A stretch of 64,000 bases of DNA, taken from NCBI GenBank assembly GCA_003510435.1, contig DOMK01000013.1:12135-76134 (forward strand). The letters run 5' to 3'. This document shows, one piece after another, positions 1 to 64,000 of this stretch. Position 1 is the first letter of the stretch. Every line of letters starts with the position of its first letter. Made by a program: the position numbers and the translations under genes. Source of the DNA: Candidatus Magasanikiibacteriota bacterium. Lineage in GTDB: Bacteria > Patescibacteriota > Patescibacteriia > Magasanikbacterales > UBA922. The notes below the pieces were generated by a model. It ran no database searches. It saw nothing but the letters and a program-made list of their open reading frames with translations, and had not been told where the DNA came from.

Positions 1-126
1 TCAACAGCAGAAAAAACCGCTTTTGACTCCACAGCTTCAACCATTCCTCCGCGTTGGCTATGAGTAAAACGTTTTGGTTCACCGCCTTTTCTCATCGCGC
101 CGGAAACTCTTCTAGTTTCTGACATA

Positions 127-1485
127 TTATTCTAAAATTATATTTTTAATTTCTTCTAATTTTTCTTCCATTAATTCTTTACTCTTGGCTTCTAAGTTAA
201 GACGTAAGACTGGATCATTGGCTGAGGGACGAACATTGAAATGCCAATCATCAAACTCAAAACTCATACCATCTTGATAAGAAATTTCTTTTGCATCAAA
301 ATATTTTTCTTTAATTTTTTCCATTGTCTTCATTGTACTTTGTACTTTATAATTACTTTCACCAGAAATATAATAATCACCCAGGTCTTTAATTAATTGT
401 GATAATGTTTTACCAGTTTTGGAAATCATTTCCATAATCATCAAGGCCGGTACAAACCCATTTTCCATATAAGCATTTTTGATAAAATAAAAATGCCCGC
501 TCACTTCTCCGCCAAAAATTGCTTTGGTTTCTTGCATGCGTTTTTTAATATAAGTATGTCCCACTCTTTCTATATATCCTTTTCCACCAAGCTTATTTAA
601 CCAATCCTTTACTACCCAACTCGCACGTAAATCATAGACTACACCAGTGCCAGGATTTTTTTCCAAAAAATTAATTGCCAATAAAGCTACAATGTAATCA
701 CAATTGATAAAATCTCCATTTTCATCCAAAAAATAAACCCGATCGCAATCAGCATCCCAAGCTACGCCCAAATCTGGTTTTATTTCTTTTGTCTTTGCCA
801 CCCAGTCAACTCGATTTTTTTCTTCAAACGGATTAGCTTGATGATTAGGGAAATTTCCATCTGGTTCAAAAAATAACTTAGTAATATCTAAGTCCATGTC
901 AGCAAAAACTTTATCAGCCACCACACCACCCATACCATTACCAGCATCCATTACCACTTTAAGTGGTTTAATAACATCCACATCAACAAAACTTTTAGAA
1001 AAATTCACAAAGTCAACCCAAACATCTTTTTGTTCTACCACACCATTTTTATCTGAATTTATATAATTACCAGACTGAGCAATGGCTTCCAATTCTTCCA
1101 TTCCTACCCCCTTACCTATTGGCGTCAACATTCCTTCTGTATTCAAACGTAAAAATTTAACTCCATTAAACTCCTTTGGCATGTGTGAAGCTGTAATCAT
1201 AAGACCACCATCAAATTTGTAATACCAGGTGGCAAAATACAAGACATCGGTTGAAACCATACCAATATCCATCACATCCACACCACTCTCAACCAAACCA
1301 CGAATAATTTCGTCTTTTAAAATTGGTGAAGAACTACGACAATCATAACCCACCACAACTTTTTTAGGTTGGGCATACTTTGCATAGGCTCTGGCAATTA
1401 TATAGCCTGCTTCAACAGTCAAATCAACCCCAAATTCCCCTCTAATATCATAGTTTCTAAACAAACTAGTGTCTACTTTTGTCAT
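127..1485 (-). CDS. phosphomannomutase/phosphoglucomutase (alpha-D-phosphohexomutase family)
   Basis: 452-aa ORF. Phosphoserine loop TASHMP; N-terminal FRNYDIRG motif and length fit the PMM/PGM (AlgC/ManB-like) family. Confidence 0.8.
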   Translation of the reverse strand: MTKVDTSLFRNYDIRGEFGVDLTVEAGYIIARAYAKYAQPKKVVVGYDCRSSSPILKDEIIRGLVESGVDVMDIGMVSTDVLYFATWYYKFDGGLMITASHMPKEFNGVKFLRLNTEGMLTPIGKGVGMEELEAIAQSGNYINSDKNGVVEQKDVWVDFVNFSKSFVDVDVIKPLKVVMDAGNGMGGVVADKVFADMDLDITKLFFEPDGNFPNHQANPFEEKNRVDWVAKTKEIKPDLGVAWDADCDRVYFLDENGDFINCDYIVALLAINFLEKNPGTGVVYDLRASWVVKDWLNKLGGKGYIERVGHTYIKKRMQETKAIFGGEVSGHFYFIKNAYMENGFVPALMIMEMISKTGKTLSQLIKDLGDYYISGESNYKVQSTMKTMEKIKEKYFDAKEISYQDGMSFEFDDWHFNVRPSANDPVLRLNLEAKSKELMEEKLEEIKNIILE

Positions 1486-1499
1486 ATTAGTATATTACT

Positions 1500-1528
1500 T
1501 TGTCTAAATAGTAAAAATAGTATATAAT
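1500..1528 (+). promoter_or_regulatory. sigma70-like promoter upstream of clpC (TTGTCT-N17-TATAAT)
   Basis: ttgtct, a 17-nt spacer, then tataat about 95 nt upstream of the clpC ATG. The leader contains a long imperfect hairpin built from caaca(c) words. Confidence 0.5.
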
Positions 1529-1624
1529 ATAGACATAAAAAATACAACAACACAGCAACACAAAAACACCCAACTTAGCCAGAAGTGTTGTTCTGTTGTA
1601 CTGTTTTAATGTTTATATGTTTTT

Positions 1625-4174
1625 ATGAATCCTGAACAACTTTTGGAACGCTTTTCTACCCATCTCCGTACTGTGGTCGCCAAAGCTATGGCGATGGCCA
1701 CTTCCCTATCACATGACAAGGTCACCCCAGCTCATTTGTTTGTGGTTTTGTTAGAAGAAAAAGGCTCGATTGCCAATGAAATTTTGAGTAAGCTCAATAT
1801 TAATCCTGATTTTATTTATAAAATTTTAGATAATAAGCCAGAACTAGTAAACCAAAATATAAAAATCCAAACCGCCACTCTGCCAGAATTAAATTTGATG
1901 AGTAAAAAAATCTTAGAGAAATCCATGCTCCTAGCTTATGAGAGAAACCATACCCATATTGGCACCGAGCATTTACTCTTGGGTATGATCTATAGTACAG
2001 ACAAAGATATAAAAGATATTTTGCATAATTTTAAAATTAATATTGCTGATATTGAAGAAGAGATAGAAAATATTCTCCAGAGCACATCCAAATTCCCAGA
2101 TATTGATGACGTCTCCAATATGATGGATCAATTAGAAGGCTTAGTTGGTGGCGACAATTCTTCGGCCATGCCTCTACCCCCTGCTTCGATGAATCAACCA
2201 GAACAAAATCAAATTAGTAGACCAAAAATGAAAAGACCTAGTGTGACGGCTTTGGATCTTTTTACTAATAATCTAACTAATCCGAGTAATCAAAAAAATA
2301 TTGATCCAGTCATTGGTAGAGAAAAAGAAATTGAACGCGTAATAAATATTTTGGCCAGACGAACAAAAAATAATCCAGTGTTGATTGGCGAACCAGGTGT
2401 AGGTAAAACTGCCATTGTAGAAGGCTTGGCCAGAAGAATTACCGAAGGTGATGTACCAGATGTTTTAAAACGCAAAAAAATTCTTTCTCTTGATCTCACT
2501 TTAATGCTTGCTGGCACTATTTACCGTGGTGAATTTGAAGCTAGACTCAAACAAGTAATTGATGAAGTGACCAAATCACCAGATTGTATCCTTTTTATTG
2601 ATGAACTCCACAATATTATTGGCGCTGGCTCTAGTCAAGGTGCTATGGATGCGGCTAATATTTTGAAACCCGCCCTAGCTCGTGGTAGCCTACGCTGTAT
2701 TGGCGCGACCACGATTGATGAATACAAAAAACATGTTAGCCACGACCCTGCTCTAGAAAGACGTTTTCAAGCTATCAATGTAGAAGAACCAAGTAAAGAG
2801 GAAACTGAACAAATTTTACAAGGCATCAAAAAATATTATGAAAATTTTCATAATGTAAAAATTACTGATGAAGCTATTACTACAGCTGTAGAATTGAGTG
2901 TTAAATATATTCATGATAATTTCTTGCCTGATAAAGCGATTGATCTCTTGGATGAAGCCTCGGCCGCCATAAAAGTAAAAAATAAATTATCCAATCATGA
3001 AATCAAACGACAAAAATTATTAGATGAAATTGATCATTATAACATTCAAAAAGAAGAGAGTATTAGAACCGAAAAATTTGATGACGCCAGTGTATGGAAA
3101 AAACGCCTGGAGGGAGTTAATAAAAAATTACAATCTTTGGAAAAAATTATTAGTAAAGCCAAACAGCCACTCCGAAAAAAAGTGATGGGTGCTGATATAG
3201 CCAAAATTTTGGAAAACAAACTTAATATCCAAGCTAATATTTTATTACAAAATGAATGGGATGAACTAGAGACTTTACCAAACAGATTAAAACAAAATAT
3301 TATTGGTCAAGACGAAGCTATAGAAAAGATCGTAAAATCTTTGAAACAATCATATTTGGGACTAAAGGACAATAAAAAACCTCTGGCATCATTTGCTTTC
3401 ATTGGCCCGAGTGGAGTAGGTAAAACTGAAATGGCCAAAATTTTGGCCAAAGAACTTTATCATGATGACAAAGCTCTAATAAAACTAGACATGAGTGAAT
3501 TTTCTGAACAACATAGTACTTCTAAATTACTTGGTTCGCCGGCTGGCTATATTGGTCATAAAGAACGTAACCATTTTACTGAGGAAATTAGAAAACGACC
3601 TTATTGTGTGGTTTTGTTTGACGAGGTTGATAAAGCCCATGCTGATGTAACCAAACTCTTGTTACAAATTTTGGACGAAGGCGAACTGACTGACAGTGCA
3701 GGCAAAAAAACTCATTTCCACCATGCTCTAATTATTCTCACCACAAATTTAGGCGCAGAACTATTCAAAACCACTGGCATTGGTTTTGGTAAAGTTGAAG
3801 CTAATAGTAAAGATCGTGATAAATCAATTGTAAATAAACTAAAAGAAGACCTCTCTTCAGCTCTAATCAACCGTTTGGACAATGTAATTATTTTTAATCC
3901 TCTGACTAAAGCTGATATAAAAAATATTGTGGCTAAAAATTTTAAATTAATCAATGAAAAATTACAAACCAATAATAAATTATCTATCAAAGCTACTAAC
4001 CAAATATTATTAGATCTAAGTAAAGATAGTTTTAATGTAGAAGAAGGTGCTAGACAAGTAGAAAGAATTTTGCAGGATATTATCCAAGAAGCCGTCATTG
4101 AAATCCTAAAGAAAAAACAAAATAAACAAAATTATTCTCTAGTGAAAAAAGCTGGGAAATATAGTCTAGTATGA
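1625..4174 (+). CDS. clpC: ATP-dependent Clp protease ATP-binding subunit, ClpC type
   Basis: 849 aa. Clp N-domain, two AAA+ modules with Walker A GEPGVGKT and GPSGVGKT, and a short middle region with a UVR-like segment ([12 protein letters not shown]) typical of ClpC rather than ClpB. Confidence 0.85.
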
Positions 4175-4545
4175 ACGTCCAAAATCAATTATCAAGTGAA
4201 AAAGCCAAAGCCATTGCCTTTAAAAAAGGACAACAAATTAGTTTGAAACAACAACAGACTGGTTTGTGGCAAGAAAAATTTGATATTGATGAACAACTAG
4301 AATATTATAAAAATAAATTAATGATTAATATAGAAAATAGACAAGTAGAGATGGTAGATAATAATTTAAAAAAACTATTAAGACTGCGCGCTAGACAAAC
4401 TGCTCTTAATATATCAGAAATAATAGGAGAAGATAAAGAAAAAAATACCCAACTTTTAAAAGAAGAAACCGAAAAATTTTACAGGGATTGTTTACTTCTC
4501 GGTATTACTTTAGATAAAATAATTGGCGAAGACAATATTATATGA
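4171..4545 (+). CDS. hypothetical coiled-coil protein, translationally coupled to clpC
   Basis: 124-aa ORF whose ATG overlaps the clpC stop (ATGA) and whose stop overlaps the next ATG. K/E-rich and helical-looking; no recognisable domain. Confidence 0.4.
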   Translation: MNVQNQLSSEKAKAIAFKKGQQISLKQQQTGLWQEKFDIDEQLEYYKNKLMINIENRQVEMVDNNLKKLLRLRARQTALNISEIIGEDKEKNTQLLKEETEKFYRDCLLLGITLDKIIGEDNII

Positions 4546-6395
4546 AAACTCCTCCGCCCAATTCAGACCAAAAAAGACAAATTATGGGAGCAATCCTTAG
4601 TCAGATTGTGGCCAAACAAATACTCCCGGCTTTATTAAAAGAAGAATTTGCTAAACATCTAATAAACCCAGCAAATTTTCTACCAAATTCAATAAATGAA
4701 ACTCTGGCCGTAGATCCAGCTCAATATATCAGCCCTGTCCTTTCTAATATAGGCATGCAAAACCCAAACATAAATCCTAAAGACATTGTTGGTAATTTTG
4801 GATCAAATAATTCTAGTTTACAACCATCAACCACAGCTGATTCAACTATTCCAAACCAAGGTGGTAATACTGGAACTTCAACTCCAGATACCACACCACA
4901 GGCAGATGCTGACCAAAATGGATCTCCTGCTAATAAAAATGGTCAATCAAAAAATGATTCAGACCAACCACAGGCAGATGCAGATGCAGATAAAGACAAA
5001 GAAAATCCTGATGACGATGATAAAAAAAATGAAGCCAAAAATCCAGAAGCAACGACTGATTTAAATAATCTTGATACGCCAGCTGATAAAGCTGTTAATA
5101 CAGATCAACCGACTGGTTCTGGTCAAAATCAAAATGTACCTGGATCAACCACCCAGCCTGGACAACAAGTTGGTCCTGGTGGTGTGGTAACCAATCCAAC
5201 TCAAGCAGGAGCACCTGGACAAAATACTCCTGGGAGTAATACACCAAATTCACCAACCACACCAGGAGCTAATGCTCAACCTGGTATGAATCCAAATGTT
5301 AGTAATCCAGATACAAAAGATGATAATGCAGATGCAGGCAAAGATGAAAATATTGATGAGGACGATAAAAAACCAGATGAAGACAAACTAGATGGTGAGG
5401 GTGATGATAAAAAAGAACCTGATGATAAAGATAAAGACGGTGACAAAAAAAATGATGAGAATGATAAAAATAGTGGTGACAAAACAAAACCAGATGAAAT
5501 ACCCTCAGGTTATTACGACCCTTATGCCAATTCAAAAGATGGTACGCATGCGGGATATTTTAATCCTGATGCGTCAAAAGAACAAACACCAGTCATAGAT
5601 GAAACAGGAAGAGACAGAGGAGCTACCATAACCCCAGAAAAAAAACCAGGGGATGGTTATTACGACCCTTATGCCAATTCAAAAGATGGTACGCATGCGG
5701 GATATTTTAATCCTGATGCGTCAAAAGAGGACGAAGATAGGGATGAAAGCAGTGACTCTCCATTTGGTGTTGAAAACCAAGACTTTGGCGGTATGAATAT
5801 GCCAAATCAACAAGAAGACCAGGAATCAGATGACGATACTCCACAAGATGGTAAAAGTGAACAACAGCCAGATAAAAAATCAGATTCTGATAATGACGAA
5901 CAAAAAGAAAAAAAACAAAAAATGGAAAACGAAAAAGGAAGCATGACTCAATTTATAAATCAAAATATAATAAACAGAACAAAGATAAACGGCCTAGAAC
6001 AAGAGATAAAAAATTTAGAAAACCAAGCTAATGATCTAAATAAAAAAAATGATGATTTAGATAAAAAAATTAAAGAATTGGAACCAGAATCAATTAAAAA
6101 ATTAAGGGGCATACAAACATTTATGGGAGGTTGTAGTTGTTGTTCTTGTATTTTTTTACCCATATCTCTTATTTCCTCAATATCAACAGCCTTAATTGAA
6201 TTATTTATCCAAATTAAAAAAAAGAAAGAACATGAAAATAAAGCTGAGATTGAAAAACTTGAAGAAGAAAAAAAAGCAAATACTAAAAATCTTAAACAAA
6301 TTAATAAACAAATTAATAAAATAGCTAGGGATATATACAATTTGCGAAACACAGGAATGATGAAAGGAATGGCCAATAATATGTTCAGACACTAG
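4542..6395 (+). CDS. hypothetical acidic low-complexity protein with an internal exact repeat and a C-terminal Cys-rich hydrophobic segment
   Basis: 617 aa, rich in P/T/G/D/K/N. The 25-aa unit GYYDPYANSKDGTHAGYFNPDASKE occurs twice. A C-terminal coiled coil flanks GGCSCCSCIFLPISLISSISTALIELF. Confidence 0.45.
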   Translation: MKTPPPNSDQKRQIMGAILSQIVAKQILPALLKEEFAKHLINPANFLPNSINETLAVDPAQYISPVLSNIGMQNPNINPKDIVGNFGSNNSSLQPSTTADSTIPNQGGNTGTSTPDTTPQADADQNGSPANKNGQSKNDSDQPQADADADKDKENPDDDDKKNEAKNPEATTDLNNLDTPADKAVNTDQPTGSGQNQNVPGSTTQPGQQVGPGGVVTNPTQAGAPGQNTPGSNTPNSPTTPGANAQPGMNPNVSNPDTKDDNADAGKDENIDEDDKKPDEDKLDGEGDDKKEPDDKDKDGDKKNDENDKNSGDKTKPDEIPSGYYDPYANSKDGTHAGYFNPDASKEQTPVIDETGRDRGATITPEKKPGDGYYDPYANSKDGTHAGYFNPDASKEDEDRDESSDSPFGVENQDFGGMNMPNQQEDQESDDDTPQDGKSEQQPDKKSDSDNDEQKEKKQKMENEKGSMTQFINQNIINRTKINGLEQEIKNLENQANDLNKKNDDLDKKIKELEPESIKKLRGIQTFMGGCSCCSCIFLPISLISSISTALIELFIQIKKKKEHENKAEIEKLEEEKKANTKNLKQINKQINKIARDIYNLRNTGMMKGMANNMFRH

Positions 6396-6440
6396 AAAAA
6401 TTTCTAAATAAATAATATAATATACTTATATTTATAATAT

Positions 6441-7664
6441 ATGGATAAAAAGAAAATCATTTATATTCTGGCATTTATAGTCATAGCTGGTTTATTGGCT
6501 TTTTTAATTTACCGAATATTTTTTTATACAAAACCAGAAACATTAATTATTGGTCCTGATGGTACAATTACTACTACTGGACAAACTGGCCTATTTCCTC
6601 AATCCGGTGAAGGCAAACCTAGTACCACTACTTCTGGAACTTCGGGACAAAAACTACCAACCGCTGGCACAATCAGTCCTACTAGCAAAAGACCTGGTGA
6701 AAGAACCGTAGAAAAGACGGTTGATATTCCAATAATCAGTGCTACCAAAGATATTTCTGGCAATGCTAGATTTTATAATGATGTGGATGGTAAATTTTAT
6801 CGCCTTAATAGTGACGGTAAAGTAGAAAGTCTAAGTGATGAGGTGTTTTATAATGTAAAAAATGTCACTTGGTCACCAGTCAATGAAGACGCTATTATAG
6901 AATATCCTGATGGTGCCAATATTTATTATAATTTTAAAACCAAGGAACAAGTCACCTTACCCAAACACTGGGAAGATTTTTCTTTTTCTGATACTGGAGA
7001 CAAAATTGCTTCCAAAAGTGTTGGCTTATCCCCAGAAAATCAATGGATAATTACTGCTAATCCAGATGGAAAAAATATAAAATTAATTGAACCAATGGGA
7101 GAAAATGCTGCCAAAGTAAATGTTGATTGGTCTCCAAACAAACAAATTGTGGCCACTTCCAGAACTGGTGATGCTCTTGGGGCTGACAGAGAAGAAATCC
7201 TAATGGTTGGCTTAAATGGCGAAAATTTTAAATCCATTGTCGTAGAAGGACGAGGTATACAATCTCAATGGTCAACCGAGGGTAAAAAACTTTTGTATAG
7301 TGTTTATAGCGAACGCAGTGATTTCAAACCAGAATTATGGATAGTAAATTCTTATGGTGATAAAATTGGTTCCGGTAGAAGTTATCTAAATTTGAATACT
7401 TGGGCAGAAAAATGTACTTTCCAAGATGAAAGATTTGTCTATTGTGCTGTTCCTACTCAATTGGAACGCGGAGCTGGTTTTGCCCCGGCTCTTTATGATA
7501 GCACTCCAGATCAAATTTATCGGGTTGACTTGCAGACTGGTATAAAAACCGAAATTCCCGTATCCGAGGATCGGACCATAACTAATATGTTTATTAGCTC
7601 AGATGGAAAAACACTGCAATTCACTGATGAAAATGAGGGTGGTTTATTTAGTATAGATTTATAA
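6441..7664 (+). CDS. membrane-anchored protein with a putative beta-propeller (TolB/WD40-like) ectodomain
   Basis: 407 aa. N-terminal TM helix, a T/S/G-rich linker, then repeated DG-containing beta-strand motifs. The fold assignment is a guess. Confidence 0.4.
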   Translation: MDKKKIIYILAFIVIAGLLAFLIYRIFFYTKPETLIIGPDGTITTTGQTGLFPQSGEGKPSTTTSGTSGQKLPTAGTISPTSKRPGERTVEKTVDIPIISATKDISGNARFYNDVDGKFYRLNSDGKVESLSDEVFYNVKNVTWSPVNEDAIIEYPDGANIYYNFKTKEQVTLPKHWEDFSFSDTGDKIASKSVGLSPENQWIITANPDGKNIKLIEPMGENAAKVNVDWSPNKQIVATSRTGDALGADREEILMVGLNGENFKSIVVEGRGIQSQWSTEGKKLLYSVYSERSDFKPELWIVNSYGDKIGSGRSYLNLNTWAEKCTFQDERFVYCAVPTQLERGAGFAPALYDSTPDQIYRVDLQTGIKTEIPVSEDRTITNMFISSDGKTLQFTDENEGGLFSIDL

Positions 7665-7667
7665 AAT

Positions 7668-8318
7668 ATGTATAAAAATAAATACGCCATATTAATAATC
7701 ATACCCGCCATTCTAATTGCCGGCTTTGCTTTATATGTCCGAATTTTACAATACGAACCCCTATTCCCTAGTTTAAAAGAAATAGAAGCTCAGGAAGATA
7801 AATTAAAAACCAATATAATTCCAATTTACAAAGAAGACCCTGTTGTTGGAAATAAAAAAGCCAAAAATCAAATTATTATGTTTGAAGATTTTGGTTGCGA
7901 AGCCTGTGAATACCAAATGGAATTATTAAAAGAACTACTAGTCAAGCATCCAGACAGTCTAAATATAATTTGGAAAGGTTTATCTGTTAGCACCTTCCCT
8001 TACTCCACAGAAATGGCTCATGCTTATGCTTACTGTGCCAATGAACAAAATAAATTTTCTCAATTTAAGGATCAAGCCTTTGCTAATTTTGACAACCTCT
8101 CTACAGATACGCTAAATAATATAAGCAAGACCATTGCTTTAAATGAAACTAAGACCAGTCAATGCATTACTAGCAATCAATGGAAATTATATATGAATAA
8201 AAATACTGCCTTGGCCCAACTCCTAAATATTCAATCTGTGCCAACTATTTTTATAAATAATGTCCAAACGAAAAATCCTCAGACATTGGAAGAATGGGAA
8301 GCAATTTTAAATCTATAA
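7668..8318 (+). CDS. DsbA-like thiol-disulfide oxidoreductase (thioredoxin fold)
   Basis: 216 aa. N-terminal TM helix, a CxxC active site (FGCEACEY), and a size and arrangement typical of DsbA/BdbD-like proteins. Confidence 0.6.
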   Translation: MYKNKYAILIIIPAILIAGFALYVRILQYEPLFPSLKEIEAQEDKLKTNIIPIYKEDPVVGNKKAKNQIIMFEDFGCEACEYQMELLKELLVKHPDSLNIIWKGLSVSTFPYSTEMAHAYAYCANEQNKFSQFKDQAFANFDNLSTDTLNNISKTIALNETKTSQCITSNQWKLYMNKNTALAQLLNIQSVPTIFINNVQTKNPQTLEEWEAILNL

Positions 8319-8336
8319 AAATTCGCGATAAGTTAT

Positions 8337-9533
8337 ATGCTTAAAAAAATATTTTTTACTCTAACTGTTTTTTCCTTTATTGCACTTAGTTGTTTTTTGG
8401 TACCAACCCAAACAAAAGCCCGCGAATTAATGGGGGGATTATTGGAATCTAGTGAAATAGAAACCATTTTAAAAGAAAATCAGCCAAATCTACAAATCAG
8501 AATTCCTGGTATAAAATTCACTGATCCAGCAGAATTAGAAAAATTACAAATAGAAGAAAACGGTATAAACTATTTACAAATCCCCTATTTAGGAGAATAT
8601 ATTGTCGCTGTTTACAAATATGGTATTATTATTATTGGAGTTTTAGCTCTTGTAATGATAATTGATTCTGGTTTGCAATGGGTGCTCTCTGCCGGCAACC
8701 AAGAAAAAATAACCAAAGCCAAAACAGGATTAAGTAATGCTATTTTTGGTTTAATTATTGCTTTACTTTCATATACTATTCTCTATGTTATTAATCCTAA
8801 TTTGGTTGAATTTAAAAGCTTAAAAATAGCCTATGTAGAACGACGAGAAGTGGATTCTCTTACCAATGATTTAGTACAAAGCGATAATGACAAACCTCCT
8901 CAATTAGAAATATTTGAAGATATAGATCCATCACCTCTACCCAATACCAGTGGATTAAATTATGGTTTTAATAATGTTCCTTATTATTACCAATGTTTCA
9001 GTGCCAATAGTCCATGGGGTAATGAAATATATGGTGAACAAAGTGATTGTTCTAATTTTTGTCATGGCGCCTGTGGTCCCACATCATTTGCTATGGTTTT
9101 TCGTTTTTATGAATTAGAAGTTGATCCAAGACATATAGCAAAAGTTGGCGTCTCGTCAGGAGCTAGAAAATGTGGAACACCTGGTGGTACAAACGGTAAT
9201 GTATTAATTACCGCTCTAAAAAAAGAAACTCCATTTAGTGAATTTAAAATTGATTGGATAACTGGAAATGACGCTCATGATAAAGCTTGGGAAATTTTAA
9301 AATCAGGTCAACCACTTATTCAATCTGGTGAACATATCGGCTTTACTAGCAAAGGTACCATAAAAACATACCGCGGACACTATATAGTTTTAACCGGCAT
9401 TGACAATATTGGCGGTCAAGAAGTCATCAGGGTTAATGATCCCGCTAGAATAAGCCCAACCCAAGGTATTGTTTATATGACACGGGAACAATTTAACGCT
9501 GCCCCTAGAAGCATGATTTATATACATAAATAA
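8337..9533 (+). CDS. secreted/membrane protein: signal peptide, a two-TM pilin-like hairpin, and a C-terminal C39-like (papain-fold) cysteine peptidase domain
   Basis: 398 aa. Signal-like N-terminus. A two-TM hairpin with a short polar loop (GIIIIGVLALVMII...SAGNQEKITKAKTG...IFGLIIALLSYTILYV) resembles TrbC/VirB2-type pilins. The C-terminal motif GACGPTSFAMV followed by a distal His resembles Peptidase_C39-like catalytic Cys/His. Confidence 0.5.
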   Translation: MLKKIFFTLTVFSFIALSCFLVPTQTKARELMGGLLESSEIETILKENQPNLQIRIPGIKFTDPAELEKLQIEENGINYLQIPYLGEYIVAVYKYGIIIIGVLALVMIIDSGLQWVLSAGNQEKITKAKTGLSNAIFGLIIALLSYTILYVINPNLVEFKSLKIAYVERREVDSLTNDLVQSDNDKPPQLEIFEDIDPSPLPNTSGLNYGFNNVPYYYQCFSANSPWGNEIYGEQSDCSNFCHGACGPTSFAMVFRFYELEVDPRHIAKVGVSSGARKCGTPGGTNGNVLITALKKETPFSEFKIDWITGNDAHDKAWEILKSGQPLIQSGEHIGFTSKGTIKTYRGHYIVLTGIDNIGGQEVIRVNDPARISPTQGIVYMTREQFNAAPRSMIYIHK

Positions 9534-9535
9534 AA

Positions 9536-12136
9536 CTACTCCAAATGTACTCCATCTTCCCAATCCCTCACTTTACTTACAAGTGAAGGATTTTTTTTGA
9601 AGTCAATTCCTCGTGCCAAATCACGTGATAATTTTATCAAATCCATATCCTGCATGGTGGCGAGTTTAAAAGGTGGTAGACCACTCTGGCTTGTGCCATA
9701 AACTTCACCCGGGCCACGAGTTTGGAGATCATACTCAGCAATTTTAAAACCATCAGTATTTTGAGAAAAAAATTGCAATCGTGCCAAAGATTTTTCATTG
9801 TCAGTGTCAGTAAATAAAAAACAATATGATTGATGTAAAGCTCTACCCACCCGACCACGGAATTGATGGAGCTGGGCCAAGCCAAACCTGTCTGCGCCTT
9901 CTATCATCATCACGACAGCATTAGGAATATTTACTCCCACTTCTACGACTGATGTGGAAACTAGTATATCTATTTTTCCACTCGCAAAATCAGCCATAGT
10001 GTTTTCTTTTTCATTTGGCTTTAATTTGCCATGTAAATAACCAACACGTAAATCTTTAAATATCTCCTCAGATAATTTTTTATATTCACTCATTACACTT
10101 TTTTTATCTAAGGAGTAAGGAATAAGGAGTAAGGAATTATTATCAACAAAATCATCATCACTTTTTCCTTTTTCCTTTTTCCTTTTTCCTTCATCAATCA
10201 ACGGACATATCACAAACACCTGTCTCCCCTGTTTAACTTGTGAACGAATAAAATCATAGGCCTTGTTTCTATTTTCACTATCTACCACTCTAGTATCAAT
10301 TGCTTTTCTACCCACTGGCATTTCATTAATAATAGATAAATCCAAATCACCATACAAAGTAAGAGCAAAGGATCTGGGAATCGGGGTCGCAGTCATAGAC
10401 AACAAGTGAGGCCTCATTGCTGACTGACGCAGACTAGACGCAGACTCATTATTACCACGGGCAATATCATAAACAATTCTTTGAATATCCACGCTCTCGT
10501 GAGAAAAATTTATTAACAAAGCCAACTTATACAGTGATCCTTTTAAATATGTCCAAACCTGTCTATTTTCTCTACTACCAACAAACGGAAGGGCTTTTAA
10601 TTCAATGATAATTTTATCTTCAACCACAAAATCTGGACGATAAATTCCTATTTTTTTATTTTCATATTTTATATCTAATACTTTTTCTTTTTCAAATTTT
10701 ATTCCTTCTTTTTTAAATTCCTCTTCCAATGCATTTTGATAAATTACTTCTTTATGTCCTAAACCTAAATTCTTTTTAACATTAAAAATACATCCTCTTA
10801 TTTTGTAAGTCAAATCTTTATATAAAAATCCACTTTTACTTTCCTTCTCCTGTTGTTCTTCCTCTTCTGCGTCGTCTGCGTAAGTCTGCGTAAGTCTGCG
10901 TCGTTGTTCTACTCCGAATCGATGTTGTTCATCTATAATTACTAAACCTAAATTTTTAAACTGTACTTTTTCTGATAATAGAGCGTGGGTTCCAATAATC
11001 AAGTTTATTTGCCCAGTTTTAATTTGTTTAAGTAAATCTTTTTTAATCAAAATACTAGAAGATCGGTGATCACTGATCACTGATTGAGAACGTGTCAACA
11101 GCGCTATTTTAACTTTATCTTCCAACAGCTTTGTCAGCGAATCAAAATGTTGCACGGCCAATATCTCGGTCGGCGCCATTATCACTGCTTGATAATTATT
11201 CAAAACTGTATTATAAAGCGCCATCGCTGCCACGACAGTTTTTCCACTTCCCACATCACCTTCTAACAATCGATTCATAGGTTCATTTTTTTCCAAATCA
11301 CGCAAAATATCCCAAGCCGACACTTTTTGGGCTTTGGTAAGCTGAAAAGGTAAAGAACTAACAAACTCTTTTATTTTTTCTTGCTGAAATTTTATTTCCC
11401 AAGCTTTTGATCGTTTCAAAGATTGACGAATCATTTCCGCGCGTAATTGTAAAATAAATAGTTCTCCAAATTTCAAACGCTTTTTTGCTTGATTTAAGTC
11501 TATTTCATCTATTGGAAAATGGATACCACGCACCGCTTCGGCCAGATAAATCAAATCTGCTTTTTCTAAAATTTCATCTGGTATCCATTCTTTTAGTAAA
11601 TCATGAGTCAAATAAATTATTTGACTAACTAAAAACCTTAATTGTTTATTAGTAACTCCAGTCGTGAGATGATAAATTGGGACAATCCTGGCAGTATGGG
11701 TAGTGTTTTTTTCTCCCAAAGCTTTTTGTTTGGTTTCTTTTTCATAAGACGGCGATGCCATTTGTTTGCCTAGTTTTCCAATTGATAATTTGCCTGATAG
11801 ATAAACTGTATCACCAGGTTTAAAATTCCGAGTAATAAAAGGCTGGCCAAACCAAACAATTTTTAATTTTCCAGTTTCATCATAAACAATCGCCTCTGTC
11901 ATAATTGTTCGTCTTTTAAAAATCCGCCGATTGGAAATAATCTCTATTTTCGCTTTAATTGTCACTTCTTCCCCTACTTCCAAATCAGCAATATTCTTGG
12001 TACTACTATAATCTTGATAGCGAAAAGGTAAATAAAACAACAAATCCTGAATAGTATTTATACCAAGATTTTTTAAATGCCTTTCCATCTTTTTGGCAAT
12101 ATGGTTGATTTGTCCAATAAGTGTGTCTAATTGCAT
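9536..12136 (-). CDS. recG: ATP-dependent DNA helicase RecG carrying an in-frame PD-(D/E)XK (GxxExxY-type) domain insertion
   Basis: 866 aa. Walker A GSGKT, DEQH box, MTATPIPR motif III and an N-terminal wedge region. About 165 extra aa lie between DEQH and motif III. Confidence 0.85.
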   Translation of the reverse strand: MQLDTLIGQINHIAKKMERHLKNLGINTIQDLLFYLPFRYQDYSSTKNIADLEVGEEVTIKAKIEIISNRRIFKRRTIMTEAIVYDETGKLKIVWFGQPFITRNFKPGDTVYLSGKLSIGKLGKQMASPSYEKETKQKALGEKNTTHTARIVPIYHLTTGVTNKQLRFLVSQIIYLTHDLLKEWIPDEILEKADLIYLAEAVRGIHFPIDEIDLNQAKKRLKFGELFILQLRAEMIRQSLKRSKAWEIKFQQEKIKEFVSSLPFQLTKAQKVSAWDILRDLEKNEPMNRLLEGDVGSGKTVVAAMALYNTVLNNYQAVIMAPTEILAVQHFDSLTKLLEDKVKIALLTRSQSVISDHRSSSILIKKDLLKQIKTGQINLIIGTHALLSEKVQFKNLGLVIIDEQHRFGVEQRRRLTQTYADDAEEEEQQEKESKSGFLYKDLTYKIRGCIFNVKKNLGLGHKEVIYQNALEEEFKKEGIKFEKEKVLDIKYENKKIGIYRPDFVVEDKIIIELKALPFVGSRENRQVWTYLKGSLYKLALLINFSHESVDIQRIVYDIARGNNESASSLRQSAMRPHLLSMTATPIPRSFALTLYGDLDLSIINEMPVGRKAIDTRVVDSENRNKAYDFIRSQVKQGRQVFVICPLIDEGKRKKEKGKSDDDFVDNNSLLLIPYSLDKKSVMSEYKKLSEEIFKDLRVGYLHGKLKPNEKENTMADFASGKIDILVSTSVVEVGVNIPNAVVMMIEGADRFGLAQLHQFRGRVGRALHQSYCFLFTDTDNEKSLARLQFFSQNTDGFKIAEYDLQTRGPGEVYGTSQSGLPPFKLATMQDMDLIKLSRDLARGIDFKKNPSLVSKVRDWEDGVHLE

Positions 12137-12180
12137 GCTGATATTTTAACACAAAACTCCCCAATTGGGGAGTTTATTTG

Positions 12181-12252
12181 TGCACTCGGCAAGAATCGAA
12201 CTTGCATTATCAGATCCGCAATCTGATGTCCTATCCATTGAACGACGAGTGC
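12181..12252 (-). tRNA. tRNA-Arg (anticodon read as GCG; an ACG/CCG misread is possible)
   Basis: 72-nt cloverleaf. 7-bp acceptor stem GCACTCG/CGAGTGC, T-loop TTCGATT, anticodon loop TTGCGGA, discriminator A. CCA is not encoded. A hairpin plus T-run follows the 3' end. Confidence 0.7.
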
Positions 12253-12489
12253 GTGTTTTTATTTAAAAATATTTTTACTTTTTTATTATATACGTTTCTC
12301 ACATCCTCTCGCCCCGTAAAGAACCCACAAGGTTCTTTTTTCGGGGTCCATTGAACGACGAGTGCTTAGATTTAAAAACGAAAATATTATAGTATAAATA
12401 ACTGGATAAGTCAAGTACAAAAGATCTAACCAAAACCACCTGAAAGGTGGTTATTTGTATTTTGTTACGTGTCTCGTGTATCGTGTTTA

Positions 12490-12993
12490 TTAGTGTATTT
12501 GCCAATTCCTTGCCATTCTATCACTTATTGGTTCATCTTCCTTTTCTGTGTCCTCTATTAAAAATTCTTTTAAACTAAATTTTATTTCCATTGGATCCAT
12601 GTCCAATAAAGGGATACTTATTAATGGCCGAAGAGCTGATTTTGTTTCCAAAAACAAAGTCTTTACTTCTGGGGGCTGATAAATAAGATAAAAACTACTA
12701 AATTCTGAATAACTATAAAACCGATTACCTAAAATTATACCCAACTCAGTGATTTGAAATAAAACTTGTGGTGGTACTTGGTGTGATTGTAAAAACAAAA
12801 TAATTGCCACCAAAACAATAATTAAAGAAAATAAAAAATTACCACTAATTATTCCATAAATTACTAAACCTAAACCCAAAAGTATCATCACCACATACCA
12901 AATCATCCCTCTATCATGCTGTTCATATTCTTGGATAGTCCACTTGTGTAATATATCTCCAATCAATGTATTTTCTGTAATTTTTTCTGGCAT
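12490..12993 (-). CDS. hypothetical small membrane protein
   Basis: Two or three predicted TM helices. The tabulated ORF extends to 13056 with a GTG inside tRNA-Val, so an internal Met start was chosen. Confidence 0.35.
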   Translation of the reverse strand: MPEKITENTLIGDILHKWTIQEYEQHDRGMIWYVVMILLGLGLVIYGIISGNFLFSLIIVLVAIILFLQSHQVPPQVLFQITELGIILGNRFYSYSEFSSFYLIYQPPEVKTLFLETKSALRPLISIPLLDMDPMEIKFSLKEFLIEDTEKEDEPISDRMARNWQIH

Positions 12994-13046
12994 ATAATTA
13001 ATTTTATAATTATAGACAAATTCTGATAAAATCAAAATTAATATTT

Positions 13047-13123
13047 TGGTAGCCACTACTGGGTTCGAACCAGTGACCCCTGCAATGTGAATGCAATGCT
13101 CTAGCCAACTGAGCTAAGTGGCC
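13047..13123 (-). tRNA. tRNA-Val (anticodon CAC)
   Basis: 77 nt including an encoded CCA. Acceptor GGCCACT/AGTGGCT, D-loop AGTTGGCTA, anticodon loop TTCACAT, T-loop TTCGAAC. Confidence 0.75.
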
Positions 13124-13272
13124 ATGACTAAAAGGTCTGACCTTCCCGATGTAAAATCGGGACGCTCTATAACCTCCGCCAAAGGCGGATCAGCCTATGG
13201 CTGAAACTGCCTGTCCGTCCGAAGTCCTCCGTAGCTTTAGCGAAGGAGGACGAAGGCGGAAGCTACAGATCC

Positions 13273-13281
13273 ATTATAGCA
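13273..13281 (-). promoter_or_regulatory. extended -10 promoter (TGcTATAAT) for a ~145-nt structured leader plus tRNA-Val
   Basis: The minus strand reads gtgcTATAATgg about 150 nt 5' of tRNA-Val. No good -35 box was found. Confidence 0.4.
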
Positions 13282-13364
13282 CAATTTTAACATAAAAACA
13301 CTCCAAAGGCAAATTAATCAACAACCATTGCCAAAAACCATAATTTACCTTATAATATCACTAT

Positions 13365-14795
13365 ATGAACGCCGAACACATAAATCTTTTACCCCAAGAA
13401 CCCTTATCACAAAATTATTCCCCTAAAAAACCCAAACGGTTTATTTTTTTAATTATTCTATTAAGCATACTATTGGTTGGTGGCTGTATTACCAAGGCAA
13501 TTATTGGTGAATATACCCCCGAAGATCCTAATAAATATGACCCTATAACTTTAGAACCGAAATCACCCGATGGATTATTTAAAAAGATTAGCTATTTTGT
13601 CTTTAGCAAAGAAAATGAACTTGATGGCTACAATGATGACCGAATTAATTTACTTCTCTTAGGTATGGGTGGACTAGGCCACGATGGCCCTTTCTTAACC
13701 GACACCAATATAATCGCCAGCATCAAACCATCAACTGGTCAAATTGCCATGATCTCAATCCCCCGCGATTTGAAAGTAAAAATTCCTGGACATGACTGGA
13801 ACAAAATTAATTCTGCTAATGCTTTTGGTGAAACAGAAAAAAGTGGCTATGGGGCAGAATTTGCCAGGCAAATAGTTGAAGATACTTTTGATTTACCAAT
13901 TCAATATTATGCCCGAGTAGATTTTGCAGCTTTTGCAGAAATAATCAATGAAATCGGTGGTGTAACTATAAATGTTGAACAATCATTTGCTGATCATATG
14001 TATCCAGCGGAAAATTATGAATACCAAACTGTAGAATTTTCTAAAGGTATCCAAACTATGGACGGAGATATGGCTTTAAAATTTGTCCGTTCTAGACATG
14101 GTAATAATGGTGAGGGTTCGGATTTTGCTCGTGCTCGTCGTCAACAAAAAGTTTTATCAGCCTTAAAAGAAAAAGTTTTATCATTTAGCACATTACTAAA
14201 CCCAATAAAAATAAACAATATAAAAAATAGTTTGGAAAAACACATTACCACCAACATGAACTTTGCCGACATAATGTCTTTTTTCAAATTAATAAAAGAA
14301 CTAGATACAAACAATATTACCAACTTAGTATTGGATGACAGTCCAGACAATTATTTACAAAATGGGTACACTGCCAACGGAGCTTTTATTTTGGAACCAA
14401 AAACAGGAGATTTTAAAAGCATTAACAACTTAATAAAAAATATTTTTGACCCAAATAAAATCACAAAAGATAATACTCCCCAACAACTGGAACCACCAAT
14501 CATGCAACCAACTAATATTGAAATTCAAAATGGCACTTGGAGTGTGGGTATGGCCGCTAGAATGAAAAAAAGATTAGAAGATAAAAATTTTAGTATCACT
14601 ACCGTTGGTAATACTACAGAAAAACCCCAAACATACAGCGGAATATTCAAAACTTCTGATAAAGACACCTCTGGTATTACCCAAGCCTTACAACAAGAAC
14701 TTCATATTCCAATTAAACAAACCTTACCTGCCAATATCCAACCCACGTCTACATCTGATATATTAATTTTATTAGGAGATGATTTAGAAGAATAA
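13365..14795 (+). CDS. LytR-CpsA-Psr (LCP) family cell-envelope protein
   Basis: 476 aa. N-terminal TM helix, then an LCP core (RINLLLLGMGG, DTNIIASI, ISIPRDL) and a C-terminal LytR_C-like region. Confidence 0.75.
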   Translation: MNAEHINLLPQEPLSQNYSPKKPKRFIFLIILLSILLVGGCITKAIIGEYTPEDPNKYDPITLEPKSPDGLFKKISYFVFSKENELDGYNDDRINLLLLGMGGLGHDGPFLTDTNIIASIKPSTGQIAMISIPRDLKVKIPGHDWNKINSANAFGETEKSGYGAEFARQIVEDTFDLPIQYYARVDFAAFAEIINEIGGVTINVEQSFADHMYPAENYEYQTVEFSKGIQTMDGDMALKFVRSRHGNNGEGSDFARARRQQKVLSALKEKVLSFSTLLNPIKINNIKNSLEKHITTNMNFADIMSFFKLIKELDTNNITNLVLDDSPDNYLQNGYTANGAFILEPKTGDFKSINNLIKNIFDPNKITKDNTPQQLEPPIMQPTNIEIQNGTWSVGMAARMKKRLEDKNFSITTVGNTTEKPQTYSGIFKTSDKDTSGITQALQQELHIPIKQTLPANIQPTSTSDILILLGDDLEE

Positions 14796-14799
14796 TAAT

Positions 14800-16200
14800 A
14801 TGACTACACCAGCCAAAATTGATTTACAAAAATTACCCGTGATCGCCCTCGTCGGTAGAGTTAATGTCGGCAAATCAACTCTTTTTAATAAACTAATTGA
14901 AAGTAACAAAGCCATTGTCTCCGATGTCCCTGGAACTACCAGAACCAATAATGAAGGCACAATTCTTTGGCGCGGAAAATATATAAAAATAATTGACACT
15001 GGTGGTCTCACTTTTGAAGATGATATTCCTCTAGAAGAAGACATTGTGATCCAAAGTGAACGGGCCATGAAAGAAGCAGATATTATACTTTTTATAGCTG
15101 ATGTTGAAGATGGCATCTTACCCCAAGAAAGAGAACTGGCCAAAAGAATGCGTCGAATAATTACCAAACCAGTAATCCTCGTGGCCAACAAAGTGGATAG
15201 TGAAAAAAAAGCTATAAATTTGAATGAGCCAGAATGGATGAAACTGGGTTTAGGTGAACCTTTTTCTATTTCAGCGGCCAATGGCAGAAACACCGGCGAC
15301 CTTTTGGATTATATATACAAAATTTTAGGAAAAATAAAAATTACTCCAAAAAAATTATCTCAAACCAAAGACAGACCAATTGATGTCAGCATTATTGGCA
15401 AACCAAATGTTGGTAAATCTTCTTTATTCAATAAATTAATTGGCCAAGAAAAAGTTATTGTCAATCCAATGGCTCACACCACGCGCGAACCACACGATAC
15501 TTTAGTAGATTATGAATATAAAGTAGGGGCAAAGCTCGTAAACCAAAAAATAAATTTTATTGATACCGCTGGTATAAGAAGAAAAGCCAAAGTAAGTGGC
15601 AAACTAGAAAAAGAAGGCATTAGTAAGAGTATCCAATCAGCCGAACAATCTGACATTATTCTTTTGATAATAGATGGGGCAGAAATTATTTCCTCTCAAG
15701 ATATGCAATTGGCCGGATTACTAGAAAAAAGATCCAAAAGCGTTATAATAATAGTAAATAAATGGGACTTGGCCGAAGATAATTCTGAAACCGCACGTAA
15801 TAAAGTAAAAAGAATGGTTTATTCATTTTTCCCTCATCTAGATTTTGCTCCCATGGTTTTTACTAGTGGCAAAACAGGCTATCGCGTTCATGATATTTTT
15901 CCACTATTAATTCAGGCTTGGAATGCCAGACAAACTTCTATCCCCAATCCTGTTTTGGATAAATTTATTCAAACTGTTCAAGCGACCCACCTACCATCAC
16001 GTGGTAAGGGTACCAGACAACCTACTCTACTGGGTATGACTCAAGTGAATATTGCTCCACCAGTTTTTCAAATTATTGTAAAATATAGAACATCTCTGCA
16101 CCGGTCTTATCTAAATTTTGTAGAAAACAAATTAAGGGAGCAATTTAATTTCTTTGCCTGCCCAATTGTGATAAAATTAAGTAAGAGTAAAAAAGTATAA
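14800..16200 (+). CDS. der: ribosome-biogenesis GTPase Der (EngA)
   Basis: 466 aa. Tandem GTPase domains (GRVNVGKSTLFN and GKPNVGKSSLFN, each with DTAG) plus a C-terminal KH-like domain. Confidence 0.9.
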   Translation: MTTPAKIDLQKLPVIALVGRVNVGKSTLFNKLIESNKAIVSDVPGTTRTNNEGTILWRGKYIKIIDTGGLTFEDDIPLEEDIVIQSERAMKEADIILFIADVEDGILPQERELAKRMRRIITKPVILVANKVDSEKKAINLNEPEWMKLGLGEPFSISAANGRNTGDLLDYIYKILGKIKITPKKLSQTKDRPIDVSIIGKPNVGKSSLFNKLIGQEKVIVNPMAHTTREPHDTLVDYEYKVGAKLVNQKINFIDTAGIRRKAKVSGKLEKEGISKSIQSAEQSDIILLIIDGAEIISSQDMQLAGLLEKRSKSVIIIVNKWDLAEDNSETARNKVKRMVYSFFPHLDFAPMVFTSGKTGYRVHDIFPLLIQAWNARQTSIPNPVLDKFIQTVQATHLPSRGKGTRQPTLLGMTQVNIAPPVFQIIVKYRTSLHRSYLNFVENKLREQFNFFACPIVIKLSKSKKV

Positions 16201-16245
16201 AATAATACTAATAATAAATACGAATTATACTGATGCTATACAAAT

Positions 16246-16647
16246 ATGAATAATACTGGAGAAAAATTAATTTATCCGGATTTATCTTATAAAATAAATG
16301 GAATCCTCTTTGCCACCCATAATGAATTAGGCCCCTATGCCAGAGAAAAACAAATTGGTGATGTAATAGAAAAATTATTAAAAGAACAAGAAATACCCTA
16401 CCTCAGAGAATGTCAAATTGGCAATAGCGGAAATGTATTGGACTTTATTATAGATAATAAAATTATTCTTGAACTAAAATCAAAACGTTTTATAATAAGA
16501 GCAGATTATGAACAAACACAAAGGTATCTGCAAGCCACCCAGCTTAAACTTGCGATCTTAGTCAATTTTAGGACACAATATCTTAAACCAATCAGGATAG
16601 TAAAAATAGATACTCAATTTAAAGAAAAATTCATAAAAAAATATTAG
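16246..16647 (+). CDS. PD-(D/E)XK nuclease-like protein of the GxxExxY type; paralogue of the recG insert
   Basis: 133 aa with a D..ELK core (DFIIDNKIILELK). It aligns along its length with the domain inserted in RecG (for example YKINGILF~YKIRGCIF and LAILVNF~LALLINF). It is bracketed by inverted repeats. Confidence 0.55.
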   Translation: MNNTGEKLIYPDLSYKINGILFATHNELGPYAREKQIGDVIEKLLKEQEIPYLRECQIGNSGNVLDFIIDNKIILELKSKRFIIRADYEQTQRYLQATQLKLAILVNFRTQYLKPIRIVKIDTQFKEKFIKKY

Positions 16648-16686
16648 TATAGCATCAGTATTATTAGTATAAATTAGTATATTAGT
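16648..16686. repeat. 39-bp A/T-rich repeat (tatagcatcagtattattagtat...attagt), copy 1, directly upstream of pth
   Basis: Near-identical to 17340-17380. Its core ctgatgctatac also occurs inverted at 16226-16241, upstream of the GxxExxY gene. Confidence 0.7.
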
Positions 16687-17226
16687 ATGAAACTAATCAT
16701 CGGCCTAGGCAATCCAGGCAAACAATACCAAAAAACCCGTCATAATATTGGTTTTATGGTTCTTGATGTTTTATTAGAAAAATTAGCGTCTGAAGCCAAA
16801 TGGGAATTGTCAAAAAAATTCAATGCCGAAATCTGTGAACTAAATTTTAATAACAACAAAATTATTCTCGCCAAACCCATGACCTTTATGAATGCTTCAG
16901 GCGAAGCTACTCAACTAATCACTCACTTTTACAAACTGACTCACGAAGATCTAATTGTAATTCATGATGACAAAGATTTGAAACTTGGTGATATTCGTGT
17001 TCAAACCGACAGATCCGATGCCGGCCACAATGGTATCAAATCGATTATTCAACACTTGGGTACACAAAATTTTACCAGAGTAAGAATTGGTATTGCTAGT
17101 GCCAATGAAAAAAAGATGAAAGATACGGCTGATTTCGTTTTAGGAAAATTCGGCCTTTTAGAAAAAAAAAAGGTGCAAGAAATAATAAACAAAAGTATTG
17201 AAGAAATAAAGACATTAATCATGTAA
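16687..17226 (+). CDS. pth: peptidyl-tRNA hydrolase
   Basis: 179 aa. N-terminal GLGNPG..Y..TRHNIGF signature and a conserved HDD region. Confidence 0.9.
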   Translation: MKLIIGLGNPGKQYQKTRHNIGFMVLDVLLEKLASEAKWELSKKFNAEICELNFNNNKIILAKPMTFMNASGEATQLITHFYKLTHEDLIVIHDDKDLKLGDIRVQTDRSDAGHNGIKSIIQHLGTQNFTRVRIGIASANEKKMKDTADFVLGKFGLLEKKKVQEIINKSIEEIKTLIM

Positions 17227-17339
17227 CATATATCACTTATCACATAACAAATTTAAAATCAAAATCCGCTGGTTAGACGGATTTTATTTTTTCCTTACAT
17301 GCTTTCTAAAAACCAATTTTTATGCTATTATAATATTCG

Positions 17340-17380
17340 TATAGCATCAGTATTATTAGTATTAATTCGTATATTAGCAT
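17340..17380. repeat. copy 2 of the 39-41 bp repeat, directly upstream of dprA
   Basis: gtatagcatcagtattattagtattaattcgtatattagcat matches 16648-16686 with a few substitutions. Confidence 0.7.
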
Positions 17381-17384
17381 CGAA

Positions 17385-18464
17385 ATGCGCAAAGAAATCC
17401 TCCTCTCCTACTTCCCAAAAATTACTTCCCGACGCTACCAGCAATTGGTGGCCGTTTTTGATAATTTAGATAATGTTTGGAATGCAAATAGAGATGAAAT
17501 TATAAAAACTGGCTGGAAAGAAGACATTGTTGATCAATTTTTTATTTGGAAAGAAAAACTGGATGAAAACAAAATAGAACGAATTATAGAACAAGAGGAA
17601 ATATATTGCATAACAAAAGATGATGATAATTATCCAGCTTTGCTTAAAGAAATTTATGATCCCCCATTTTGTTTATTTGTCCGCGGTGAATTCAAGCCTG
17701 ATGACTTTTCTTTGGCCGTGGTTGGTACCAGAAAATTTTCTCCCTATGGTAAACAAGTGACAGGAGAATTAGTTTCTGAATTGGCTCACCAAGGCATCAC
17801 TATTATTAGTGGATTAGCCATTGGCATTGATTGCCTAGCTCATGAAGCTACTCTCAAAGCTGGTGGAAAAACAATTGCTGTGCTTGGCAGTGGTATAAAT
17901 AAACAACATATTTATCCTGGACAAAATAAAGATCTAGCCGAAAGAATAATCAAGTCTGGTGGAGCTCTGATATCAGAATATCCCCCGGGAACTCTGCCTT
18001 CAAAATTTACTTTTCCCCGTCGAAACCGCATTGTGGCTGGCATGTCCTTAGGAACACTGGTAATTGAAGCCCCAGAAGGCTCTGGAGCACTAATTACGGC
18101 TCAATGTTCACTTGATAATGACCGCGAAGTCTTTTCTGTACCACAAAATATAAATAGTGCCAATTCCTCAGGCCCAAATGAACTAATCAAAAATGGCGCC
18201 CAATTGGTCACCAAAGCTAGTGATATTTTAGACGCTCTAAATTTACAAGATGTAAAAAAGTATATTTCTAACCAAGCCATCATTCCTGATTCTCCTGTAG
18301 AAGCCAAAATATTGGACAACCTAACCCGCGAACCAATCCATATTGATGAACTAACAAAAAAATGTGAACTTGACAGTTCTAGTACAAATGCTACACTTAT
18401 ACTTATGGAAATGAAAGGTAAAGTGAGGAATCTGGGTGGAATGATGTACGTTTTAGGGCGATAA
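17385..18464 (+). CDS. dprA: DNA-processing protein DprA (Smf)
   Basis: 359 aa. Rossmann-like DprA core (GLAIGIDCLAHEATLKAGGKTIAVLGSGI) and a C-terminal winged-helix-like tail. Confidence 0.85.
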   Translation: MRKEILLSYFPKITSRRYQQLVAVFDNLDNVWNANRDEIIKTGWKEDIVDQFFIWKEKLDENKIERIIEQEEIYCITKDDDNYPALLKEIYDPPFCLFVRGEFKPDDFSLAVVGTRKFSPYGKQVTGELVSELAHQGITIISGLAIGIDCLAHEATLKAGGKTIAVLGSGINKQHIYPGQNKDLAERIIKSGGALISEYPPGTLPSKFTFPRRNRIVAGMSLGTLVIEAPEGSGALITAQCSLDNDREVFSVPQNINSANSSGPNELIKNGAQLVTKASDILDALNLQDVKKYISNQAIIPDSPVEAKILDNLTREPIHIDELTKKCELDSSSTNATLILMEMKGKVRNLGGMMYVLGR

Positions 18465-18471
18465 CACTTGT

Positions 18472-18536
18472 CATTCCGAGCGAAACCGATTCGCATCGGC
18501 TGACGAGGTCGAAGATACCCGTAAGGGTGAATCCCT
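18472..18536. repeat. GC-rich short structured element (cattccgag ... acgaggtcgaagata ... gtgaatcc) with an internal hairpin ccgattcgcatcgg
   Basis: Sits just after the dprA stop. Shares blocks with the element after the secY start (about 50598-50641). GC-rich against an AT-rich background. Confidence 0.55.
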
Positions 18537-18639
18537 TTCTTAAATTTACAATTCTAATTACTAATTTAAAAATATAAATCAATTCTATGATTTAATTATA
18601 ATTATTTAATCTTCTAATCATTAAATCCTAAATATTTTT

Positions 18640-19311
18640 ATGAAAAATCTAACCACCAAACAAACAATCTTCACAATTTTATTCATCCTCGCTGGTTTTG
18701 GCCTCATGCAAATCCCGTTTACAAAAATTATTGGTTCTAGTTTAAAATTTTCCTTATTTGATTTTTACGGTCCAATTGCTGGCAGTTTTGTTGGGTCAAT
18801 CTGGGGTCTAATTGTCGTGGGTGCGATGCAATTAATTAATTGGGGTTGGCATGGTTTTACTTTGGACGTTTCAACTATAATTCGTCTTTTCCCAGTTTTA
18901 TTTTCTGTTCTTTACTTTGCTCGCAAATCAAAATGGATGATACTTGTTCCAGCGGTTTGTATGATTGCTTTTTGGGCCAATCCTGAAGGAAGAAATGCTT
19001 GGCCATATGCGCTGTATTGGTTAATTCCAATCGCTTCATATTTCTGGCATGAAAAATCAATTATCCTCCGCGCCCTTGGTACCACTTTTACTGCTCACGC
19101 TGTGGGTGGAGCTCTGTGGGTTTGGTTCATTGGTATGAAATCTGAAATCTGGATGAGTCTAATTCCAATCGTTTGGAAAGAAAGAGGTCTCATGGCCATT
19201 GGCATTGTCGTCACTTACATTGTATTCAACTATTTATTTAGTATGGTAGTTAATAAATTTCACATTCAATTGCCATTTGTAAAATTGAATCCAAAATATT
19301 CATTAAAATAA
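18640..19311 (+). CDS. polytopic membrane protein, possibly an ECF-transporter S component
   Basis: 223 aa with about 6 TM helices. Lies immediately upstream of a folC-like gene; the S-component idea rests on size, topology and adjacency only. Confidence 0.3.
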   Translation: MKNLTTKQTIFTILFILAGFGLMQIPFTKIIGSSLKFSLFDFYGPIAGSFVGSIWGLIVVGAMQLINWGWHGFTLDVSTIIRLFPVLFSVLYFARKSKWMILVPAVCMIAFWANPEGRNAWPYALYWLIPIASYFWHEKSIILRALGTTFTAHAVGGALWVWFIGMKSEIWMSLIPIVWKERGLMAIGIVVTYIVFNYLFSMVVNKFHIQLPFVKLNPKYSLK

Positions 19312-19323
19312 AAAAATAAAAAA

Positions 19324-19355
19324 CACCCCGACAACAGATCGGGGTGATTTAATTT
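19324..19355 (+). terminator. hairpin (caccccg-N9-cggggtg) plus T-rich tail
   Basis: 7-bp GC stem followed by atttaattt, between the membrane gene and the folC-like ATG. Confidence 0.4.
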
Positions 19356-20738
19356 ATGAATTTTGATCAAGCCTACAATTTCATTCTTTCTTTAAGCAAC
19401 CTACCACGAAAAGAATACATGACCGATCCACGACATTGTGGTTGGTATCTTAAACGTCTACAATTTTTTTTAGATTTAATAGGCAATCCAGAAAAGAAAA
19501 TCCCCCACTATATTCATGTGACCGGTACGAGTGGTAAAGGTTCGGTGACAGCCTATCTACATTCTATTCTTCAGGCTTCTGGAAATAAAGTTGGTTCCAC
19601 CTACTCTCCCCACCCCACCATAATTACTGAACGCTGGAAAGTGGAAAACAAATTCATGACCAAAAAAGAATTTGCTGAGATTGTTGAATATATAAAGCCA
19701 AAACTTGATGAATACATTGCCAAAACTCCTTATGACATGTTATCTTTTTTTGAAGTCACAGAAGCGATTGGTCTATTATTTTTTGCAAGAAAAAAAATAA
19801 AATGGGCCGTAATGGAAGTAGCTTGTGGCGGTCGAACTGATGCGAGTAATATTATTCCTTGGAAAGATGTAGCTATAATAACAAATATTGGCGTAGACCA
19901 TATCGGAGTTCTAGGTAATAACAAAAAAGAAATTGCCTATGAAAAAGCTGGCATAATCAAAAAAGGCTCCAGTGTTTTTACCATGGAAAAAAATTCTCAG
20001 ATAAGAAAAATGATTGAAAATGAATGTAAAATACAAAAAATTAAAAACTACTATTATATAAAATCTGGCAAGTTATCAAATGCTGGCATAAACTCAAATG
20101 GCAGTACTTTCGCTTATCATGACGAAACTTTTCAGACTCACGCTCTTGGCCAACATCAAATAAAAAACATTATTCTCTGTATAGAAGTAGCCAAACATTT
20201 AAAAATTTCTACTCATGACATCCAAAAAGGCTTGGGCCATGTCTACCAGCCACTAAGAATGGAAGTCATAAACAAACATCCATTAATAATCTTAGATGGT
20301 GCCCACAATCCTGACAAAATGAGAACCACAGTTGATACACTCAAGCACCTTAGCACCCAAACACCCGAGCACCAGTCTAAAAACTATAACCTACCTGCCC
20401 GCGATGCTAATGCAAGCGTTGCAGGCGGGAAACCTAAAACCTGTAATCTACATTTAATCGTCGGTTTTTCTGGAGACAAAAATATTTCTAAAATGATAAA
20501 ACAACTAGCAACTCTTAAACCAAAAACTATTGCTATTACCAGAAATACCACTAACCCTTTTCGCAAGGTCGCTGATCTACAAATAGTGACCAAATCATTT
20601 AAAAAGTTATTACCAAAAGCTCAAATAAAAATATTTCTTGATCCTCAGACAGCGTTTGACTGGAGTAAAAAACAAACCAAAAAAAATGATATTCTTCTCT
20701 CTACTGGTTCTATCTTTACCAGTGGACAATTGAGGTAA
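19356..20738 (+). CDS. Mur-ligase family protein, folylpolyglutamate synthase/dihydrofolate synthase-like
   Basis: 460 aa. P-loop HVTGTSGKGS and the Mur ligase central and C-terminal layout. Contains a 36-bp in-frame GC-rich element (aa 347-358). Confidence 0.7.
   Translation: MNFDQAYNFILSLSNLPRKEYMTDPRHCGWYLKRLQFFLDLIGNPEKKIPHYIHVTGTSGKGSVTAYLHSILQASGNKVGSTYSPHPTIITERWKVENKFMTKKEFAEIVEYIKPKLDEYIAKTPYDMLSFFEVTEAIGLLFFARKKIKWAVMEVACGGRTDASNIIPWKDVAIITNIGVDHIGVLGNNKKEIAYEKAGIIKKGSSVFTMEKNSQIRKMIENECKIQKIKNYYYIKSGKLSNAGINSNGSTFAYHDETFQTHALGQHQIKNIILCIEVAKHLKISTHDIQKGLGHVYQPLRMEVINKHPLIILDGAHNPDKMRTTVDTLKHLSTQTPEHQSKNYNLPARDANASVAGGKPKTCNLHLIVGFSGDKNISKMIKQLATLKPKTIAITRNTTNPFRKVADLQIVTKSFKKLLPKAQIKIFLDPQTAFDWSKKQTKKNDILLSTGSIFTSGQLR
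20394..20429. repeat. 36-bp GC-rich element inserted in frame (encodes PARDANASVAGG)
   Basis: cctgcccgcgatgctaatgcaagcgttgcaggcggg. A second copy lies in reverse orientation at about 34416-34454, encoding PARNASASVAGG. Confidence 0.7.
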
Positions 20739-20778
20739 AATTGACAATTCATTCTAAACCAGGTAAACTGGATGTCAT

Positions 20779-23049
20779 ATGTCAAAACTTGTCATAGTAG
20801 AATCTCCTACTAAAGCCAAAACAATTTCCAAATTCTTGGGTTCAGGATTCGTGGTCGAATCCTCTTTTGGTCATTTACGCGATTTACCAAAAAGCAAAAT
20901 GGGAATTGATATTGAAGGTGGCACTTTTGAACCAGACTATGTCATTCCTAAAGATAAAGCTCCTCAAGTAAAAAAACTAAAAGATTTAGCCAAAAAAAGC
21001 AGTGAAATCATATTCGCCACTGACGAGGATCGCGAAGGTGAAGCCATTTCTTGGCATTTAGCCAAGATTTTTGAAGTAGACCCTAGCCAGGCCAAAAGAA
21101 TTGCTTTTCATGAAATTACCAAAACTGCCATAGAAGAAGCTTTGGCACATCCTAGAAATATTGATCAAAAACTGGTAGATGCTCAACAAGCACGGAGAAT
21201 CTTGGATCGTTTGGTTGGTTATGAACTATCACCAATGCTTTGGAAAAAAGTGGCTCGCGGTCTATCGGCCGGACGGGTTCAGTCTGTAGCTGTCAGATTG
21301 GTAGTAGAAAAAGAACGAGAAATTAAAAAATTTGTACCAGAAGAATATTGGTCTTTGGATGGAATTTTTAACAAACTTAATGATGAACAAACATTTTTGG
21401 CCAAGCTATATTCAGTTGCGGGCAAAAAATTAGATCATCTAGATTTAAAAAACGGTGAGGAAGTAGATAAAATTATAACTGATTTAAAAACTGCTGAATA
21501 TTTTATTTCTGATATTAATGAGAGAGAAGCTAAACGTACTCCCCCGCCACCATTTACCACTTCCACTTTACAGCAGGCTGGCAATCAAAAATTAGGCTAT
21601 TCTTCCAAACAAATTATGCGTTTGGCCCAACAACTTTATGAAGGTGTAGAAATTGGTACTGGTGGCCAAGTTGGTCTCATCACCTACATGCGCACAGATT
21701 CATTAAATCTATCTGACAAATTTATTGATGAAACTAATAATTTTATCAAACAAAATTTTGGTGCAGACTACTGTCTAGACAAAGCCAGGCGTTATAAAAA
21801 CAAAAGTAAGAATGCTCAGGAAGCTCATGAAGCCATTCGCCCCACTGACCCAAACATAAAACCAGACGCGATTAAAGACTATCTATCTCCTCAACAATAT
21901 AGACTTTATTCTCTAATTTGGAAACGAGCTGTCGCTACCCAGATGGCTGTCGCTCAACTAAACAAAGTCTCGGTTATAATTTCTGCCAATCAATACCAAT
22001 TTAAAGCTTCTGGTCAATCTATTAAATTTGCTGGCTGGTTAAAATTATACCCAGACAGTATCAAGGAAGAAATGCTCCCCAATCTTGAATTGAAAGAAAA
22101 AATCAATTGTGCCGAATTAAAATCTGAACAACATTTTACTGAACCACCTGCTCGCTATTCTGATGCGACATTAGTAAAAATTATGGAAGAATATGGCATT
22201 GGCCGACCATCTACCTATGCCCCAACTATTGCGACGATTGAAGCCCGTGGTTATGTAGAGAGGGATGAAAATAAAAAACTTAAACCAAATGATATTGCTT
22301 TTGTAGTTAATGATCTGCTAGTAGAACATTTTTCTAAAATTGTAGACTATCAATTTACGGCTCAACTAGAAGAAAACTTGGATGAAATTGCTCTGGGTAC
22401 AAAAGATTGGCAACCAATCATTGCGACTTTTTATTCTGAATTCCACAATAACTTAGTCCAAAAAAATGATGAACTAACCAAAGAAAATACTGTTGGCATG
22501 CGAGAACTGGGCACTGATCCAAAATCTGGCAAACCAATTTATGTGCGCATTGGCCGGTTTGGACCATACGTCCAAAAAGGTTCAAAAGATGACGAGGAAA
22601 AACCAGCCTTTGCTTCTCTAAAAAAAGATCAGAGCATAGAAACTGTCACTCTAGCTGATGCTTTGGAATTATTCAAACTCCCCCGAATTTTGGGACAAGA
22701 TGAAGATGGACATGATATTATTGCTAATATTGGACGTTATGGACCGTATGTTCAAGTAGAAAAAAAATATTACTCTATAAAAGAAAAAGATCCTTACACA
22801 ATAGAATTGGCTGATGCCTTACAAATTATTAAAGATGCTAAAGAAGTAGAGGCTAATAAAATTATTAAAGCATTTACTGACTCAACCATTCAAATATTAA
22901 ACGGACGTTATGGTCCATACATTACTGACGGCACAAAAAATGCCAAAATCCCCAAAGATAAAGAACCGTCTGAACTTACTCTGGAAGAATGTGATGACCT
23001 AATAAAAAATGCCCCGGATAAAAAAACAAAATGGAGACGAAAAAAATAA
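20779..23049 (+). CDS. topA: DNA topoisomerase I
   Basis: 756 aa. TOPRIM N-terminus (ESPTKAK...DEDREGE), the catalytic Tyr region and a C-terminal Zn-ribbon-like repeat region. Confidence 0.9.
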   Translation: MSKLVIVESPTKAKTISKFLGSGFVVESSFGHLRDLPKSKMGIDIEGGTFEPDYVIPKDKAPQVKKLKDLAKKSSEIIFATDEDREGEAISWHLAKIFEVDPSQAKRIAFHEITKTAIEEALAHPRNIDQKLVDAQQARRILDRLVGYELSPMLWKKVARGLSAGRVQSVAVRLVVEKEREIKKFVPEEYWSLDGIFNKLNDEQTFLAKLYSVAGKKLDHLDLKNGEEVDKIITDLKTAEYFISDINEREAKRTPPPPFTTSTLQQAGNQKLGYSSKQIMRLAQQLYEGVEIGTGGQVGLITYMRTDSLNLSDKFIDETNNFIKQNFGADYCLDKARRYKNKSKNAQEAHEAIRPTDPNIKPDAIKDYLSPQQYRLYSLIWKRAVATQMAVAQLNKVSVIISANQYQFKASGQSIKFAGWLKLYPDSIKEEMLPNLELKEKINCAELKSEQHFTEPPARYSDATLVKIMEEYGIGRPSTYAPTIATIEARGYVERDENKKLKPNDIAFVVNDLLVEHFSKIVDYQFTAQLEENLDEIALGTKDWQPIIATFYSEFHNNLVQKNDELTKENTVGMRELGTDPKSGKPIYVRIGRFGPYVQKGSKDDEEKPAFASLKKDQSIETVTLADALELFKLPRILGQDEDGHDIIANIGRYGPYVQVEKKYYSIKEKDPYTIELADALQIIKDAKEVEANKIIKAFTDSTIQILNGRYGPYITDGTKNAKIPKDKEPSELTLEECDDLIKNAPDKKTKWRRKK

Positions 23050-23107
23050 ACACGGAAATCACGGAAAATAAGGAGCATACGGAAAAAAATAAAAGAATAT
23101 TTGAGAG

Positions 23108-23130
23108 CAGACAAACATGTCTGTTCTTTT
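23108..23130 (+). terminator. hairpin cagaca-aaca-tgtctg plus T-rich tail, after topA
   Basis: 6-bp stem followed by ttctttt. It is nested inside a longer inverted repeat (cacggaaat ... atttccgtg) spanning 23051-23166. Confidence 0.4.
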
Positions 23131-23495
23131 ATTCCGTGCAATTCCTATCTTCCTTATTTCCGTGTATAAAAAACACCACTACAAGTGGCGTCCTTTAGTA
23201 GCGGCGAGGAGGATGCCTCAATGCCATTGGTGATGTTAAGGCTCTCTTACCGCTACGGTCATAACTATAACAATAAATTCTCAAAAAAGCAAGATTTGAC
23301 CAAAAACACCAGTAATTTTAAAAAAATACAAAAGAAAAACCCCCGTCATACGACTGGGGTTTATCTTAGGCTTTTAGGTTTCCTGACCTTAACATCACTG
23401 ACCACAATATACCATATTTTTACCAGTTTGTCAAGATCTTGCACCTCATCTTAAGTAAAAATTATGTATTTTTAGCCTAATTTTATATATAAAAC

Positions 23496-25019
23496 TTGCA
23501 AAATTCATTAAAATTTGATACAAATAAAGGTATGCCAAACAAAAAACAAACAATTGAATCTTTACTCGAAAAAGTAAAAACATACACAAAAAAAGCTGAT
23601 CTAGATATAATCCGCCTAGCTTATGATTTTGCTGATAATGCCCACAATGGTCAGACTAGAAAATCTGGCGAACCATACATTGTTCATCCTTTAGCTACGG
23701 CTCACTTTTTGGCGGACATGCGGATTGACCCCGTCATCTTAACTGCCGCCCTACTCCATGATGTCCCAGAAGATACTGATGTCACGTTGGATGAAATAGA
23801 AAAAAACTTTGGCTCAGAAATTGCGTCACTAGTTCAAGGAATTACCAAATTAGGAAAATTAAAATATCGCGGAGTGGAACGCTATATCGAAAACCTGCGT
23901 AAAATGTTTGTGGCTATGGCCGAAGATGTTCGCGTTATGATTATCAAATTTGCTGATCGGATCCACAATCTGACAACTTTGGGAGCACTACCACCCCAAA
24001 AACAATACCGCATTGCCTTGGAAAGTTTAGAAATTTATGCGCCAATTGCTAATCGTTTGGGTATAGGAGAAATCAAGGGTATTTTAGAAGATCTGTCTTT
24101 TGAATATGTCTACCCAAAAGAATATCAGAGAGTAAAACAAATTAGAGATGAAAAACTCAAAGGCAAGGATGAATTTTTAAGACAAATTCAAGAAGATATA
24201 AAAAATGAATTGTTAAATACTGGTATAAAGACAGTTTCGATTGACGGCAGAAATAAAAGATTATATAGTTTATACCAAAAACTCCAACGTAAAGATCATG
24301 ATATTACTCAAGTTTATGACTTGGTGGCTATTAGAATTATTGTTCCAACCATTGCCGATTGTTATGCTTCCTTAGGTATATTACACAAACATTGGCGACC
24401 ACTAAAAGGCAGAATAAAAGATTATATTTCCCAACCAAAACCAAATGGTTACCAATCACTCCACACCACTGTCTTTTCTGATAATGGAGAAATTATTGAA
24501 TTTCAAATTAGAACTCCAGAGATGCATGATGATGCTGAATATGGTGTTGCTGCTCATTGGCACTACGACGAACATTGTTCAAAACGTCCGGCCAGAGAAA
24601 TCACTTGGATAAAAGAACTAGCTGAAATTCAAAAGGATATTTTAAATAAATTATCAGATTTAGAAGAAATAAAAATAGATTTTTTACAAAATAGAATTTT
24701 CGTTTTCACCCCCAAAGGTGACGTGATTGATTTACCTGAAGGTGCCACTCCAGTTGATTTTGCTTATCATATTCACACCGACATTGGTGATAAATGCAAT
24801 GGCGCCAGAATAAATGAACAAATGGCTAGTCTAGATACTGAATTAAAAAATGGTGACGTAATAGAAATTGTGATAGATAAAAATCGCAAAGGCCCTAGCC
24901 AAGATTGGTTAAATTTTATAAAAACTCATACTGCCAAAACTCATGTGACCAATTATCTAAAAGACAAACAAAAAGGCAAAATTGCTGACTGGTTTAAATA
25001 TGTTCTGCCAAAAAAATAG
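23496..25019 (+). CDS. RelA/SpoT-homologue (p)ppGpp synthetase/hydrolase, short form
   Basis: 507 aa. HD domain (HPLATAHFLA, HDVPED), a synthetase domain (YQSLHTTV) and a TGS domain. No ACT domain. Confidence 0.85.
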   Translation: MQNSLKFDTNKGMPNKKQTIESLLEKVKTYTKKADLDIIRLAYDFADNAHNGQTRKSGEPYIVHPLATAHFLADMRIDPVILTAALLHDVPEDTDVTLDEIEKNFGSEIASLVQGITKLGKLKYRGVERYIENLRKMFVAMAEDVRVMIIKFADRIHNLTTLGALPPQKQYRIALESLEIYAPIANRLGIGEIKGILEDLSFEYVYPKEYQRVKQIRDEKLKGKDEFLRQIQEDIKNELLNTGIKTVSIDGRNKRLYSLYQKLQRKDHDITQVYDLVAIRIIVPTIADCYASLGILHKHWRPLKGRIKDYISQPKPNGYQSLHTTVFSDNGEIIEFQIRTPEMHDDAEYGVAAHWHYDEHCSKRPAREITWIKELAEIQKDILNKLSDLEEIKIDFLQNRIFVFTPKGDVIDLPEGATPVDFAYHIHTDIGDKCNGARINEQMASLDTELKNGDVIEIVIDKNRKGPSQDWLNFIKTHTAKTHVTNYLKDKQKGKIADWFKYVLPKK

Positions 25020-25127
25020 CATTGATTTCACTGATTAATAAATGATTACACAGAAAAACTCCTCAACAAATGTTGAGGAGTTTTTTAATCTGCGAAATCA
25101 TTTTTCAAAATCAGTGAAATCAATGTT
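25020..25127. repeat. TIR-bounded spacer element (gcattgatttcactgatt ... aatcagtgaaatcaatg), family copy A
   Basis: The termini are inverted repeats of each other. The same termini recur at 36381-36470, 41489-41532, 48480-48552, 52760-52844, 54564-54661, 55518-55626 and 58459-58565. Confidence 0.65.
25054..25086. terminator. bidirectional intrinsic terminator between convergent genes
   Basis: aaaaa-ctcctcaac-aaat-gttgaggag-tttttt: a 9-bp stem with A- and T-runs on either side. It lies at the centre of the 25020-25127 repeat element. Confidence 0.65.
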
Positions 25128-25991
25128 TTAACTCAATTCGCTTATCAATCTCTTCAACTCTTCTTTAGAATAATATTCCACCACAATTGTCCCCTTTTCA
25201 CCTTTTTGGGTTATGTAAACCTTAGTACCCAATCTCTCTTCCAAAACTTGCTCAGCCGATATTAAATTTGGATCACGCCGAACAGAACCCTTGCGTGAAC
25301 CTGGTCCTTTTTGCGCTATTACTTGTTCCACATCTCTCACAGTCATCTTCTCACCCATCATACTGGCAAAAACATCTAGTTGTTCTTTTTCATCTCTAAG
25401 ACTTAAAAGAGACTTGGCTTTACCGACACTAATTTTATTATCAATCAAAGCTTTTTGAATTACTTCTGGCAAAGACAACAGACGAACTAAATTGGCAACC
25501 GAAGAACGACTCTTACCAACTTGTTCAGACACATCTTCTTGAGTAAGACCAAATTCATCAATTAACCTCTGATAAGCAAAAGCTTCTTCAACTGGATTAA
25601 GATCTTGACGTTGAATATTTTCTATCAAAGCTAATTCTAATTTTTGCTGTTGATTGGCACTGCGAACAATTGCTGGGACAGTGGCCAAACCAGCAATGGC
25701 AGACGCTCGTAAACGCCTTTCACCAGCAATCAATTCATAACCACCGTCAGACTTTTCTGTCACGACTAGTGGTTGTAAAATGCCGTGTTTTTTAATTGAA
25801 GCTACCAAATCTTCCAAATCAGAATGAGAAAATTCTCGACGTGGCTGTTCAGAATTAGGTACGATTTCTGAAATTGGAATATGCCAAATTTTATCATTAT
25901 CATTATTAAGAATACCTGTTTCGCGATGAATCATTTTTCTAAAAGTGCTTTGCTGTGGTATAAGTGAATTGAGTCCTTTACCTAGAGCCAT
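25128..25991 (-). CDS. parB: chromosome partitioning protein ParB (Spo0J)
   Basis: 287 aa. ParB N-terminal box (GERRLRAS), an HTH and a C-terminal dimerisation region. Confidence 0.85.
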   Translation of the reverse strand: MALGKGLNSLIPQQSTFRKMIHRETGILNNDNDKIWHIPISEIVPNSEQPRREFSHSDLEDLVASIKKHGILQPLVVTEKSDGGYELIAGERRLRASAIAGLATVPAIVRSANQQQKLELALIENIQRQDLNPVEEAFAYQRLIDEFGLTQEDVSEQVGKSRSSVANLVRLLSLPEVIQKALIDNKISVGKAKSLLSLRDEKEQLDVFASMMGEKMTVRDVEQVIAQKGPGSRKGSVRRDPNLISAEQVLEERLGTKVYITQKGEKGTIVVEYYSKEELKRLISELS

Positions 25992-26198
25992 ATTTTTTAC
26001 TAATCCCGAACCCGCCGTAGTCCGTCAGCTGACGGACGAAGGTGGGGAGGGATCCCTTTTCTATGAATCAAAGGCTGGATTACACCCAAACCTTCGTACC
26101 AGTCGAAAGCGAGATCTCTCCACTCGGAGTTAAATTTATTAATTAATTATTCTATGAAAGTTTTATTATTATTTGGCGTCATGATGACACGGAAAAGG

Positions 26199-26226
26199 GA
26201 TTCCTCACTGACGTTCGGAATGAAGG
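26199..26226. repeat. GC-rich cattccga...ggaatc element overlapping the parA 3' end
   Basis: gattcctcactgacgttcggaatgaag. Its reverse complement encodes the last residues HSERQ and the stop of ParA. Confidence 0.5.
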
Positions 26227-27014
26227 GAAATAATCTCTCTTGCTAGTCTTTCATAAGCCTTAGCGCCTTTTCCATTGGGATCATAATGAAATATTGACTG
26301 ACCAAAACTTGGGGCTTCGGCCAGACGAACGGTACGAGGAATTACTGTACGAAAAATTGTATCAGGAAAATATTTATACAATTCATTCATAATATCCTCT
26401 GACAATTTGGTTCGTTTATCAAACATAGTAATCACGGCTCCCAAAATACCAAGCTCAGGCTTGATATGAGTTTGGATAAGATTGATTGTTTTTAATAACT
26501 GACCTAAACCCTCTAAAGCATAATATTCTGCCTGAACTGGAATAAGAAGTTCGTCAGCTGCCACCAAACTATTGATAGTCAACAAACCCAAAGACGGCGG
26601 ACAATCAATAATAATATAATCATAAGCATGCTTTAATTCTTCTAATAAATCAGCCAATTGAAATTCACGCCTCTCAACATCCACCAGTTCAATATTAGCC
26701 CCAGCTAGATTTTCTGTACTAGGAGCAATTCGCAAACCTTCATGGGCAGTATTTTTTATAATATCATGAATCCTTTTCTGTTTTGCTAGAGCCTCATAAA
26801 TACCATATTCCACATTATCTTTATTTAAACCCAAACCACTAGAAGCATTAGCTTGTGGATCCATGTCAACCAATAACACAAAATAGCCCAATTCTGATAA
26901 AACAGCGGCCAGATTCATGGCAGTAGTCGTCTTTCCTACTCCGCCTTTTTGATTAACAACAGAAATTACTTTTCCCATATCACATATTATAGCAAATATT
27001 GACAAAAAAACCAA
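26205..27014 (-). CDS. parA: chromosome partitioning ATPase ParA (Soj)
   Basis: Deviant Walker A KGGVGKTT. The tabulated ORF starts with TTG at 27014; ATG at 26978 (MGKVISVVNQKGG) is the more likely start. Confidence 0.85.
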   Translation of the reverse strand: MVFLSIFAIICDMGKVISVVNQKGGVGKTTTAMNLAAVLSELGYFVLLVDMDPQANASSGLGLNKDNVEYGIYEALAKQKRIHDIIKNTAHEGLRIAPSTENLAGANIELVDVERREFQLADLLEELKHAYDYIIIDCPPSLGLLTINSLVAADELLIPVQAEYYALEGLGQLLKTINLIQTHIKPELGILGAVITMFDKRTKLSEDIMNELYKYFPDTIFRTVIPRTVRLAEAPSFGQSIFHYDPNGKGAKAYERLAREIISLHSERQ

Positions 27015-27027
27015 GATAACTTATAAT
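26999..27027 (+). promoter_or_regulatory. consensus sigma70-type promoter TTGACA-N17-TATAAT reading toward tRNA-Leu
   Basis: ttgaca aaaaaaccaagataact tataat about 145 nt upstream of tRNA-Leu. A divergent TATAAT for parA lies at about 26986-26991 on the other strand. Confidence 0.55.
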
Positions 27028-27170
27028 GTATCCACAAAAGATATGCCCAGATGCCTGCCTGCCGACGAGGCAGGGCGGAACTGGTACCATGAACCACAAG
27101 GATTCATGACCATACACCCCACGTGGTGCATGGGACGCACAGTATTATTTACAAGAACACAACCAAATAT

Positions 27171-27257
27171 GCCCAGATGGCGGAACTGGTAGACGCACTG
27201 GACTCAAAATCCAGCGGTCGCAAGACCATGAGGGTTCGATTCCCTCTTTGGGCACCA
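27171..27257 (+). tRNA. tRNA-Leu (anticodon CAA), class II with a long variable arm
   Basis: 87 nt ending in an encoded CCA. Anticodon loop CTCAAAA, long extra arm CGGTCGCAAGACCAT, T-loop TTCGATT. The 3' end lies 7 nt before the next ATG. Confidence 0.8.
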
Positions 27258-27264
27258 CAATATT

Positions 27265-28233
27265 ATGCAACTATTTTTTGACCTACTAATTGCTATAATA
27301 ATTATTATAACTGCATTCCCTGCGGTTATTTTATTGTATTCTAGAAAAATTAGAAAGAATTGCTGGGAATATAAGCACAAAAAATCTTCACTAACTATCT
27401 CTATTATTCTACTATTTTTTACTGCTTTAACCGTTTATGGGAGTTTTGTAGAACCAAATTTTCTGATTGTAAATAAGTATAACATTGATTTGCCTAATAT
27501 AAATGAACCAATAAAAATTGTTCTAATCTCTGATCTACAAGCTGGAAAATATAAACAAACAAATTGGACAAAAAAAGTAGTAAATAAAATTTTAACTCTA
27601 ACGCCTGACTTGATATTTATTGGTGGCGATCAAATAGATAATGAAAATTATAATTTTATTGAATTAAGTTATTTGGAACCTTTTAAAAAATTAAGCAACC
27701 AGATCCCTACTTATGCTATTAACGGCAATCATGAATATGGTGTCTCGTGTTTTTATGGTATAAACGAAAAATGTTCTCAAACTGGTGATATGAGTGCAGA
27801 AACCAAAAATGTTTTTGAAAAATTAAACATCAAATATTTAATAAATCAAACTGAAAAAATTACTATAAACAGTTCATCATTTTATCTTTTTGGTGGAGAT
27901 GAATATTGGGCCAAAAAACTAGATTTTTCTAATCTAAAAAATAGAAAAGAAAACATTCCAACCATTGCTCTAATTCACAATCCCTCTTTTATTTTAGACA
28001 ATCATCCATTTTTTGATCTAGTCTTATCGGGCCATACTCATGGCGGACAAATTCGTTTGCCTTTTGTCGGTCCAATTGGGAGAGTAGATAATATTTTACC
28101 AAGTAAATATTATCAAGGAGTACAAGAACTAAGTGACAATACAAAATTATTAGTGACGAGTGGTGTAGGTGAAACTGGAGTACGAGCTAGATTATTCAAT
28201 CCGCCAGAAATTGTATTAATTACTATAAAATAA
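27265..28233 (+). CDS. membrane-anchored calcineurin-like metallophosphoesterase
   Basis: 322 aa. N-terminal TM helices, then GDQID...GNHEYG...GHTHGGQ metal-binding motifs. Confidence 0.75.
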   Translation: MQLFFDLLIAIIIIITAFPAVILLYSRKIRKNCWEYKHKKSSLTISIILLFFTALTVYGSFVEPNFLIVNKYNIDLPNINEPIKIVLISDLQAGKYKQTNWTKKVVNKILTLTPDLIFIGGDQIDNENYNFIELSYLEPFKKLSNQIPTYAINGNHEYGVSCFYGINEKCSQTGDMSAETKNVFEKLNIKYLINQTEKITINSSSFYLFGGDEYWAKKLDFSNLKNRKENIPTIALIHNPSFILDNHPFFDLVLSGHTHGGQIRLPFVGPIGRVDNILPSKYYQGVQELSDNTKLLVTSGVGETGVRARLFNPPEIVLITIK

Positions 28234-28258
28234 ATCCCGATCTTATCGGGATTTTTTA
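28234..28258. terminator. bidirectional terminator hairpin atcccgat-ctt-atcgggat plus T-run
   Basis: Perfect 8-bp stem between two convergent genes, followed by tttttt. Confidence 0.6.
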
Positions 28259-28292
28259 ATCAAATATTCTGGCCAAACTTTTTTCTTTATTA

Positions 28293-29228
28293 TCATATTT
28301 TTCCAAAATATTCTTTTACTAAAGGCAAAATTTCTTTGCGCATTAATATTCCTTCTCTTTTGGCCACACTATCAACAAAATCAATATTTAAAATGTCTCT
28401 AACTATTTTTTCCGTATCTTTATCAATCACCAAAAACTTATTAAAACCTTTTTCAATATCAATACAACTCAAAAAAATAAAATCATTTTTTTCATCAATC
28501 TTAATTTTTTGTAAAACATTTTTTAACTCTTGTAAATTATTAGCAAAAAATTTATCTACTTCTACCATTTCTAACTGGGCAATACTGATTTTCTTATTAT
28601 CAAAAACATAAAACGCCATATCCCCCAAAATAACTTGTTCCAGTGGTTTATCAAATTGAGATTTATTAATAAACATCTGGTGAACATAATCCTGTGGCAA
28701 TTTTATTTTATTCTTCAACCACTCGGCCATTTTAATATCTCTGTCTGTTGTCACTTTAGCTTGAAAATTTACAGTATTAGAAACAATCGCTGAATACAAC
28801 AATACCACACTTTCTTTACTAATATTAACCTGATTATTATAAAATTTTTCTGCAATCAAAGTGGCACACGAACCTACCAATTCTATTTGGGCTTTAGCCT
28901 GAGGAAATTTACCCACATCATGAGATTTTCTATGGTCTATAACTTCTATTACTTGGTCTGGTTTTATCAGACTAGACAGACCTTCCAATTCACTTGTATC
29001 TACTAAAATAATTTTTTGATCTTTTAATTTTTCTTCCAAATTAACAAATCCTTCTATAGAAAATTTATCCAAGACAAATTGGGCTTCTTTTTGTATAATT
29101 CCAGAAATTGCTGGATAAATTTTTTTGCCTTGACCATTCAAAAACTCAGCATAAGCAAACATGCAAGCTGTTCCATCCAAATCTTGATCCTCATAAGAAG
29201 TAATTAAAATTTCATCTGACATATTCAA
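28293..29228 (-). CDS. DHH-family phosphoesterase-like protein (possibly related to family II inorganic pyrophosphatase)
   Basis: 311 aa. N-terminal DxD (DQDLDG) and a DH-containing motif. The size matches DHH/DHHA2 proteins but not every motif was found. Confidence 0.45.
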   Translation of the reverse strand: MNMSDEILITSYEDQDLDGTACMFAYAEFLNGQGKKIYPAISGIIQKEAQFVLDKFSIEGFVNLEEKLKDQKIILVDTSELEGLSSLIKPDQVIEVIDHRKSHDVGKFPQAKAQIELVGSCATLIAEKFYNNQVNISKESVVLLYSAIVSNTVNFQAKVTTDRDIKMAEWLKNKIKLPQDYVHQMFINKSQFDKPLEQVILGDMAFYVFDNKKISIAQLEMVEVDKFFANNLQELKNVLQKIKIDEKNDFIFLSCIDIEKGFNKFLVIDKDTEKIVRDILNIDFVDSVAKREGILMRKEILPLVKEYFGKI

Positions 29229-29260
29229 TCAAAATTGATTAATGTTACATGATTCATGTT

Positions 29261-30277
29261 TTATGTATCGGGCCACTTATAATTAGCAAACACCCATTCA
29301 GCAATATCTCTCGCCTCAGTAAAACGCCCTTCATGAGTTTTTGCTCCCAATATTACCACATTTACAGTATGAACATTACCATCCCCTACTTGCATAGTAA
29401 AATTATAATCTGACAATGTAATATAACCAGTCTTACCACCACGAAAATCCACAAAAGTATGTGGCACCCAGCCCAAAAGTAACCAATCAGTATTCCAAAT
29501 ATGATGACTCTTGCCTCGTTCTTCGGAATACAAACTAATTTCTTTTGTTAATAATGTTTGTTTAATTTTATCTTGTTTCATGGCTTCATTTATTAAAATA
29601 GCTACATCCGAAGCTGAAGCTACATCTGTACTATCGAGGCCGGTTGGATCAGTAAAATAAGTCTCAGTCATACCTAATTCCAAAGCTTTCTGATTCATTC
29701 TCTCTACAAAAGCTTCCTCTGGCCAATCCAAAGCATTAGCGAGAGATAAAATAGCTTTATTTGAAGATCCAACTAAACCGGCTAGCCATAAATCTTCCAG
29801 AGTGTAAGTATCACCAGCATAAACATGCGTATCAAGTGAATCAGCCCCAACCACGACTGTGCTTGTTGTCCAATCAGGATTCTTTTCTAAAAGAATCAAA
29901 GCACTCATCAATTTTGTAATACTCGCAATTGGCCACTTATCATATTCATTTTTTCTATACATCACCATCCCAGTTTTGACATCTTTGACTATAATACTAT
30001 GAGCAGTAAAATCTTCGGCTGATTTCATTGTCCCGGTTAATTCTGGCAAACTTGGTTTAACTGGCCGAGGTGGTTCCACTATCACATCACCACCACCACC
30101 ACCAATTTTAATATTTTGCAAAGGTTGTAAAACCTTATTCAACATTTCTCTTTCTGATGAAAAACTATTGGTACGATAAATCACACTGCCAATTGCAACT
30201 AATATCAAAAAAACTGCCACCACTCCGCGCCAAGTATTTGATTTATCTTTAAAATTTTCAATTTCTAAAAAATTCAT
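29261..30277 (-). CDS. D-alanyl-D-alanine carboxypeptidase (serine-type, PBP5-like)
   Basis: 338 aa. N-terminal membrane anchor and SxxK (SITK), SxN (SSN) and KTG motifs. Confidence 0.75.
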   Translation of the reverse strand: MNFLEIENFKDKSNTWRGVVAVFLILVAIGSVIYRTNSFSSEREMLNKVLQPLQNIKIGGGGGDVIVEPPRPVKPSLPELTGTMKSAEDFTAHSIIVKDVKTGMVMYRKNEYDKWPIASITKLMSALILLEKNPDWTTSTVVVGADSLDTHVYAGDTYTLEDLWLAGLVGSSNKAILSLANALDWPEEAFVERMNQKALELGMTETYFTDPTGLDSTDVASASDVAILINEAMKQDKIKQTLLTKEISLYSEERGKSHHIWNTDWLLLGWVPHTFVDFRGGKTGYITLSDYNFTMQVGDGNVHTVNVVILGAKTHEGRFTEARDIAEWVFANYKWPDT

Positions 30278-30300
30278 AATAATTATTTTGCTTACCTTGC

Positions 30301-30837
30301 TTACTCTGCTGTTAAAGCTGTTTCAATAAATTCGTGCTTATGCAAATTTTCATAATCTGGCAATTCGGTTGCTGAATTAATTCCTAAATGACGCAAAGCT
30401 TCCAAAGAAATCCGATAAACTGGTAAAATTTTATTTTCATCTTCCCCCTCTTCAACCAAACCACGCATTAACAAATTTCGCACTATAACGGCACAATTAA
30501 CTCCTCTGATTTGTTCCAATTCTGGTCTTGTAATTGGCCCTCTATAAGCAACCACCGTCAAAGTCTCAAGCTGAGCCTTAGTCAATTCACCCGAGACTTC
30601 ATCTTTTATAAATAAATCAACCACAATACTATTTTCTCCAGCCGTCGCCATTTGATATTCGTCACCTTCATGTAAAATTCTAATACCAGAATTATCTTGA
30701 TTATATTTCATTTGCAAAGTTGACAAAGCTTCTGCCACTTCTATTTCATTTTTTTGTACGGCTTTGGCAATTTGTTTTGTCTTTAGTGGTTTAGAAGCCA
30801 CAAATAAAATTGATTCAATTTGTGAAAGTAAGTTCAT
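30301..30837 (-). CDS. scpB: segregation and condensation protein B
   Basis: 178 aa with tandem winged-helix ScpB signature (ILFVASKPL...). Lies adjacent to scpA. Confidence 0.8.
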   Translation of the reverse strand: MNLLSQIESILFVASKPLKTKQIAKAVQKNEIEVAEALSTLQMKYNQDNSGIRILHEGDEYQMATAGENSIVVDLFIKDEVSGELTKAQLETLTVVAYRGPITRPELEQIRGVNCAVIVRNLLMRGLVEEGEDENKILPVYRISLEALRHLGINSATELPDYENLHKHEFIETALTAE

Positions 30838-30847
30838 ATTGTTAATT

Positions 30848-30894
30848 CATTCCGACCCGCCGATGAGGCGAGGGAGGAATCTTTCCCACCTCGG
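30848..30894. repeat. GC-rich element cattccgacccgccgatgaggcgagggaggaatc in the scpA-scpB spacer
   Basis: About 40 bp, near-identical in reverse complement to 50705-50745 (cattccgaacccgccgatgaggtgaggtgaggaatc). Confidence 0.6.
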
Positions 30895-30912
30895 ATTATT
30901 TAATAAAAAAAA

Positions 30913-31608
30913 TTATACTTTATTTATCATGATATCACTAAAATTATCTCCCTGATTCAATACAACAGTTTTTTGTTTTACCAATTCCAATAAAGCCAAA
31001 AAAACCACGATCACCTCTGTCTTATTCTTACTATCATTTAATATTTGAGAAAAACTAGCTGACTGGCCTTTTTTTAATAAGTTTCTAATCTGATCAATCT
31101 TTTCTTTTATAGTTATAGACTTATCAATATGAGTTCTTGGCAACGGCTTGGGTGGAGTAAGACGATACAACAATTTATTAATAGACTCTTTTAGACTTTC
31201 AAAACTAAAATTACTTGGTGGTAAAAACCCACTAGGTTTTTTGGGTGGTTCCACTCTAAAAACTGACCTAATACTAGAATCAAGCCATGATTTATTTAAT
31301 TTTTTACTGGCTTCTACAAAAGCTTTATATAAACGAAGTTGCTCTTCCAAACTTGGACCTTCATCTTCTTCCACTCCAAATTGAGGCAACAAAAGACGAG
31401 ATTTCAAAAACAACAATTTAGTGGCTACTACCAAAAAATCCGCTAAATCTTCAGGTTTTTTCTCTTCAATTTTGTCCAAATGACGAAGATATTGCTCGGT
31501 CACTTGGGATAAAGCCAGCTCAGAAATATTCAATTTTTCATCATCAATCAAACCTAAAAGCAAGTCTAGCGGTCCTTCAAATTGTTCCAATTTAAAACTA
31601 GTATTCAT
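30913..31608 (-). CDS. scpA: segregation and condensation protein A (kleisin)
   Basis: 231 aa with the N-terminal FEGPLDLLL motif typical of ScpA. Confidence 0.8.
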   Translation of the reverse strand: MNTSFKLEQFEGPLDLLLGLIDDEKLNISELALSQVTEQYLRHLDKIEEKKPEDLADFLVVATKLLFLKSRLLLPQFGVEEDEGPSLEEQLRLYKAFVEASKKLNKSWLDSSIRSVFRVEPPKKPSGFLPPSNFSFESLKESINKLLYRLTPPKPLPRTHIDKSITIKEKIDQIRNLLKKGQSASFSQILNDSKNKTEVIVVFLALLELVKQKTVVLNQGDNFSDIMINKV

Positions 31609-33317
31609 AATTTTGGTTCCAAAATAACATAATCTTTATTTTCAAACTTTTTTACAAAATATTCTTCCGAAAACAGCTTTTTTGGGATATCAATCACGGC
31701 TTCCCTTATTTCATTGGGGAAATTATCTAAATTGAAAAACAAAGAATAATTTTCTCCATTTTTAAACAAAATTAATAAATTTACTTGACCAAATGGAGTG
31801 TCCACTATTTTACCATAAAAATCATTTTCTGTCTTTAGCAAAGATAAATCTTTTAAATAATAAAAACGTGAAGAAAAATTGGCTGCGGGGTGAGAATTGT
31901 GTTGGTTAAAATAAATAAAATCACTAAATGGTAAGAAGGCGTGCAACTCCGGTATGCCTGATTGTAAGATTGTTAACTTGTTAATATCTGAATAATTTTG
32001 TCCTAAAAAATCTATAATTTCTTTAGCTTCTCTACGCACCATAGCTGAACGTGTTTTAACTGCCAAAACATCTCTATTATCAACAAATACACCAAATATT
32101 AATTGTGTTGCTAATACTAAAATCCCAATTAAAGCCAAACTTTTTTGCCAAGCTAGATTAGGATACTTGTTTTTCAACCATATCCACAATTGGGCAATTC
32201 CATAAGCGGCAGATAAAGCCAAGATAGTATGATTAAAAAAATAAAAACCTTTTGATTCTTGTAAAGGTGAGGCAAAGAAAAATATTGTTACCAGACCCAT
32301 GATCTGCCAAATGTATGAAGCGACAAACAAACTTAGCAAAATTCGTATATAAAACCTTTGTCGATAAATAATCAAACTCACAAAACCAATTAAGCAGATT
32401 AAACCGACCAAATTAAATTGCAACAATGGGACTTCGGTACTTAACCAGTCTAAAGTAAGAAAGCCTAATTGCCAATTCTCTGTTCCAAACATGCTATAAC
32501 TTTTAGCCAAAGGTAACCAAAATGGTAAAGCAAATAATAATGTAAAAACACCAATAATTAACAAGCTACCGTAATCTTTTAATTTAACCCTATTACCAAA
32601 TAAATTAAATAAACTAATACCAATCGCTGCCAAAAAAAACCAAAAATAAAATAACATAAACAATATTCCACCCGTAATACCAAATACCAACCAACCTTTC
32701 CAATTCATTCCTTTTTTTAATTCATTTAACAAAAATATAGTCCACAAAATAACTAAGCTAGCACTGACTAATTCATATGGCTTAGTAATAGTGACGTCCC
32801 AACTAATCAAAACAAACAAAAATATTGTGCCCAAAAACCAAATCAGTGGTTCTAAACTATTTTCGCCTTCCATTTTTCTTTTTACCCAATACCATTTTTG
32901 TAATAAATAAAATATAGCTGGATAAACCAAAATTGTGCTAAAACTAGCTATTTTTGCTATTTGCACGCCATTCAAATTAATAACCCTGCCAAGCAAACCA
33001 AATAACCAAAACCATAAAGGTGGATAAAAAGGTGGTAAACTGGTATAAGCAAAATCTGATAAACAAGAACCATGAGCAAACATTTCGTACATAGCCGCGA
33101 TCGTAATCTCATCAGCTTTTAACCCCCACAACATTAGAGCTGTATCTTTGACTAAAAAATAATAAGCTAGCGCTGAAGTAACACTCATTAAAATTATAAA
33201 AAATAATGATTTCCATTTTTTGTATATTCCTATTATTCCAAAAATAACAAACACAAAAAAACATAGCTTTACCAAAACTATGTCTTGTAAATTGGCAATA
33301 GAAAAAATATAATCCAT
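31605..33317 (-). CDS. large polytopic membrane protein (function unknown, glycosyltransferase-like topology)
   Basis: 570 aa with about 12 or more TM helices. No motif recognised. Confidence 0.35.
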   Translation of the reverse strand: MDYIFSIANLQDIVLVKLCFFVFVIFGIIGIYKKWKSLFFIILMSVTSALAYYFLVKDTALMLWGLKADEITIAAMYEMFAHGSCLSDFAYTSLPPFYPPLWFWLFGLLGRVINLNGVQIAKIASFSTILVYPAIFYLLQKWYWVKRKMEGENSLEPLIWFLGTIFLFVLISWDVTITKPYELVSASLVILWTIFLLNELKKGMNWKGWLVFGITGGILFMLFYFWFFLAAIGISLFNLFGNRVKLKDYGSLLIIGVFTLLFALPFWLPLAKSYSMFGTENWQLGFLTLDWLSTEVPLLQFNLVGLICLIGFVSLIIYRQRFYIRILLSLFVASYIWQIMGLVTIFFFASPLQESKGFYFFNHTILALSAAYGIAQLWIWLKNKYPNLAWQKSLALIGILVLATQLIFGVFVDNRDVLAVKTRSAMVRREAKEIIDFLGQNYSDINKLTILQSGIPELHAFLPFSDFIYFNQHNSHPAANFSSRFYYLKDLSLLKTENDFYGKIVDTPFGQVNLLILFKNGENYSLFFNLDNFPNEIREAVIDIPKKLFSEEYFVKKFENKDYVILEPKL

Positions 33318-33320
33318 AAA

Positions 33321-34169
33321 TTATTCTTTATCCAAACCTAATTCTTCCCAATGATCTTTTAAAAATTCTACGGAAAAATCATCGGCCTCTTTTTCATTTT
33401 TAAACCCTTCCTGTTTTTGTTGATGATCCGAAAGCATAATATCCATTTTACTTTCATCACCAAAAACTCCATACTGATAAAGATTAGCTTTAAATAATTC
33501 CTCATTAAATTTCATCCCTTTACCATGCCCAGTGTCAGAAAAATAATTTAACTTTATCTTTCTAATCATGTCCTTTACTTTATCAACAGTATTATCTCCT
33601 TGACTCTTCTGCCAATATTGTTTAGCTGCTTGACCTAAGACACCTGGCACAGGCAAAGAATCATAGCGTCGTTGATAATCAAGTCTATTTTGTTTAAAAG
33701 CTTTTTCATACGACAAACCCTTGTACTTTTCTAAATATTTTTTTGCGTGTTCTAATTCATGCAAAAACATTACAATTTTTAAAATTTTAGGATTCAATTC
33801 AGTAAATTTATCACCCAATCTTTGTTTTAAAATATCAGATAATCTATTTACCTTTTCTATTCTTTCTTTTCTCATCCAATTCCACAAGTCATTTTCATCT
33901 TCCATTCTAGCACTAAGAGAAATCCTAGGCTGATAACCTCTTTTATCTTCCGGCCCAAAAATAACGGGGTGACTTTTTAAAGCTGTATCCACTTCAGGAT
34001 CACCAATATCAATAATTACATGTTCTAAAATTTCTGGATATTCATCAAAAAACAAACCTTCAATTTTTTTAAAATCAGGATCAGAAATCTCTCTCGTCTC
34101 ACCAAGACTTTGTTCTTTTTCTTTTTTTAAAAAAAATCTTGCTAATTTTTCTCTAGCTTCTCCAATCAT
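33321..34169 (-). CDS. hypothetical protein with an HExxH motif (possible zinc metallopeptidase)
   Basis: 282 aa. FLHELEHAKKY contains HELEH; nothing else was recognised. Confidence 0.3.
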   Translation of the reverse strand: MIGEAREKLARFFLKKEKEQSLGETREISDPDFKKIEGLFFDEYPEILEHVIIDIGDPEVDTALKSHPVIFGPEDKRGYQPRISLSARMEDENDLWNWMRKERIEKVNRLSDILKQRLGDKFTELNPKILKIVMFLHELEHAKKYLEKYKGLSYEKAFKQNRLDYQRRYDSLPVPGVLGQAAKQYWQKSQGDNTVDKVKDMIRKIKLNYFSDTGHGKGMKFNEELFKANLYQYGVFGDESKMDIMLSDHQQKQEGFKNEKEADDFSVEFLKDHWEELGLDKE

Positions 34170-34172
34170 ATA

Positions 34173-34508
34173 TTATTTTAATGGCAATTTTTCTTGCCGT
34201 TCATTTAATAAATCTTGACTAATTTTAACCCCTTTTTTTGTTAAGCTAACATGGGTAATAAACCATTTGTGTGGCGTCCGTCGACCAAAACCAGTCATAA
34301 ATTCTCTATCAATCAAATGTTCCAAACTTCTAGTAATAATACTTTCTTGATATTTTTCTTTGGCTGGTTCAATTGTCTTACCATAAAAACTCCGGAATAT
34401 TTTCCTGTCTATTTTCCCCCCGCCTGCGACGCTTGCACTAGCATTGCGGGCAGGTCCTTTGTCTAAACACATTAATAAAATATGTTTTTGCAGTAAACTC
34501 AATCTCAT
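34173..34508 (-). CDS. small hypothetical protein whose N-terminal region is encoded by the 36-bp GC-rich element
   Basis: 111 aa, basic. Residues PARNASASVAGG come from the same element found in the folC-like gene. M13 is an alternative start. Confidence 0.35.
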   Translation of the reverse strand: MRLSLLQKHILLMCLDKGPARNASASVAGGGKIDRKIFRSFYGKTIEPAKEKYQESIITRSLEHLIDREFMTGFGRRTPHKWFITHVSLTKKGVKISQDLLNERQEKLPLK

Positions 34509-34586
34509 AAATTTAGGAATTAGGAGTTAGGGCTAGATGCGAGAAAAAATTCCCGCATCTCATTCCTTATTCCCTACTCCCAATAT
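34509..34586. repeat. structured spacer element (taggaattaggagttaggg ... gatgcgagaaaaaattcccgcatc ... ccttattccctactccc)
   Basis: A related copy lies at 46051-46135 (ttaggatttaggaattag ... gatgcgggaat ... ccctaactcctaattcc). Confidence 0.55.
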
Positions 34587-36380
34587 TTATTCCACAATTT
34601 TTATATGCAAATCTTTCAACTGTTTTTCATCTACTTCACTCGGACTGCCCACCATTGGTTCTTCCGCTTTTTGATTTTTTGGGAACGGTACAACAGAACG
34701 AATATTCTTTTCTCCCAAAAGCAACATCACCAATCTTTCAATCCCAGGAGCAAAACCACAATGTGGCGGTGCCCCAAATTCAAATGCATCAATCATGTGT
34801 CCAAACTTTTTATTTACTTGTTCTTTTGTATAACCAGCAATCGCAAATGCTTTGTACATAATTTCTGGATCCATATTACGCACGGCACCAGACGAAAGTT
34901 CAAGACCATTGGCAATAATATCATATTGATCAGCCAAAATATCTAATGGATCTTTGGTATTCAAGGCTTCTAGTCCTCCCTGTGGCATAGAAAATGGATT
35001 GTGACCAAAATCTATTCCACCTTTCTTGTCACTTGCCCCGAGAGAGTCCGTAGACTCTTTTTCGGGGCTCCATTCAAACATAGGAAAATCTACAATCCAC
35101 GCCCAAGCAATCAAATTTGGATCTTTTAAATTCAATTTATCTCCAGCCAAATCTCTCACCCCGCCCAAAGCTAGACAAGATACACGCCAGTTATCCGCCG
35201 AGAAAAATAATATACTATTTTGTTTTAATGATACTAATTGTTCTAATTGTTTAAGTTGTTCCTCACTGAAAAATTTCGCCACCCCACCATCAAATTTTCC
35301 GTCTAAATATTTCATCCAAGCTAAACCTTTAGCGCCAGCTCGTTTGGCTTTGTCAGTAAATTCTTCATCAATTTCTTTACGAGTAAAATTCTCTCCACCA
35401 GGCACAGCCAAAACTCTAATAAATTCGGCATCTTTAAAAACTTTAAAATCAGTCTGTTTTGCCCATTCGCTTACATTGGCAATTTTTAAATCAAAACGCA
35501 AATCTGGCCGATCTGATCCGTAAGTCTCCATGACTTCTTTAAAAGGAATTCTCGGAAATGGTTTTTGCCAAACTTTTTTGCCAGTTAATTTTTCAGTTAA
35601 TTCAATAAATAATGGTTCCATTAAATTAAAAAATTCTTCACGTTCCAAAAAGCTAGTTTCACAATCCAGCTGATAAAATTCACCTGGTGACCGGTCGGCT
35701 CGTGGGTCTTCATCGCGCATACAAGCCGCAATTTGATAGTATCTATCAAAACCAGCCACCATTAACAACTGTTTGTATTGTTGTGGGGCTTGAGGAAGAG
35801 CATAAAATTTCCCTGGGTGTATTCTGCTTGGGATTAAAAAATCTCTAGCGCCTTCTGGGGAAGATACAGTTAAAATTGGTGTCGCAATATCAATAAAACC
35901 GCGCGAATCCATATACTCACGAATCTGTTTTACCATTTTGGCGCGAAACAAAATATTATTTTTTAATTTTTCCCGACGCAATTCCAAATAACGATATTTC
36001 AAACGCAATTCTTCATCCTCTTCTTCTTTTCTCGCATCAAAAATTTCAAATGGCAAAGTCTTGGCTTTACTAATTATCTTTACCTCACTAGCAATCAATT
36101 CAATTTCTCCCGTGGCTAATTCTTTATTAACATTTTCAGACTTTCTATTTTCAACTTTCCCTTTTACACTTATTACATATTCGTACTTTAAACCTTCAGC
36201 TACATCAAAATTACTCATCTGGTCAGGATTAAAAACTACTTGGGTAATACCATAGCGATCACGCAAATCAACAAACATAAGACCACCCATTTTTCGATGT
36301 TTGTGTACCCAACCAGAGAGCATTACTTCCTCTCCAGCTTGTTTTTTGGTTAATTCTCCACAAGTGTGTGTACGATACAT
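34587..36380 (-). CDS. aspS: aspartate--tRNA ligase (bacterial type)
   Basis: About 597 aa from MYRTHTCGEL. N-terminal OB anticodon-binding domain, class II motifs and a GAD insertion domain. The tabulated ORF has a 17-codon upstream extension. Confidence 0.9.
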   Translation of the reverse strand: MYRTHTCGELTKKQAGEEVMLSGWVHKHRKMGGLMFVDLRDRYGITQVVFNPDQMSNFDVAEGLKYEYVISVKGKVENRKSENVNKELATGEIELIASEVKIISKAKTLPFEIFDARKEEEDEELRLKYRYLELRREKLKNNILFRAKMVKQIREYMDSRGFIDIATPILTVSSPEGARDFLIPSRIHPGKFYALPQAPQQYKQLLMVAGFDRYYQIAACMRDEDPRADRSPGEFYQLDCETSFLEREEFFNLMEPLFIELTEKLTGKKVWQKPFPRIPFKEVMETYGSDRPDLRFDLKIANVSEWAKQTDFKVFKDAEFIRVLAVPGGENFTRKEIDEEFTDKAKRAGAKGLAWMKYLDGKFDGGVAKFFSEEQLKQLEQLVSLKQNSILFFSADNWRVSCLALGGVRDLAGDKLNLKDPNLIAWAWIVDFPMFEWSPEKESTDSLGASDKKGGIDFGHNPFSMPQGGLEALNTKDPLDILADQYDIIANGLELSSGAVRNMDPEIMYKAFAIAGYTKEQVNKKFGHMIDAFEFGAPPHCGFAPGIERLVMLLLGEKNIRSVVPFPKNQKAEEPMVGSPSEVDEKQLKDLHIKIVE

Positions 36381-36561
36381 ATAGCATTGATTTAAACAGA
36401 TTAAAACTGATTCAGACAAAAAATTTACCACAAAATCTCTGTGTAATTCTGTCTAAAACAATGCTTATATCTTAGCAAAAACTAACCGATTTGGCAAGCA
36501 AAAAACACACCAATTTTGATGTGCTTTTGAGTCGTCCCGAAGGCGCAGACGACCTTCGGGT

Positions 36562-36771
36562 TCATTCCTTCTTCCTCCTCGAGGGGAATGCCTCCTTGAT
36601 GACACGGTACTCGGACCACGTCATCCACTGACCAGGCACAACACCGAAGATCTCACTGGGTGTTCGCCTGCCACCCGTCTTCTCCGACGGAATGCACTCA
36701 TCCAGCGCTTCCGGCGGGTAACGACGCAGTTCGTCCGTCTGAACAGATTTTAGTGCAAACACCTTGGGCAT
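36562..36771 (-). CDS. GC-rich 69-aa hypothetical protein (mini-cassette 3)
   Basis: MPKVFALKSVQTDELRRYPPEALDECIPSEKTGGRRTPSEIFGVVPGQWMTWSEYRVIKEAFPSRRKKE. It has its own TATAAT (plus 36799-36804) and a GGAG RBS, followed by a GC-rich double hairpin and a T-run (36494-36560). GC content is clearly above the surroundings. Confidence 0.5.
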   Translation of the reverse strand: MPKVFALKSVQTDELRRYPPEALDECIPSEKTGGRRTPSEIFGVVPGQWMTWSEYRVIKEAFPSRRKKE

Positions 36772-36873
36772 GTTGTTCTCCAAATCTATGTTTATTTTAT
36801 TATACACCCACAAAATTTTTATGCAACAAAAAAACACACTAATTTTAATGTGTTCACCATTTCCGTGTTCTCC

Positions 36874-37905
36874 TTATTTTATTCCGTATAATCCGTGTTT
36901 CTGCATCTTCACCATAAAAAACCCTTCAATCTCTTTACTTGGTATTATCCGTAAGGCTTTTTTAACTACTTCTTTATTAATCTCTCTTTCCTTCCATGTT
37001 CTAACAATCGGCAATTTATTAACTCCACTCAACTCAATTGGCAACAACTCACAATTTGTATTTTGCTCCATGAATTTTGTTATTTGCAGTTCATTCTCTT
37101 CTGGCGCAAACGTACAAGTTGAATAAACCAAAATTCCCCCTGGTTTTAACATTTGCCAAGCTGAGAACAACAACTTGCGTTGTAAATAAGCTGTATCTTT
37201 AATATTTCGTTCTTGCCAAAAACCATATGTGGTTGGTTTGTCTAAAATAATTCGCGCTTCGGCAGTACAGGGCGCGTCAAGTAAAATCTTATCAAAATAA
37301 TTTGGGTATAATTTAGTCAATTCTACTCCATTTTCATTTTTTAATTCTAATTTCCAATTGTTATTATCACCTATTACACCCAACAATTCCAAATTATGTT
37401 CTAATTTTTGAAATCTAACTTTATCTACGTCATTGGCCACAAGTTCACCTTTTGGTTTTCTTCCGCCCAAGGCGGATTCGTCTGGGTCGAACATCAACGC
37501 AGCAATCTGCGAAGTTTTACTCCCTGGAGCAGCCGTCAAATCTAAAACCTTTTCGCCAGATTGCGGATTCAAAACTAAAGGTGGTACCATACTCGCCAAA
37601 CTTTGTACATAAATTTTTCCTTGTTTATACAAATCCAAATCCTGCAGTTCACGCAGAGTTTTATTTTTCAAAATAAAAGCATCTTTATACCAAACAACAT
37701 TATCTGTTTTAAATCCCAAATCAAACAAAGCCTGTCTAATTTCATTTTTATCAGCTTTAATAGTATTTACCCGAAAAGTTGTCGGTCGTTCTACAAATGT
37801 CTGCTGAATTTGGGTACACAAAGAAACGCCGAACATTTCTGTTAGGCGTTCAATAAATTTTTCTGGTAAATTATGACTATGTTTTTTATTCATTTTATGG
37901 TTCAA
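36874..37905 (-). CDS. 16S rRNA m5C methyltransferase, NOL1/NOP2/Sun (RsmB-like) family
   Basis: 343 aa. SAM-binding motif DLTAAPGSKT and catalytic DAPCT region (DKILLDAPCTAE). Confidence 0.75.
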   Translation of the reverse strand: MNHKMNKKHSHNLPEKFIERLTEMFGVSLCTQIQQTFVERPTTFRVNTIKADKNEIRQALFDLGFKTDNVVWYKDAFILKNKTLRELQDLDLYKQGKIYVQSLASMVPPLVLNPQSGEKVLDLTAAPGSKTSQIAALMFDPDESALGGRKPKGELVANDVDKVRFQKLEHNLELLGVIGDNNNWKLELKNENGVELTKLYPNYFDKILLDAPCTAEARIILDKPTTYGFWQERNIKDTAYLQRKLLFSAWQMLKPGGILVYSTCTFAPEENELQITKFMEQNTNCELLPIELSGVNKLPIVRTWKEREINKEVVKKALRIIPSKEIEGFFMVKMQKHGLYGIK

Positions 37906-39187
37906 TTCTATTTAACATTCTAGGGAATGCAGATGTCTCTCGAATATGATGTATCCCTGCTATCCACCTTGTAACTCTTTCTATACCAATACCAAAACCA
38001 CAATGTGGTACAGAGCCATATTTTCGCAGATCTAGGTACCACTCAAAAATATCAACTTGTAAACCAGCAGACTTGATATTTTGTAAAATAATTTCATAAT
38101 CATCTTCACGCTGTGAACCACCAATTATTTCTCCAAAACCACGTGAGGCCAACACATCAGCATTCAAAACTAATTTTGAATCAATCGGGTGTTTTTTCAT
38201 GTAAAACGGTTTTATATCTTTTGGCCAATTCTTTACAATTACTGGTACATCTGAATCATTTGTCAATAATTCTTCATCCTCAGCACCCAAATCTTTACCA
38301 TATTCTATACTAGAACCACGTTTTTTTAATTCTGCAATCGCATCACCATATTCATAGTGAACAAATGGTTTTTCCACTACCGCCTGCAATTCTGACAAAT
38401 CACGTTCTAACAAAGCCAATTCTTCACCGCCATGTTCCAAAACATATTTTACAACATGCTTGATACTGGCTTCTTGAATTTTTAAACTTTCCTCATGTTC
38501 AATAAAAGCAATTTCGGGATTAAGAGACCAAAATTCAGTTAAATGTTTACGGGTCTTGGATTTTTCCGCTCGAAAATTTGGACACAAATCATAAACTCTT
38601 CCAAAAGCCATACACATAGCCTCTAAATATAATTGACCATTCTGAGTAAGATAAGCCTTGCGATCAAAATAATTAACTTCAAATAAATCAGTCGTACCCT
38701 CACATGAAGTTGGTGTAAAAATTGGTGTATCCAACTCAATATAACCTTGATTATTAAAATAATCCTGCAAACCTGCTTTAACCAAATGTCGTATCCGTAA
38801 AATTGCCCATTGTTTTTTGGAACGCAACCATAAATGACGATTATCCATTAAAAATTCTGGACCATGTTCTTTGTTACCAATCGGATAATCAATCGCCTGT
38901 TGAACTAATTGATATTTAGTAATTTGCAATTCAAAAACATCAGTCTTTTTTGGATGTTGGGTCACCTTACCTGTCACAATAATAGAAGATTCCTGAGTAG
39001 AATTTTCTACTAAGTTCCAAACATCTTCTGCTAATTCTTTTTTATTAGCTACACACTGGATAAAACCATTACCATCACGCAATTCCAAAAAAGCAATTGA
39101 ACCAGAGGAACGAATATTATTTAACCAACCTTTTAAAACTACTTCTTCTCCTACATGTTTTGATAAATCTTTTATAAATGTTTGCAT
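37895..39187 (-). CDS. asnS: asparagine--tRNA ligase
   Basis: 430 aa class IIb aaRS. Motif 2 FRAEKSKTRKHLTEFWSLNPEIAF is close to AsnRS FRAENSNTSRHLAEFWM.EPE. Sits next to tRNA-Asn. Confidence 0.8.
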   Translation of the reverse strand: MQTFIKDLSKHVGEEVVLKGWLNNIRSSGSIAFLELRDGNGFIQCVANKKELAEDVWNLVENSTQESSIIVTGKVTQHPKKTDVFELQITKYQLVQQAIDYPIGNKEHGPEFLMDNRHLWLRSKKQWAILRIRHLVKAGLQDYFNNQGYIELDTPIFTPTSCEGTTDLFEVNYFDRKAYLTQNGQLYLEAMCMAFGRVYDLCPNFRAEKSKTRKHLTEFWSLNPEIAFIEHEESLKIQEASIKHVVKYVLEHGGEELALLERDLSELQAVVEKPFVHYEYGDAIAELKKRGSSIEYGKDLGAEDEELLTNDSDVPVIVKNWPKDIKPFYMKKHPIDSKLVLNADVLASRGFGEIIGGSQREDDYEIILQNIKSAGLQVDIFEWYLDLRKYGSVPHCGFGIGIERVTRWIAGIHHIRETSAFPRMLNRIEP

Positions 39188-39239
39188 AATAATTTACAAT
39201 AAAGCATTAAATCAAAAAAACAAAATTTGTTTTTTTGAT

Positions 39240-39914
39240 TTATTGTTTTTTTGATTCTTTATATCCTACTTCCTGACTATAAAAATTAATACTATCTGCG
39301 ATTAAATGCATATCATCCATACCATAAGTCACCAACCCAAACCAAATTGAACCATAGGCATATGAATTAACAAGCATTGGATTCCAAACTTTATGCTCTT
39401 TGATAAACAAATCCAATGATAAACTCGCCCCATCATCCCCCAGATATGAATGATTAACTATCGCTCCACTCATAACTGACCAAGGAATAAAACAACTACG
39501 AAAATAATCTTTTCTAAGAATCCCTTCTGGACCAATATAAATAAAATAATGATTTATTTTCTTTTGTAACCAACTAGGAAAAAACCAGTAGCAAAGCAAT
39601 GAATAATAAAAAAAATAAATAATTAATAATATTGCAACTGGTATAAACCACTTCATTTTTAACCAGACATAAGTTAAAAAAGAAACTCCACCGCCCAAAA
39701 CAAAAATAAAAACAATTAAAAATGCAAAGAAAAAACTAGTCATTAAAATTGTCATGAACAAACTTTTTTGTGGATTGGGTCTAAAAACCTTACCGGAAAC
39801 TTGTTCGTTTTTAACAATTTTTTCGCTTAAACTACGCAAATTCTCTGGTAGTTTTTGCCATTTACCAATCTCAATTTCTTTGTAAAATAAGCTGTAAAAC
39901 CAAAGTGAAAACAT
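39240..39914 (-). CDS. hypothetical membrane protein
   Basis: 224 aa with 3-4 TM helices. No motif recognised. Confidence 0.35.
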   Translation of the reverse strand: MFSLWFYSLFYKEIEIGKWQKLPENLRSLSEKIVKNEQVSGKVFRPNPQKSLFMTILMTSFFFAFLIVFIFVLGGGVSFLTYVWLKMKWFIPVAILLIIYFFYYSLLCYWFFPSWLQKKINHYFIYIGPEGILRKDYFRSCFIPWSVMSGAIVNHSYLGDDGASLSLDLFIKEHKVWNPMLVNSYAYGSIWFGLVTYGMDDMHLIADSINFYSQEVGYKESKKQ

Positions 39915-40048
39915 ATATTCAATAAAACATCAAAACACAAAAACAATAAAACATCTACAAAAATATTACCATTTTTTGCTTAATTTAGCAAGTTACAAAT
40001 CCTCTCCAACATGGAGAGGATTTGTTTTGCTTGTTACAAGATAACGAT

Positions 40049-41380
40049 CTAATAAACTTCCAAATATCTTTCCCTTTCCCACTCTGACACATGGAGTCTA
40101 AAGTCATCCCATTCACTCATTTTTATTTCATAATATCTTTTAGCCATTTCCTTACCTAAAACATCATTAATCATTTTATCATCTTTCATGGCAAGCAGAG
40201 CACTATATAAATCTCTAGATACAGTATCAATTCCCCGATTCACGATTTCTTCTGGTGTCATTTCATAAGTTGATTCTTCAATTGGTTCTGGCGCTTGAAG
40301 TTTATTTTCAATACCATCCAAACCAGCTGATAACATCACCGCATAAGCTAAATATGGATTACATGTTGGATCTGGACAACGTAATTCACACCGTGTAGTC
40401 TGTGGCTTATCTGGATTGACCCGAGGAATACGCATGAGAGCTGATCTGTTTGTTTGACCCCAAGAAATATAAACTGGAGCTTCATAACCTACTACTAAAC
40501 GCTTATAAGAATTTACTGTTGGATTAATAATCGCGTTCATACCCTTGATATGACCCAGTTGGCCAGCGATAAACTGTAAAGCATAATCTGACAAGTGATA
40601 CTTTTTATCATCAGAATAAAAAGCATTTTTTCCTTCACTAAACAAACTCTGGTTAGTATGCATACCAGAACCATTAATCCCATAAAATGGTTTGGCCATG
40701 AAAGTCGCATGCAAACCCATTTTCTTGGCTACCATTTTTAAAGCATATCTAAAGGTAATAGTATTATCTGCAGCACACAAGGCATCAGAATATTTAAAGT
40801 TGATTTCATGCTGACCATTGGCTACTTCATGATGCAGGGCTTCCACTTCCATTCCAAATCCAGCCAAGGCTGTGCCCATAGCATGACGAACAGCCGTCGC
40901 GCCATCAATTGTCTGATCAAAATAACCCGCTTTATCATGTGGTAAAGGTTCAATTGTACCATCTTCTTTACGCTTCATGAGAAAAAATTCTAACTCTGGT
41001 GCCACATAATAATCAAAACCTAATTTCTTCGCTCTAGCCAATTGTTTTTTCAAAATATAACGTGGATCACCAGTAAATGGTTCACCATCTGGTGTAAATA
41101 CATCACAAATTACTCTCGCTTCGGTATAACCATTTCCTCTTGTCCAAGGAATTACACAGAAAGTTTCCAAATCTGGTTTTAAAAACATATCAGATTCAGA
41201 AATCCGTGCAAAACCTTCAATTGAAGAACCATCAAACCACTTACCATGTTTGATAGTATCACCAAACTGCTGTACTGGAATAGTGACAGCCTTTAATACC
41301 CCCAATAAATCTGAAAACTGTAGGTGAATAAATTTCACCTTGTGTTTAACAATTTCCTCCCTAATTTGTTCTGTTGTCAT
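40049..41380 (-). CDS. glnA: glutamine synthetase type I
   Basis: About 443 aa from MTTEQIREEI. GS beta-grasp and catalytic domains. The tabulated ORF runs further, into tRNA-Asn. Confidence 0.9.
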   Translation of the reverse strand: MTTEQIREEIVKHKVKFIHLQFSDLLGVLKAVTIPVQQFGDTIKHGKWFDGSSIEGFARISESDMFLKPDLETFCVIPWTRGNGYTEARVICDVFTPDGEPFTGDPRYILKKQLARAKKLGFDYYVAPELEFFLMKRKEDGTIEPLPHDKAGYFDQTIDGATAVRHAMGTALAGFGMEVEALHHEVANGQHEINFKYSDALCAADNTITFRYALKMVAKKMGLHATFMAKPFYGINGSGMHTNQSLFSEGKNAFYSDDKKYHLSDYALQFIAGQLGHIKGMNAIINPTVNSYKRLVVGYEAPVYISWGQTNRSALMRIPRVNPDKPQTTRCELRCPDPTCNPYLAYAVMLSAGLDGIENKLQAPEPIEESTYEMTPEEIVNRGIDTVSRDLYSALLAMKDDKMINDVLGKEMAKRYYEIKMSEWDDFRLHVSEWERERYLEVY

Positions 41381-41415
41381 AATTTTATAATTATGAATTA
41401 ATGAATTAAATTTTG

Positions 41416-41488
41416 CTCCGAGGGCTGGACTCGAACCAGCGATATCCGCGTTAACAGCGCGGTGTTGTACCAACTCAACTACCTCGGA
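41416..41488 (-). tRNA. tRNA-Asn (anticodon GTT)
   Basis: 73 nt. Acceptor TCCGAGG/CCTCGGA, anticodon loop CTGTTAA, T-loop TTCGAGT, discriminator G. CCA is not encoded. Confidence 0.8.
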
Positions 41489-41799
41489 ATAAATTACATC
41501 AATTTTAATCTGTTTAAATCTGTCTAAATCAATGCCAAAATTAAAGACTCTCCCGTCGGGGAGAGTCGTTTGTAGTGTTAGTCTGTTTTAGGACACTAAA
41601 AAACTCGCCCGCCGGGTTGGGGTGTATTATTATTAGTATTACTTGTCTGCCGTAGAGGCAGATTTGTTCGAAACATTTGTCTCATATGTTTAAATAATAC
41701 AACTACTTTTGAATAACGTCAAATAACTTATCCACACCGCACTAGAACCTCCTTACAGTCGGTTCGGTGCAGTGCAAGCACCTTTAAACAAAAGCACCA

Positions 41800-41828
41800 T
41801 TGACAAAACTACTTTTCTGTGATATAAT
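41800..41828 (+). promoter_or_regulatory. consensus sigma70 promoter TTGACA-N17-TATAAT (mini-cassette 1)
   Basis: ttgaca aaactacttttctgtga tataat. An AGGAGG RBS at 41901-41906 lies 7 nt before the ATG at 41914. Confidence 0.6.
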
Positions 41829-41913
41829 ATTTTGTTAAAAAACAGTTGAAAAACTAGATTTATTTGGCTAAATATAGACAAATTTGTCCGGTCTTTCAAC
41901 AGGAGGAAACGCC

Positions 41914-42084
41914 ATGGAATTAATCCTGGCAATAATCCTCGGCCTGATTGGGTTTGCCATCCTGAAGCTGATTCTTCGCACCGCTCTGTTCGGTGTAAAG
42001 ATCGGCTGTGGGTTGCTCACCCTCGCCATAATACTCGCGATCGTGTCGGGCCTGTGGCTGAAAGCCGGGGAGGGGTTCGTGTGA
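41914..42084 (+). CDS. GC-rich 56-aa hydrophobic peptide with two predicted TM helices (mini-cassette 1)
   Basis: MELILAIILGLIGFAILKLILRTALFGVKIGCGLLTLAIILAIVSGLWLKAGEGFV. Strong RBS. The stop codon sits in the loop of the hairpin gggttcg-tgtgaa-cgaaccc. Codon usage is GC-rich, unlike neighbouring genes. Confidence 0.5.
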   Translation: MELILAIILGLIGFAILKLILRTALFGVKIGCGLLTLAIILAIVSGLWLKAGEGFV

Positions 42085-42131
42085 ACGAACCCGCCCATTA
42101 TTAATTTTATATTTTAAAATTAATATAGGAT

Positions 42132-42160
42132 AAAAAATTCTGTTTTACACAGAATTTTTT
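42132..42160. terminator. bidirectional terminator aaaaaa-ttctg-ttttaca-cagaa-tttttt
   Basis: Hairpin flanked by A- and T-runs between recO (minus) and cassette 1 (plus). Confidence 0.55.
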
Positions 42161-42770
42161 ATTTTAATATTTTGCCCCAATCATTAACTTTTCTATCTGT
42201 ATTATACAATAAAAATTTATATATAAAATCATGCACTGATTTTTTGTATTCTAGTTTATTTATGATTTCCCAATTTTCTTTACTTAACATTTCTAAATCA
42301 TTTTTTATTCCAGTCGGAATTTTATCAGACTCAACAATATCTAAACCAAGATAAGACAATAACCTTACAACATAAGAATCTAACAAGTGTATACCGTATA
42401 CTGTATACTGATTATCAACATATTCCAACCAACTCACAATCAAATCAAATATTCTCTCATCTTTCTCTCCTTCGTGTAAAAGTTTATCCAAAGTTGAAAC
42501 CAAAAATCCCGCGGCCAAACTTTTTTGCAATTTTTTTCTAATACTAACAAAATAATTTATTGGTTGAACTGCTCCTAAATAATTTAATTCCTTACCAAGA
42601 ATAACTTCTGCTTCTACCAAAGAAAACGGCTCTAAATGAGCCGAATTTTTTGAAGTAATTTTTTTTACCCCTCTCGTCAAAATTTCCATTTTTCCTTTTT
42701 CCAAAGTATAAAATGAGATAATTTGATCAGCCTCGCGAAAATCACGGCGATAGAGGACAAATGCTAACAT
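42159..42770 (-). CDS. recO: DNA repair protein RecO
   Basis: 203 aa. N-terminal OB-fold signature (YRRDFREADQIISFYT...). No Zn finger, which is common in short RecO forms. Confidence 0.75.
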   Translation of the reverse strand: MLAFVLYRRDFREADQIISFYTLEKGKMEILTRGVKKITSKNSAHLEPFSLVEAEVILGKELNYLGAVQPINYFVSIRKKLQKSLAAGFLVSTLDKLLHEGEKDERIFDLIVSWLEYVDNQYTVYGIHLLDSYVVRLLSYLGLDIVESDKIPTGIKNDLEMLSKENWEIINKLEYKKSVHDFIYKFLLYNTDRKVNDWGKILK

Positions 42771-42772
42771 AA

Positions 42773-43027
42773 TTACTTTTTATATTTAAACATTAAACCT
42801 AACTGAAAAATACTTAAAATGAGAGATAAACCATTTGTTATTATTATTGGCCAGCTAACTATAAAATAGGCATATACAACCCACAATAGCATGCTAATAG
42901 CATAAGTTATTATAAGCAAAAAAGATAATTCATCAACTTTTTTTAATTTATAAGTTTTAACAATCTGAGGCAACATATTTAACAAAGTAAAAATTCCTGC
43001 CACATACCCGATTAATTCAACAAACAT
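42773..43027 (-). CDS. SemiSWEET/PQ-loop family small transporter
   Basis: 84 aa, 3 TM helices, PQ motif (LPQIVKTYK). Confidence 0.55.
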   Translation of the reverse strand: MFVELIGYVAGIFTLLNMLPQIVKTYKLKKVDELSFLLIITYAISMLLWVVYAYFIVSWPIIITNGLSLILSIFQLGLMFKYKK

Positions 43028-43036
43028 AGATATTTA

Positions 43037-44293
43037 TTAATAAATAAAAGATGATATTACTAAAATGACTGTCGCAGCAATAATTCCACCAACAGTTAAC
43101 CAAGCAATAATATTTCCAATGGGTTTATTTACATGTTCCCCCATAATTTTTTTATCATTAATAATTTTAAGTACAAAAATCAAAATGATTGGCAATAAAA
43201 TTCCATTAACATCTTGAGATAAAATCATCACTTTAATTAATGGTAAACCTGGTATTAATACTAAAATTGCGGGGATAATAATCCCGACCAAAATAATACT
43301 ATAAAAAATTCTCGCTTCATACCATTTTTTATTAAAACCATATTCCCAACCAAAGGCTTCACAAATCGCATAGGCTGTGGCAGTTGGTAAAATAAAAGCC
43401 CCAAGCATTGAAGCTACAAACAAACCAAAAGCAAATAAAATTAAAGAAAATTGGCCAGCCAATGGTTTCAAGGCCATGGCCGCATCTTTGGCATCAGTAA
43501 TGTGAATTCCGTGTTTATAGAGAGTATAAGCAGTACTAATAATAATAAAAAAACTAACAATATCTGTAATAAAAGCACCTAAAAAAACTTCGAGTTTTTC
43601 GGCTTTATAGTGTTTGATATCCAAACCCTTGTCAACTACATATGATTGAATAAAAAATTGCCCCCAAGGAGTAATAGTTGTACCAATCAAAGCAATCATG
43701 GTAAGTAAAAATGGCGCGCTAAATTCTAATGTTGGTTGAAATAATGACCGAGTGGCTTCTCCAAAATCTGGGCCTACCAAAAAACCATTAACTATATAAA
43801 CAACATAAAATGCTGAAAATATTAAAAATATTTTTTGGGTAAGTTTAAAAGAACCTTTGTACAAAATTAACCACACAGCCAAAGCTGCCACTGGCACTGA
43901 CCAATATTTTGATATATTACCAATTTCAAAAGATGACGCAATCCCAGCAAACTCAGCTGTAATTGTACCCAGATTGGCAATAAGCATGGTCACCATGGCA
44001 AACAAAGTCCATTTTACCCCAAATTTTTCTCTAATAATGCCACCTAGTCCCTGTCTAGTGACCAAACCAATGCGCACGCCCATTTCTTGAGTAATAGCCA
44101 AAGAAAAAGTAATTAAAAACAAAACCCAAAGCATTTTGAGACCAAAGTGAGCACCAACAATTGAATAGGTAGAAATACCACCCGCATCATTATCAGCATT
44201 GGCAGCAATAATCCCTGGACCAATCACGCTCAAAAAAAATAAAACTTTGGCCCACCAAATTGATTTTTTACTAACAATCTTTTTCTCTGACAT
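43037..44293 (-). CDS. mntH: NRAMP-family divalent metal transporter
   Basis: 418 aa with about 11 TM helices. NRAMP signature GPGIIAANADNDAGGISTYSIVGA. Confidence 0.85.
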   Translation of the reverse strand: MSEKKIVSKKSIWWAKVLFFLSVIGPGIIAANADNDAGGISTYSIVGAHFGLKMLWVLFLITFSLAITQEMGVRIGLVTRQGLGGIIREKFGVKWTLFAMVTMLIANLGTITAEFAGIASSFEIGNISKYWSVPVAALAVWLILYKGSFKLTQKIFLIFSAFYVVYIVNGFLVGPDFGEATRSLFQPTLEFSAPFLLTMIALIGTTITPWGQFFIQSYVVDKGLDIKHYKAEKLEVFLGAFITDIVSFFIIISTAYTLYKHGIHITDAKDAAMALKPLAGQFSLILFAFGLFVASMLGAFILPTATAYAICEAFGWEYGFNKKWYEARIFYSIILVGIIIPAILVLIPGLPLIKVMILSQDVNGILLPIILIFVLKIINDKKIMGEHVNKPIGNIIAWLTVGGIIAATVILVISSFIY

Positions 44294-44384
44294 AATAATT
44301 TAATGATCCGTCAATTATAAATATCCGTAAATCAAGATTACTCGCCTCGTTGAAGCTGTGGCGAAGCTGGTCAGTAATCCGTAA

Positions 44385-45620
44385 TTAGGCATTAGGTATT
44401 AGACAGCGCATAATGTCATCAATCGTCACTATTCCTAACAAATGATTATCATTATCTATAACAGCTACTGACAACAAATTATATTTTGTCATAATAGTAG
44501 CGATTTTGGTTAGATTAGCGTCTACTTTAACACCAGGAATACCAGCAATTCTTTTCATCACTTCCCCGACTTTTCTTTTTTCGTCACTAATCATCAATCG
44601 TCTCATAGAGACTACACCCAGATAATGATTTTCTGTATCAACTACATACACAAAAAATATTGAACGATGCAAATGAGAATATTTTTTAATTTTTTCAATT
44701 GTCTCACCAACAGTGTCCTCTGAACTAGCAGTCAAATATTCAGTTGTCATAAGACCACCAGCTTCATCTTCATCATATTCCAAAATTTTTCTCAAACTCT
44801 TAGCATCTTTATAAGATGGTAGCCTCTCAATAAGTTGCACTGACTCACGAGCGGGAAGAAGTTGGATCAAATCAACCAATTCATCGGCTGACATCTTACC
44901 AACAATATCCATCGCTCTTTCTGGACCCAAATGTTGAACCAAAATTTTCTGAATTTCCGGCTGAACTTCTTCCAAGACTTTGGCCGCCGTCCTCTCGTCA
45001 AGTGAATCTAACAACGTACTACTTTGATTTAAATTCAATTTTTCCACAATATTGGCAATATCAGCTGGATGCAATTTTACCAAATCATCTTTATTTATAT
45101 CAAATTGTAATTTATCTCCGACAATATGAATATCTTTCCATTCCAAAAGATGAGGTTTAAAAAATCTAAATAATGATCCATGAAAACCAAGACGACGCAA
45201 TAAACCACTAGTAGATACATCAATTGCCAACAAACTCATTATTCCTTGTACTATGCTAAACTGTAAATCATTTACCCTAACTACTTTCACACCAGACAAA
45301 TCTACAATCTGTTTGTCTACTATATGACGATTTAAAAACAACAAATGATCTTCTTTTGGTATTGATAACATTTTTTCATTTAAGACGCAACGTAAAAAAA
45401 TACCACCAGAACTCCAATTGGAAACATTTTTTATTTCTACATAATATTCTTTGTTATTTTTGCCTTTCACTAAAATTCCCACCACCGGCGGGTACTGTTT
45501 CTTATCATCACTGTCAACGGCAATGTCTACTAAATGACCAACAATTTCATCATTTTTATCACGAATTTTTTTGTTAAATAAATTGCTAAAGTAAAACATA
45601 CAGATAAGCAGATTATGCAA
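44385..45620 (-). CDS. MgtE N-terminal domain plus CBS-pair protein (no membrane domain)
   Basis: 411 aa. MgtE_N helical region (DIANIVEKL...LLP), a tandem CBS pair at the C-terminus and a PRC-barrel-like N-terminus. The transporter TM module is absent. Confidence 0.6.
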   Translation of the reverse strand: MHNLLICMFYFSNLFNKKIRDKNDEIVGHLVDIAVDSDDKKQYPPVVGILVKGKNNKEYYVEIKNVSNWSSGGIFLRCVLNEKMLSIPKEDHLLFLNRHIVDKQIVDLSGVKVVRVNDLQFSIVQGIMSLLAIDVSTSGLLRRLGFHGSLFRFFKPHLLEWKDIHIVGDKLQFDINKDDLVKLHPADIANIVEKLNLNQSSTLLDSLDERTAAKVLEEVQPEIQKILVQHLGPERAMDIVGKMSADELVDLIQLLPARESVQLIERLPSYKDAKSLRKILEYDEDEAGGLMTTEYLTASSEDTVGETIEKIKKYSHLHRSIFFVYVVDTENHYLGVVSMRRLMISDEKRKVGEVMKRIAGIPGVKVDANLTKIATIMTKYNLLSVAVIDNDNHLLGIVTIDDIMRCLIPNA

Positions 45621-45669
45621 ATTAAGCAGAATAAGCAGAAATGTTATTTGCTTACTCTGCTTATCCTGC

Positions 45670-46050
45670 TTATTGCTTTCTTAGCTTCACTTGTTCTAAG
45701 TAACCTTCAAGTATTAACATCGCTGCCTTCTCATCCAAACTAGCCCGACCACCCATCTCCTCTGCCTCAGCTGTGGTTAGTCTTTCATCGGCAAAATCAA
45801 TTTCTAGATTCGTAGACTTTTTTATTTCTTCGGCAAACTTCCTAATCCGCCTTGTGTTATCATTTTCACTAGAATCTTCCAAACCAAAAGGTAAACCAAA
45901 AATAACTTTATTTATTTTCTCTTTTTTTATCAATTCTATTAATTCATCTTTATTACCTACTACACCAAAAGGTAAAACTACATCCAAACCAGTCTGTGCC
46001 CAAGCCAAACCAATTCTTTTACGGCCATAGTCCACTCCGAGTATATTCAT
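45670..46050 (-). CDS. ruvX: Holliday-junction resolvase-like / pre-16S rRNA nuclease YqgF (RuvX)
   Basis: 126 aa starting MNILGVDYGRKRIGLAWAQ. Confidence 0.85.
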   Translation of the reverse strand: MNILGVDYGRKRIGLAWAQTGLDVVLPFGVVGNKDELIELIKKEKINKVIFGLPFGLEDSSENDNTRRIRKFAEEIKKSTNLEIDFADERLTTAEAEEMGGRASLDEKAAMLILEGYLEQVKLRKQ

Positions 46051-46135
46051 AATTAATTAGGATTTAGGAATTAGTAATAAGATGCGGGAATTTCTCTCGC
46101 CTCAAGCCCTAACTCCTAATTCCTTTTTTATATAA
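46051..46135. repeat. second copy of the taggaatt / gatgcgggaat / cctaattcc spacer element
   Basis: See 34509-34586. Confidence 0.55.
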
Positions 46136-46951
46136 CTAAAATTTTTCATTTGGTCTTCGAGTGACCACCATTGGCCCATCCTTTGTAATAACAATCGTAT
46201 GTTCTTGATGAGCACAAAGACTATTATCAGCTGTGGAAATACTCCAACCATCATCAGCTGTAATTACATGGTAATCGCCTATAGTCACCATTGGTTCAAT
46301 CGCAATTACCACTCCTTCCCTCAAAATATAATTTTCTAAACTCTTATCATAATAATTTGGTACGCGTGGATCTTCGTGTACTGCATGGCCAACACCATGA
46401 CCAACCAAATCACGCACTATACCATAACCCTGTGGTTCTACCCAGTCCTGAATAGCTTTACCAATGCTCGCTACAGTATTACCTACTTGAGCTTGAACAA
46501 TACCAATTTCTAGACATTTTTTTGTCACATTTAATAATTGTTTGGTTTTTTCTGGTATTTTCCCCACCGCAACAGTCAAAGCTGTATCAGTAAAAAATCC
46601 ATTACCATTTTCTCCTTTACCACATTTGATTGGATATTGCATGCCAATATCAATACTAAAAATATCACCATCATTCAAAATTTTTTCTTTGGTGGCAATA
46701 CCATGAACTAGTTCTTCATTTTTGGAAGCGCAAATCGTTGAAGGAAATGGTGGTTCACTTTTTCTTCCTCTGTAACCTTTAAAAGCTGGTCGCCCACCAG
46801 CTTCTTTTATCATTCTTTCTGCCTCCTGATCAATTTCCCAAGCTGAAATACCGGGTTTGACCATGCCGGCTAATTTTTCTAAAATTTTACCTAAAATTGC
46901 CCCACCTTCAGTGATCAAAGCAATTTCTTCTGCTGATTTTATATAGGCCAT
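46136..46951 (-). CDS. map: methionine aminopeptidase type I
   Basis: 271 aa with a pita-bread fold and conserved metal ligands (D, D, H, E, E context: FSIDIGM, GHGVG). Confidence 0.9.
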   Translation of the reverse strand: MAYIKSAEEIALITEGGAILGKILEKLAGMVKPGISAWEIDQEAERMIKEAGGRPAFKGYRGRKSEPPFPSTICASKNEELVHGIATKEKILNDGDIFSIDIGMQYPIKCGKGENGNGFFTDTALTVAVGKIPEKTKQLLNVTKKCLEIGIVQAQVGNTVASIGKAIQDWVEPQGYGIVRDLVGHGVGHAVHEDPRVPNYYDKSLENYILREGVVIAIEPMVTIGDYHVITADDGWSISTADNSLCAHQEHTIVITKDGPMVVTRRPNEKF

Positions 46952-47191
46952 ATGGTTAATATTTTACCCTAAAATAAGGAAAAAAGCAACCAAAAACTCC
47001 CTATTCAAGGGAGTTTTTATTTTTTTAAATTTTGTAAATCTTTTACTTCTTTTTCTAAATTTTTTATTAATTTTTTCTGTTCATCTGGTTCTAAATCTGG
47101 AAAAAGCTTAAGCCAAAAATTGAGTTCTGTTTCATTCTCGCCTAATTGAATAAGTTTTTTAACTAAATCACTAATTGATAATGACATATTA

Positions 47192-47815
47192 TTATGCTAA
47201 TTCTTCTTTTCCACTTAATTTTCTATATGGTTTAGCCACTATTAACTTTTCATAATTAACTGAAATAAAATCACCAACAGTTTTCAATATACTAGACAGC
47301 TTCGGCATTTTATCTTTTAAAACTGCAGAGACTTTGTCTAAAGCCATAGGTAAAGCGTCAAAATTGGCCATATAATAAGAAACTGTTCCTCCAACACCAG
47401 CGGCTGCATATTCACCAACATAAGCAGCTGCATAAGCAAATATTGCAGCTGTAGTTGCTACCATGTAGTTAAATTGTTCAGTTACTTCCAAATCTCTACC
47501 ACCTTCTTTTTCAGTGATTGTTCCTTTGGCTAAATTATACTCACCATAAAACGGCGCATTATTTATAAGCTTTAAAAATAAAGGGGCTTTTACCAATTGC
47601 ATAATGCGATCTAAAAAAATCTTTCTAAGTAACCTTAATCTTTCTCCTCTTGCTTTCTCTTTAACCTTTTCCACTGTTTTTGGTCCTTCAGATAATTCCA
47701 AATTACCCAACTCTGTACTAGTAGATTCGACAATTAAATCATCGGCTGTATCATCTACTGGATTTTCTTTTTCCCAAGGTGTCATAAATTGTCTCATGTC
47801 TGATTCTGATCTCAT
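47192..47815 (-). CDS. hypothetical protein between map and adk
   Basis: 207 aa with an acidic N-terminus and an Ala/Gly/Tyr-rich hydrophobic stretch. No motif recognised. Confidence 0.35.
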   Translation of the reverse strand: MRSESDMRQFMTPWEKENPVDDTADDLIVESTSTELGNLELSEGPKTVEKVKEKARGERLRLLRKIFLDRIMQLVKAPLFLKLINNAPFYGEYNLAKGTITEKEGGRDLEVTEQFNYMVATTAAIFAYAAAYVGEYAAAGVGGTVSYYMANFDALPMALDKVSAVLKDKMPKLSSILKTVGDFISVNYEKLIVAKPYRKLSGKEELA

Positions 47816-47819
47816 AGAT

Positions 47820-48479
47820 TTATTTCAAAATTTTTTCAATTTCCTTATCAACTTTATCAATATCAATCTCACCATCTACAGTTTTTAAGACTCCCAAATC
47901 TTGGTAATAATCCAAAATTGGTCTAATGGCTGTATTCCCTTGTTCAATAATTCTCTTTTTGGCTGACTCGGGATTATCATCTTCACGAATTATTAATTTA
48001 CCCCTACATTCTGGACAATCAAACTTGGCTTCATTTTCTAGAGAATAAGGCAATATATATCCACAATCTGGACAAATTTTACGTCGAGTCAAACGATTAA
48101 AACTAGTCTTGTCAGATAAAGCAATTTCAATTACCAAAATTTCATTTTCTAAACGCTTGTTAGTAAAATATTCTTGGTATTTTTTGGCTTGCTCTACATT
48201 GCGAATCGCCCCATCTAACAAAACCCCTCTACCTGAATCTAAATTTTTATCCATAGCCGAAAAAGCTAGCTTGTATATCAAATCATCAGCTACTAGTTTA
48301 CCAGCTTTCATGTCATCTAATTTTTGTTTATCTGTTGGGTCAGCATTTGGATCTTTATCCAAAGCGCGCAATAAATCTCCAGTGGAAATATGCGCCAAAT
48401 CATATCGACCAACTAATTTTCTTGCTTGGGTGCCCTTACCACTCCCGGGGACGCCCATTAATATTATTACTTTTTTCAT
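47820..48479 (-). CDS. adk: adenylate kinase with a Zn-lid
   Basis: 219 aa. P-loop GVPGSGKGTQ and lid cysteines CPDCG...CPEC. Confidence 0.9.
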   Translation of the reverse strand: MKKVIILMGVPGSGKGTQARKLVGRYDLAHISTGDLLRALDKDPNADPTDKQKLDDMKAGKLVADDLIYKLAFSAMDKNLDSGRGVLLDGAIRNVEQAKKYQEYFTNKRLENEILVIEIALSDKTSFNRLTRRKICPDCGYILPYSLENEAKFDCPECRGKLIIREDDNPESAKKRIIEQGNTAIRPILDYYQDLGVLKTVDGEIDIDKVDKEIEKILK

Positions 48480-48552
48480 AGCATTGATTAAAACTGATTT
48501 AGACTGATTTAAACGATTAAATTTCTGTTTTAATCTGTCTAAATCAATGCTT
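48480..48552. repeat. TIR-bounded spacer element, copy D (gcattgattaaaactgatttagactgattt ... ctgtctaaatcaatgc)
   Basis: Near-identical to 52760-52844 over about 70 bp. Confidence 0.7.
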
Positions 48553-48834
48553 TTACAATTGATTATAATAATTTTTAAACACTGTCATTAATCCTTCTTT
48601 ATCATCATGACTTATTTTTCCACTAACACGTAAATGATGCAACACATCACGAATCTTTTGCAAAGAAATCATATGCTGACCATCACGAGCAGCCAAAATA
48701 GCCAATTCTACGGTTTGTTCATCATGATAATTTAAAGAAGCTACTTTATGTTGTGAAACCAAATGTCTGACAGCTTCACTATGTAGATGATGTCCTGTGG
48801 TAGAATATTTTGTACTAGAGCCAAATATTGACAT
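48553..48834 (-). CDS. hypothetical His-rich small protein
   Basis: 93 aa with many His residues (HHLHSE, HHLRV). No motif recognised. Confidence 0.35.
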   Translation of the reverse strand: MSIFGSSTKYSTTGHHLHSEAVRHLVSQHKVASLNYHDEQTVELAILAARDGQHMISLQKIRDVLHHLRVSGKISHDDKEGLMTVFKNYYNQL

Positions 48835-48892
48835 ATTTTAATAATTAATTTTGCTTAAATTAGCAAATTTATTCTATCATAAAACAAAGGCA

Positions 48893-48921
48893 TTGACAAA
48901 TATATATATGTGTGATAAAAT
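48893..48921 (+). promoter_or_regulatory. promoter TTGACA-N17-TAAAAT (mini-cassette 2)
   Basis: ttgaca aatatatatatgtgtga taaaat. A 5'UTR hairpin tgtgggt...acccaca follows, then RBS GGAGGG at 48976-48981 and the ATG at 48988. Confidence 0.55.
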
Positions 48922-48987
48922 AATTTGTCTTGTGGGTTACTTACACCCACAGATAGCATACAACCGATCTTACCTGGAGGGAAGAAA

Positions 48988-49176
48988 ATGCAAATTCGTT
49001 TTCTAGACATCGTTGCCTTGGTCGTTCAGGTACTAGTGGTCCTAGGTGGTTTGTTACTCACAATACTCAGTGAGACCGTGTGGGATCTGTCGGTTGGAAT
49101 CGCGACAACCTACAGCGGAGTACGGGCGATAAAAGGCATCTTCAAAGAAATGAGGACGCCTCCACCAGCCGATTAA
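48988..49176 (+). CDS. GC-rich 62-aa hydrophobic peptide (mini-cassette 2)
   Basis: MQIRFLDIVALVVQVLVVLGGLLLTILSETVWDLSVGIATTYSGVRAIKGIFKEMRTPPPAD. One long hydrophobic span. GC-rich codons. Confidence 0.5.
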   Translation: MQIRFLDIVALVVQVLVVLGGLLLTILSETVWDLSVGIATTYSGVRAIKGIFKEMRTPPPAD

Positions 49177-49256
49177 GTGAGGGGGCAGTCAGTTCCAAGC
49201 CCCCCAGAGCAATAAAACATTTATTTTTCTGGGGGACTGATTGCCTTAATAATAAA

Positions 49257-49286
49257 ACCAGCTGTTTTTAAACGGCTGGTTTTTTT
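49257..49286 (+). terminator. intrinsic terminator accagc-N12-gctggt plus a T7 run
   Basis: Downstream of the cassette-2 ORF. Preceded by G/C-tract hairpins (gggggc...gccccc). Confidence 0.6.
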
Positions 49287-49319
49287 GTTTTGTGTTATGT
49301 GTTTTGTGACTCGTGTCGA

Positions 49320-50591
49320 TTACATCCTATCATACTCATGTACCTCAATCTGAGAATCAATCTGCTTGGCAGTTTCAATCGCTACTGACACAACGATCAA
49401 AAGTGAAGTACCACCGATTACTAATGACTGAGTACCAGTAAAAGCCCGAAGAACTAATGGCATAATCGCAATTAAACCCAAGAACAAAGCACCAACGAAA
49501 ATTAATCGATTCATGGTCTTGCCTAAATATTCTTCAGTTTGTTTACCAGGACGAATCCCAGGAATAAAACCACCCTGTCTTTGTAAATTTTCAGCCATTT
49601 TTTGAGGATGAAAAATGACAGCCGTATAAAAATATGTAAAACCAAATACTAAAATAAAATAGAGTAAAGCGTAAAATAGCTGATTATTAAAAATATTCAC
49701 TATAAACTTAGCAGCTGTGGCAGAAAAACCAGCGCCATTTACAAAAAACTGAGCAATCATTGGCGGAAACAAAACCACTGAGATAGCAAAGATAATCGGA
49801 ATTACACCAGCCATATTTACGCGCAAAGGTAAATGGGTGCTATTGCCACCATAGGTTTTATTACCCCGAATTTGTTTGGCATAACTAACAGGAATATTTC
49901 TTTGTCCTTCACTAATGATAACCACACCAACAATCGTACCAACAGCAATAGCTACAAATAACAAATAAGTAACTAAATCAGCTGGATTATAATTTATTAC
50001 CAAATTTTGTACAACGTTTGGTAAATTGGCTACGATACCAGCAAAGATAAGAAGTGAAATACCATTGCCAATTTTCTTTTCAGTTATTAATTCACCAATC
50101 CACATTAAAAATACTGTACCCGCAGAAATTATAATCATGATGGAAGCTAATTTCCAATAGGTTAAATCTGGAATAATATTATTTTGTGATTGATTCAAAA
50201 GCTTGATCATACCAAAAGCTTGCAACAAAGCCAAAGGCACAGTTGCCAGTCTGGTATACATATTGATTTTTTGTTGACCCGCTTCACCCTCTTTTTGCAT
50301 TTCTTCCAAACGAGGAATAACCATGGCTAACAACTGAAAAATAATTGAAGATGTAATATATGGTGACACACCCATGAGCACAATAGAAAAATTTTCCATG
50401 GTGCCACCAGAAAAAACATTTAATAAACCTAAAATTTGATTACCAGATAAAAATTTTGCCAAAGCCACTGTGTCTACCCCTGGAATCGGAACATGAGCTG
50501 CAAATCTAAAAACAATAAGCAGTCCTAAAACAAATAGGACTCGATTGCGTAAATCTTTAATTTTCCAAATTCGTCTTATCTTTTCCCACAT
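49320..50591 (-). CDS. secY: preprotein translocase subunit SecY
   Basis: 423 aa, 10 TM helices, conserved SecY motifs. Confidence 0.9.
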   Translation of the reverse strand: MWEKIRRIWKIKDLRNRVLFVLGLLIVFRFAAHVPIPGVDTVALAKFLSGNQILGLLNVFSGGTMENFSIVLMGVSPYITSSIIFQLLAMVIPRLEEMQKEGEAGQQKINMYTRLATVPLALLQAFGMIKLLNQSQNNIIPDLTYWKLASIMIIISAGTVFLMWIGELITEKKIGNGISLLIFAGIVANLPNVVQNLVINYNPADLVTYLLFVAIAVGTIVGVVIISEGQRNIPVSYAKQIRGNKTYGGNSTHLPLRVNMAGVIPIIFAISVVLFPPMIAQFFVNGAGFSATAAKFIVNIFNNQLFYALLYFILVFGFTYFYTAVIFHPQKMAENLQRQGGFIPGIRPGKQTEEYLGKTMNRLIFVGALFLGLIAIMPLVLRAFTGTQSLVIGGTSLLIVVSVAIETAKQIDSQIEVHEYDRM

Positions 50592-50595
50592 ATCA

Positions 50596-50745
50596 TCGTT
50601 TCATTCCGAGTTTACGAGGTCGAAGATACTCTTGAGTGAATCTTTTTTACCCCGCGACTCTTTAAAACCATTGGCTAATAATTTGAAAAAGTTTATTTTA
50701 GAAAAGATTCCTCACCTCACCTCATCGGCGGGTTCGGAATGAACT
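50596..50745. repeat. two GC-rich short elements in the rplO-secY spacer
   Basis: About 50598-50641: cattccgagtttacgaggtcgaagatactcttgagtgaatc, related to 18472-18536. About 50705-50745: gattcctcacctcacctcatcggcgggttcggaatgaac, the reverse complement of 30848-30894. Coordinates are within about 3 nt. Confidence 0.6.
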
Positions 50746-51187
50746 AAAAAACTATTTTTGAACCACTCTTTTCTATCAATTCAACGGCTTTCTTACTTGC
50801 CAAACAACTTTTAATAGTAATTTTCTTTTTCAATTCACCTTTAGCAACAATTTTTACTCCCTTAGTAGGATGGCCAATTACACCTTTTTTATCAAGATAG
50901 CGTGGAGTAACCAAATCACCTTCTTTAACAATTCTTTCCAAAGTATCCAAGGTAACAGTTTCTTTCTTACTATAAATACTCTTGAAACCACGAAGTTTTG
51001 GTACTTTTAATAAAGAAGCTTTAAAAGCTCTAATTTGGGTCCGACTCTTGCCACCAGAACGAGATCTCTGACCTTTCAAACCACGCGCTGAATAAGTACC
51101 TTTACCAGAGGCATTACCACGACCAACTCTTTTTCCTTTTCGTTTTATTCCTGTACCAGGTTTAATTGTACTAGCAGTTAATACCAT
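50744..51187 (-). CDS. rplO: 50S ribosomal protein L15
   Basis: 147 aa, Gly/Arg-rich N-terminus. Lies between rpsE and secY. Confidence 0.9.
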   Translation of the reverse strand: MVLTASTIKPGTGIKRKGKRVGRGNASGKGTYSARGLKGQRSRSGGKSRTQIRAFKASLLKVPKLRGFKSIYSKKETVTLDTLERIVKEGDLVTPRYLDKKGVIGHPTKGVKIVAKGELKKKITIKSCLASKKAVELIEKSGSKIVF

Positions 51188-51199
51188 ATTTAATATTTA

Positions 51200-51802
51200 T
51201 TATTGTTTATCATTATCTTTGTTGACTTTCTTTACAACCTCTTTTTTACCTTCATCCACATTGACATTGCTTATATTAGTATCCAGCTTAACTGCAACTG
51301 GTTCAACTTTTTTTGGTAAACTATTCTTTTTAAACATTTGCAAACAATCAAAAGTAGCTTTCACATTACTAATTTTATTATTAGTTCTACCAATCATCTT
51401 AGCAGAAGCATTTGGTACTCCAGCTAATTCTAACACTACTCTGATTGAACCACCAGCAATAATACCACTCCCCTTTGGAGCTGGTTTAATAAAAACCTTG
51501 GCCGCTTTATATTTGGCTTGAACAGTATGAGGAATAGAATCAGCATTCATTGGTACAGTAATAATATTCTTTTTAGCTTGATTCACGGCTTTTTCTACGG
51601 CCATTTGAACATCTTTACCTTTATCAACTCCGTAACCAACCCGGCCTTTTCTATCACCAATCACAACAGTGGCGCGAAAACTCAATTGTTTTCCACCTTT
51701 TGTCACACGAGTCACACGAGCCAAATCAACAATTTGTTGATCAAACTCTGGCTTCTCTTTTTTTGGTTTTTGACCTGATTTTCCTTTACCTTTGTATGCC
51801 AT
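51200..51802 (-). CDS. rpsE: 30S ribosomal protein S5 (with a K/V/E-rich C-terminal extension)
   Basis: 200 aa with S5 dsRBD and C-terminal domains. About 35 extra C-terminal residues. Confidence 0.9.
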   Translation of the reverse strand: MAYKGKGKSGQKPKKEKPEFDQQIVDLARVTRVTKGGKQLSFRATVVIGDRKGRVGYGVDKGKDVQMAVEKAVNQAKKNIITVPMNADSIPHTVQAKYKAAKVFIKPAPKGSGIIAGGSIRVVLELAGVPNASAKMIGRTNNKISNVKATFDCLQMFKKNSLPKKVEPVAVKLDTNISNVNVDEGKKEVVKKVNKDNDKQ

Positions 51803-51824
51803 ATATTATTAAAATTATTTATTT

Positions 51825-52199
51825 TTAAAATTTCAAACCGGCTTCTCTAGCTCCGTCAGCAGCGGCTTGCACCCGACCCTGATATTTGTAACCAGCCCGA
51901 TCAAATACTACTTTGGTAATACCAGCTTCTTTAGCCTTAGCACCAAGACTCTTACCAACTAAAAATGCAACAGCTGTCTTTCCTTTTCTTTCACCAACAT
52001 CTTGTTTTTTATCAACACTCTTGCTGTGAACCGCTACTAAAGTTTTACTATTATTATCATCAATCAATTGAGCATAAAAATTTACCAAACCTTTAAAAAC
52101 ATTAAAACGAGGACAGTCGGCTGTACCAGAAACTCTAGTACGAACGCGTTGTTGTCTTCTTTGTCTTCTGTCTGATTTTGTTTTTAATCTTTTTACCAT
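51825..52199 (-). CDS. rplR: 50S ribosomal protein L18
   Basis: 124 aa. Identified by position in the operon and an Arg-rich N-terminus. Confidence 0.9.
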   Translation of the reverse strand: MVKRLKTKSDRRQRRQQRVRTRVSGTADCPRFNVFKGLVNFYAQLIDDNNSKTLVAVHSKSVDKKQDVGERKGKTAVAFLVGKSLGAKAKEAGITKVVFDRAGYKYQGRVQAAADGAREAGLKF

Positions 52200-52210
52200 A
52201 TCTTTATTTA

Positions 52211-52759
52211 TTAACTAGCAGATTTAGCCGCTGTCTTACCTTCTTTACGGCGGATAACTTCTTCAAGATATTTAATTCCTTTACCTTTGTAAGGTTCTGG
52301 TTTTCTAATTTTTCTTACTTCGGCTGCTACATTACCCAACAATTCTTTATCAGAACTTTCCAATGTAATTAGATTCTTTTCTACCCCAGCTGTCACCGTG
52401 TTTGGAATTTTGTAAATTACTGAATGGGAAAAACCAACTTCCAGTTTCAAATCTTTACCTTGCATGGCCACTTTATAACCCACACCATTAATTTCTAATT
52501 GTTTTTTAAATCCAGTTGTTACACCAGTCACCATATTTTGGATGTGAGAAGAAAAAGTTCCCCACAAAGAACGTTCCGATTTTTCATCTTCATTTTTAAC
52601 TGATACAGAAATAACGTTGTCCTCAATCTTAACACTCACTTTATCATTAAGCTTGCGAGTCAAAGTTCCTTTTGGACCTTTTACCAAAATTTCATCTGCT
52701 TTTAGATCAACGGTTACTCCAGCTGGAATTTGAATTGTTCTTTTGCCTATACGTGACAT
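52211..52759 (-). CDS. rplF: 50S ribosomal protein L6
   Basis: 182 aa starting MSRIGKRTIQIPAGV. Confidence 0.9.
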   Translation of the reverse strand: MSRIGKRTIQIPAGVTVDLKADEILVKGPKGTLTRKLNDKVSVKIEDNVISVSVKNEDEKSERSLWGTFSSHIQNMVTGVTTGFKKQLEINGVGYKVAMQGKDLKLEVGFSHSVIYKIPNTVTAGVEKNLITLESSDKELLGNVAAEVRKIRKPEPYKGKGIKYLEEVIRRKEGKTAAKSAS

Positions 52760-52844
52760 AGCATTGATTAAAACTGATTTAGACTGATTTCAGATAATTA
52801 AACATCTGTTTTAATCTGTCTAAATCAATGTTTATTTAGTTTAT
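52760..52844. repeat. TIR-bounded spacer element, copy E, between rpsH and rplF
   Basis: gcattgattaaaactgatttagactgatttcagataattaaacatctgttttaatctgtctaaatcaatg. Confidence 0.7.
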
Positions 52845-53237
52845 TTAATATACTGAACAAATAATTTCTCCACCAATACCCAATTTACGAGCTTGCTTAT
52901 TAGTCATAAAACCTTGTGAAGTGGATATAACCGCCACACCAAAGTCATTCAAAATTCTCGGCATTTCCTCGGATTTGCGATAAATACGATAACCTGGCTT
53001 ACTCACCCGAACCAAAGATCTAATTTGTGGTTCTCGGTCATTGTATAAAAGCTCAATGGTTAATTTCTTTACTGGCTTTTCTTCCACAATTTCAACTTTG
53101 CCCACATATTTTTCTTGAGCCAAAATATCAGCAATCGCTTTTTTTACCTTTGAAAAAGGTAACACAATATTTGCCCGTCTTGATAATTGGGCATTGCGTA
53201 TGCGAGTTAACATGTCTGCGATAGGATCGGTCATCAT
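52845..53237 (-). CDS. rpsH: 30S ribosomal protein S8
   Basis: 130 aa starting MMTDPIADMLTRIRNA. Confidence 0.9.
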   Translation of the reverse strand: MMTDPIADMLTRIRNAQLSRRANIVLPFSKVKKAIADILAQEKYVGKVEIVEEKPVKKLTIELLYNDREPQIRSLVRVSKPGYRIYRKSEEMPRILNDFGVAVISTSQGFMTNKQARKLGIGGEIICSVY

Positions 53238-53392
53238 AGTTTTTGAGTAATTTTATTTATTGTACATTTATTTACTTACTAAAGTTTTACCACTTCTATA
53301 TTATAATTATTTTTCACCTTACCACCTCACCACTTAACCACATATACAAATTTGTGATTGAGTGATTAAGTGATAAAGTGGTTAAGTGATTT

Positions 53393-53578
53393 TTACCAGC
53401 TTGACTTTCTTACACCCGGTAACTTTCCTTGGTTAGCTAATTCCCGGAAACAAATTCTACATAAACCAAATTTACGCATAAAACCATGCTTACGGCCGCA
53501 TTTCCAACAACGACGTACAATTCTAGTCGTATATTTTGGTGTTCTATTTGATTTTGCAATTTGTCCTTGTGTCGCCAT
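53393..53578 (-). CDS. rpsZ: 30S ribosomal protein S14, Zn-binding type Z
   Basis: 61 aa with a CxxC...CxxC motif. Confidence 0.9.
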
Positions 53579-53616
53579 ATATAACTTATTCTTTAAAAAA
53601 CATTTATTATATAATT

Positions 53617-54162
53617 TTATTTATCTCTAAATGGGAAACCAATCATCTTCAATAAAGCCAAACCTTGTTCTTTATTCTTGGCAGAAGTAGTAATAACTAC
53701 TTGTAAACCATGAATTTTATTGACAGCATCACTCTTTACTTCGGCAAATGGTAGTTGTTCTTTAAAACCAATACTGTAATTACCTTGTTTATCAAATGAT
53801 TTTGGACTAATACCACGGAAATCTTTTACCCGAGGTAAAACTATATTAGCCATTTTATCCAAAAAGTCATACATTCTCTTGCCATGTAAAGTAACTGACA
53901 CGCCAATTTCATTGCCTTCACGAATCTTAAAATTGGAAATAGACTTGGTAGTCTTGTTGTGAACTGGCTTTTGACCAGTAATCACTGTCAATGTCTTGGT
54001 TACATTTTCTATATAAGCACCATCTTTTATAAAACGTCCATAACCAACATTTACGGTCACTTTTTTAATTTTTGGTACTTGCATGACATTTTTGAAACCA
54101 AACTCTGCCATCAGGGCTGGAACAACTTTTTCTTTATAAATTTTATTTAATCTTGATTCCAT
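53617..54162 (-). CDS. rplE: 50S ribosomal protein L5
   Basis: 181 aa. Operon position and L5 signature. Confidence 0.9.
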
Positions 54163-54242
54163 ATTTTATTCACTTTTTAGCACTTTAGCACTTTAGCACT
54201 TAAAACATTTTTTTGCTTAGGTGCTTGAGTGTTCAAGTGTTT

Positions 54243-54563
54243 TTATTCTATATATTCACCACTAACTTTAGCAACACGTTTTTTTTCATTACCTTCCTGC
54301 TTGTAACCAACTCTAGTCGCCTTACCTGATTTTGGATCCAACAACATTACATTGCTGATACTAATTGGCGCTGGTAATTCGATTATTTGTCCTTTTTCAC
54401 CTTGTTTTCTAGTTCGCATGTGTTTCTTTAAAATATTCACATCTTCAATAACCACAAATAATTTTTGACTAGATTTATTTTTTAAAACCTGAATAACCTT
54501 GCCAGTCTTTCCACTGTCTTTTCCTTTTATAACTTTTACTTTGTCACCGGTTTTAATTTTCAT
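54243..54563 (-). CDS. rplX: 50S ribosomal protein L24
   Basis: 106 aa with a KOW motif ([20 protein letters not shown]). Confidence 0.9.
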
Positions 54564-54661
54564 AACATTGATTTCACTGATTTATTATATTTGATTACAC
54601 TGATTTGGAGGATGTCTTTTATATCTGTGAAATCCATTTCCAAATCTGTGCAATCAATGTT
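54564..54661. repeat. TIR-bounded spacer element, copy F, between rplN and rplX
   Basis: acattgatttcactgattt ... tgtgcaatcaatgtttta. Confidence 0.65.
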
Positions 54662-55033
54662 TTATAAGACTTCAGGCGCTAATGAAATAATTTTTTGGAA
54701 ACCTTTGGTTCTAAGCTCTCTAGCGACTGGTCCAAAAATACGTGTTCCTTTTGGTTCTTTACTTTTTTTGTCAATAATTACAGCGGCGTTATTATCAAAA
54801 CGGATATATGTACCATCCTTACGACGCATTTCTTTTCTTTGACGAACAATCACAGCATGAACAACATCACCTTTCTTTATGGCGGCACGTGGAGCAGCTT
54901 CTTTGACAGCACAAGTAATTACATCACCAAGGAAGGAATAACGTTTTTTATACCCACCCAAGACACGAATACATTGTAATTTTTTTGCGCCAGAATTGTC
55001 TGCCACTTCTAACATTGATCTATGCTGGATCAT
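54662..55033 (-). CDS. rplN: 50S ribosomal protein L14
   Basis: 123 aa starting [18 protein letters not shown]. Confidence 0.9.
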
Positions 55034-55056
55034 ACTTTAATAATTTATATATATAT

Positions 55057-55323
55057 TTAATTGGCAATTTTTATTAAACGCCATTTTTTGGTCTTGCTAA
55101 AAGGACGACACTCTTCAAAAATTACTTTATCACCAACTTTAGCAGTATTATTTTCATCATGCACGGCATATTTCTTACTAGACATATACTGTTTTCTGTA
55201 TTTGGCATGCATTTTTTTAATTTTTACCAAAACATGAATTGTCTTATTTTCTACAGTACTCAAGACCTCGCCTTCAAAACGACGGTGAATTACAACTTTT
55301 GTTTTATTAGCTTCATTTGTCAT
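55057..55323 (-). CDS. rpsQ: 30S ribosomal protein S17
   Basis: 88 aa with an OB fold. Operon position. Confidence 0.9.
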   Translation of the reverse strand: MTNEANKTKVVIHRRFEGEVLSTVENKTIHVLVKIKKMHAKYRKQYMSSKKYAVHDENNTAKVGDKVIFEECRPFSKTKKWRLIKIAN

Positions 55324-55325
55324 AT

Positions 55326-55517
55326 TTACTTCTTATTTTTAGCATTTAACAAAGTCAAAATTTGAGCAACTATTTTTTTATTATTACGAATTTCTCTTAC
55401 TTTTTTTAGCTGATTCTCACTAGCTTTAAAACGTAACTCACGAACTTCTTCTCTCTTTTCTGATAATAGATCTTGAAGTTCTTTTATACTTTTATTTTTT
55501 AAGTCCTTAAAATCCAT
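55326..55517 (-). CDS. rpmC: 50S ribosomal protein L29
   Basis: 63 aa, helical. Operon position. Confidence 0.85.
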   Translation of the reverse strand: MDFKDLKNKSIKELQDLLSEKREEVRELRFKASENQLKKVREIRNNKKIVAQILTLLNAKNKK

Positions 55518-55626
55518 ACAACATTGATTTAACTGATTTATATTGATTTCACAGATTACTTACGTATTTTTTGATTATCAATTCGTATTCAGTGTAATCT
55601 ATTTTCTTAATCTGCGCAATCAATGT
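55518..55626. repeat. TIR-bounded spacer element, copy G, between rplP and rpmC
   Basis: acattgatttaactgattt ... atctgcgcaatcaatgttt. Confidence 0.65.
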
Positions 55627-56040
55627 TTAGTCCTTTTTAATAAATTTAACTTTGGTTGGTAATTTATAACCACTCAAGAGTAAAGCTGTTCTAGCTTCGC
55701 TTTCCAAAATACCATCCATTTCCATCATTACTGTACCTGGTTTGATAGTACAAACATAATGATCCGGTGCACCTTTACCTCCACCCATTGGAACTTCGCT
55801 ACCTTTTTTTGTTACTGGTCTATCAGGAAAAATTCTAATCCAGATCTTACCACCACGACGAACATAACGAGTCAGTACACGACGAGCTGCTTCAATTTGA
55901 CGAGAGGTCACCCAAGCATGATCAAGAGCAACAATACCAAAAGCGCCAAAAGCTAAAGTGTTTATACGGCTGGCCACTCCTCTATTCTTATGACGTGGCT
56001 TGTGCCATTTTCTATGTTTTACTTTCTTGGGTAACAGCAT
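55627..56040 (-). CDS. rplP: 50S ribosomal protein L16
   Basis: 137 aa starting [14 protein letters not shown]. Confidence 0.9.
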
Positions 56041-56077
56041 ACCTTTTATAAAATTTCTTATGTATAATTTTCAAAAT

Positions 56078-56773
56078 TTAATCCTTTTTTATTTCTTTTT
56101 TGGTATCAGTATCACTGGTTTCAGTAAACTTATCTTTTCTACCAAATATTTCACCATGACAAATCCAGACTTTTACACCAATTTTACCATAGATTGTATC
56201 AGCTTCTACCAAGGCGTAATCAACATCACTTCTTAGGGTAATTAACGGCACTGTTCCAGCGGCTAATTTTTCGGTTCTAGCAATTTCTACCCCATTCAAT
56301 CTTCCAGCCATACAAATTTTTACTCCTTTGGCGCCAGCTTTCATTACTCTCTCAATCGTTTGCTTCATGATACGACGGAAAGGAATACGTTTCTCCACGT
56401 CAGCGGCACAAGTCTGGGCAACAATGGAAGCTGATAAAGCTGGAGATTTCACTTCTTTGATATTCAATTTAACTTTGAGTGACATTTGTAAAAATTTTCT
56501 TTCAATTTCTTTTCGTAAATCATCCAAAGACTTACCACCACGACCGATTATAAAACCTGGCTTACCAGCAAATACTGTAACGGTCATATTCTTTGGTCCA
56601 CGTTCTACACCAATTGAATCAATATGGGCATCTTTAAATTTTTTTGTCAAAAATTCACGAATACTAATATCCTGTTCTGCCATTTTTGGATAATTGTTTT
56701 TTCCAAACCACTTTGAATCCCAAGTATAAATAACTTGTGTTCTATGTGCTCTTGGATGTACTTTATGACCCAT
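56078..56773 (-). CDS. rpsC: 30S ribosomal protein S3
   Basis: 231 aa with a KH domain, plus a C-terminal extension. Confidence 0.9.
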   Translation of the reverse strand: MGHKVHPRAHRTQVIYTWDSKWFGKNNYPKMAEQDISIREFLTKKFKDAHIDSIGVERGPKNMTVTVFAGKPGFIIGRGGKSLDDLRKEIERKFLQMSLKVKLNIKEVKSPALSASIVAQTCAADVEKRIPFRRIMKQTIERVMKAGAKGVKICMAGRLNGVEIARTEKLAAGTVPLITLRSDVDYALVEADTIYGKIGVKVWICHGEIFGRKDKFTETSDTDTKKEIKKD

Positions 56774-56799
56774 ATAAATTAATTTCCAATTAACTAAAA

Positions 56800-57252
56800 T
56801 TACTTATTTTCTGTTTTTTTATCAACTTTTTCTTCATTCTTTACAGCCTTGTCTTCTTTTTTATCTTCTTTAGCAACTTTTTTATTTTCTTTCTTTACTT
56901 TTTTACCCTCATTAGCTTCCCCTTCCAAAACAACTGTCACATGAGAACCACGCTTTTTTAGTGGTGAAGCTGAACCCATAGCTCTTGGCATCCAACGATG
57001 TAAGGCTGGAGCTTCGTCTACAAAAGCAGTCTTAACAACCAAAGTTTCTTCTTTTAAATTATTATTTTCTCTAGCATTGGCCACAGCAGACAACAAAAGC
57101 TTCAAAACTGGACGAGAAGCATGCTTTTGATTATTTTCCAATTGGGAAACAGCTTCATCCACTTTTAAACCACGAATAAGACCAATAAGCAAACGAACTT
57201 TTCGTGGGCTCATTCTCAAATGTCTTAATTTTGCTGTGACTTGCTCTTTCAT
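56800..57252 (-). CDS. rplV: 50S ribosomal protein L22 (with a K/E-rich C-terminal tail)
   Basis: 150 aa. L22 core plus about 40 lysine/glutamate-rich residues. Confidence 0.9.
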   Translation of the reverse strand: MKEQVTAKLRHLRMSPRKVRLLIGLIRGLKVDEAVSQLENNQKHASRPVLKLLLSAVANARENNNLKEETLVVKTAFVDEAPALHRWMPRAMGSASPLKKRGSHVTVVLEGEANEGKKVKKENKKVAKEDKKEDKAVKNEEKVDKKTENK

Positions 57253-57258
57253 ATATTA

Positions 57259-57555
57259 TTATTCAGATTTCTTTTGTTCTTTGGCCATTTTTCCACCATG
57301 ACCAAGGAATTTTCTAGTTGGAGAAAATTCTCCCAACTTATGTCCAACCATATTCTCTTCTACAAAGACATTGATAAAATCTTTTCCATTGTGGACTAAA
57401 AAAGTCAAACCAATAAATTCTGGTGCAATTGTACAGGCTCGTGCCCAAGTCTTGATTGGTGTATTGTCTTTTGTTTCTCTGGCCTTGACTGCTTTTTTCA
57501 TCAATTTTTCATCAATATAAGGCCCTTTTTTTAAACTTCTTGACATAGTCCACAA
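57259..57555 (-). CDS. rpsS: 30S ribosomal protein S19
   Basis: Starts [12 protein letters not shown] (a 3-codon upstream extension appears in the table). Confidence 0.9.
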
Positions 57556-57615
57556 AAATTATTTTCTTTTTTAGTTATATAATCGTTTTTTTAATTTACT
57601 ATTTTATTATAAAGT

Positions 57616-58458
57616 TTATTTGCTTTTCTTTCGTCTCTGTACAATAAACTTATTACTCCATTTACTTCTCTTTCTTGTCTTAACACCCAAAGCTTTCTTG
57701 CCCCATGGAGTTTTTGGACCACCACGTAAACCGATCGGACTGTGGCCCTCTCCACCACCATGTGGGTGATCAATTGGGTTCATATTCTTACCTTTTACGA
57801 TTGGTCTCCAACCAAGCATTCTTCTGCGACCGGCCTTACCCCATCTTACCAAAGATTTGTCTTGATTGCTAATTGTTCCAACAGTCGCAGCACACTCTTT
57901 CTTTATCATTCGCACTTCTCCAGAAGGCAATTTCAATTGAGCATATTTACCTTCCATAACTTGTAATTGAGCACAATTACCAGCTCCTCTTACCAATTGT
58001 CCACCTTTGCCAGGAGTCATTTCTACATTGTAAACAAATAAACCAATTGGGATAAATTCTAATGGCATTCTGTTGCCAACTTTGGCTTCAATTTTATTCT
58101 TACTAGACATTACTTTATCACCAACTGTAATTCCTTTTGGAGCAATAAAGTAAGCTTTTTCACCACCAGTATATTCTACAAGCATAATCCGAGCGCCACG
58201 ATTTGGATCATATTCAATCGTCTTTACTTCGGCTTCAATATCAAATTTAGTACATTTAAAATCAACAACTCTATAAAGTCTCTTTACCCCACCACCACGA
58301 TGGCGGACGGTAATCTTACCAGTATTATTTCTTCCGGAATGTTTTTTAAGAGTCGTCACCAAAGATTTTTCTGGTACAATATTTGTTATATCAGAAAAAT
58401 CCTGCACGCTTGATTTGCGTCTACCTGGTGTAGTTGGTTTGTAGACTTTAATTCCCAT
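57616..58458 (-). CDS. rplB: 50S ribosomal protein L2
   Basis: 280 aa starting [14 protein letters not shown]. Confidence 0.9.
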
Positions 58459-58565
58459 ATTTTATAACACAGATTTCACAGATTATTTAGAATGATTCCA
58501 CAGATTTGATAGATTTGGCTCGTTTACATTCAGTGAAATCTATTTTAATCCGTGTAATCAATGTT
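58459..58565. repeat. spacer element, copy H, between rplW and rplB (cacagattt words plus the right terminus gtaatcaatgtttt)
   Basis: Shares the right TIR and the word structure with copies A-G. Confidence 0.55.
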
Positions 58566-59024
58566 TTAAACCCCTTCATGGACATTGACTGTCTCACCTT
58601 TTGCCAAGGTGACAATCGCTTTTTTCCAATCACTGGTTCTACCTTTTTTTCCTCTGGTATTTTTAGCTTTACCTTCTCGATTCATTATTCTTACTTTTAG
58701 TACCTTTACATTATAAATTTGTTTTATAATATTTCTTACATCCACTTTGGTCGCAGCTTTTTCTACAGAAAAAGTATAAGAATTATGACTTTCAGCAATC
58801 GCAGCTTTTTCACTTATCACAGAAGAAAGTAAAACCTTATAAGCCTGTCCATTTATTTTTTTTGTTAAATCACTTTTTTTAACTTTGTTTACTGTTTCAG
58901 TAGCATTATTATCAACTACAGCCTCAACTTTTTTCTCAACCTTAACTTTAGCAGTCGCTTGTTTAGGAGCAACGGCTTTGGCTTCAGCAGTACTTTTCTT
59001 TTTAAATTTATCTAATAAACCCAT
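58566..59024 (-). CDS. rplW: 50S ribosomal protein L23 (with a K/A-rich N-terminal extension)
   Basis: 152 aa. The L23 core lies in the C-terminal 95 aa. Confidence 0.85.
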   Translation of the reverse strand: MGLLDKFKKKSTAEAKAVAPKQATAKVKVEKKVEAVVDNNATETVNKVKKSDLTKKINGQAYKVLLSSVISEKAAIAESHNSYTFSVEKAATKVDVRNIIKQIYNVKVLKVRIMNREGKAKNTRGKKGRTSDWKKAIVTLAKGETVNVHEGV

Positions 59025-59025
59025 A

Positions 59026-59655
59026 TTATTTTGCTAATCTTTTTTCTAACTGTTCAATACCTTTTTTTGTAGTAATAACAAATTGGTGATGTAATAAATC
59101 TACGACATTTACATCCTTAGCCTGTTGCATATCAAATCTCTTGATATTTCTAGTAGCCAAATTCACTTTTTCATCATTTACATGAGCTAACAATAAGGTG
59201 GTTTTACCAAATCCTGGTAAACTCTTGCGCAACTTGGACATACCACTGGTTTTACCATCACTTTGTAAATCTTCTAACACTACCAACAAACCATTTTTTG
59301 CCTTGTCAGTCAAACACATCCGCACAGCAGTTTGGTTCATTTTTTTATTAATTTTTTGTTTATAATTTCTTACGTTAAGAGGTCCGAATGTCACACCACC
59401 GCCCACCCACAATGGTGAACGAATAGAACCATGACGAGCGCGACCAGTCCCTTTTTGTTTCCATGGCTTTCTACCACCACCGCGCACTTCACCTTTATTT
59501 TTGGTGTGAGCCCAAGGTTCTCTGGCATTGGCCATAATAGCATTGTAAACTTGGTACAAAACAGAAGATTTAGCTTTGACACCAAAAACTTTGTCATTCA
59601 ATTCCAAATCACCCACTTCTTTACCTTCTTGATTGTACAATTTAACTTTTGCCAT
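59026..59655 (-). CDS. rplD: 50S ribosomal protein L4
   Basis: 209 aa. Operon position and L4 signature. Confidence 0.9.
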   Translation of the reverse strand: MAKVKLYNQEGKEVGDLELNDKVFGVKAKSSVLYQVYNAIMANAREPWAHTKNKGEVRGGGRKPWKQKGTGRARHGSIRSPLWVGGGVTFGPLNVRNYKQKINKKMNQTAVRMCLTDKAKNGLLVVLEDLQSDGKTSGMSKLRKSLPGFGKTTLLLAHVNDEKVNLATRNIKRFDMQQAKDVNVVDLLHHQFVITTKKGIEQLEKRLAK

Positions 59656-59657
59656 AC

Positions 59658-60437
59658 TTATTTAGTTTCTTCTACTTTAATTTCTTCTGCAACAGCAACC
59701 TCGGCTGGAGCTGAATCAACGGCTGTTTTTTCTTCAGAAGCATTTTCCACAACTTCAACAACTTCTGGCTTTACTTCTTCTTTTTTATTATTAATAATTG
59801 TCACTTCACCCGCATCAGTTGAAATCAACAAAAGTCCACCGCGTGCGCCAGGAACAGCCCCTTTAATCAAAATTTCATTTAAATCTGAATCAATTTTCAT
59901 TATTTCTAAATTTTTAACTGTCACTTGATCATCACCCATATGTCCGCCCATTCTCTTACCTTTAAAAACTCTTTGAGGACCAGTAGCACCAATACTACCA
60001 GGCATGCGTAATTGATCTTTGTTACCATGTGAAGCATGACCACCATGAAAACCATGTCTCTTGACTACACCTTGGAAACCTCTTCCTTTGGAAGTACCAA
60101 TCACTTTTACCTTTTCACCCAAAGAAAAACTGCTGGCATCAAAAACATCACCACGATTAAATTCTACACCTTCGCCAGTTTTGAATTCGCGTAAAAAACG
60201 CACAGTCAAACCATTATCATTATTAACACTAATATTATTCAAATGTCCGGCTTTGGCCTTATTCAAACGAAATTTCTTTTGGACACCAAAACCAATTTGA
60301 ATGGCATTAACATTTTTTTCTTTTCTTACTTGGGTTATAACACATGGTCCTACCTGAATTCGGGTAACAGGAACAACAGTGCCATCCTCTCGGAAAACCT
60401 GTGTCATATTTTGCTTTGTACCTAATATAAATTTCAT
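59658..60437 (-). CDS. rplC: 50S ribosomal protein L3 (with an acidic C-terminal extension)
   Basis: 259 aa. L3 core plus about 45 E/V/A-rich residues. Confidence 0.9.
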   Translation of the reverse strand: MKFILGTKQNMTQVFREDGTVVPVTRIQVGPCVITQVRKEKNVNAIQIGFGVQKKFRLNKAKAGHLNNISVNNDNGLTVRFLREFKTGEGVEFNRGDVFDASSFSLGEKVKVIGTSKGRGFQGVVKRHGFHGGHASHGNKDQLRMPGSIGATGPQRVFKGKRMGGHMGDDQVTVKNLEIMKIDSDLNEILIKGAVPGARGGLLLISTDAGEVTIINNKKEEVKPEVVEVVENASEEKTAVDSAPAEVAVAEEIKVEETK

Positions 60438-60990
60438 ATCTATTTTGGTAACAAAAAACTAGAAGTGATATCTCAAAACAAGATTTAAAATATCGCTTCT
60501 AGCCTTTATAAAAAAATGATTATATTGGCTTGTAAATTATAATTTTTAATATTCACCTCACTGTACACCATTTGCCTTCTTGCAGATGTTTTCTTTCTTG
60601 AAAGTTCACGGAAAATTATTTTACAATTATAATCCGTAACCCTTAGTAAAATCCGTAATCATAGATCTTATCTGCTCGAATTTTTGGTGTTGTTCCTAAT
60701 ACTTTAGGAAGTGGCCATATTTTACCTCAAAACAAAAACAATGTCAAGGGGTTTTATACAACCGTTATCCACATGTAAATATGATTTACAAGATTCAAAC
60801 CCCTAACCAAATTTTATGACAAAACCATTGTCAAATTGTCTCATTGACACATTGTTATTGCTACACATATATAACAACTTTTCAAAAAAACAATGGCAAC
60901 AATTTAACAATGTGACAATAATATTTAAAAGGCATTAACCAAATATCTACACAAAATATTTTTTTATCTCAAAAAACCTACTTTTTTACC

Positions 60991-61425
60991 TTAATTCATT
61001 TTAATTTCTATATCCACACCAGCTGGCAAACTCAAATTCATAAGAGCATCAATCGCTTTTGGGGTTGGATTTAAGATATCAATCAAACGTTTGTGAGTAC
61101 GCATTTCAAACTGTTCCGAAGATGTCTTGTGTACAAAAGTAGAACGATTGACAGAAAACTTATTCTTCTCAGTTGGCAATGGTACTGGACCTACGACTTT
61201 GGCGCCATTTCTCTCAGCCGTGTCAATAATTGTCTTAGCAGCTTGATCAATAATCTTACTATCATAAGCTCTAATTTTGATTCTAACTTTTGGGCCAGCA
61301 GTTTGAGCAATATCAGCTGTTTTATCGGCTACTTTGTCTGTTGTCTTGTCAGTTGTTTTGTTTATTGTTGTCATAAAATATTTAAAAGAACAAAGGGAGA
61401 GGACACTTGTCTGTCCCCTCCCCAT
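60991..61425 (-). CDS. rpsJ: 30S ribosomal protein S10 (with an N-terminal TDKTTDK repeat extension)
   Basis: The S10 core ([19 protein letters not shown]...THKRLIDI) is preceded by about 25 extra residues. The true start is probably MTTINK. Confidence 0.85.
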
Positions 61426-61433
61426 TATTAAAG

Positions 61434-62621
61434 TTAGTTGATAATCTTGGTTACAACACCAGAAGCGACTGTTCTACCACCCTCGCGGATAGCAAAACGG
61501 ACTTTTTCTTCCATGGCAACTGGTACGATAAGCTTAATTTTTAGATTAAGAGTATCACCAGGCATTACCATTTCAGTACCTTCTGGCAAAGTGACTTCAC
61601 CAGTCACATCGGTAGTACGGATATAAAATTGTGGCTTATAACCATTGAAAAATGGTTTATGACGGCCACCTTCTTCTTTGGTAAGAGTATAAACTTCAGC
61701 TTCAAACTCTGTATGAGGAGTAATCGAACCAGTTTTAGCCAAAACCATACCACGTTCAACATCTTCTTTCTTTGTACCACGAAGCAAAATACCAGCATTG
61801 TCACCAGCCTCACCTTGGTTAAGAGATTTGTTAAACATTTCTACGCCTGTAACGGTAGTTTTGCTAGTTTCTGGTCTAATACCAACGATTTGAACCTCGT
61901 CACCAATCTTGACAATACCTCTTTCAATACGACCAGTTACTACAGTACCACGGCCTTCAATTGAGAAAACGTCTTCAATTGGCATCAAGAAATCCTTGTC
62001 CAAATCACGTTGTGGCTGAGGAATGTATTCATCCAAAGTGTTCAAAAGTTTCATAATGGCTTCACTGTATTCACCATTTGGATCTTCTAGAGCTTTTAGA
62101 GCTGAACCACGGATAATTGGAGTAGTATCTCCAGGGAAATCATATTTCTTTAGTAAATCTTTGATTTCTTCTTCTACCAAGTCAATCAATTCTGGATCTG
62201 TCACTTGGTCAACCTTATTTAAGAAAACAATGATATAAGGCACACCTACCTGGCGAGCCAACAAGATGTGTTCGCGAGTCTGAGGCATAGGACCATCAGC
62301 AGCAGACACTACCAAAATAGCACCGTCCATTTGAGCAGCACCAGTAATCATGTTCTTGACATAATCAGCATGGCCTGGACAATCAACGTGAGCATAGTGA
62401 CGTTTTTCGGTTGCATACTCCACATGAGCTGTGGCAATAGTAATACCACGAGCTTTTTCTTCTGGAGCAGAATCGATTTCGTCAACGCTTTTGGTTTGAG
62501 CGATCAAACCTCTAGCTGCAGCTACCTTCAAAATAGCAGCTGTAAGTGTAGTTTTACCATGATCAACGTGACCAATAGTACCTACGTTTAAGTGTGGCTT
62601 GGACCTATCAAAGTCTACCAT
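61434..62621 (-). CDS. tuf: elongation factor Tu
   Basis: 395 aa with [17 protein letters not shown] and NKVD motifs. Confidence 0.95.
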
Positions 62622-62750
62622 ACTTCTAAAATTTACCGCACTGTCTCCGAGTGGTCAGGACAGATTTTTAATCCAGCGGACTTGATTATAATTTTAGGCT
62701 ATATTTAGCCAAATTTTTGATTAACAAAAATGCGTACTTTTACGCGTGAT

Positions 62751-62780
62751 AATTATATACAAATCTTAAGTATAAGTCAA
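62751..62780 (-). promoter_or_regulatory. near-consensus promoter TTGACT-N17-TATAAT upstream of tuf
   Basis: The minus strand reads cttgact tatacttaagatttgta tataat about 130 nt upstream of the tuf ATG. A small hairpin gcgta...tacgc lies near the start site. Confidence 0.5.
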
Positions 62781-62853
62781 GGGGATATGGTGGGGACAAA
62801 CCCTAATCCTGAGCGTAGTGAAGCGAAGCGAAACGGAGCCGAAGGATCCCCTT
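62779..62853. repeat. GC-rich element with 8-bp palindromic ends (aaggggat ... atcccctt)
   Basis: About 75 nt. Its right part (cgaaggatcccctttttct) resembles 26040-26075 (cgaaggtggggagggatcccttttct). Confidence 0.5.
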
Positions 62854-63062
62854 TTTCTCTGCACTAAAAAAGTCTTAAATTTCTAATATCTAATTTCTAA
62901 TTAACCTAATAAAATACCAAATAACAAAATCCAAATTCCAAATCAATTTTAAACTTAAGATTACTAAATTAATATCCACACCACTTACATTGACAACTCT
63001 CTCTCTCTGTTTGTTAGGATAAGATGTCGTGCATCGAACGCACGAAGATGAAGGAGGCAGAC

Positions 63063-63395
63063 ATGGCGATTGTCACCATCCGGTTGTACCGGAAAAATGG
63101 CAAAAGGGGGGTTGAGGTAATCAAAAAAAAGCATTACCCGCGCCTCCAACGGTCACTTACCCGCTACATGGCCTCGGTCGATGGAGAACACCTCGCCCGC
63201 TCATGGAACACAGCAGGGCTGGCCGAGGTAGACGGTGAATGGTTTGTCACCGTCGATGGAGATGGTAAGGCCAGCATGCCGGAAAAACTGAGAAGCCATC
63301 TCTGGATCTACTATGGCTTCAACAGGTTCCTAGCAAGGATCTACAAGGGCCTAACCAGTGACGATGAACACCTTCCCGCCTTTCGCCCCTCCTAG
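63063..63395 (+). CDS. GC-rich 110-aa hypothetical soluble protein (mini-cassette 4)
   Basis: MAIVTIRLYRKNGKRGVEVIKKKHYPRL.... RBS AAGGAGG 5 nt upstream. A TTGACA box lies at 62990-62995, with a weak -10 TAGGAT after a 19-nt spacer. Very GC-rich relative to its neighbours. An alternative upstream ATG at 63024 lacks an RBS. Confidence 0.45.
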   Translation: MAIVTIRLYRKNGKRGVEVIKKKHYPRLQRSLTRYMASVDGEHLARSWNTAGLAEVDGEWFVTVDGDGKASMPEKLRSHLWIYYGFNRFLARIYKGLTSDDEHLPAFRPS

Positions 63396-63654
63396 CGTTC
63401 GCTTCGCCCCGGTTCAGGGGCAACATGCCGGTTGCGCGTCAGCCGATGACCGAGAGGGAAAACCCTCCGGGTGTCGGAGGGTGTGAGCATGCGGACAATA
63501 CAACGAAAGAATCGTCCACCACAGCTAGATTTTCATTATTGAAAATTTAACTAAGGAGTTTGGGACGATTTTTTTGTTTACACAAGCAATCCTATCCCCT
63601 AACCCCTTTCCCCTACAAAAGGGCAAGGGGAATTAAAGCCCCTCCACTTTTTAA

Positions 63655-63674
63655 GGGGAGGGGTTGGGGTGGGG
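63655..63674 (+). other. canonical G-quadruplex-forming motif GGGGAGGGGTTGGGGTGGGG, with complementary C-tracts 60 nt upstream
   Basis: Four G4 tracts separated by 1-2 nt loops, directly seen. It is preceded by cccctaacccctttcccct and cccctcc tracts that can pair with it. Confidence 0.6.
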
Positions 63675-63708
63675 TTTTATTCCTTATTCTTTATTCCTTA
63701 TTCCTTTT

Positions 63709-63927
63709 TTACACCGGTTCCTCATAAAACACCGGCTCTTCATTTTCTCCCAAAGGTTCTTCTAGCCAATCAGCTGTGTTTTCTTCAGTTTTTTTATAAG
63801 GAATATTTTGTGGTCCAGTAATACTCTCTTCACCAATGTCATTATAATTAAAATCAAAATCTGGTATGTCCTCTACTTTAATTTCATCAGCATCTTTTTT
63901 TGAAAAAAATTCACTTGGTATCTCCAC
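63709..63927 (-). CDS. acidic hypothetical protein, likely N-terminally truncated by the window edge
   Basis: D/E-rich. The open frame continues to the end of the window. Confidence 0.3.
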   Translation of the reverse strand: MEIPSEFFSKKDADEIKVEDIPDFDFNYNDIGEESITGPQNIPYKKTEENTADWLEEPLGENEEPVFYEEPV

Positions 63928-64000
63928 ACCCTCATCGTCTTCATCTTCATTATCAAAATCAAAAGAATCATCTTCATCATCTAACCAATTTGGTGTATTG

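What the first reader, a model, noticed from the sequence alone, without database searches (positions are those of the whole stretch)
4171..9533. clpC is translationally coupled to a cluster of secreted or membrane proteins of unknown function
The clpC stop overlaps the ATG of a 124-aa coiled-coil ORF (ATGA). That ORF's stop overlaps the ATG of a 617-aa acidic repeat protein. After short gaps come a TM-anchored beta-propeller-like protein, a DsbA-like oxidoreductase, and a protein combining a VirB2/TrbC-like two-TM hairpin with a C39-like cysteine peptidase domain. All are on the same strand with a likely single promoter at 1500-1528.

An unfoldase linked to envelope or surface proteins, a disulfide catalyst and a peptidase suggests a dedicated export, processing or quality-control module. 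In an episymbiotic CPR-type cell this could mean a surface or attachment structure. The function is unknown and the gene order is not one I recognise from characterised systems.
Basis: inference. Interest (0 to 1): 0.6.

Follow-up and report, generated by a model that had tools for sequence, protein, structure and literature searches.

The report
Detached type IV secretion accessory genes behind clpC
The five unknown genes packed behind clpC in this ultra-small (Patescibacteria) bacterium are most likely the cell-surface accessory part of its type IV secretion system, so their link to ClpC looks like a lineage-specific rearrangement rather than a dedicated ClpC export machine.

Summary
clpC (1625-4174) overlaps a 124-aa ORF by ATGA, and that ORF overlaps a 617-aa acidic protein by ATGA. 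A TM-anchored beta-propeller, a DsbA-like oxidoreductase and a VirB2-like pilin hairpin fused to a C39-like cysteine peptidase follow on the same strand.

The order clpC-(A)-B-propeller-dsbA-pilin protein(s)-radA recurs in about 70 species-level Magasanikbacteria genomes, with median gaps of 2-28 nt.

In more distant relatives (class ABY1), the same cassette sits directly behind prgI/virB3-traC-virB4 and a TM-anchored ~185-aa protein (31 of 51 informative loci), with no clpC in front. Where clpC does precede it, the T4SS core sometimes lies just beyond recG. Magasanikbacteria-labelled genomes keep a separate T4SS core.

At the syntenic position the pilin module carries interchangeable cell-wall hydrolase heads (C39-like, amidase, VanY/M15, SLT, CHAP and others).

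Best reading: a surface-side T4SS accessory module split from its core and inserted into a clpC(-radA) operon. A ClpC-specific function is not supported. Mechanism is inferred from gene context and domains only. This is a new variant of a known kind, of moderate interest.

The parts
1500..1528 (+). Promoter-like site (TTGTCT-17-TATAAT) in the only sizeable intergenic region upstream of clpC
   Evidence: It is a 10/12 match, but such matches are not enriched over shuffles, so this is a candidate only.
1625..4174 (+). clpC: class I Clp/Hsp100 unfoldase, 849 aa, with an IGF ClpP-docking loop at aa 719-721. It is the first gene of the same-strand run.
4171..4545 (+). A (124 aa): small cytoplasmic helical protein with no TM segment. 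Its ATG overlaps the clpC stop (ATGA). Ala14 and Cys107 are invariant.
   Evidence: The family was detected in 24 of the 84 Magasanikbacteria-type loci. A weak A-like ORF follows u181 in some T4SS-type loci.
4542..6395 (+). B (617 aa). The N-terminal region is long, acidic and low in complexity, with no signal peptide, and carries two exact 25-aa repeats (5508-5582 and 5655-5729). The C-terminal module is coiled coil, a 32-aa hydrophobic segment (6120-6215, beginning CSCCSC) and a basic coiled-coil tail.
   Evidence: The C-terminal module defines a family found at this position in 69-72 of 80 relatives and in none of about 1,120 other locus proteins.
6393..6421 (+). Second promoter-like site (TAGAAA-17-TATAAT) in the 45-nt gap between B and C407
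   Evidence: Candidate only.
6441..7664 (+). C407: membrane-anchored beta-propeller. The TM helix is aa 3-28 (6447-6524), the disordered linker aa 36-73 and the propeller about aa 88-407 (6702-7661). Cys325 and Cys335 are invariant (7413-7415 and 7443-7445).
   Evidence: It is 45-62% identical across the order, as conserved as ClpC. Homologues lie next to virB4-u181 in other lineages.
7668..8318 (+). DsbA/BdbD-like thiol-disulfide oxidoreductase with an N-terminal membrane anchor. The CxxC motif is CEAC (7896-7907).
   Evidence: It follows C407 in 80 of 84 Magasanikbacteria-type loci and in 12 of 23 T4SS-type loci.
8337..9533 (+). Pilin-module protein with a cysteine-peptidase head. The signal peptide is aa 1-28. 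The VirB2-like helical hairpin is aa 84-152 (8586-8792). The disordered linker is aa 170-207. The C39_2 papain-like domain is aa 213-398 (8973-9530), with Gln219, Cys246 (9072-9074), His348 and Asp368.
   Evidence: The proteins at this position in relatives carry other cell-wall hydrolase heads.
9536..12136 (-). recG, convergent, with its stop 2 nt from the pilin-C39 stop. It marks the 3' end of the run. In most relatives radA lies between the two genes, but radA is absent from the whole window.

Best explanation
The genes after clpC (A, B, the TM-anchored beta-propeller C407, the DsbA/BdbD-like oxidoreductase and the pilin-module/C39 protein) form the envelope-side accessory cassette of the monoderm-type T4SS of ABY1-class Patescibacteria.

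In many related lineages the cassette is contiguous with the T4SS core: prgI/virB3, traC-like, virB4 and a TM-anchored ~185-aa protein I call u181. In Magasanikbacteria it has been separated from that core, which sits elsewhere with comF. There it lies inside a clpC(-radA) operon and is co-transcribed, and at its 5' end translationally coupled, with clpC.

Proposed working (inferred):
- The last protein is exported by its signal peptide and held in the membrane, or built into a pilus-like polymer, by its VirB2-like two-helix hairpin.
- Its flexible linker presents a papain-fold cysteine peptidase outside the cell. The peptidase cuts cell-wall peptides, which is the role VirB1-type hydrolases play in other T4SSs. 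The target could be the cell's own wall, to let the apparatus through, or the host's wall.
- The membrane-anchored DsbA-like enzyme forms the disulfides of these Cys-bearing exported proteins, including the invariant Cys325/Cys335 pair of the propeller.
- The propeller is a membrane-tethered scaffold or receptor.
- B is a cytoplasm-facing membrane component.
- ClpC contributes co-expression, not a dedicated step.
For: Shown:
1. The ORFs, overlaps and domains are as described.
2. The order clpC-(A)-B-C407-dsbA-pilin protein(s)-radA | recG(-) recurs across 84 loci of species-level genomes. C407 occurs in 84, dsbA in 80, clpC in 72, the pilin protein in 70 and radA in 65. Median intergenic gaps are 2-28 nt.
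3. L092 reads PrgI, TraC-like, VirB4, two TM proteins, a C407 homologue (31% identity over 404 aa, E 7e-63) and a pilin-SLT fusion.
4. L091 reads VirB4, u181, a B-like protein, a pilin protein, a C407 homologue (42% identity), dsbA, pilin-C39 and radA.
5. Among 80 metagenome loci anchored on the L091 C407, 31 of 51 informative ones have prgI-traC-virB4-u181 directly upstream on the same strand. Eleven have clpC upstream. In four of those eleven the T4SS core also lies in the same locus: convergent beyond recG in three (L138, L146, L153), and as prgI-traC on the same strand about 5 kb past radA in L107. C407 appears once in each of these four loci.
6. Magasanikbacteria-labelled MAGs carry a separate core: VirB6-like (weak match), PrgI, TraC-like, VirB4, u181-like and ComF, with no cassette beside it.
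7. At the syntenic position, 81 proteins share the pilin module (PF18895 in 45) but carry different heads: C39_2 15, Amidase_2 11, VanY 8, SLT 8, M15_4 6, GDSL 5, M15 3, CHAP 2, and NlpC/P60, M23 and GH18 one each.
8. The AF2 models show a TM helix plus propeller, and a signal helix plus helical hairpin plus papain fold.

Literature:
- In class ABY1, T4SS loci commonly include comF, recG and radA. VirB1 homologues are mostly not found near virB4 in CPR, and other hydrolases may fill that role (PMC12102498).
- The T4SS and its pilin array are essential for epibiotic growth in a Saccharibacterium (PMC10633639).
Against: - No T4SS core gene lies from 10 kb upstream to about 54 kb downstream of the cassette in this organism's contig. 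I could not confirm that this genome has a virB4.
- The two locus sets were each chosen by similarity to one query, so the 31/51 and 72/84 fractions describe clades, not unbiased frequencies. Which arrangement is ancestral is unknown.
- The whole region is collinear within Magasanikbacteria, so adjacency there is weak evidence on its own.
- Hydrolase heads are common in the clpC-type loci but rare in the T4SS-type loci (7 of 36; most of those heads are Cys-rich and unassigned).
- The C39_2 head only matches proteases weakly by fold (best E 1.5e-3), so its substrate is unknown.
- The propeller fold is generic (TM-score about 0.5).
- Homology of A and B to their positional equivalents in T4SS-type loci is only suggestive or unproven.
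Confidence: 0.6

Rival explanations
1. ClpC-dedicated module. ClpC, with A as adaptor and B as membrane tether or substrate, powers export, processing or quality control of the downstream envelope proteins.
For: ATGA overlaps couple clpC to A and A to B. clpC directly precedes the cassette in 72 of 84 Magasanikbacteria-type loci, with a median gap of 6 nt. B has a long, probably cytoplasmic, disordered acidic region that could serve as an unfoldase handle. The neighbourhood also holds other membrane-proteostasis genes: RseP, LemA and an HtpX-like M48 peptidase.
Against: The same cassette follows virB4-u181 with no clpC in front in 31 of 51 informative loci. In five of those loci clpC lies several kb away on the other strand. 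ClpC is a cytoplasmic partner of ClpP. The downstream proteins carry their own signal peptides or TM anchors and act outside the membrane. clpC-radA linkage exists in Bacillus without any such cassette (Kruger et al. 1997, cited in PMC4786428; PMC10633939). A matches no known adaptor.
Confidence: 0.1
2. Autonomous cell-wall remodelling module. In Magasanikbacteria the cassette works without any T4SS, as a membrane-anchored autolysin with its oxidoreductase and a propeller regulator, serving growth or division of the cell's own wall.
For: In clpC-type loci about three quarters of the pilin-module proteins carry recognised peptidoglycan hydrolase domains. The cassette is physically detached from the T4SS core there. 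Other wall genes lie nearby: LytR-CpsA-Psr, a Mur ligase and an S11 carboxypeptidase.
Against: The anchor is a VirB2/TrbC-type pilin module, not a usual autolysin anchor. C407 and the pilin proteins sit tightly packed behind virB4-u181 in many lineages. The rapid swapping of heads and the 1-2 copies per locus look more like interaction or arms-race proteins than housekeeping autolysins.
Confidence: 0.2
3. DNA-uptake or recombination device. The T4SS plus this cassette imports DNA, by analogy with ComB of Helicobacter, and is co-regulated with radA, recG, comF and dprA.
For: radA follows the cassette in 65 of 84 loci, with recG convergent. comF abuts the T4SS core. dprA lies at 17385-18464 in the window. 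PMC12102498 notes the comF/recG/radA co-localisation in ABY1 and the general lack of relaxases. DsbA-type enzymes are needed for competence pseudopili in B. subtilis (my own knowledge).
Against: radA is absent from this window yet the cassette is intact. radA and recG are housekeeping genes whose linkage to clpC predates the cassette. In the one tested Saccharibacterium, the essentiality of the T4SS was separable from ComEC-dependent competence (PMC12857230).
Confidence: 0.1

Closest known systems
T4SS of Patescibacteria (MPF-FATA-like; Southlakia epibionticum SEML1_0006-0019; survey in PMC12102498)
   Same: Both have VirB2-like pilin-module proteins (PF18895), often several per locus. Relatives show contiguity with PrgI/VirB3, TraC-like and VirB4. 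Both are in monoderm cells. The ABY1 neighbourhood holds recG, radA and comF.
   Different: This window holds no VirB4, VirB3 or VirB6. The pilin modules here are fused to large heads (a peptidase here, other hydrolases in relatives). I did not find the TM-anchored propeller, the DsbA-like enzyme or the A and B proteins described as T4SS parts in the papers I could search.
VirB1-like cell-wall hydrolases of Gram-positive conjugation systems (for example PrgK and TraG, with SLT plus CHAP domains; named in PMC12102498)
   Same: Both are membrane-anchored, extracytoplasmic and modular wall hydrolases encoded with a T4SS. SLT, CHAP and NlpC/P60 heads occur among the syntenic relatives, and L092 has a pilin-SLT fusion at the end of a virB4 cluster.
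   Different: The anchor is a VirB2-type hairpin rather than a single TM helix. The head in this window is C39_2-like, with no demonstrated wall substrate. The gene is not beside virB4 here.
Bacillus subtilis clpC operon (ctsR-mcsA-mcsB-clpC-radA-disA)
   Same: In most relatives clpC and radA lie on one strand in one tightly packed run. The clpC here is a true ClpC type.
   Different: There is no ctsR or mcsA/mcsB upstream (a divergent phosphomutase gene lies there instead). Five to seven envelope genes sit between clpC and radA. radA is missing from this window.
BdbD/DsbA-type membrane-anchored thiol-disulfide oxidoreductases of monoderms (my own knowledge for BdbD)
   Same: Both have a Thioredoxin_4/DSBA fold, a CxxC motif and an N-terminal membrane anchor, and are encoded next to exported Cys-containing pilin-like proteins.
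   Different: No BdbC, DsbB or VKOR partner was identified here. The substrates are only inferred.
Modular proteins with swappable catalytic heads (phage endolysins; polymorphic toxin systems)
   Same: A conserved N-terminal delivery or anchoring module is combined with many alternative wall-degrading C-terminal domains at one genomic position.
   Different: I saw no cognate immunity gene and no phage context. The conserved module is a T4SS pilin fold.

Membership tests
ClpC (class I Clp/Hsp100 unfoldase) | Two AAA+ modules with Walker A/B motifs, plus Clp_N repeats | tested here: met
   Pfam finds AAA, AAA_2, AAA_lid_9 and Clp_N in two stretches. GPSGVGKT and the DE motifs are present.
ClpC (class I Clp/Hsp100 unfoldase) | Short middle domain, collinear with ClpC rather than ClpB | tested here: met
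   The best solved relatives are B. subtilis and S. aureus ClpC, aligned as one stretch (207-829). ClpB aligns in two pieces.
ClpC (class I Clp/Hsp100 unfoldase) | ClpP-docking (I/L/V)-G-(F/L) loop in D2 | tested here: met
   IGF lies at aa 719-721 in 'TTGIGFGK'. This is sequence evidence only.
ClpC (class I Clp/Hsp100 unfoldase) | Partner ClpP and a known adaptor (MecA or McsB) | not tested
   Only 64 kb of the genome is visible. A matches no adaptor family.
VirB2/TrbC-type T4SS pilin (PF18895, PF04956) | Signal peptide followed by two hydrophobic helices joined by a short polar loop | tested here: met
   PF18895 scores 28.6 bits against a cut-off of 26.6. The AF2 model shows helices 84-117 and 122-152 after a signal helix. 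The module is conserved in the alignment.
VirB2/TrbC-type T4SS pilin (PF18895, PF04956) | Small stand-alone subunit of roughly 70-120 aa when mature | tested here: not met
   The protein is 398 aa with a 190-aa enzyme head. Relatives are 250-850 aa.
VirB2/TrbC-type T4SS pilin (PF18895, PF04956) | Encoded in a locus with VirB4 | tested here: not met
   No virB4, prgI or traC lies in the window or 10 kb upstream. The feature is met in relatives.
VirB2/TrbC-type T4SS pilin (PF18895, PF04956) | Polymerises into an extracellular pilus | not testable with these tools
   Needs microscopy or biochemistry.
Peptidase C39 (bacteriocin-leader peptidase of ABC exporters) | Papain-like fold with Gln, Cys, His and Asp/Asn catalytic residues | tested here: met
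   PF13529 matches at 3e-11. Q219, C246, H348 and D368 are conserved. Foldseek hits are staphopain, cathepsins and the PCAT1 C39 domain, all weak.
Peptidase C39 (bacteriocin-leader peptidase of ABC exporters) | N-terminal domain of an ABC transporter | tested here: not met
   The domain is fused to a pilin module, and no ABC transporter is adjacent.
Peptidase C39 (bacteriocin-leader peptidase of ABC exporters) | Double-glycine leader substrate encoded nearby | not tested
   I ran no scan for double-glycine leader peptides in or around the locus.
VirB1-type T4SS cell-wall hydrolase (functional class) | Catalytic domain that cleaves peptidoglycan | tested here: inconclusive
   The substrate of the C39_2 head is unknown. 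Proteins at the same position in relatives carry Amidase_2, VanY/M15, SLT, CHAP, NlpC/P60, M23 and GH18 domains.
VirB1-type T4SS cell-wall hydrolase (functional class) | Encoded within a T4SS gene cluster | tested here: not met
   Not met in this window. It is met for homologues P0018 (L091) and P0026 (L092).
DsbA/BdbD thiol-disulfide oxidoreductase | Thioredoxin fold with a CxxC active site | tested here: met
   PF13462 matches at 3.5e-21 and PF01323 at 6.6e-5. CEAC lies at aa 77-80.
DsbA/BdbD thiol-disulfide oxidoreductase | Extracytoplasmic location through a signal peptide or anchor | tested here: met
   An N-terminal hydrophobic helix (YAILIIIPAILIAGFALYV) precedes the domain. This was read from the sequence; no predictor was run.
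DsbA/BdbD thiol-disulfide oxidoreductase | Re-oxidising partner (DsbB, BdbC or VKOR) | not tested
   Not looked for beyond the ORFs scanned.
TolB / PD40 beta-propeller of the Tol-Pal system | Beta-propeller fold | tested here: met
   The AF2 model has pLDDT 88. Foldseek matches propellers such as tricorn 1k32 and 3c5m at E 1e-10 to 1e-11 with TM-score about 0.5.
TolB / PD40 beta-propeller of the Tol-Pal system | TolB N-terminal domain and a Tol-Pal gene context | tested here: not met
   The NCBIfam TolB score is 16.6 bits against a cut-off of 343. The protein has a TM anchor instead of the TolB N-domain, and no tol or pal genes are nearby.
Bacillus-type clpC operon | clpC and radA in one operon | tested here: not met
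   radA is absent from the 64-kb window. It is present in this position in 65 of 84 relatives.
Bacillus-type clpC operon | ctsR and mcsA/mcsB upstream | tested here: not met
   A divergent phosphoglucomutase-family gene lies upstream, 139 nt from clpC.

The most novel reading that the evidence does not exclude
The VirB2-like modules are real pilus subunits, and their C-terminal heads are displayed on a T4SS filament. These include interchangeable peptidoglycan amidases, peptidases, carboxypeptidases and lytic transglycosylases. Magasanikbacteria and other ABY1 cells would then carry an enzymatically armed pilus that cuts into the host cell wall, matured by the DsbA-like enzyme, with head diversity tracking host wall chemistry. 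The TM-anchored propeller and the A and B proteins would be previously unrecognised structural parts of that machine.
Probability: 0.15. Interest if true: 0.8.

Novelty: new variant of a known kind. Interest (0 to 1): 0.55.

Why it matters
The T4SS is one of the few machines shown to be essential for the epibiotic life of a cultivated Patescibacterium, and its composition and function are still largely unknown (PMC10633639, PMC12857230). This analysis nominates candidate accessory parts for the large ABY1 class:
- a membrane-tethered beta-propeller as conserved as ClpC;
- a DsbA-like enzyme;
- two small cytoplasm-facing proteins;
- pilin-module proteins with swappable wall-hydrolase heads.

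The published survey reported that VirB1 homologues are mostly not found near virB4 in these bacteria, so the pilin-module proteins may supply that missing function. The analysis also shows that the striking clpC coupling is a lineage-specific operon fusion, which warns against reading function from one genome's overlaps. The hydrolase-head repertoire could be tested as a marker of host range.

Tried and rejected
- Pfam and NCBIfam found nothing for A, B or C407: only sub-threshold hits such as XhlA at 0.0029 for B and TolB at 0.0029 for C407.
- A profile of the A family against all PDB sequences gave only insignificant hits to designed helical bundles.
- Foldseek of the propeller found generic propellers with no functional clue.
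- Foldseek of the pilin-C39 model gave only weak papain-fold hits and no pilin hit, because the hairpin is too simple.
- I looked for a T4SS core in the window, among ORFs to 40 kb by Pfam and across all 64 kb by tblastn, and 10 kb upstream. None was found. One look-up was wasted on wrong coordinates.
- The B-family HMM reached only the L091/L093/L100 lineage among T4SS-type loci (E about 2e-5). hhalign of B against its positional equivalents was uninformative, so homology is not claimed.
- I considered a phage lysis cassette (XhlA-like protein plus hydrolase). I rejected it because there are no phage genes, the hit is sub-threshold, and the locus is a conserved chromosomal position.
- I considered bacteriocin processing by the C39 head. 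I rejected it as the leading idea because there is no ABC transporter and the relatives' heads are wall hydrolases.
- Literature searches for Magasanikbacteria plus ClpC, and for VirB2 plus Patescibacteria plus beta-propeller, returned nothing.
- The protein-representatives search and the third fold search were not used.

Full report
**1. What is in the sequence**

The window is AT-rich (about 35% GC). It matches a Candidatus Magasanikbacteria MAG exactly. Six ORFs run head to tail on the + strand:

| Gene | Coordinates | Length |
|---|---|---|
| clpC | 1625-4174 | 849 aa |
| A | 4171-4545 | 124 aa |
| B | 4542-6395 | 617 aa |
| C407 | 6441-7664 | 407 aa |
| dsbA-like | 7668-8318 | 216 aa |
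| pilin-C39 | 8337-9533 | 398 aa |

The clpC stop overlaps the A start as GT**ATGA**AC. The A stop overlaps the B start as AT**ATGA**AA. The later gaps are 45, 3 and 18 nt. recG converges on the run, with its stop 2 nt from the last stop.

A 10/12 promoter-like site lies at 1500-1528. Such matches are no commoner here than in shuffled sequence, and an equal one sits at 6393-6421 in the B-C407 gap. A single promoter is therefore possible but not shown.

**2. The products**

- **ClpC.** This is a true ClpC. It has Clp_N repeats, two AAA+ modules, a collinear best match to B. subtilis and S. aureus ClpC rather than ClpB, and an IGF loop.
- **A.** It has no TM segment and no family or PDB match.
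- **B.** It has no signal peptide. Its long N-terminal region is acidic and low in complexity, with two exact 25-aa repeats. One 32-aa hydrophobic segment lies about 60 aa from the C-terminus, flanked by coiled-coil-like basic sequence.
- **C407.** It models confidently (pLDDT 88) as a TM helix, a disordered linker and a beta-propeller. Only generic propellers come up as structural neighbours. Two cysteines are invariant.
- **The fifth protein.** It is a membrane-anchored Thioredoxin_4/DSBA protein with CEAC.
- **The sixth protein.** It has a signal peptide, a two-helix hairpin that passes Pfam's T4SS_pilin threshold, a disordered linker and a papain-fold C39_2 domain. Gln, Cys, His and Asp are all in place.

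**3. Conservation in close relatives**

A scan of one genome per species with a C407 alignment found relatives in 261 genomes. The best 80 are all Magasanikbacteria-type MAGs, many of them mislabelled.

Mapping and clustering the genes gives one recurrent order:

PheS(-) RseP(-) LemA M48 ... PGM(-) | clpC, (A), B, C407, dsbA, one or two pilin-module proteins, radA | recG(-) ...

| Gene | Loci of 84 |
|---|---|
| C407 | 84 |
| dsbA | 80 |
| clpC | 72 |
| pilin protein | 70 |
| radA | 65 |

Many loci are truncated, so these are lower bounds.

Median gaps between successive genes from clpC to radA are 2-28 nt. C407 is as conserved as ClpC, at 46-54% identity.

B diverges too fast for BLAST. An iterative profile from its C-terminal 170 aa nevertheless recovers 72 of 80 proteins at that position. 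The final model hits 69 of them and none of the other roughly 1,120 proteins of these loci. The A family is detectable in 24 loci. radA is absent from the whole window.

Because the whole region is collinear in this order, adjacency alone says little about function.

**4. The pilin-module position carries swappable heads**

I scanned the 81 proteins between dsbA and radA. T4SS_pilin is found in 45. The C-terminal domains differ from genome to genome:

| Head domain | Proteins |
|---|---|
| C39_2 | 15 |
| Amidase_2 | 11 |
| VanY | 8 |
| SLT | 8 |
| M15_4 | 6 |
| GDSL | 5 |
| M15 | 3 |
| CHAP | 2 |
| NlpC/P60, M23, GH18 | 1 each |

Most of these are peptidoglycan hydrolases. This is the main reason to think the C39-like head here also acts on the wall, but that remains an inference.

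**5. The turn: the cassette belongs with the T4SS in other lineages**

Contexts of more distant homologues of the last protein were decisive.

- **L092:** PrgI, TraC-like, VirB4, two TM proteins, a 391-aa protein and a pilin-SLT fusion. The 391-aa protein is a C407 homologue (31% identity over 404 aa, E 7e-63).
- **L091:** VirB4, u181 (a TM-anchored ~185-aa protein), a 134-aa B-like protein, a Cys-rich pilin-module protein, a C407 homologue (42% identity), dsbA, pilin-C39, radA and recG(-).
- **L090:** keeps clpC in front.

A metagenome scan anchored on the L091 propeller gave 80 further loci, with GC from 29 to 64%. Of the 51 with enough upstream DNA:

| Upstream of the cassette | Loci |
|---|---|
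| prgI-traC-virB4-u181, same strand | 31 |
| clpC | 11 |
| neither | 9 |

In four of the clpC-type loci the T4SS core is also in the same locus. In three (L138, L146, L153) it is convergent just beyond recG. In L107 prgI and traC lie on the same strand about 5 kb past radA. C407 appears once in each of the four. This argues for one orthologous cassette in two contexts rather than two paralogues.

Among 23 T4SS-type loci with downstream DNA, a pilin-module gene follows in 19, dsbA in 12, radA in 9 and recG(-) in 19.

Small helical ORFs and acidic-N-terminus, multi-TM proteins occupy the A and B positions behind u181. Homology to A is suggestive (hmmsearch 2.3e-5; hhalign 64%). Homology to B is unproven outside the L091/L093/L100 lineage.

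Pilin-module proteins in these loci mostly have Cys-rich heads of unknown type. Recognised hydrolase heads occur in only about 7 of 36.

**6. Where the T4SS core is in the window's own clade**

VirB4 homologues labelled Magasanikbacteria exist. They sit in clusters of a weakly VirB6-like 956-aa protein, a 584-aa protein, PrgI, TraC-like, VirB4, a u181-like protein and ComF. No cassette lies beside them as far as the contigs reach.

In this organism's own contig there is no core gene from 10 kb upstream to the end of the window. I could not show that this very genome has virB4.

**7. Literature**

The survey of Patescibacterial T4SSs states that in class ABY1 (given as Magasanikiibacteriota in the preprint) T4SS loci commonly include comF, recG and radA. 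It reports VirB2-like proteins as widespread and often in arrays. It finds VirB1 homologues mostly not near virB4, so other hydrolases may fill that role (PMC12102498). It does not mention ClpC, thioredoxin-type proteins, C39 or pilin fusions.

In Southlakia the T4SS and its pilin array are essential for epibiotic growth (PMC10633639; PMC12857230).

clpC and radA share an operon or regulon in B. subtilis (Kruger et al. 1997, listed in PMC4786428; PMC10633939).

I found nothing describing this cassette.

**8. Explanation**

*Shown.* The cassette (A)-B-propeller-(dsbA)-pilin proteins is a unit that stays together while its upstream neighbour changes. In many lineages that neighbour is the T4SS core.

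*Inferred.* It is the envelope-side accessory module of that T4SS:
- The pilin-module protein is Sec-exported and anchored or polymerised through its VirB2-like hairpin. It presents a wall-cutting enzyme, which is VirB1-like work.
- The DsbA-like enzyme oxidises the exported Cys-bearing proteins.
- The propeller is a tethered scaffold or receptor.
- A and B act on the cytoplasmic face.

In Magasanikbacteria a rearrangement put the module behind clpC, so it is co-expressed, and at its first two junctions translationally coupled, with the unfoldase. Nothing indicates that ClpC acts on it.

I give this reading a confidence of 0.6. The rivals are an autonomous autolysin module (0.2), a ClpC-dedicated module (0.1) and a DNA-uptake role (0.1). 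The last concerns what the T4SS does rather than whether the cassette belongs to it.

**9. Verdict**

This is not a new kind of system. It is a new variant and an extension of the recently described Patescibacterial T4SS, with two unexpected features: pilin modules carrying interchangeable hydrolase heads, and a conserved propeller. All functional statements rest on gene context, domain content and predicted structure. No expression or biochemical data exist.

Noticed in passing
window 9536-12136 (-), insert about 10472-10828; also window 16246-16647 (+): RecG here is 866 aa because a PD-(D/E)XK (PDDEXK_3) domain is inserted at about aa 437-555. RecG in relatives is 690-735 aa and lacks it. 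A free-standing 133-aa PDDEXK_3 gene 4 kb away is 31% identical to the insert, which suggests a mobile nuclease-like element that inserted in frame.
   Followed up: partly
window 9533-9536 and the whole window: radA, the conserved last gene of this run in 65 of 84 relatives, is missing here. The pilin-C39 stop lies 2 nt from the recG stop, and tblastn finds no radA anywhere in the 64 kb.
   Followed up: yes
window 1539-1607 (+): The clpC 5' leader can form a long stem-loop (-19.8 kcal/mol; z -2.3 against shuffles; 6 of 200 shuffles fold as well). No CtsR-type direct repeat is evident. A regulatory role is unknown.
   Followed up: partly
window 5508-5582 and 5655-5729; 6132-6149: B contains two exact copies of a 25-aa unit (GYYDPYANSKDGTHAGYFNPDASKE) separated by 24 aa. 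A CSCCSC cysteine cluster sits at the start of its only hydrophobic segment.
   Followed up: no
loci L010-L089 (record titles): Many public TPA MAG records carrying this Patescibacterial locus are titled 'uncultured Gammaproteobacteria bacterium', and one 'Methanosarcinales archaeon'. The gene content and synteny are Magasanikbacteria-like, so these labels look wrong.
   Followed up: no
L173 (10 kb upstream of the window) and L010-L090: A conserved block of membrane-proteostasis genes lies just upstream of clpC across the order: an RseP-like M50 protease, LemA and an HtpX-like M48 peptidase. In L090 LemA, M48 and clpC are on one strand with the cassette.
   Followed up: no
L050:1645-6873 and L050:6992-10657: In one relative the pilin-protein position is occupied by two giant ORFs of 1,743 and 1,222 aa. 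I did not characterise them.
   Followed up: no
window 31605-33317 (-): A 570-aa membrane protein matches the mycobacterial arabinofuranosyltransferase AftA N- and C-terminal domains (2e-14 and 5e-5). This is an unexpected glycosyltransferase type for a Patescibacterium.
   Followed up: no
L153:15219-15884 (-), L175:10894-11574, L176:7883-8626: A ComF-like phosphoribosyltransferase gene immediately follows the u181-like gene at the end of the T4SS core cluster, both in Magasanikbacteria-labelled MAGs and in L153. This matches the published note on comF near virB4 in ABY1.
   Followed up: partly

What the first reader, a model, noticed from the sequence alone, without database searches (positions are those of the whole stretch)
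10411..10903. In-frame ~165-aa PD-(D/E)XK (GxxExxY-type) domain inserted into the RecG helicase core, with inverted heptamer repeats at the boundaries
Between helicase motif II (DEQH, aa 402-405) and motif III (MTATPIPR, about aa 581) RecG normally has about 15 residues. Here there are about 165. The extra segment has a D-x(n)-E-L-K core (RPDFVVEDKIIIELK) and a GHKEVIY (GxxExxY) motif. It aligns along its length with the stand-alone 133-aa ORF at 16246-16647.

At the DNA level the 5' boundary carries tandem cgcagac heptamers (about 10862-10900). The 3' boundary carries the inverse gtctgcgt twice (about 10420-10445). This looks like terminal inverted repeats of an inserted element. The reading frame is maintained and helicase motifs IV-VI follow.

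The sequence shows no intein splice signatures (no N-terminal Cys/Ser, no terminal HN-Cys/Ser/Thr). This looks like a mobile nuclease-domain cassette domesticated as an internal domain of a DNA-repair helicase. I know of no described example.
Basis: partly seen in the sequence, partly recalled or inferred. Interest (0 to 1): 0.8.

Follow-up and report, generated by a model that had tools for sequence, protein, structure and literature searches.

The report
Mobile in-frame nuclease cassette in RecG
The extra 150 residues in this RecG helicase come from a selfish DNA cassette, a small nuclease gene bounded by inverted arrays of short repeats, which is read through as part of the host protein and sits in frame in many unrelated housekeeping genes of Patescibacteria; I found no description of it in the literature I could search.

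Summary
RecG (window 9536-12136, minus strand, 866 aa) carries a complete GxxExxY / PF13366 PD-(D/E)XK domain between helicase motifs II and III. The nearest relative (84% identical) lacks exactly window 10412-10900. The borders carry inverted arrays of the octamer ACGCAGAC, which occurs nowhere else in the 64 kb.

This is not a RecG-specific domesticated domain. The same cassette, with the same arrays (CGCNGAY upstream, RTCNGCG downstream, about three copies each, 10-11 nt period), lies in frame in LepA, LeuRS, a Val/Ile-type aaRS, GatB, glycosyltransferases, transketolase, asparagine synthase, a P-type ATPase and a Wzy-like protein.

- In all 72 unique loci the reading frame runs through both junctions.
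- The catalytic residues are invariant, and dN/dS is 0.04-0.17.
- Nuclease-less mini-elements (left plus right arrays) and one-unit scars also exist.
- The free-standing GxxExxY gene at 16246-16647 is a related element with its own 39-nt inverted arrays. It too is absent from the nearest relative.

The best reading is a translation-dependent selfish element with non-autonomous derivatives. It combines features of in-frame palindromic elements and of homing endonucleases. How it moves is inferred, not shown.

The parts
9536..12136 (-). recG host gene (866 aa) with all helicase motifs intact
   Evidence: Invariant motif columns in the 40-sequence alignment.
10412..10900 (-). The whole cassette, defined as the indel relative to the nearest insert-free relative (L082, encoding P0002). 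It replaces 39 nt of loop-coding sequence.
   Evidence: blastn and MAFFT alignment.
10866..10904 (-). Left (5') array: four units of (A)CGCAGA(C) at 10-nt spacing, translated in three different frames as RRRL-TQT-YAD-DAE
10829..10865 (-). Acidic, low-complexity linker (EEEEQQEKESKSG). Predicted disordered (pLDDT below 50 for aa 420-436).
10466..10828 (-). GxxExxY / PF13366 PD-(D/E)XK nuclease core (aa 437-557). Catalytic residues are E463, D502, E512 and K514.
10419..10446 (-). Right (3') array: two exact GTCTGCGT units plus one degenerate unit (GTCAGC) at 10-11 nt spacing, translated as SASSLRQSA
16209..16679 (+). A second, related element lying between der and pth. It is a free-standing 133-aa GxxExxY ORF (16246-16647) tightly flanked by 39-nt inverted arms (16209-16247 and 16641-16679, 85% complementary). 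The arms are built of ATAC / GTAT-type units at a period of about 10 nt. The element is absent from the nearest relative.

Best explanation
The insert is one copy of a selfish mobile cassette found in Patescibacteria (CPR bacteria).

Anatomy (shown). The cassette has a left array of 1-8 units of CGCNGA(C/T) at a 10-11 nt period, a short variable linker, a PD-(D/E)XK (GxxExxY) nuclease reading frame with no start or stop of its own, and a right array of the complementary unit (G/A)TCNGCG.

Expression (shown by frame conservation, inferred for the protein). The cassette has no expression signals. It is translated as part of whatever host protein it sits in. The array-encoded peptides act as disordered linkers, and the nuclease folds as a separate domain hanging from a surface loop. 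In RecG that loop lies between motifs II and III, and the helicase core stays intact.

Mobility (inferred from comparative data). The cassette has entered many unrelated genes, is present or absent among close orthologues, leaves one-unit scars, and has nuclease-less derivatives made of left plus right arrays. Only in-frame copies in tolerant loops of needed genes survive. There the element gains expression and is protected from imprecise deletion.

Mechanism (hypothesis). The encoded nuclease is the element's own mobility enzyme. It would recognise the periodic arrays, or the hairpin or cruciform they can form, and make the breaks that lead to two outcomes: copying into empty alleles by homologous repair (homing-like) and occasional movement to new sites.
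For: Anatomy:
- Domain identity.
- Arrays: in 72 unique loci there are on average 2.9 units upstream and 3.0 downstream in the correct orientation, against 0.18 in the wrong one. The modal spacing is 10-11 nt.
- The units are read in all three frames upstream (29/90/48), so conservation is at the nucleotide level.

Translation through the element:
- The ORF is continuous across both junctions in 72 of 72 unique loci.
- In the full-length AF2 model the core has pLDDT 84-93, the linkers (aa 420-436 and 558-571) are below 50, and the RecG core is confident.

Many hosts:
- LepA, LeuRS, class I aaRS, GatB, GT4 and Wzy_C.
- GT2, transketolase, asparagine synthase and a P-type ATPase.
- All carry the same border peptides.
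- Hosts are intermixed in the cassette tree.

Presence and absence:
- The nearest RecG (84% identical, syntenic contig) is empty. About 25 of the 120 top RecGs carry the insert.
- Identity of host flanks and of cassette cores correlates only moderately among 38 RecG loci (r 0.47).
- Synonymous codon identity to the empty allele falls from about 0.70 to 0.51 in the windows flanking the insert.

Derivatives:
- Scars: CGCAGAC-A-GTCGGCA in L164 and CGCGGAC-A-GTCGGCA in L166. L165 has 3 left and 3 right units and no nuclease.
- In-frame mini-elements lie at two other RecG loops and next to a cassette.

Selection on the enzyme:
- E, D, E and K are invariant in 69 cores, and dN/dS is 0.04-0.17.

Generality:
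- Two free-standing family members have tight 39-nt and 52-nt inverted flanks with different unit sequences.
Against: - No biochemical evidence shows that this family cuts DNA, or what it cuts.
- No transposase that uses only a PD-(D/E)XK nuclease is known (my own knowledge, not tested here).
- I could not define a target-site duplication.
- All 53 RecG copies and all 23 LepA copies sit at one site per gene. This can be explained by a few old insertions plus vertical descent and recombination, without frequent transposition.
- The central base of the unit is only partly complementary between the two arrays (r about 0.5). This weakens a pure base-pairing role but does not prove protein binding.
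- The invariance of catalytic residues is inflated by ascertainment, because the metagenome scan used the GHKE motif and kept the 80 best hits.
- The cassette tree is an unbootstrapped NJ tree of 121 residues.
- The drop in synonymous identity rests on about 50 codons per window.
Confidence: 0.6

Rival explanations
1. The nuclease is a domesticated accessory domain of RecG. It was recruited to work with the branch-migration helicase, for example to cut the junctions that RecG remodels.
For: The domain is intact and under strong purifying selection. It sits in a DNA-repair helicase. A weak, non-significant sequence match to T7 endonuclease I, a junction-resolving enzyme, was the only PDB sequence hit (E 0.72).
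Against: The same cassette with the same border arrays is in LepA, aaRSs, GatB, glycosyltransferases, transketolase, asparagine synthase, a P-type ATPase and a membrane Wzy-like protein. The closest RecG lacks it, and most RecGs of the clade lack it. Scars show that it can be lost with RecG kept. A different nuclease (DUF559) occupies the same loop in a Flavobacteriales RecG.
Confidence: 0.07
2. The mobile unit is the pair of arrays, a MITE moved in trans by a transposase encoded elsewhere. On this view the GxxExxY reading frame is passenger cargo. It could be an addiction or stabilising module, or a nuclease with a host-level role.
For: Nuclease-less array pairs exist at several sites and are in frame. 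No PD-(D/E)XK-only transposase is known (own knowledge). Every end carries multiple periodic sites, as in transposons whose ends bind a dedicated transposase (the comparison is from own knowledge).
Against: No candidate transposase is linked in any locus examined. The nuclease is the only conserved gene between the arrays and is strongly conserved. Distant free-standing family members carry their own, different flanking arrays. That fits co-evolution of enzyme and ends, although only two cases were examined.
Confidence: 0.2
3. The element is an intervening sequence removed after transcription. The two arrays pair into a long stem, as in rRNA intervening sequences. The stem is cut and the mRNA rejoined, so mature RecG lacks the insert.
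For: The arrays pair into a 21-bp terminal stem in both the MFE and the centroid RNA fold. Patescibacteria are known for insertions and introns in rRNA and tRNA genes (PMC11270868, PMC13011429).
Against: The reading frame is continuous through both junctions in 72 of 72 unique loci despite variable numbers of units. That would not be needed if the segment were removed from the mRNA. The nuclease frame has no start codon of its own and depends on read-through. No Rfam intron family is hit in the window. The overall fold is no more stable than shuffled sequence (z -1.0).
Confidence: 0.04
4. The insert is an ancient lineage-specific RecG subdomain, inherited vertically and lost repeatedly. The repeats would then be mere low-complexity linkers.
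For: All RecG copies are at one site. There is some correlation between host and cassette divergence (r 0.47).
Against: The same cassette and arrays occur in many other genes. The arrays are conserved as DNA in three reading frames. The nearest relative's empty allele has the canonical loop sequence shared by most RecGs of the clade. Some pairs have flanks 75% identical but cores 57% identical, and others the reverse.
Confidence: 0.05

Closest known systems
Rickettsia palindromic elements (RPEs): in-frame MITE-like insertions in protein-coding genes
   Same: Both are short elements with palindromic or inverted ends, inserted in frame into unrelated housekeeping genes and translated as part of the host protein at positions compatible with its fold (PMC10969869 summarises RPEs). 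The nuclease-less mini-elements found here (76-104 nt) look very much like this.
   Different: RPEs encode no enzyme, and their mobilising activity is unknown. Here a full-length version carries an intact, conserved PD-(D/E)XK nuclease between the ends. The ends are arrays of a heptamer with a 10-11 nt period. The hosts are Patescibacteria.
Inteins carrying homing endonuclease domains
   Same: Both are selfish in-frame insertions at conserved sites of needed proteins, often DNA-metabolism proteins. Both encode a nuclease, are patchily distributed among orthologues, and recur at the same site in one gene.
   Different: There is no Hint or splicing domain and no splice-junction residues (junction sequences), so the insert should stay in the mature protein. 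The nuclease is PD-(D/E)XK rather than LAGLIDADG or HNH. The element has inverted repeat arrays and non-autonomous derivatives, which inteins lack.
PD-(D/E)XK-type homing endonucleases (I-Ssp6803I; the Vsr-like I-Bth0305I)
   Different: Those enzymes are encoded in self-splicing introns or between split inteins (own knowledge). They are not read through as host-protein domains, have no flanking arrays, and belong to different sequence families.
REP sequences with RAYT transposases (REPtrons), and transposons with several binding sites per end (Tn7 with its PD-(D/E)XK TnsA; Mu)
   Same: In each, a nuclease gene is flanked by inverted short repeats, and many enzyme-less repeat copies occur elsewhere. 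Each end has multiple repeated sites in inverted orientation. Tn7 gives a precedent for a PD-(D/E)XK nuclease in transposition (own knowledge).
   Different: RAYTs are HUH/Y1 enzymes and REPs are extragenic. TnsA works together with a DDE transposase. None of these elements is translated in frame inside host genes.
TIGR04256 / PF13366 free-standing GxxExxY proteins
   Same: The insert is a full-length member of this family. The two free-standing members examined are also tightly flanked by inverted repeats.
   Different: The family is listed with unknown function (PMC3424549, table entry 114). I found no description of the in-frame embedded form or of the flanking arrays.

Membership tests
PD-(D/E)XK nuclease superfamily, PF13366 (PDDEXK_3) / TIGR04256 (GxxExxY) | Match to the family HMMs above the curated cut-offs, over the full model length | tested here: met
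   PF13366 scores 109.3 bits against a cut-off of 22, model positions 1-116 of 117. TIGR04256 scores 115.4 bits against a cut-off of 35, positions 1-116 of 116.
PD-(D/E)XK nuclease superfamily, PF13366 (PDDEXK_3) / TIGR04256 (GxxExxY) | Catalytic signature: E in the first helices, then D ... (D/E)xK on the central strands | tested here: met
   GHKE (E463), RPDF (D502) and ELK (E512, K514). These are invariant in 15 RecG inserts and in 69 cassette cores from several host families.
PD-(D/E)XK nuclease superfamily, PF13366 (PDDEXK_3) / TIGR04256 (GxxExxY) | Restriction-endonuclease-like alpha-beta-beta-beta-alpha-beta fold | tested here: met
PD-(D/E)XK nuclease superfamily, PF13366 (PDDEXK_3) / TIGR04256 (GxxExxY) | Metal-dependent nuclease activity | not testable with these tools
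   This needs biochemistry.
RecG helicase | Equivalog HMM above the cut-off, with wedge domain, helicase motifs I-VI and the C-terminal domain | tested here: met
   NF008168 scores 792.6 against 718 and TIGR00643 scores 670.7 against 659.4. RecG_wedge, DEAD, Helicase_C and RecG_dom3_C are all hit. Motif columns are invariant.
Intein | Hint domain; Cys/Ser at the N-terminal junction; His-Asn followed by Cys/Ser/Thr at the C-terminal junction | tested here: not met
   No Hint or intein Pfam hit. The junctions read EQR|RRLTQT and SAMR|PHLLS.
Homing endonuclease gene | Presence or absence at one precise site among orthologues, including close relatives | tested here: met
   The 84%-identical RecG is empty, and about 25 of 120 RecGs are occupied at the same loop.
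Homing endonuclease gene | Lateral spread with co-conversion of flanking host sequence | tested here: inconclusive
   Synonymous identity to the empty allele drops from about 0.70 to 0.51 next to the insert. Host and cassette divergence are only moderately correlated (r 0.47). The donor was not identified.
Homing endonuclease gene | Residence in a self-splicing intron or intein, or as a free-standing gene between genes | tested here: not met
   The cassette is read through in frame inside the host ORF, with no intron hit and no intein hit.
Homing endonuclease gene | Cleavage of the empty target allele | not testable with these tools
   This needs biochemistry.
MITE / TIR transposable element (RPE-like in-frame element) | Terminal inverted repeats | tested here: met
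   Inverted arrays in the window and in 72 unique loci.
MITE / TIR transposable element (RPE-like in-frame element) | Copies at many unrelated sites, including non-autonomous derivatives | tested here: met
   At least 12 host protein families. Mini-elements and scars exist. Within this 64-kb window there is only one copy of this array type.
MITE / TIR transposable element (RPE-like in-frame element) | Target-site duplication | tested here: inconclusive
   In RecG the cassette replaces 39 nt of loop sequence, and no duplication is visible. The intergenic site of the second element cannot be aligned with the relative.
MITE / TIR transposable element (RPE-like in-frame element) | A known transposase class (DDE, HUH, serine or tyrosine recombinase) encoded by the autonomous copy | tested here: not met
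   The only reading frame between the arrays is the PD-(D/E)XK domain.

The most novel reading that the evidence does not exclude
This is a previously unrecognised class of autonomous mobile element. Its single gene, a PD-(D/E)XK nuclease, has no promoter, start or stop codon and is made only as an internal domain of the host protein it has invaded. The nuclease itself acts on the 10-11 nt periodic heptamer arrays at the element's ends, or on the cruciform they form, to excise, copy or home the element. It also mobilises nuclease-less in-frame mini-elements in trans. On this reading much of the large GxxExxY / PF13366 family (8222 representatives at E below 1e-3) would be the enzyme of such elements. 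Many oversized housekeeping proteins of Patescibacteria would then be explained as carriers.
Probability: 0.35. Interest if true: 0.9.

Novelty: new variant of a known kind. Interest (0 to 1): 0.8.

Why it matters
- It gives an origin for unexplained extra domains and loop expansions in essential proteins of ultra-small Patescibacteria. They would be selfish DNA living inside reading frames.
- It offers an enzyme-carrying counterpart to the in-frame palindromic elements of Rickettsia, whose mobilising activity has never been identified. It also shows an intein-like lifestyle without protein splicing.
- It suggests a testable function for a large nuclease family of unknown function (PF13366 / TIGR04256).
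- It supplies natural examples of where a 120-residue domain can be tolerated in RecG, EF4, aminoacyl-tRNA synthetases and GatB.
- For annotation, NCBI already names some of these RecG proteins simply 'GxxExxY protein'. Recognising the cassette would fix such misnaming.

Tried and rejected
- The genome-contig scan with the insert plus RecG flanks was dominated by ordinary RecGs, because the scan patterns came from the helicase motifs. It gave only one same-type locus (L001). It did reveal a DUF559 insert at the same loop in a Flavobacteriales RecG (L002).
- The viral-contig scan found one weak relative in a giant-virus bin and nothing informative.
- The PDB sequence search gave only a non-significant T7 endonuclease I match (E 0.72). 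I do not use it as evidence for junction resolution.
- PADLOC gave no hit, so there is no link to known defence systems. PHROGs gave only weak endonuclease matches.
- Rfam gave only tRNAs in the window.
- The whole-insert RNA fold is no more stable than shuffled sequence (z -1.0), although the terminal stem is predicted.
- I looked for a target-site duplication by aligning both window elements with the nearest relative's empty sites. None could be defined.
- Literature searches for GxxExxY, PDDEXK_3, DUF559, in-frame insertions in Patescibacteria, MITEs in CPR bacteria and related terms found no description of this element. The library lacks many subscription-journal papers, so prior work cannot be excluded.
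Full report
**1. What is in the window**

The minus-strand ORF at 9536-12136 encodes an 866-aa RecG. RecG equivalog models match above their cut-offs, but in two pieces that break at about residue 417. Between the pieces, PF13366 (PDDEXK_3, aa 440-553, 1.8e-31) and TIGR04256 (GxxExxY, aa 441-555, 1.8e-33) match over their full length. DEQH is at aa 402-405 and MTATPIPR at aa 581-588. The insert is 31% identical (E 1e-14) to the free-standing 133-aa ORF at 16246-16647, which is also a PF13366 / TIGR04256 member. No intein or Hint family is hit.

At the DNA level, the octamer ACGCAGAC occurs five times in the 64 kb. Three copies are on the gene strand at 10874-10901 and two are in the opposite orientation at 10427-10445. 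There are none elsewhere. The chance expectation is 0.31, and 0 of 100 shuffles reached five (arms listed).

**2. The insert is an indel relative to the closest genome**

The best insert-free homologue is P0002, from a Candidatus Magasanikiibacteriota bin, at 84% identity and 727 aa. Its contig (L082) is syntenic with the window at about 85% nucleotide identity (dprA, pth, der, lytR, recG). It lacks exactly window 10412-10900 and has 39 nt there instead.

In relatives the stretch from DEQH to TATPIPR is 37 residues. In the window it is 187. So 163 codons replace 13.

The same contig also lacks the free-standing GxxExxY gene. The der-pth spacer is 141 nt in L082 and 486 nt in the window.

**3. 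Distribution in RecG**

Among the 120 best RecG homologues, about 25 carry PF13366 at the same loop, and these are 48-67% identical to the window protein overall. The closest RecG and most others have the canonical loop EQRKTIREKSGxxxTTPH.

The junction peptides of the occupied alleles are recognisably repetitive. Upstream they read TQTxAD, TRTNAD or RGQTQTEAD. Downstream they read SASSxRKSA or SPHQSASV.

**4. The same cassette lies in frame in many unrelated genes**

A metagenome scan with the nuclease core alone returned 80 loci with cores 57-75% identical to the window's. I added L001, L081, L083 and the window itself, giving 84 core hits.
- 53 are in RecG.
- 23 are in LepA/EF4.
- 2 are in LeuRS.
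- 1 is in a Val/Ile-type class I aaRS.
- 1 is in GatB.
- 1 is in a GT4 glycosyltransferase.
- 3 are in a Wzy_C (O-antigen-ligase-like) membrane protein.

Pfam confirmed the host identities, with host domains on both sides of the insert.

An exhaustive HMMER search of 1.84 billion representatives found 8222 relatives at E below 1e-3. The closest are embedded at varied positions in proteins of 300-900 aa. Ten of these were scanned against Pfam. They added GT2, further GT4 sites, transketolase, asparagine synthase and a P-type ATPase as hosts. All ten show the same junction peptides.

From the sequences and my knowledge of the E. coli orthologues, the LepA, LeuRS, ValRS-type and GatB insertion points correspond to turns of beta-hairpins. 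Examples are RGITIK...[insert]...LIDTPGH, and the position just before TTRPDT or TTRPET. That placement is an inference, not a measurement.

**5. The border repeats are a conserved, periodic, nucleotide-level feature**

In 72 unique loci, the 120 nt upstream of the core hold on average 2.9 units of NGCNGA(C/T). The 120 nt downstream hold on average 3.0 units of (G/A)TCNGCN. Units in the wrong orientation average 0.18 per flank. Spacing between successive units peaks sharply at 10-11 nt.

The stricter unit CGCNGA(C/T) is read in all three frames upstream (29/90/48 units per frame). In the window the same octamer is translated as RR, TQT and AD. The conservation therefore acts on DNA or RNA, not on the peptide.

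A variant ending in GAT upstream goes with ATC downstream (r 0.65). The central N is only partly complementary between the two sides (r about 0.5). Folded as RNA, the window's two arrays pair into a 21-bp terminal stem in both the MFE and the centroid structures, but the whole insert is no more stable than shuffled sequence (z -1.0).

A period of one helical turn and a free central base fit repeated protein-binding sites at least as well as a stem. I cannot decide between these two readings.

**6. The element is translated, and the enzyme is under selection**

In 72 of 72 unique loci the ORF continues for at least 60 residues, or to the contig end, on both sides of the core. This holds although the number of units varies from 0 to 8 per side. 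That is not expected if the segment were removed from the mRNA.

The catalytic E, D, E and K are invariant in 69 unique cores, and dN/dS is 0.04-0.17 in eight close pairs. There is a caveat. The scan pattern included GHKE and kept the best 80 hits, so decayed copies would have been missed.

**7. Signs of movement and loss**

(a) *Host switches.* In an NJ tree of the cores, LepA, LeuRS, GatB and Wzy copies are interspersed with RecG copies. The tree is unbootstrapped and is weak evidence.

(b) *Decoupling inside RecG.* Among 38 RecG loci, flank identity and core identity correlate only at r 0.47. Some pairs have 75% identical flanks and 57% identical cores, and others 53% and 76%. The window and P0003 share the same junctions (EQRRRLTQT... 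and ...RQSAxRPH) and have 84% identical cores, but only 65-68% identical flanks.

(c) *Possible conversion tract.* Against the empty allele, synonymous codon identity is about 0.70 at the gene ends and 0.51-0.52 in the windows next to the insert. This is suggestive only.

(d) *Scars.* Two RecG alleles with 35-residue spacers contain one left unit abutting one right unit: CGCAGAC-A-GTCGGCA in L164 and CGCGGAC-A-GTCGGCA in L166. Their flanks match occupied alleles such as L087. A third allele (L165) keeps three left and three right units around 33 nt, with no nuclease.

(e) *Mini-elements.* Array pairs of 76-104 nt without a nuclease lie in frame at two other RecG loops. One loop is in the wedge domain. 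The other follows the VICP motif in helicase domain 2. They occur in L098, L105 (two sites) and L135, and another lies directly beside a full cassette in L158.

**8. The free-standing relatives have the same architecture**

The window's ORF at 16246-16647 is bracketed by 39-nt arms (16209-16247 and 16641-16679, 85% complementary). The arms are made of ATAC... / ...GTAT units at a period of about 10 nt.

A free-standing member in L158 has 52-nt arms that are 83% complementary. Many free-standing representatives end in array-like peptides such as ...RKSA...SASLSA or ...KSAVIRSKSAAIRA.

The unit sequences differ between nuclease lineages. That fits co-evolution of enzyme and ends, but it rests on two cases examined at the DNA level.

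**9. Interpretation**

The claim of domestication for RecG does not hold, because RecG is one host among many. A Flavobacteriales RecG carries a different nuclease (DUF559, 1.6e-33) with different border repeats at the same loop, and a Polaribacter RecG has a nuclease-less version of that insert. This points to a permissive loop rather than a functional partnership.

My best reading (confidence about 0.6) is a selfish element that depends on read-through translation, tolerated in surface loops, with autonomous and non-autonomous forms. That the nuclease itself is the mobility enzyme acting on the arrays is a hypothesis. No PD-(D/E)XK-only transposase is known to me, no target duplication was found, and no biochemistry exists for the family.

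The rivals are:
- arrays moved by an unlinked enzyme, with the nuclease as cargo (0.2);
- a RecG-specific domesticated domain (0.07);
- an ancient vertically inherited subdomain (0.05);
- removal at the RNA level (0.04).

**10. Comparison with known systems, and novelty**

The closest known systems are these:
- *Rickettsia palindromic elements* are in-frame and palindromic but carry no enzyme (PMC10969869).
- *Inteins with homing endonucleases* share the lifestyle, but here there is no splicing domain.
- *PD-(D/E)XK homing endonucleases* share the fold but reside in introns.
- *REP/RAYT and Tn7/Mu-type ends* have a nuclease flanked by inverted repeats and several sites per end, but use different enzymes and are never in frame.

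PF13366 is listed with unknown function in the superfamily survey (PMC3424549). Work on Patescibacteria insertions covers rRNA and tRNA genes and LAGLIDADG or GIY-YIG enzymes (PMC11270868, PMC13011429). Searches for the family names and for in-frame elements in these bacteria found nothing that describes this cassette.

I rate it a new variant of known kinds, namely in-frame selfish elements and homing-type nucleases. There is a real chance (about 0.35) that it is a distinct class of mobile element.

Noticed in passing
window 16209-16679: The free-standing GxxExxY ORF (16246-16647) between der and pth is itself a small element. It has 39-nt inverted arms (85% complementary) built of ATAC / GTAT-type units at a period of about 10 nt. 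It is absent from the syntenic contig of the nearest relative, where the spacer is 141 nt rather than 486 nt.
   Followed up: yes
L002 3001-3630 (Flavobacteriales RecG); L047 3001-3306 (Polaribacter RecG): A different nuclease, DUF559 (PF04480, 1.6e-33), is inserted in frame at the same RecG motif II-III loop. Its border peptides differ (PSLILPKGK ... SLPFREVGGA). The Polaribacter RecG has a nuclease-less version of about 40 aa with the same kind of borders.
   Followed up: partly
Proteins P0019, P0022, P0024, P0027, P0031, P0033, P0037, P0043, P0055, P0059, P0071, P0073 (RecG homologues): These RecGs have motif II-III spacers of 50-59 aa instead of 37. The extra peptides (PLLGKERG, TSPLTPL, LSLALSSAEARE) look like translations of other small palindromic elements. 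The loop appears to be a general hotspot for in-frame insertions.
   Followed up: no
L098 3147-3226; L105 1535-1630 and 3144-3223; L135 1014-1117; L158 2416-2491: Nuclease-less mini-elements made of 2-5 left units directly followed by 2-4 right units (76-104 nt) lie in frame at two further RecG loops, one in the wedge domain and one after the VICP motif in helicase domain 2. Another lies next to a full cassette in a glycosyltransferase.
   Followed up: yes
L128 ORF 3-1253 (Wzy_C-like protein): Besides the full cassette, the N-terminal part of this protein contains QNAELRGQTRGTSRKSPYKSAV. This looks like another nuclease-less array pair.
   Followed up: no
L081 2742-2999: An 85-aa GIY-YIG ORF lies directly downstream of the insert-bearing RecG of P0003. 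It may be another small nuclease gene of the mobile kind.
   Followed up: no
L082, reverse strand of 1891-2100 (der-pth spacer of the nearest relative): A tandem repeat CCTTTCCGG (about four copies) lies in the spacer where the window has the free-standing GxxExxY element.
   Followed up: no
window aa 331-390 and 631-693 of RecG (about nt 10966-11146 and 10057-10246): Two segments of RecG are only 53-58% identical to the 84%-identical relative. The second has pLDDT below 50 (aa 648-678) and coincides with the loop that holds mini-elements in other RecGs. The window has no array units there.
   Followed up: partly
window 4974-4991: Tandem GCAGAT x3 on the plus strand. It resembles the array unit core but stands alone and has a 6-nt period, so it is probably unrelated.
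   Followed up: no
window 62001-64000 and 28000-64000: GC content rises to 0.42 in the last 2 kb, against 0.31-0.38 elsewhere. GC skew is persistently negative from about 28 kb onward. Rfam found only four tRNAs in the window.
   Followed up: no

Follow-up and report, generated by a model that had tools for sequence, protein, structure and literature searches.

How did a small nuclease gene framed by inverted repeats come to lie between der and pth in a Magasanikbacteria genome, and does it belong to the operon or to an element that moves? The window analysed here is a stretch of 64,000 nucleotides of contig DOMK01000013.1 (Candidatus Magasanikiibacteriota bacterium). A reading made from its letters without database searches (the sequence-only reading) had described a unit of about 420 bp in the spacer between these two essential genes. 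The unit measures 486 bp and makes up the entire spacer: its first base, 16201, where the left arm opens, comes right after the der stop codon, and its last, 16686, right before the pth ATG. Its parts and the flanking genes are as follows.

14800-16200, plus strand: der (engA), the upstream host gene; its TAA stop (16198-16200) touches the left arm
16201-16245, plus strand: left arm, with iterated ACNAAT-type units (ATACTAAT, TACGAAT, ATACTGAT) and the inner core ATACTGATGCTATAC
16227-16241, plus strand: left copy of a perfect 15-nt inverted-repeat core, pairing with 16647-16661
16246-16647, plus strand: GxxExxY/PDDEXK_3 nuclease gene, 133 aa, with E34, D66, E76 and K78 all intact
16642-16686, plus strand: right arm, with GTATAGCATCAGTAT followed by iterated ATTAGTAT units, closing in the family terminus ATATTAGT(AT)
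16647-16661, plus strand: right copy of the 15-nt core, pairing with 16227-16241
16687-17226, plus strand: pth, the downstream host gene; its ATG comes directly after the right terminus

On its inner side the right arm overlaps the TAG stop of the nuclease gene, and on its outer side it abuts or overlaps the pth ATG. The 133-aa ORF had been placed correctly at 16246-16647, as the ORF call and the matches to PF13366 and TIGR04256 confirm, and the upstream repeat tatactgatgctatac indeed lies at 16226-16241; its downstream reverse complement begins three bases ahead of the stated 16650, on the G of the TAG stop (16647). Taken in full, the arms show 85% complementarity over 39 nt (16209-16247 against 16641-16679), and when joined by a tetraloop they fold with z = -9 against shuffles. 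The flank complementarity of the nuclease gene exceeds chance: its score is 20, against a maximum of 9 (mean 6.5, sd 1.36) for the 58 other genes of the window. The two outermost units of the left arm are degenerate relative to the family terminus and the left terminus is without the strict terminal motif, i.e. this copy has an intact gene and a slightly decayed left end. A scan for promoters and terminators inside the element gave no excess over shuffles, and Rfam, applied to 15800-17600, returned only a sub-threshold chance match (OrzO-P, E 0.26) on the pth terminator.

The ORF, which starts at the first ATG following an in-frame stop, matches Pfam PF13366 PDDEXK_3 (E 7.5e-17, 62.2 bits against a cutoff of 22) and NCBIfam TIGR04256 GxxExxY (55.8 bits against a cutoff of 35). 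It is the only ORF of the element, in which no other Pfam family was matched, and a known transposase class was ruled out on that account. The predicted catalytic core (E34, D66, E76, K78) is invariant across 38 homologues. The literal G-x-x-E-x-x-Y is absent near the N terminus of this copy, which reads G29-PYAR-E34-KQ-I37 (GxxxxExxI); the consensus of its clade at this position is GxYAREKQY. An AF2 model of the protein (pLDDT 89) predicts a PD-(D/E)XK fold with the secondary-structure order H-H-E-E-E-H-E-E. Its nearest folds in the PDB according to Foldseek (Cas4, lambda exonuclease, splicing endonuclease and Hjc, all weak) are generic PD-(D/E)XK neighbours (E about 1e-3, TM about 0.5) that point to no functional subtype, and a PDB sequence search with the protein gave nothing. 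PADLOC yielded no defence-protein match, and the sole PHROG match was phrog_5928, of unknown function. For element nuclease ORFs, dN is 0.15-0.17 against a dS of 1.2-2.2, and the protein is under strong purifying selection. The PDDEXK_3/GxxExxY family as a whole comprises 4,690 representative clusters at E <= 1e-3.

The sequence-only reading had proposed a comparison with empty sites in relatives. Among 43 related Magasanikbacteria loci sharing the gene order lcp-der-pth-dprA, 42 are without the nuclease gene, and because these orthologous sites lack it, the gene is an insertion relative to them. The one other locus with a GxxExxY gene between der and pth, L046, encodes a protein 47% identical to that of the window and has a different arm variant. 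In 15 of the 43 loci the spacer is 0-12 nt long, which is the ancestral state. In the closest relative (L019) the spacer from the der stop to the pth ATG is unrelated to the window element, and among the 13 relatives with a spacer of at least 80 nt, 10 have one that is an end-to-end foldback.

A search for further copies of the protein and its repeats, likewise recommended at the outset, yielded 58 distinct homologous elements from metagenome loci, in at least 38 unrelated genomic contexts. They are 417-560 bp long and bear the terminal motif GAT-RCNAATATACNAAT inverted at both ends; the GAT, which lies outside the search anchor, is conserved on both sides in 40-58 of the 58. A full element (about 445-495 bp) consists of a left arm, one gene of about 130 aa and an inverted right arm, each arm being composed of about five iterated octamers with the unit RCNRAT (ACNAAT in the der-pth copy). 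The ORFs of L100 and L101 share 91% nucleotide identity and have unrelated flanks, and nucleases 75-82% identical, with the same arms, occupy unrelated sites (MatE/methyltransferase, DUF2229/BcrAD and others). With the same arms found in so many contexts and with empty orthologous sites, the earlier suggestion holds that the unit is a minimal selfish element and one member of a mobile family.

Of the neighbouring genes, 45 of 48 upstream and 43 of 50 downstream share the orientation of the element; its left end lies mostly 0-3 nt past a stop codon and its right end mostly 2-6 nt before an ATG, a bias of orientation and position that may partly reflect the choice of intact ORFs by protein similarity. 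Flanking direct repeats amount to 0 nt in 36 and 1 nt in 14 of the 58 elements, which is roughly chance, and no target-site duplication beyond chance was found at any of them. A CG/AT context was seen beside CGAT-type termini in 11 of 15 cases, with no consistent rule. The distribution of the nuclease is patchy, with several copies or clades per contig (the window, L001, L101, L148, L150 and L184), and a scan of viral contigs with the family alignment revealed no relative.

The window also contains an element of a different clade, located within a gene.

10395-10905, minus strand: second element, in frame within recG, where it separates helicase motifs II and III; PDDEXK_3 core at 10472-10828

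This insert is the only other match of the nuclease within the window (31% identity, E 1.3e-11; 10472-10828, minus strand). Pfam recognises PDDEXK_3 on RecG residues 440-553 (E 1.8e-31, 109 bits) and no other family in the insert, whose boundaries read ...VEQRR|RLTQT... and ...QSAMR|PHLL...; the canonical motif is present as GHKEVIY. The arms are iterated ACGCAGACT(T) units in inverted orientation (10874-10902 against 10419-10446). The element adds 150 codons relative to relatives, and the insert is missing from the RecG of 6/6 of them. The insertion boundaries can be aligned in two ways: in one, the host residues EKSG|NN are split around the core, and in the other the whole element lies between QR and MR, with the loss of nine host residues.

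The two nuclease genes of the window had been called paralogues. Both are indeed PDDEXK_3 and homologous, but they belong to different clades, and at 31% identity their co-occurrence is not the sign of recent activity in this genome that it had been taken for. Nor are their differing repeats atypical, as the conserved arm unit differs from one nuclease clade to the next: the der-pth clade has ACNAAT and the RecG clade ACGCAGACTT (ACGC(A/T)GACTT), elements of the latter being either free-standing or in frame, and its unit flanking a free-standing relative and the insert in LepA as well as that in RecG. Such clade-specific units argue for a sequence-specific recognition of the arms. Clade-A nuclease domains occur within GatB, enolase, RseP, other RecG proteins and GT4 glycosyltransferases. 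The copies residing in frame inside housekeeping genes are of clades with stop-free arms, and the GatB homologue P0353 has an apparent ORF-less in-frame hairpin beside an ORF-bearing one.

Copies devoid of the gene exist as well, both as hairpins (arm, 3-4-nt loop, arm) and as solo arms.

17335-17384, plus strand: solo right-arm copy (ATTCGTATAGCATCAGTATTATTAGTATTAATTCGTATATTAGCATCGAA) immediately upstream of the dprA ATG, missing in the closest relative
L120, 58-150: ORF-less copy
L159, 786-872: ORF-less copy
L011, 4072-4151: ORF-less copy
L114, 803-894: ORF-less copy
L060 and L062: further ORF-less copies

In 3 of 4 contigs the ORF-less arms are among those closest to the co-resident ORF-bearing element. 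The L062 copy is situated at der-pth itself; its right arm is 88% identical to that of the window and 96% to that of L011, and its interior holds no ORF remnant. The window has one copy of the der-pth clade plus one solo arm. It also has at least five ORF-less foldbacks of another family, which fill stop-start spacers or end shortly before the next ATG. These foldbacks are co-oriented with their genes, which hints at an RNA-level or strand-specific constraint outside our best model.

We consider it probable (about 0.7) that the der-pth spacer is a copy of a family of mobile foldback elements driven by their nuclease, a mechanism that we infer. The element would have no promoter of its own and would be transcribed together with the operon. 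Its nuclease would bind the iterated units of both arms, as we infer from co-variation and conservation only, and would cut DNA of its own family. The most likely mode of spread would be nuclease-triggered copying, in which a break within or beside an ORF-less hairpin, or at a site carrying an arm, is mended with an ORF-bearing copy as template, the 45-nt arms serving as homology; between related genomes, the flanking host genes may supply the repair homology instead. More rarely, a whole foldback may be seeded into a new stop-start junction or a permissive protein loop. Because a hydrolytic PD-(D/E)XK nuclease alone cannot join DNA, this seeding would need host functions or a further step. 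In compact genomes, the survivors would be only those insertions that spare the flanking genes. The missing target duplication, the ORF-less hairpins and the two copies of L150, whose ORFs share 70.5% nucleotide identity and whose arms are 96-98% identical, are compatible with recombination-mediated spread. Against our reading count the single copy of this clade in the window, with its degenerate left terminus, the identity of der and pth to L019, which shows no clear co-conversion dip near the junction, and the viral contigs, where no relative turned up.

The alternative that fares best, though we think it unlikely, regards the hairpins as real dispersed repeats, one of which houses a semi-domesticated GxxExxY enzyme whose main role is to maintain or spread the ORF-less hairpins in trans and not to copy its own gene; at gene junctions, the hairpins might benefit the host by stabilising mRNA or serving as processing sites. 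The model for such a system is provided by REP/REPIN sequences and RAYTs (REPtrons), in which an enzyme gene is flanked by inverted short repeats that are also dispersed as hairpin doublets (PMC2817692, PMC3116915, PMC5581495). Here, too, an enzyme gene lies between inverted copies of a repeat that also occurs gene-less in spacers, and target duplication is not evident. The co-occurrence of same-family ORF-less hairpins and solo arms with ORF-bearing copies, the other-family foldbacks at gene junctions of the window, the der-pth spacers of relatives that are foldbacks throughout and the homogenised arms beside diverged ORFs in L150 all fit this explanation. However, RAYTs are typically single-copy and vertically inherited (PMC5581495), whereas the nuclease genes are multi-copy and patchy, with several clades per contig, and also occur in frame inside genes. 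Moreover, ORF and arms generally co-diverge, elements 91% identical are found in unrelated contexts, and the in-frame invasion of essential genes is hard to reconcile with a host function. The components differ as well, RAYT being an HUH tyrosine transposase and the present enzyme a PD-(D/E)XK nuclease of about 130 aa, and the arms being arrays of about five iterated octamers instead of REP's single palindrome.

Somewhat less likely again is a device acting at the RNA level, in which the arms pair in the operon mRNA and loop the insert out, the stem bringing the der stop up to the pth start, restoring their translational coupling and occluding the nuclease start, or else are cut by RNase III as in the stems of rRNA intervening sequences. 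Such a role would agree with the ability of the arms to form 25-45-bp duplexes (-24 to -53 kcal/mol), with the exact stop-to-start span of an element placed where ancestral spacers were 0-12 nt, and with an operon co-orientation seen even among ORF-less foldbacks. The pairing statistics speak against it: complementarity is 79.7% within an element, hardly above the 76.5% between elements, and mismatches on the sense strand show no G:U preference (73 vs 83, p = 0.47), purine-purine oppositions being the commonest. In addition, left and right arms differ systematically across elements, keeping different bases at several variable positions; their conservation (identity of 0.73 where ORF third codon positions have 0.42), maintained across at least 38 contexts, far exceeds the needs of pairing, and Rfam holds no match. 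Since pairing within elements is barely above that between elements and G:U bias is absent, the arms are conserved as sequence and not as base pairing. An RNA stem was rejected as the primary explanation on the same statistics; it may nonetheless form and play some secondary part.

A classical free-standing homing endonuclease gene is very improbable. It would cut a conserved der/pth site in genomes without the gene and be copied in along with flanking markers, the repeats being incidental. Homing endonuclease genes may be free-standing or borne by introns or inteins, and PD-(D/E)XK examples are known (I-Ssp6803I, I-Bth0305I), the latter of which (3r3p) is among the weak Foldseek matches of the 133-aa protein. 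The present elements resemble them in being nuclease-only, in their variable presence at conserved sites that lie between or inside essential genes (der-pth included), in the lack of target duplication and, plausibly, in spreading via break repair. Homing genes, in contrast, have no terminal inverted repeats and one cognate host site each, whereas the arms of this family are conserved, travel with the ORF and are found at dozens of sites; nucleases 75-91% identical lie in unrelated contexts and not at one cognate site. Because those 75-82% identical have the same arms between unrelated genes, the target cannot be der or pth. Beside the junction, the identity of der and pth to L019 shows no clear dip of the kind that co-conversion might leave, though this relative is about 15% diverged overall. 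Homing by this family would require its own ORF-less hairpin as the target.

Finally, the sequence-only reading had named an ordinary conserved gene as the contrary case. Such a host gene, its inverted repeat being regulatory and its paralogue a domain that RecG acquired long ago, can practically be dismissed: the gene is intact, under purifying selection and presumably co-transcribed with housekeeping genes, but it is missing from nearly all orthologous loci, including the closest relative, just as the RecG insert is missing from every relative compared, and members of the family turn up in many different contexts and hosts.

The mobile, nuclease-driven family favoured here seems widespread in bacteria of the candidate phyla radiation (CPR) and is apparently undescribed; we found no account of these elements in the literature on GxxExxY/PDDEXK_3/TIGR04256, on MITEs or homing in CPR bacteria, or on palindromic repeats of Patescibacteria. 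Tentatively, and at somewhat less than even odds, it may form a class of its own among autonomous mobile elements, smaller than any known so far (about 0.45-0.5 kb), whose only protein would be a nuclease of about 130 aa recognising octamer arrays at both ends; it would be translationally transparent, with ORF-less hairpins as both derivatives and landing pads. Translational transparency here would consist in the exact stop-to-start fit or, inside a host gene, in open reading through arms and nuclease; it would allow the element to colonise spacer-free, reduced CPR genomes.

The smallest insertion sequences are roughly 0.7 kb long, and the coding element described here, at about 0.45-0.5 kb, lies below that. 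Foldback transposons and those of the hAT/CACTA type carry iterated subterminal motifs; as in these and in MITEs, the inverted repeats of the present family have a conserved outer terminus, with iterated motifs in both ends. MITEs and their parent insertion sequences share inverted ends (PMC10969869), and the short ORF-less derivatives likewise share the ends of the coding element; unlike in IS/MITE pairs, there is no DDE, serine, tyrosine or HUH transposase and no target-site duplication. The palindromic elements of Rickettsia are inserted in frame into housekeeping genes and translated as extra loops (PMC10969869, PMC1779305). The in-frame copies of our family are similarly palindromes within housekeeping protein genes, but Rickettsia palindromic elements encode nothing and have no associated enzyme, whereas here the palindrome loop holds a nuclease domain. 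The intervening sequences of 23S rRNA contain S23p four-helix-bundle ORFs, enclosed by a stem that RNase III cuts. They share with the der-pth element a small ORF exactly bracketed by inverted repeats and a sporadic occurrence; they differ from it in fold, in their location in rRNA and in being processed at the RNA level, the arms of the present family being kept as sequence and not as a stem.

CPR (Patescibacteria) genomes are tiny and tightly packed, and their known odd insertions include rRNA/tRNA introns and inteins. The family would add a third kind of parasite to these genomes, account for many "GxxExxY protein" annotations and explain the frequent foldback spacers. A nuclease family of unknown function would also gain a concrete candidate substrate, namely the repeats that flank it. 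Should the nuclease be the sole driver of mobility, its enzymology would be new for the movement of DNA, and together with its recognition site it would make a very compact sequence-specific pair.

Like inteins with a homing endonuclease, the in-frame copies place a selfish nuclease domain within essential proteins such as RecG, LepA, GatB and enolase, at conserved positions. Unlike inteins, the RecG insert has no Hint/splicing domain detectable with Pfam and no obvious splice-junction residues at its boundaries, and an in-frame insert presumably stays in the mature host protein. Such copies (in RecG, LepA, GatB, enolase, RseP and glycosyltransferases) are a natural experiment in domain insertion without splicing, and they also give rise to artefacts of annotation and alignment when CPR phylogenies are built from genomes. 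The loci are also rich in true inteins, as in L001.

The nuclease gene lying between der and pth belongs to a selfish unit, composed of this gene and two inverted arms, which is mobile both horizontally and within genomes and has ORF-less derivatives. The window is AT-rich (34.6% G+C) and the local gene order is lcp-der-ORF-pth-dprA, with the following features:

14800-16200, der (engA), upstream neighbour of the nuclease ORF
16227-16241 and 16647-16661, perfect core of the inverted repeat
16246-16647, + strand, nuclease ORF (133 aa)
16687-17226, pth, downstream neighbour of the nuclease ORF
17335-17384, solo right arm, past the pth terminator hairpin and abutting the dprA ATG

The inverted repeat recognized in the sequence-only reading is real: the flank-complementarity score of the nuclease gene is 20, while 58 other window genes reach at most 9 (mean 6.5, sd 1.4), and the arms extend to 39 nt with 85% complementarity. 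The right repeat had been placed 3 nt too far to the right, and the unit, then estimated at about 420 bp, spans 16201 (the first base past the der stop codon) to 16686 (the last base before the pth ATG), i.e. it is 486 bp long and constitutes the entire spacer. A scan revealed no excess of promoter-like or terminator-like signals inside the element, which is presumably transcribed along with the operon. In most elements of clade A (distinct from that of the RecG insert described below), a GGAGG-like stretch encoding Gly-Gly (16258-16268 in the window) precedes the conserved core (LIYP...) by 2-3 codons, and the called ORF of the homologue P0003 begins at the core itself (MIYKELSY); the true start codon may therefore lie downstream of the annotated one in some copies.

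The product matches PF13366 (PDDEXK_3; E 7.5e-17) and TIGR04256 ("GxxExxY protein"), the literal motif being GHKEVIY in the RecG copy, while the der-pth copy reads GPYAREKQI. Residues E34, D66, E76 and K78 are invariant in the homologue alignment, dS is saturated (1.2-2.2) with dN at 0.15-0.17, and the AlphaFold model (pLDDT 89, pTM 0.81) has a PD-(D/E)XK fold. Among solved structures, its closest but still distant relatives are Cas4, lambda-type exonucleases, the RNA-splicing endonuclease and Hjc. The protein has no sequence relative in the PDB and no match among defence systems, and no family copy was found in viral contigs.

A homologue with 75% identity (P0005) sits between unrelated genes, with a 47-nt repeat on either side; the repeat core, TTATACTAATGCTATAC, is one compensated position apart from that of the window. 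Scanning metagenomes with 38 aligned homologues yielded 80 loci, including 58 distinct elements with the motif RCNAATATACNAAT inverted at both ends and GAT ahead of it; contig ends truncate four of the 16 other entries. The elements are 417-560 bp long (mainly 445-495 bp), and their arms consist of about five ATACNAAT-like octamers at 8-10 nt spacing. The GAT, not itself part of the search anchor, is retained by 40-58 of the 58 elements per side, and conservation stops 3-6 nt outward of it. No target-site duplication beyond chance was detected at the ends of the 58 elements. In one contig (L150), two elements (1112-1605 and 2368-2861) have ORFs only 70.5% identical in nucleotides, although their arms are 96-98% identical, and the arms plus approximately 110 nt past the stop codon 96-100%; additional tandem right arms follow each copy.

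The sole paralogue within the window, located in frame in recG (9536-12136, - strand; residues 440-553, between helicase motifs II and III), is indeed related to the der-pth copy, as had been proposed, though with an identity of 31%. It too is bracketed by inverted repeats, here iterated ACGCAGACT units. The insert (10395-10905, - strand) has two possible boundaries: EKSG/NN of the relatives seems split round the core (EKESKSG-core-GNN), and their CAATGAGG also matches directly past the right arm. Its arms are stop-free in the frame used. Members of this clade are mostly free-standing, and the closest of them (P0121, 63% identity) has arrays of ACGC(T/A)GACTT, the RecG unit, on its flanks. In two partial LepA/EF4 proteins, a domain of the same clade lies in frame behind translated ACCGCAGAC units; the contig with the LepA in-frame copy (L179) switches abruptly, from about position 750 inside the nuclease domain, to unrelated G+C-rich sequence and is probably a chimeric assembly, therefore its left half alone was used. 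More distant members, two of them in one Omnitrophota contig, carry inverted arrays of GCACAGAT, CCGCAAA, CGCTGAT or ACGCAGAT. In general, the arm unit approximates RCNRAT.

When 1.84 billion representative proteins were searched with a profile (E <= 1e-3), 4,690 family members were identified, and many of the best matches are long host proteins with the nuclease domain embedded: GatB (two different sites), enolase, an RseP/M50 protease, three GT1/GT4 glycosyltransferases and two more RecG proteins (same loop as in the window RecG, but nuclease clade A). These hosts are P0353, P0350, P0359, P0254, P0262, P0268, P0293, P0283 and P0253, known from protein sequence alone. A word-indexed search of proteins for matches to the insert did not list the window RecG, which contains the query at 100% identity, in its best 120. 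The peptides flanking the embedded domains hold translated arm units (...TN...TN... ahead, ...IR/IS... behind). One reading frame of the arms is open and in phase with the nuclease, thus read-through insertion is possible. In GatB P0353, residues ~33-64 look like a further in-frame hairpin, this one ORF-less, and share the arm peptides of the full insert in that protein.

ORF-less copies were found at the DNA level as well. Four hairpins, in which a loop of 3-4 nt (22 nt in L114) joins left and right arm, reside in contigs that also hold ORF-bearing elements; in three of these four contigs, the hairpin arms rank among those most like the arms of the co-resident element. A second family, ACATTGATT..ACAGATT..loop..AATCAGT..AATCAATGT, is represented by at least five foldbacks in the window:

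L120, 58-150, ORF-less hairpin
L159, 786-872, ORF-less hairpin
L011, 4072-4151, ORF-less hairpin
L114, 803-894, ORF-less hairpin
window, 25020-25125, + strand, ORF-less foldback of the second family
window, 48470-48565, 52758-52846, 54560-54665 and 55500-55630, sense on - strand, ORF-less foldbacks of the second family

In the ribosomal-protein region, several foldbacks of the second family take up the whole distance between a stop codon and the following ATG, and every one of the family in the window has the orientation of the genes around it; their unit, ACAGAT/ACTGAT, resembles arm units of other GxxExxY clades, and the same family fills the der-pth spacer in L044, L038 and L037. An ORF-less copy with arms of the window family occupies the der-pth junction itself in L062 (right arm 88% identical to that of the window and 96% to that of L011), while a 115-nt hairpin in L060, and a partial one in L021, lie immediately 5' of dprA. 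L019, the closest relative, is without the ~85-nt stretch holding the window solo right arm, near which (~17321) there is a possible 8-nt left-arm remnant, TTATGCTAT. Much of this evidence is common to a REP/RAYT-like reading, in which the hairpins are primary and the enzyme is their caretaker. We disfavour it, since the genes are multi-copy, multi-clade and patchy, and essential ORFs are invaded.

Arm identity follows ORF identity, which indicates that arms and gene are inherited together; at 62% ORF identity, the arms retain 0.73 as compared with 0.42 for synonymous sites. Conservation of an RNA stem, restoring coupling or processed by RNase III, is disfavoured as the primary cause, although it could be a secondary property: complementarity within one element (79.7%) barely exceeds that between different elements (76.5%), mismatches on the sense strand show no G:U preference (73 vs 83), and the commonest oppositions are A/A and G/A. 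Moreover, left and right arms retain differing bases at several variable positions. Judged from these patterns, the arms are conserved as oriented sequence motifs, in the manner of protein binding sites, and not as a compensated stem. Given such motif-like conservation and the clade-specific units, the encoded nuclease is the obvious candidate for their reader.

The 58 elements occupy at least 38 different contexts (grouped by flank protein similarity), and the window's closest relatives (L100 and L101) have ORFs 91% identical in nucleotides and unrelated flanks. This variety contradicts classical intronless homing with der or pth as its target. Contexts of family members include nusG/rplK, DUF2229/BcrAD-type genes (intein-bearing too) and der/pth. 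The nuclease gene mostly shares the orientation of its neighbours (45/48 upstream, 43/50 downstream), the left end lying mostly 0-3 nt past the upstream stop codon and the right end 2-6 nt ahead of the downstream ATG. Selfish nuclease elements are crowded together in L001: a pair of GxxExxY elements from different clades (357-749 and 3001-3405) occupy successive spacers of one operon, whose DUF2229 and BcrAD_BadFG genes each contain an intein with a LAGLIDADG domain.

The nuclease gene at der-pth is an insertion, and the window copy a single one, whose gene is intact and whose left end is slightly worn. Scanning species-representative genomes with Der yielded 43 related loci with both der and pth, all retaining the lcp-der-pth-dprA order; the family HMM detected a GxxExxY ORF between the two genes in L046 only (47% identity, variant arm). 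In 15 of the 43 loci the spacer is 0-12 nt long, thus der and pth were ancestrally nearly abutting. Der of L019 is 91% identical to that of the window in protein and about 85% in nucleotides, and the similarity ends at the der stop codon and restarts at the pth ATG. None of the six relatives with recG sequence across the site has the recG insert (150 additional codons in the window). These empty sites contradict an ordinary host gene, and the outcome that would have refuted the sequence-only reading, relatives bearing it as a conserved gene, did not occur. Among 13 relatives with der-pth spacers of at least 80 nt, 10 have spacers that fold end to end (z <= -3), with other iterated units. The der-pth junction holds different foldbacks in different lineages: the L019 spacer (5402-5542) is itself an ORF-less foldback with AAAGGCC / GGCCTTTCC units (CCTTTCCGG three times), and the pth-dprA spacer of L019 has direct GTGTGATACGTG repeats.

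The empty sites, and the occurrence of arms plus gene in so many contexts, bear out in essence the minimal selfish element proposed earlier, in a family far wider than a single window suggests (58 elements, several clades, in-frame hosts). It is a TIR-bounded selfish element with non-coding derivatives. It resembles REPIN/RAYT systems, MITE/IS pairs, homing endonuclease genes, Rickettsia palindromic elements and inteins in some respects, but departs from each in a defining one, and the chance is substantial that it represents a new class by virtue of its enzymology. A 2012 superfamily survey gave the function of GxxExxY/PDDEXK_3 as unknown, with multiple transfers; the literature searched contained passing mentions only, and we found no account of these elements.

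Since a hydrolytic nuclease cannot join DNA and target duplications are lacking, break-induced copying is the best-supported route of spread. Bound to arm units, the nuclease would cut a site that carries arms. The simplest such site is an ORF-less hairpin, in which the palindrome interrupted by the ORF would form the centre; repair off an ORF-bearing copy, with the 45-nt arms as homology, would then install the gene. Such copying fits the minimal-loop hairpins, the lack of target duplications, the GatB case and the near-identical arms with diverged ORFs of L150. The first arrival of a foldback at a new junction or protein loop is outside its scope; possibly, host repair acts there after the sharp GAT termini, or an extruded cruciform, have been cut. 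In these compact genomes, only insertions sparing both neighbours would survive, which would produce the stop-to-start placement. A strand-specific step or an RNA-level constraint may lie behind the biased orientation of the ORF-less foldbacks.

Elsewhere in the window, a near-perfect 28-nt palindrome (CAATAAAGCATTAAATCAAAAAAACAAA / TTTGTTTTTTTGATTTATTGTTTTTTTG; 39197-39253) occupies the spacer between two - strand genes, and one TATTAGTATA/ATACTAAT unit (1485-1500), which may be a remnant or a chance match, borders the start codon of the - strand gene 127-1485.
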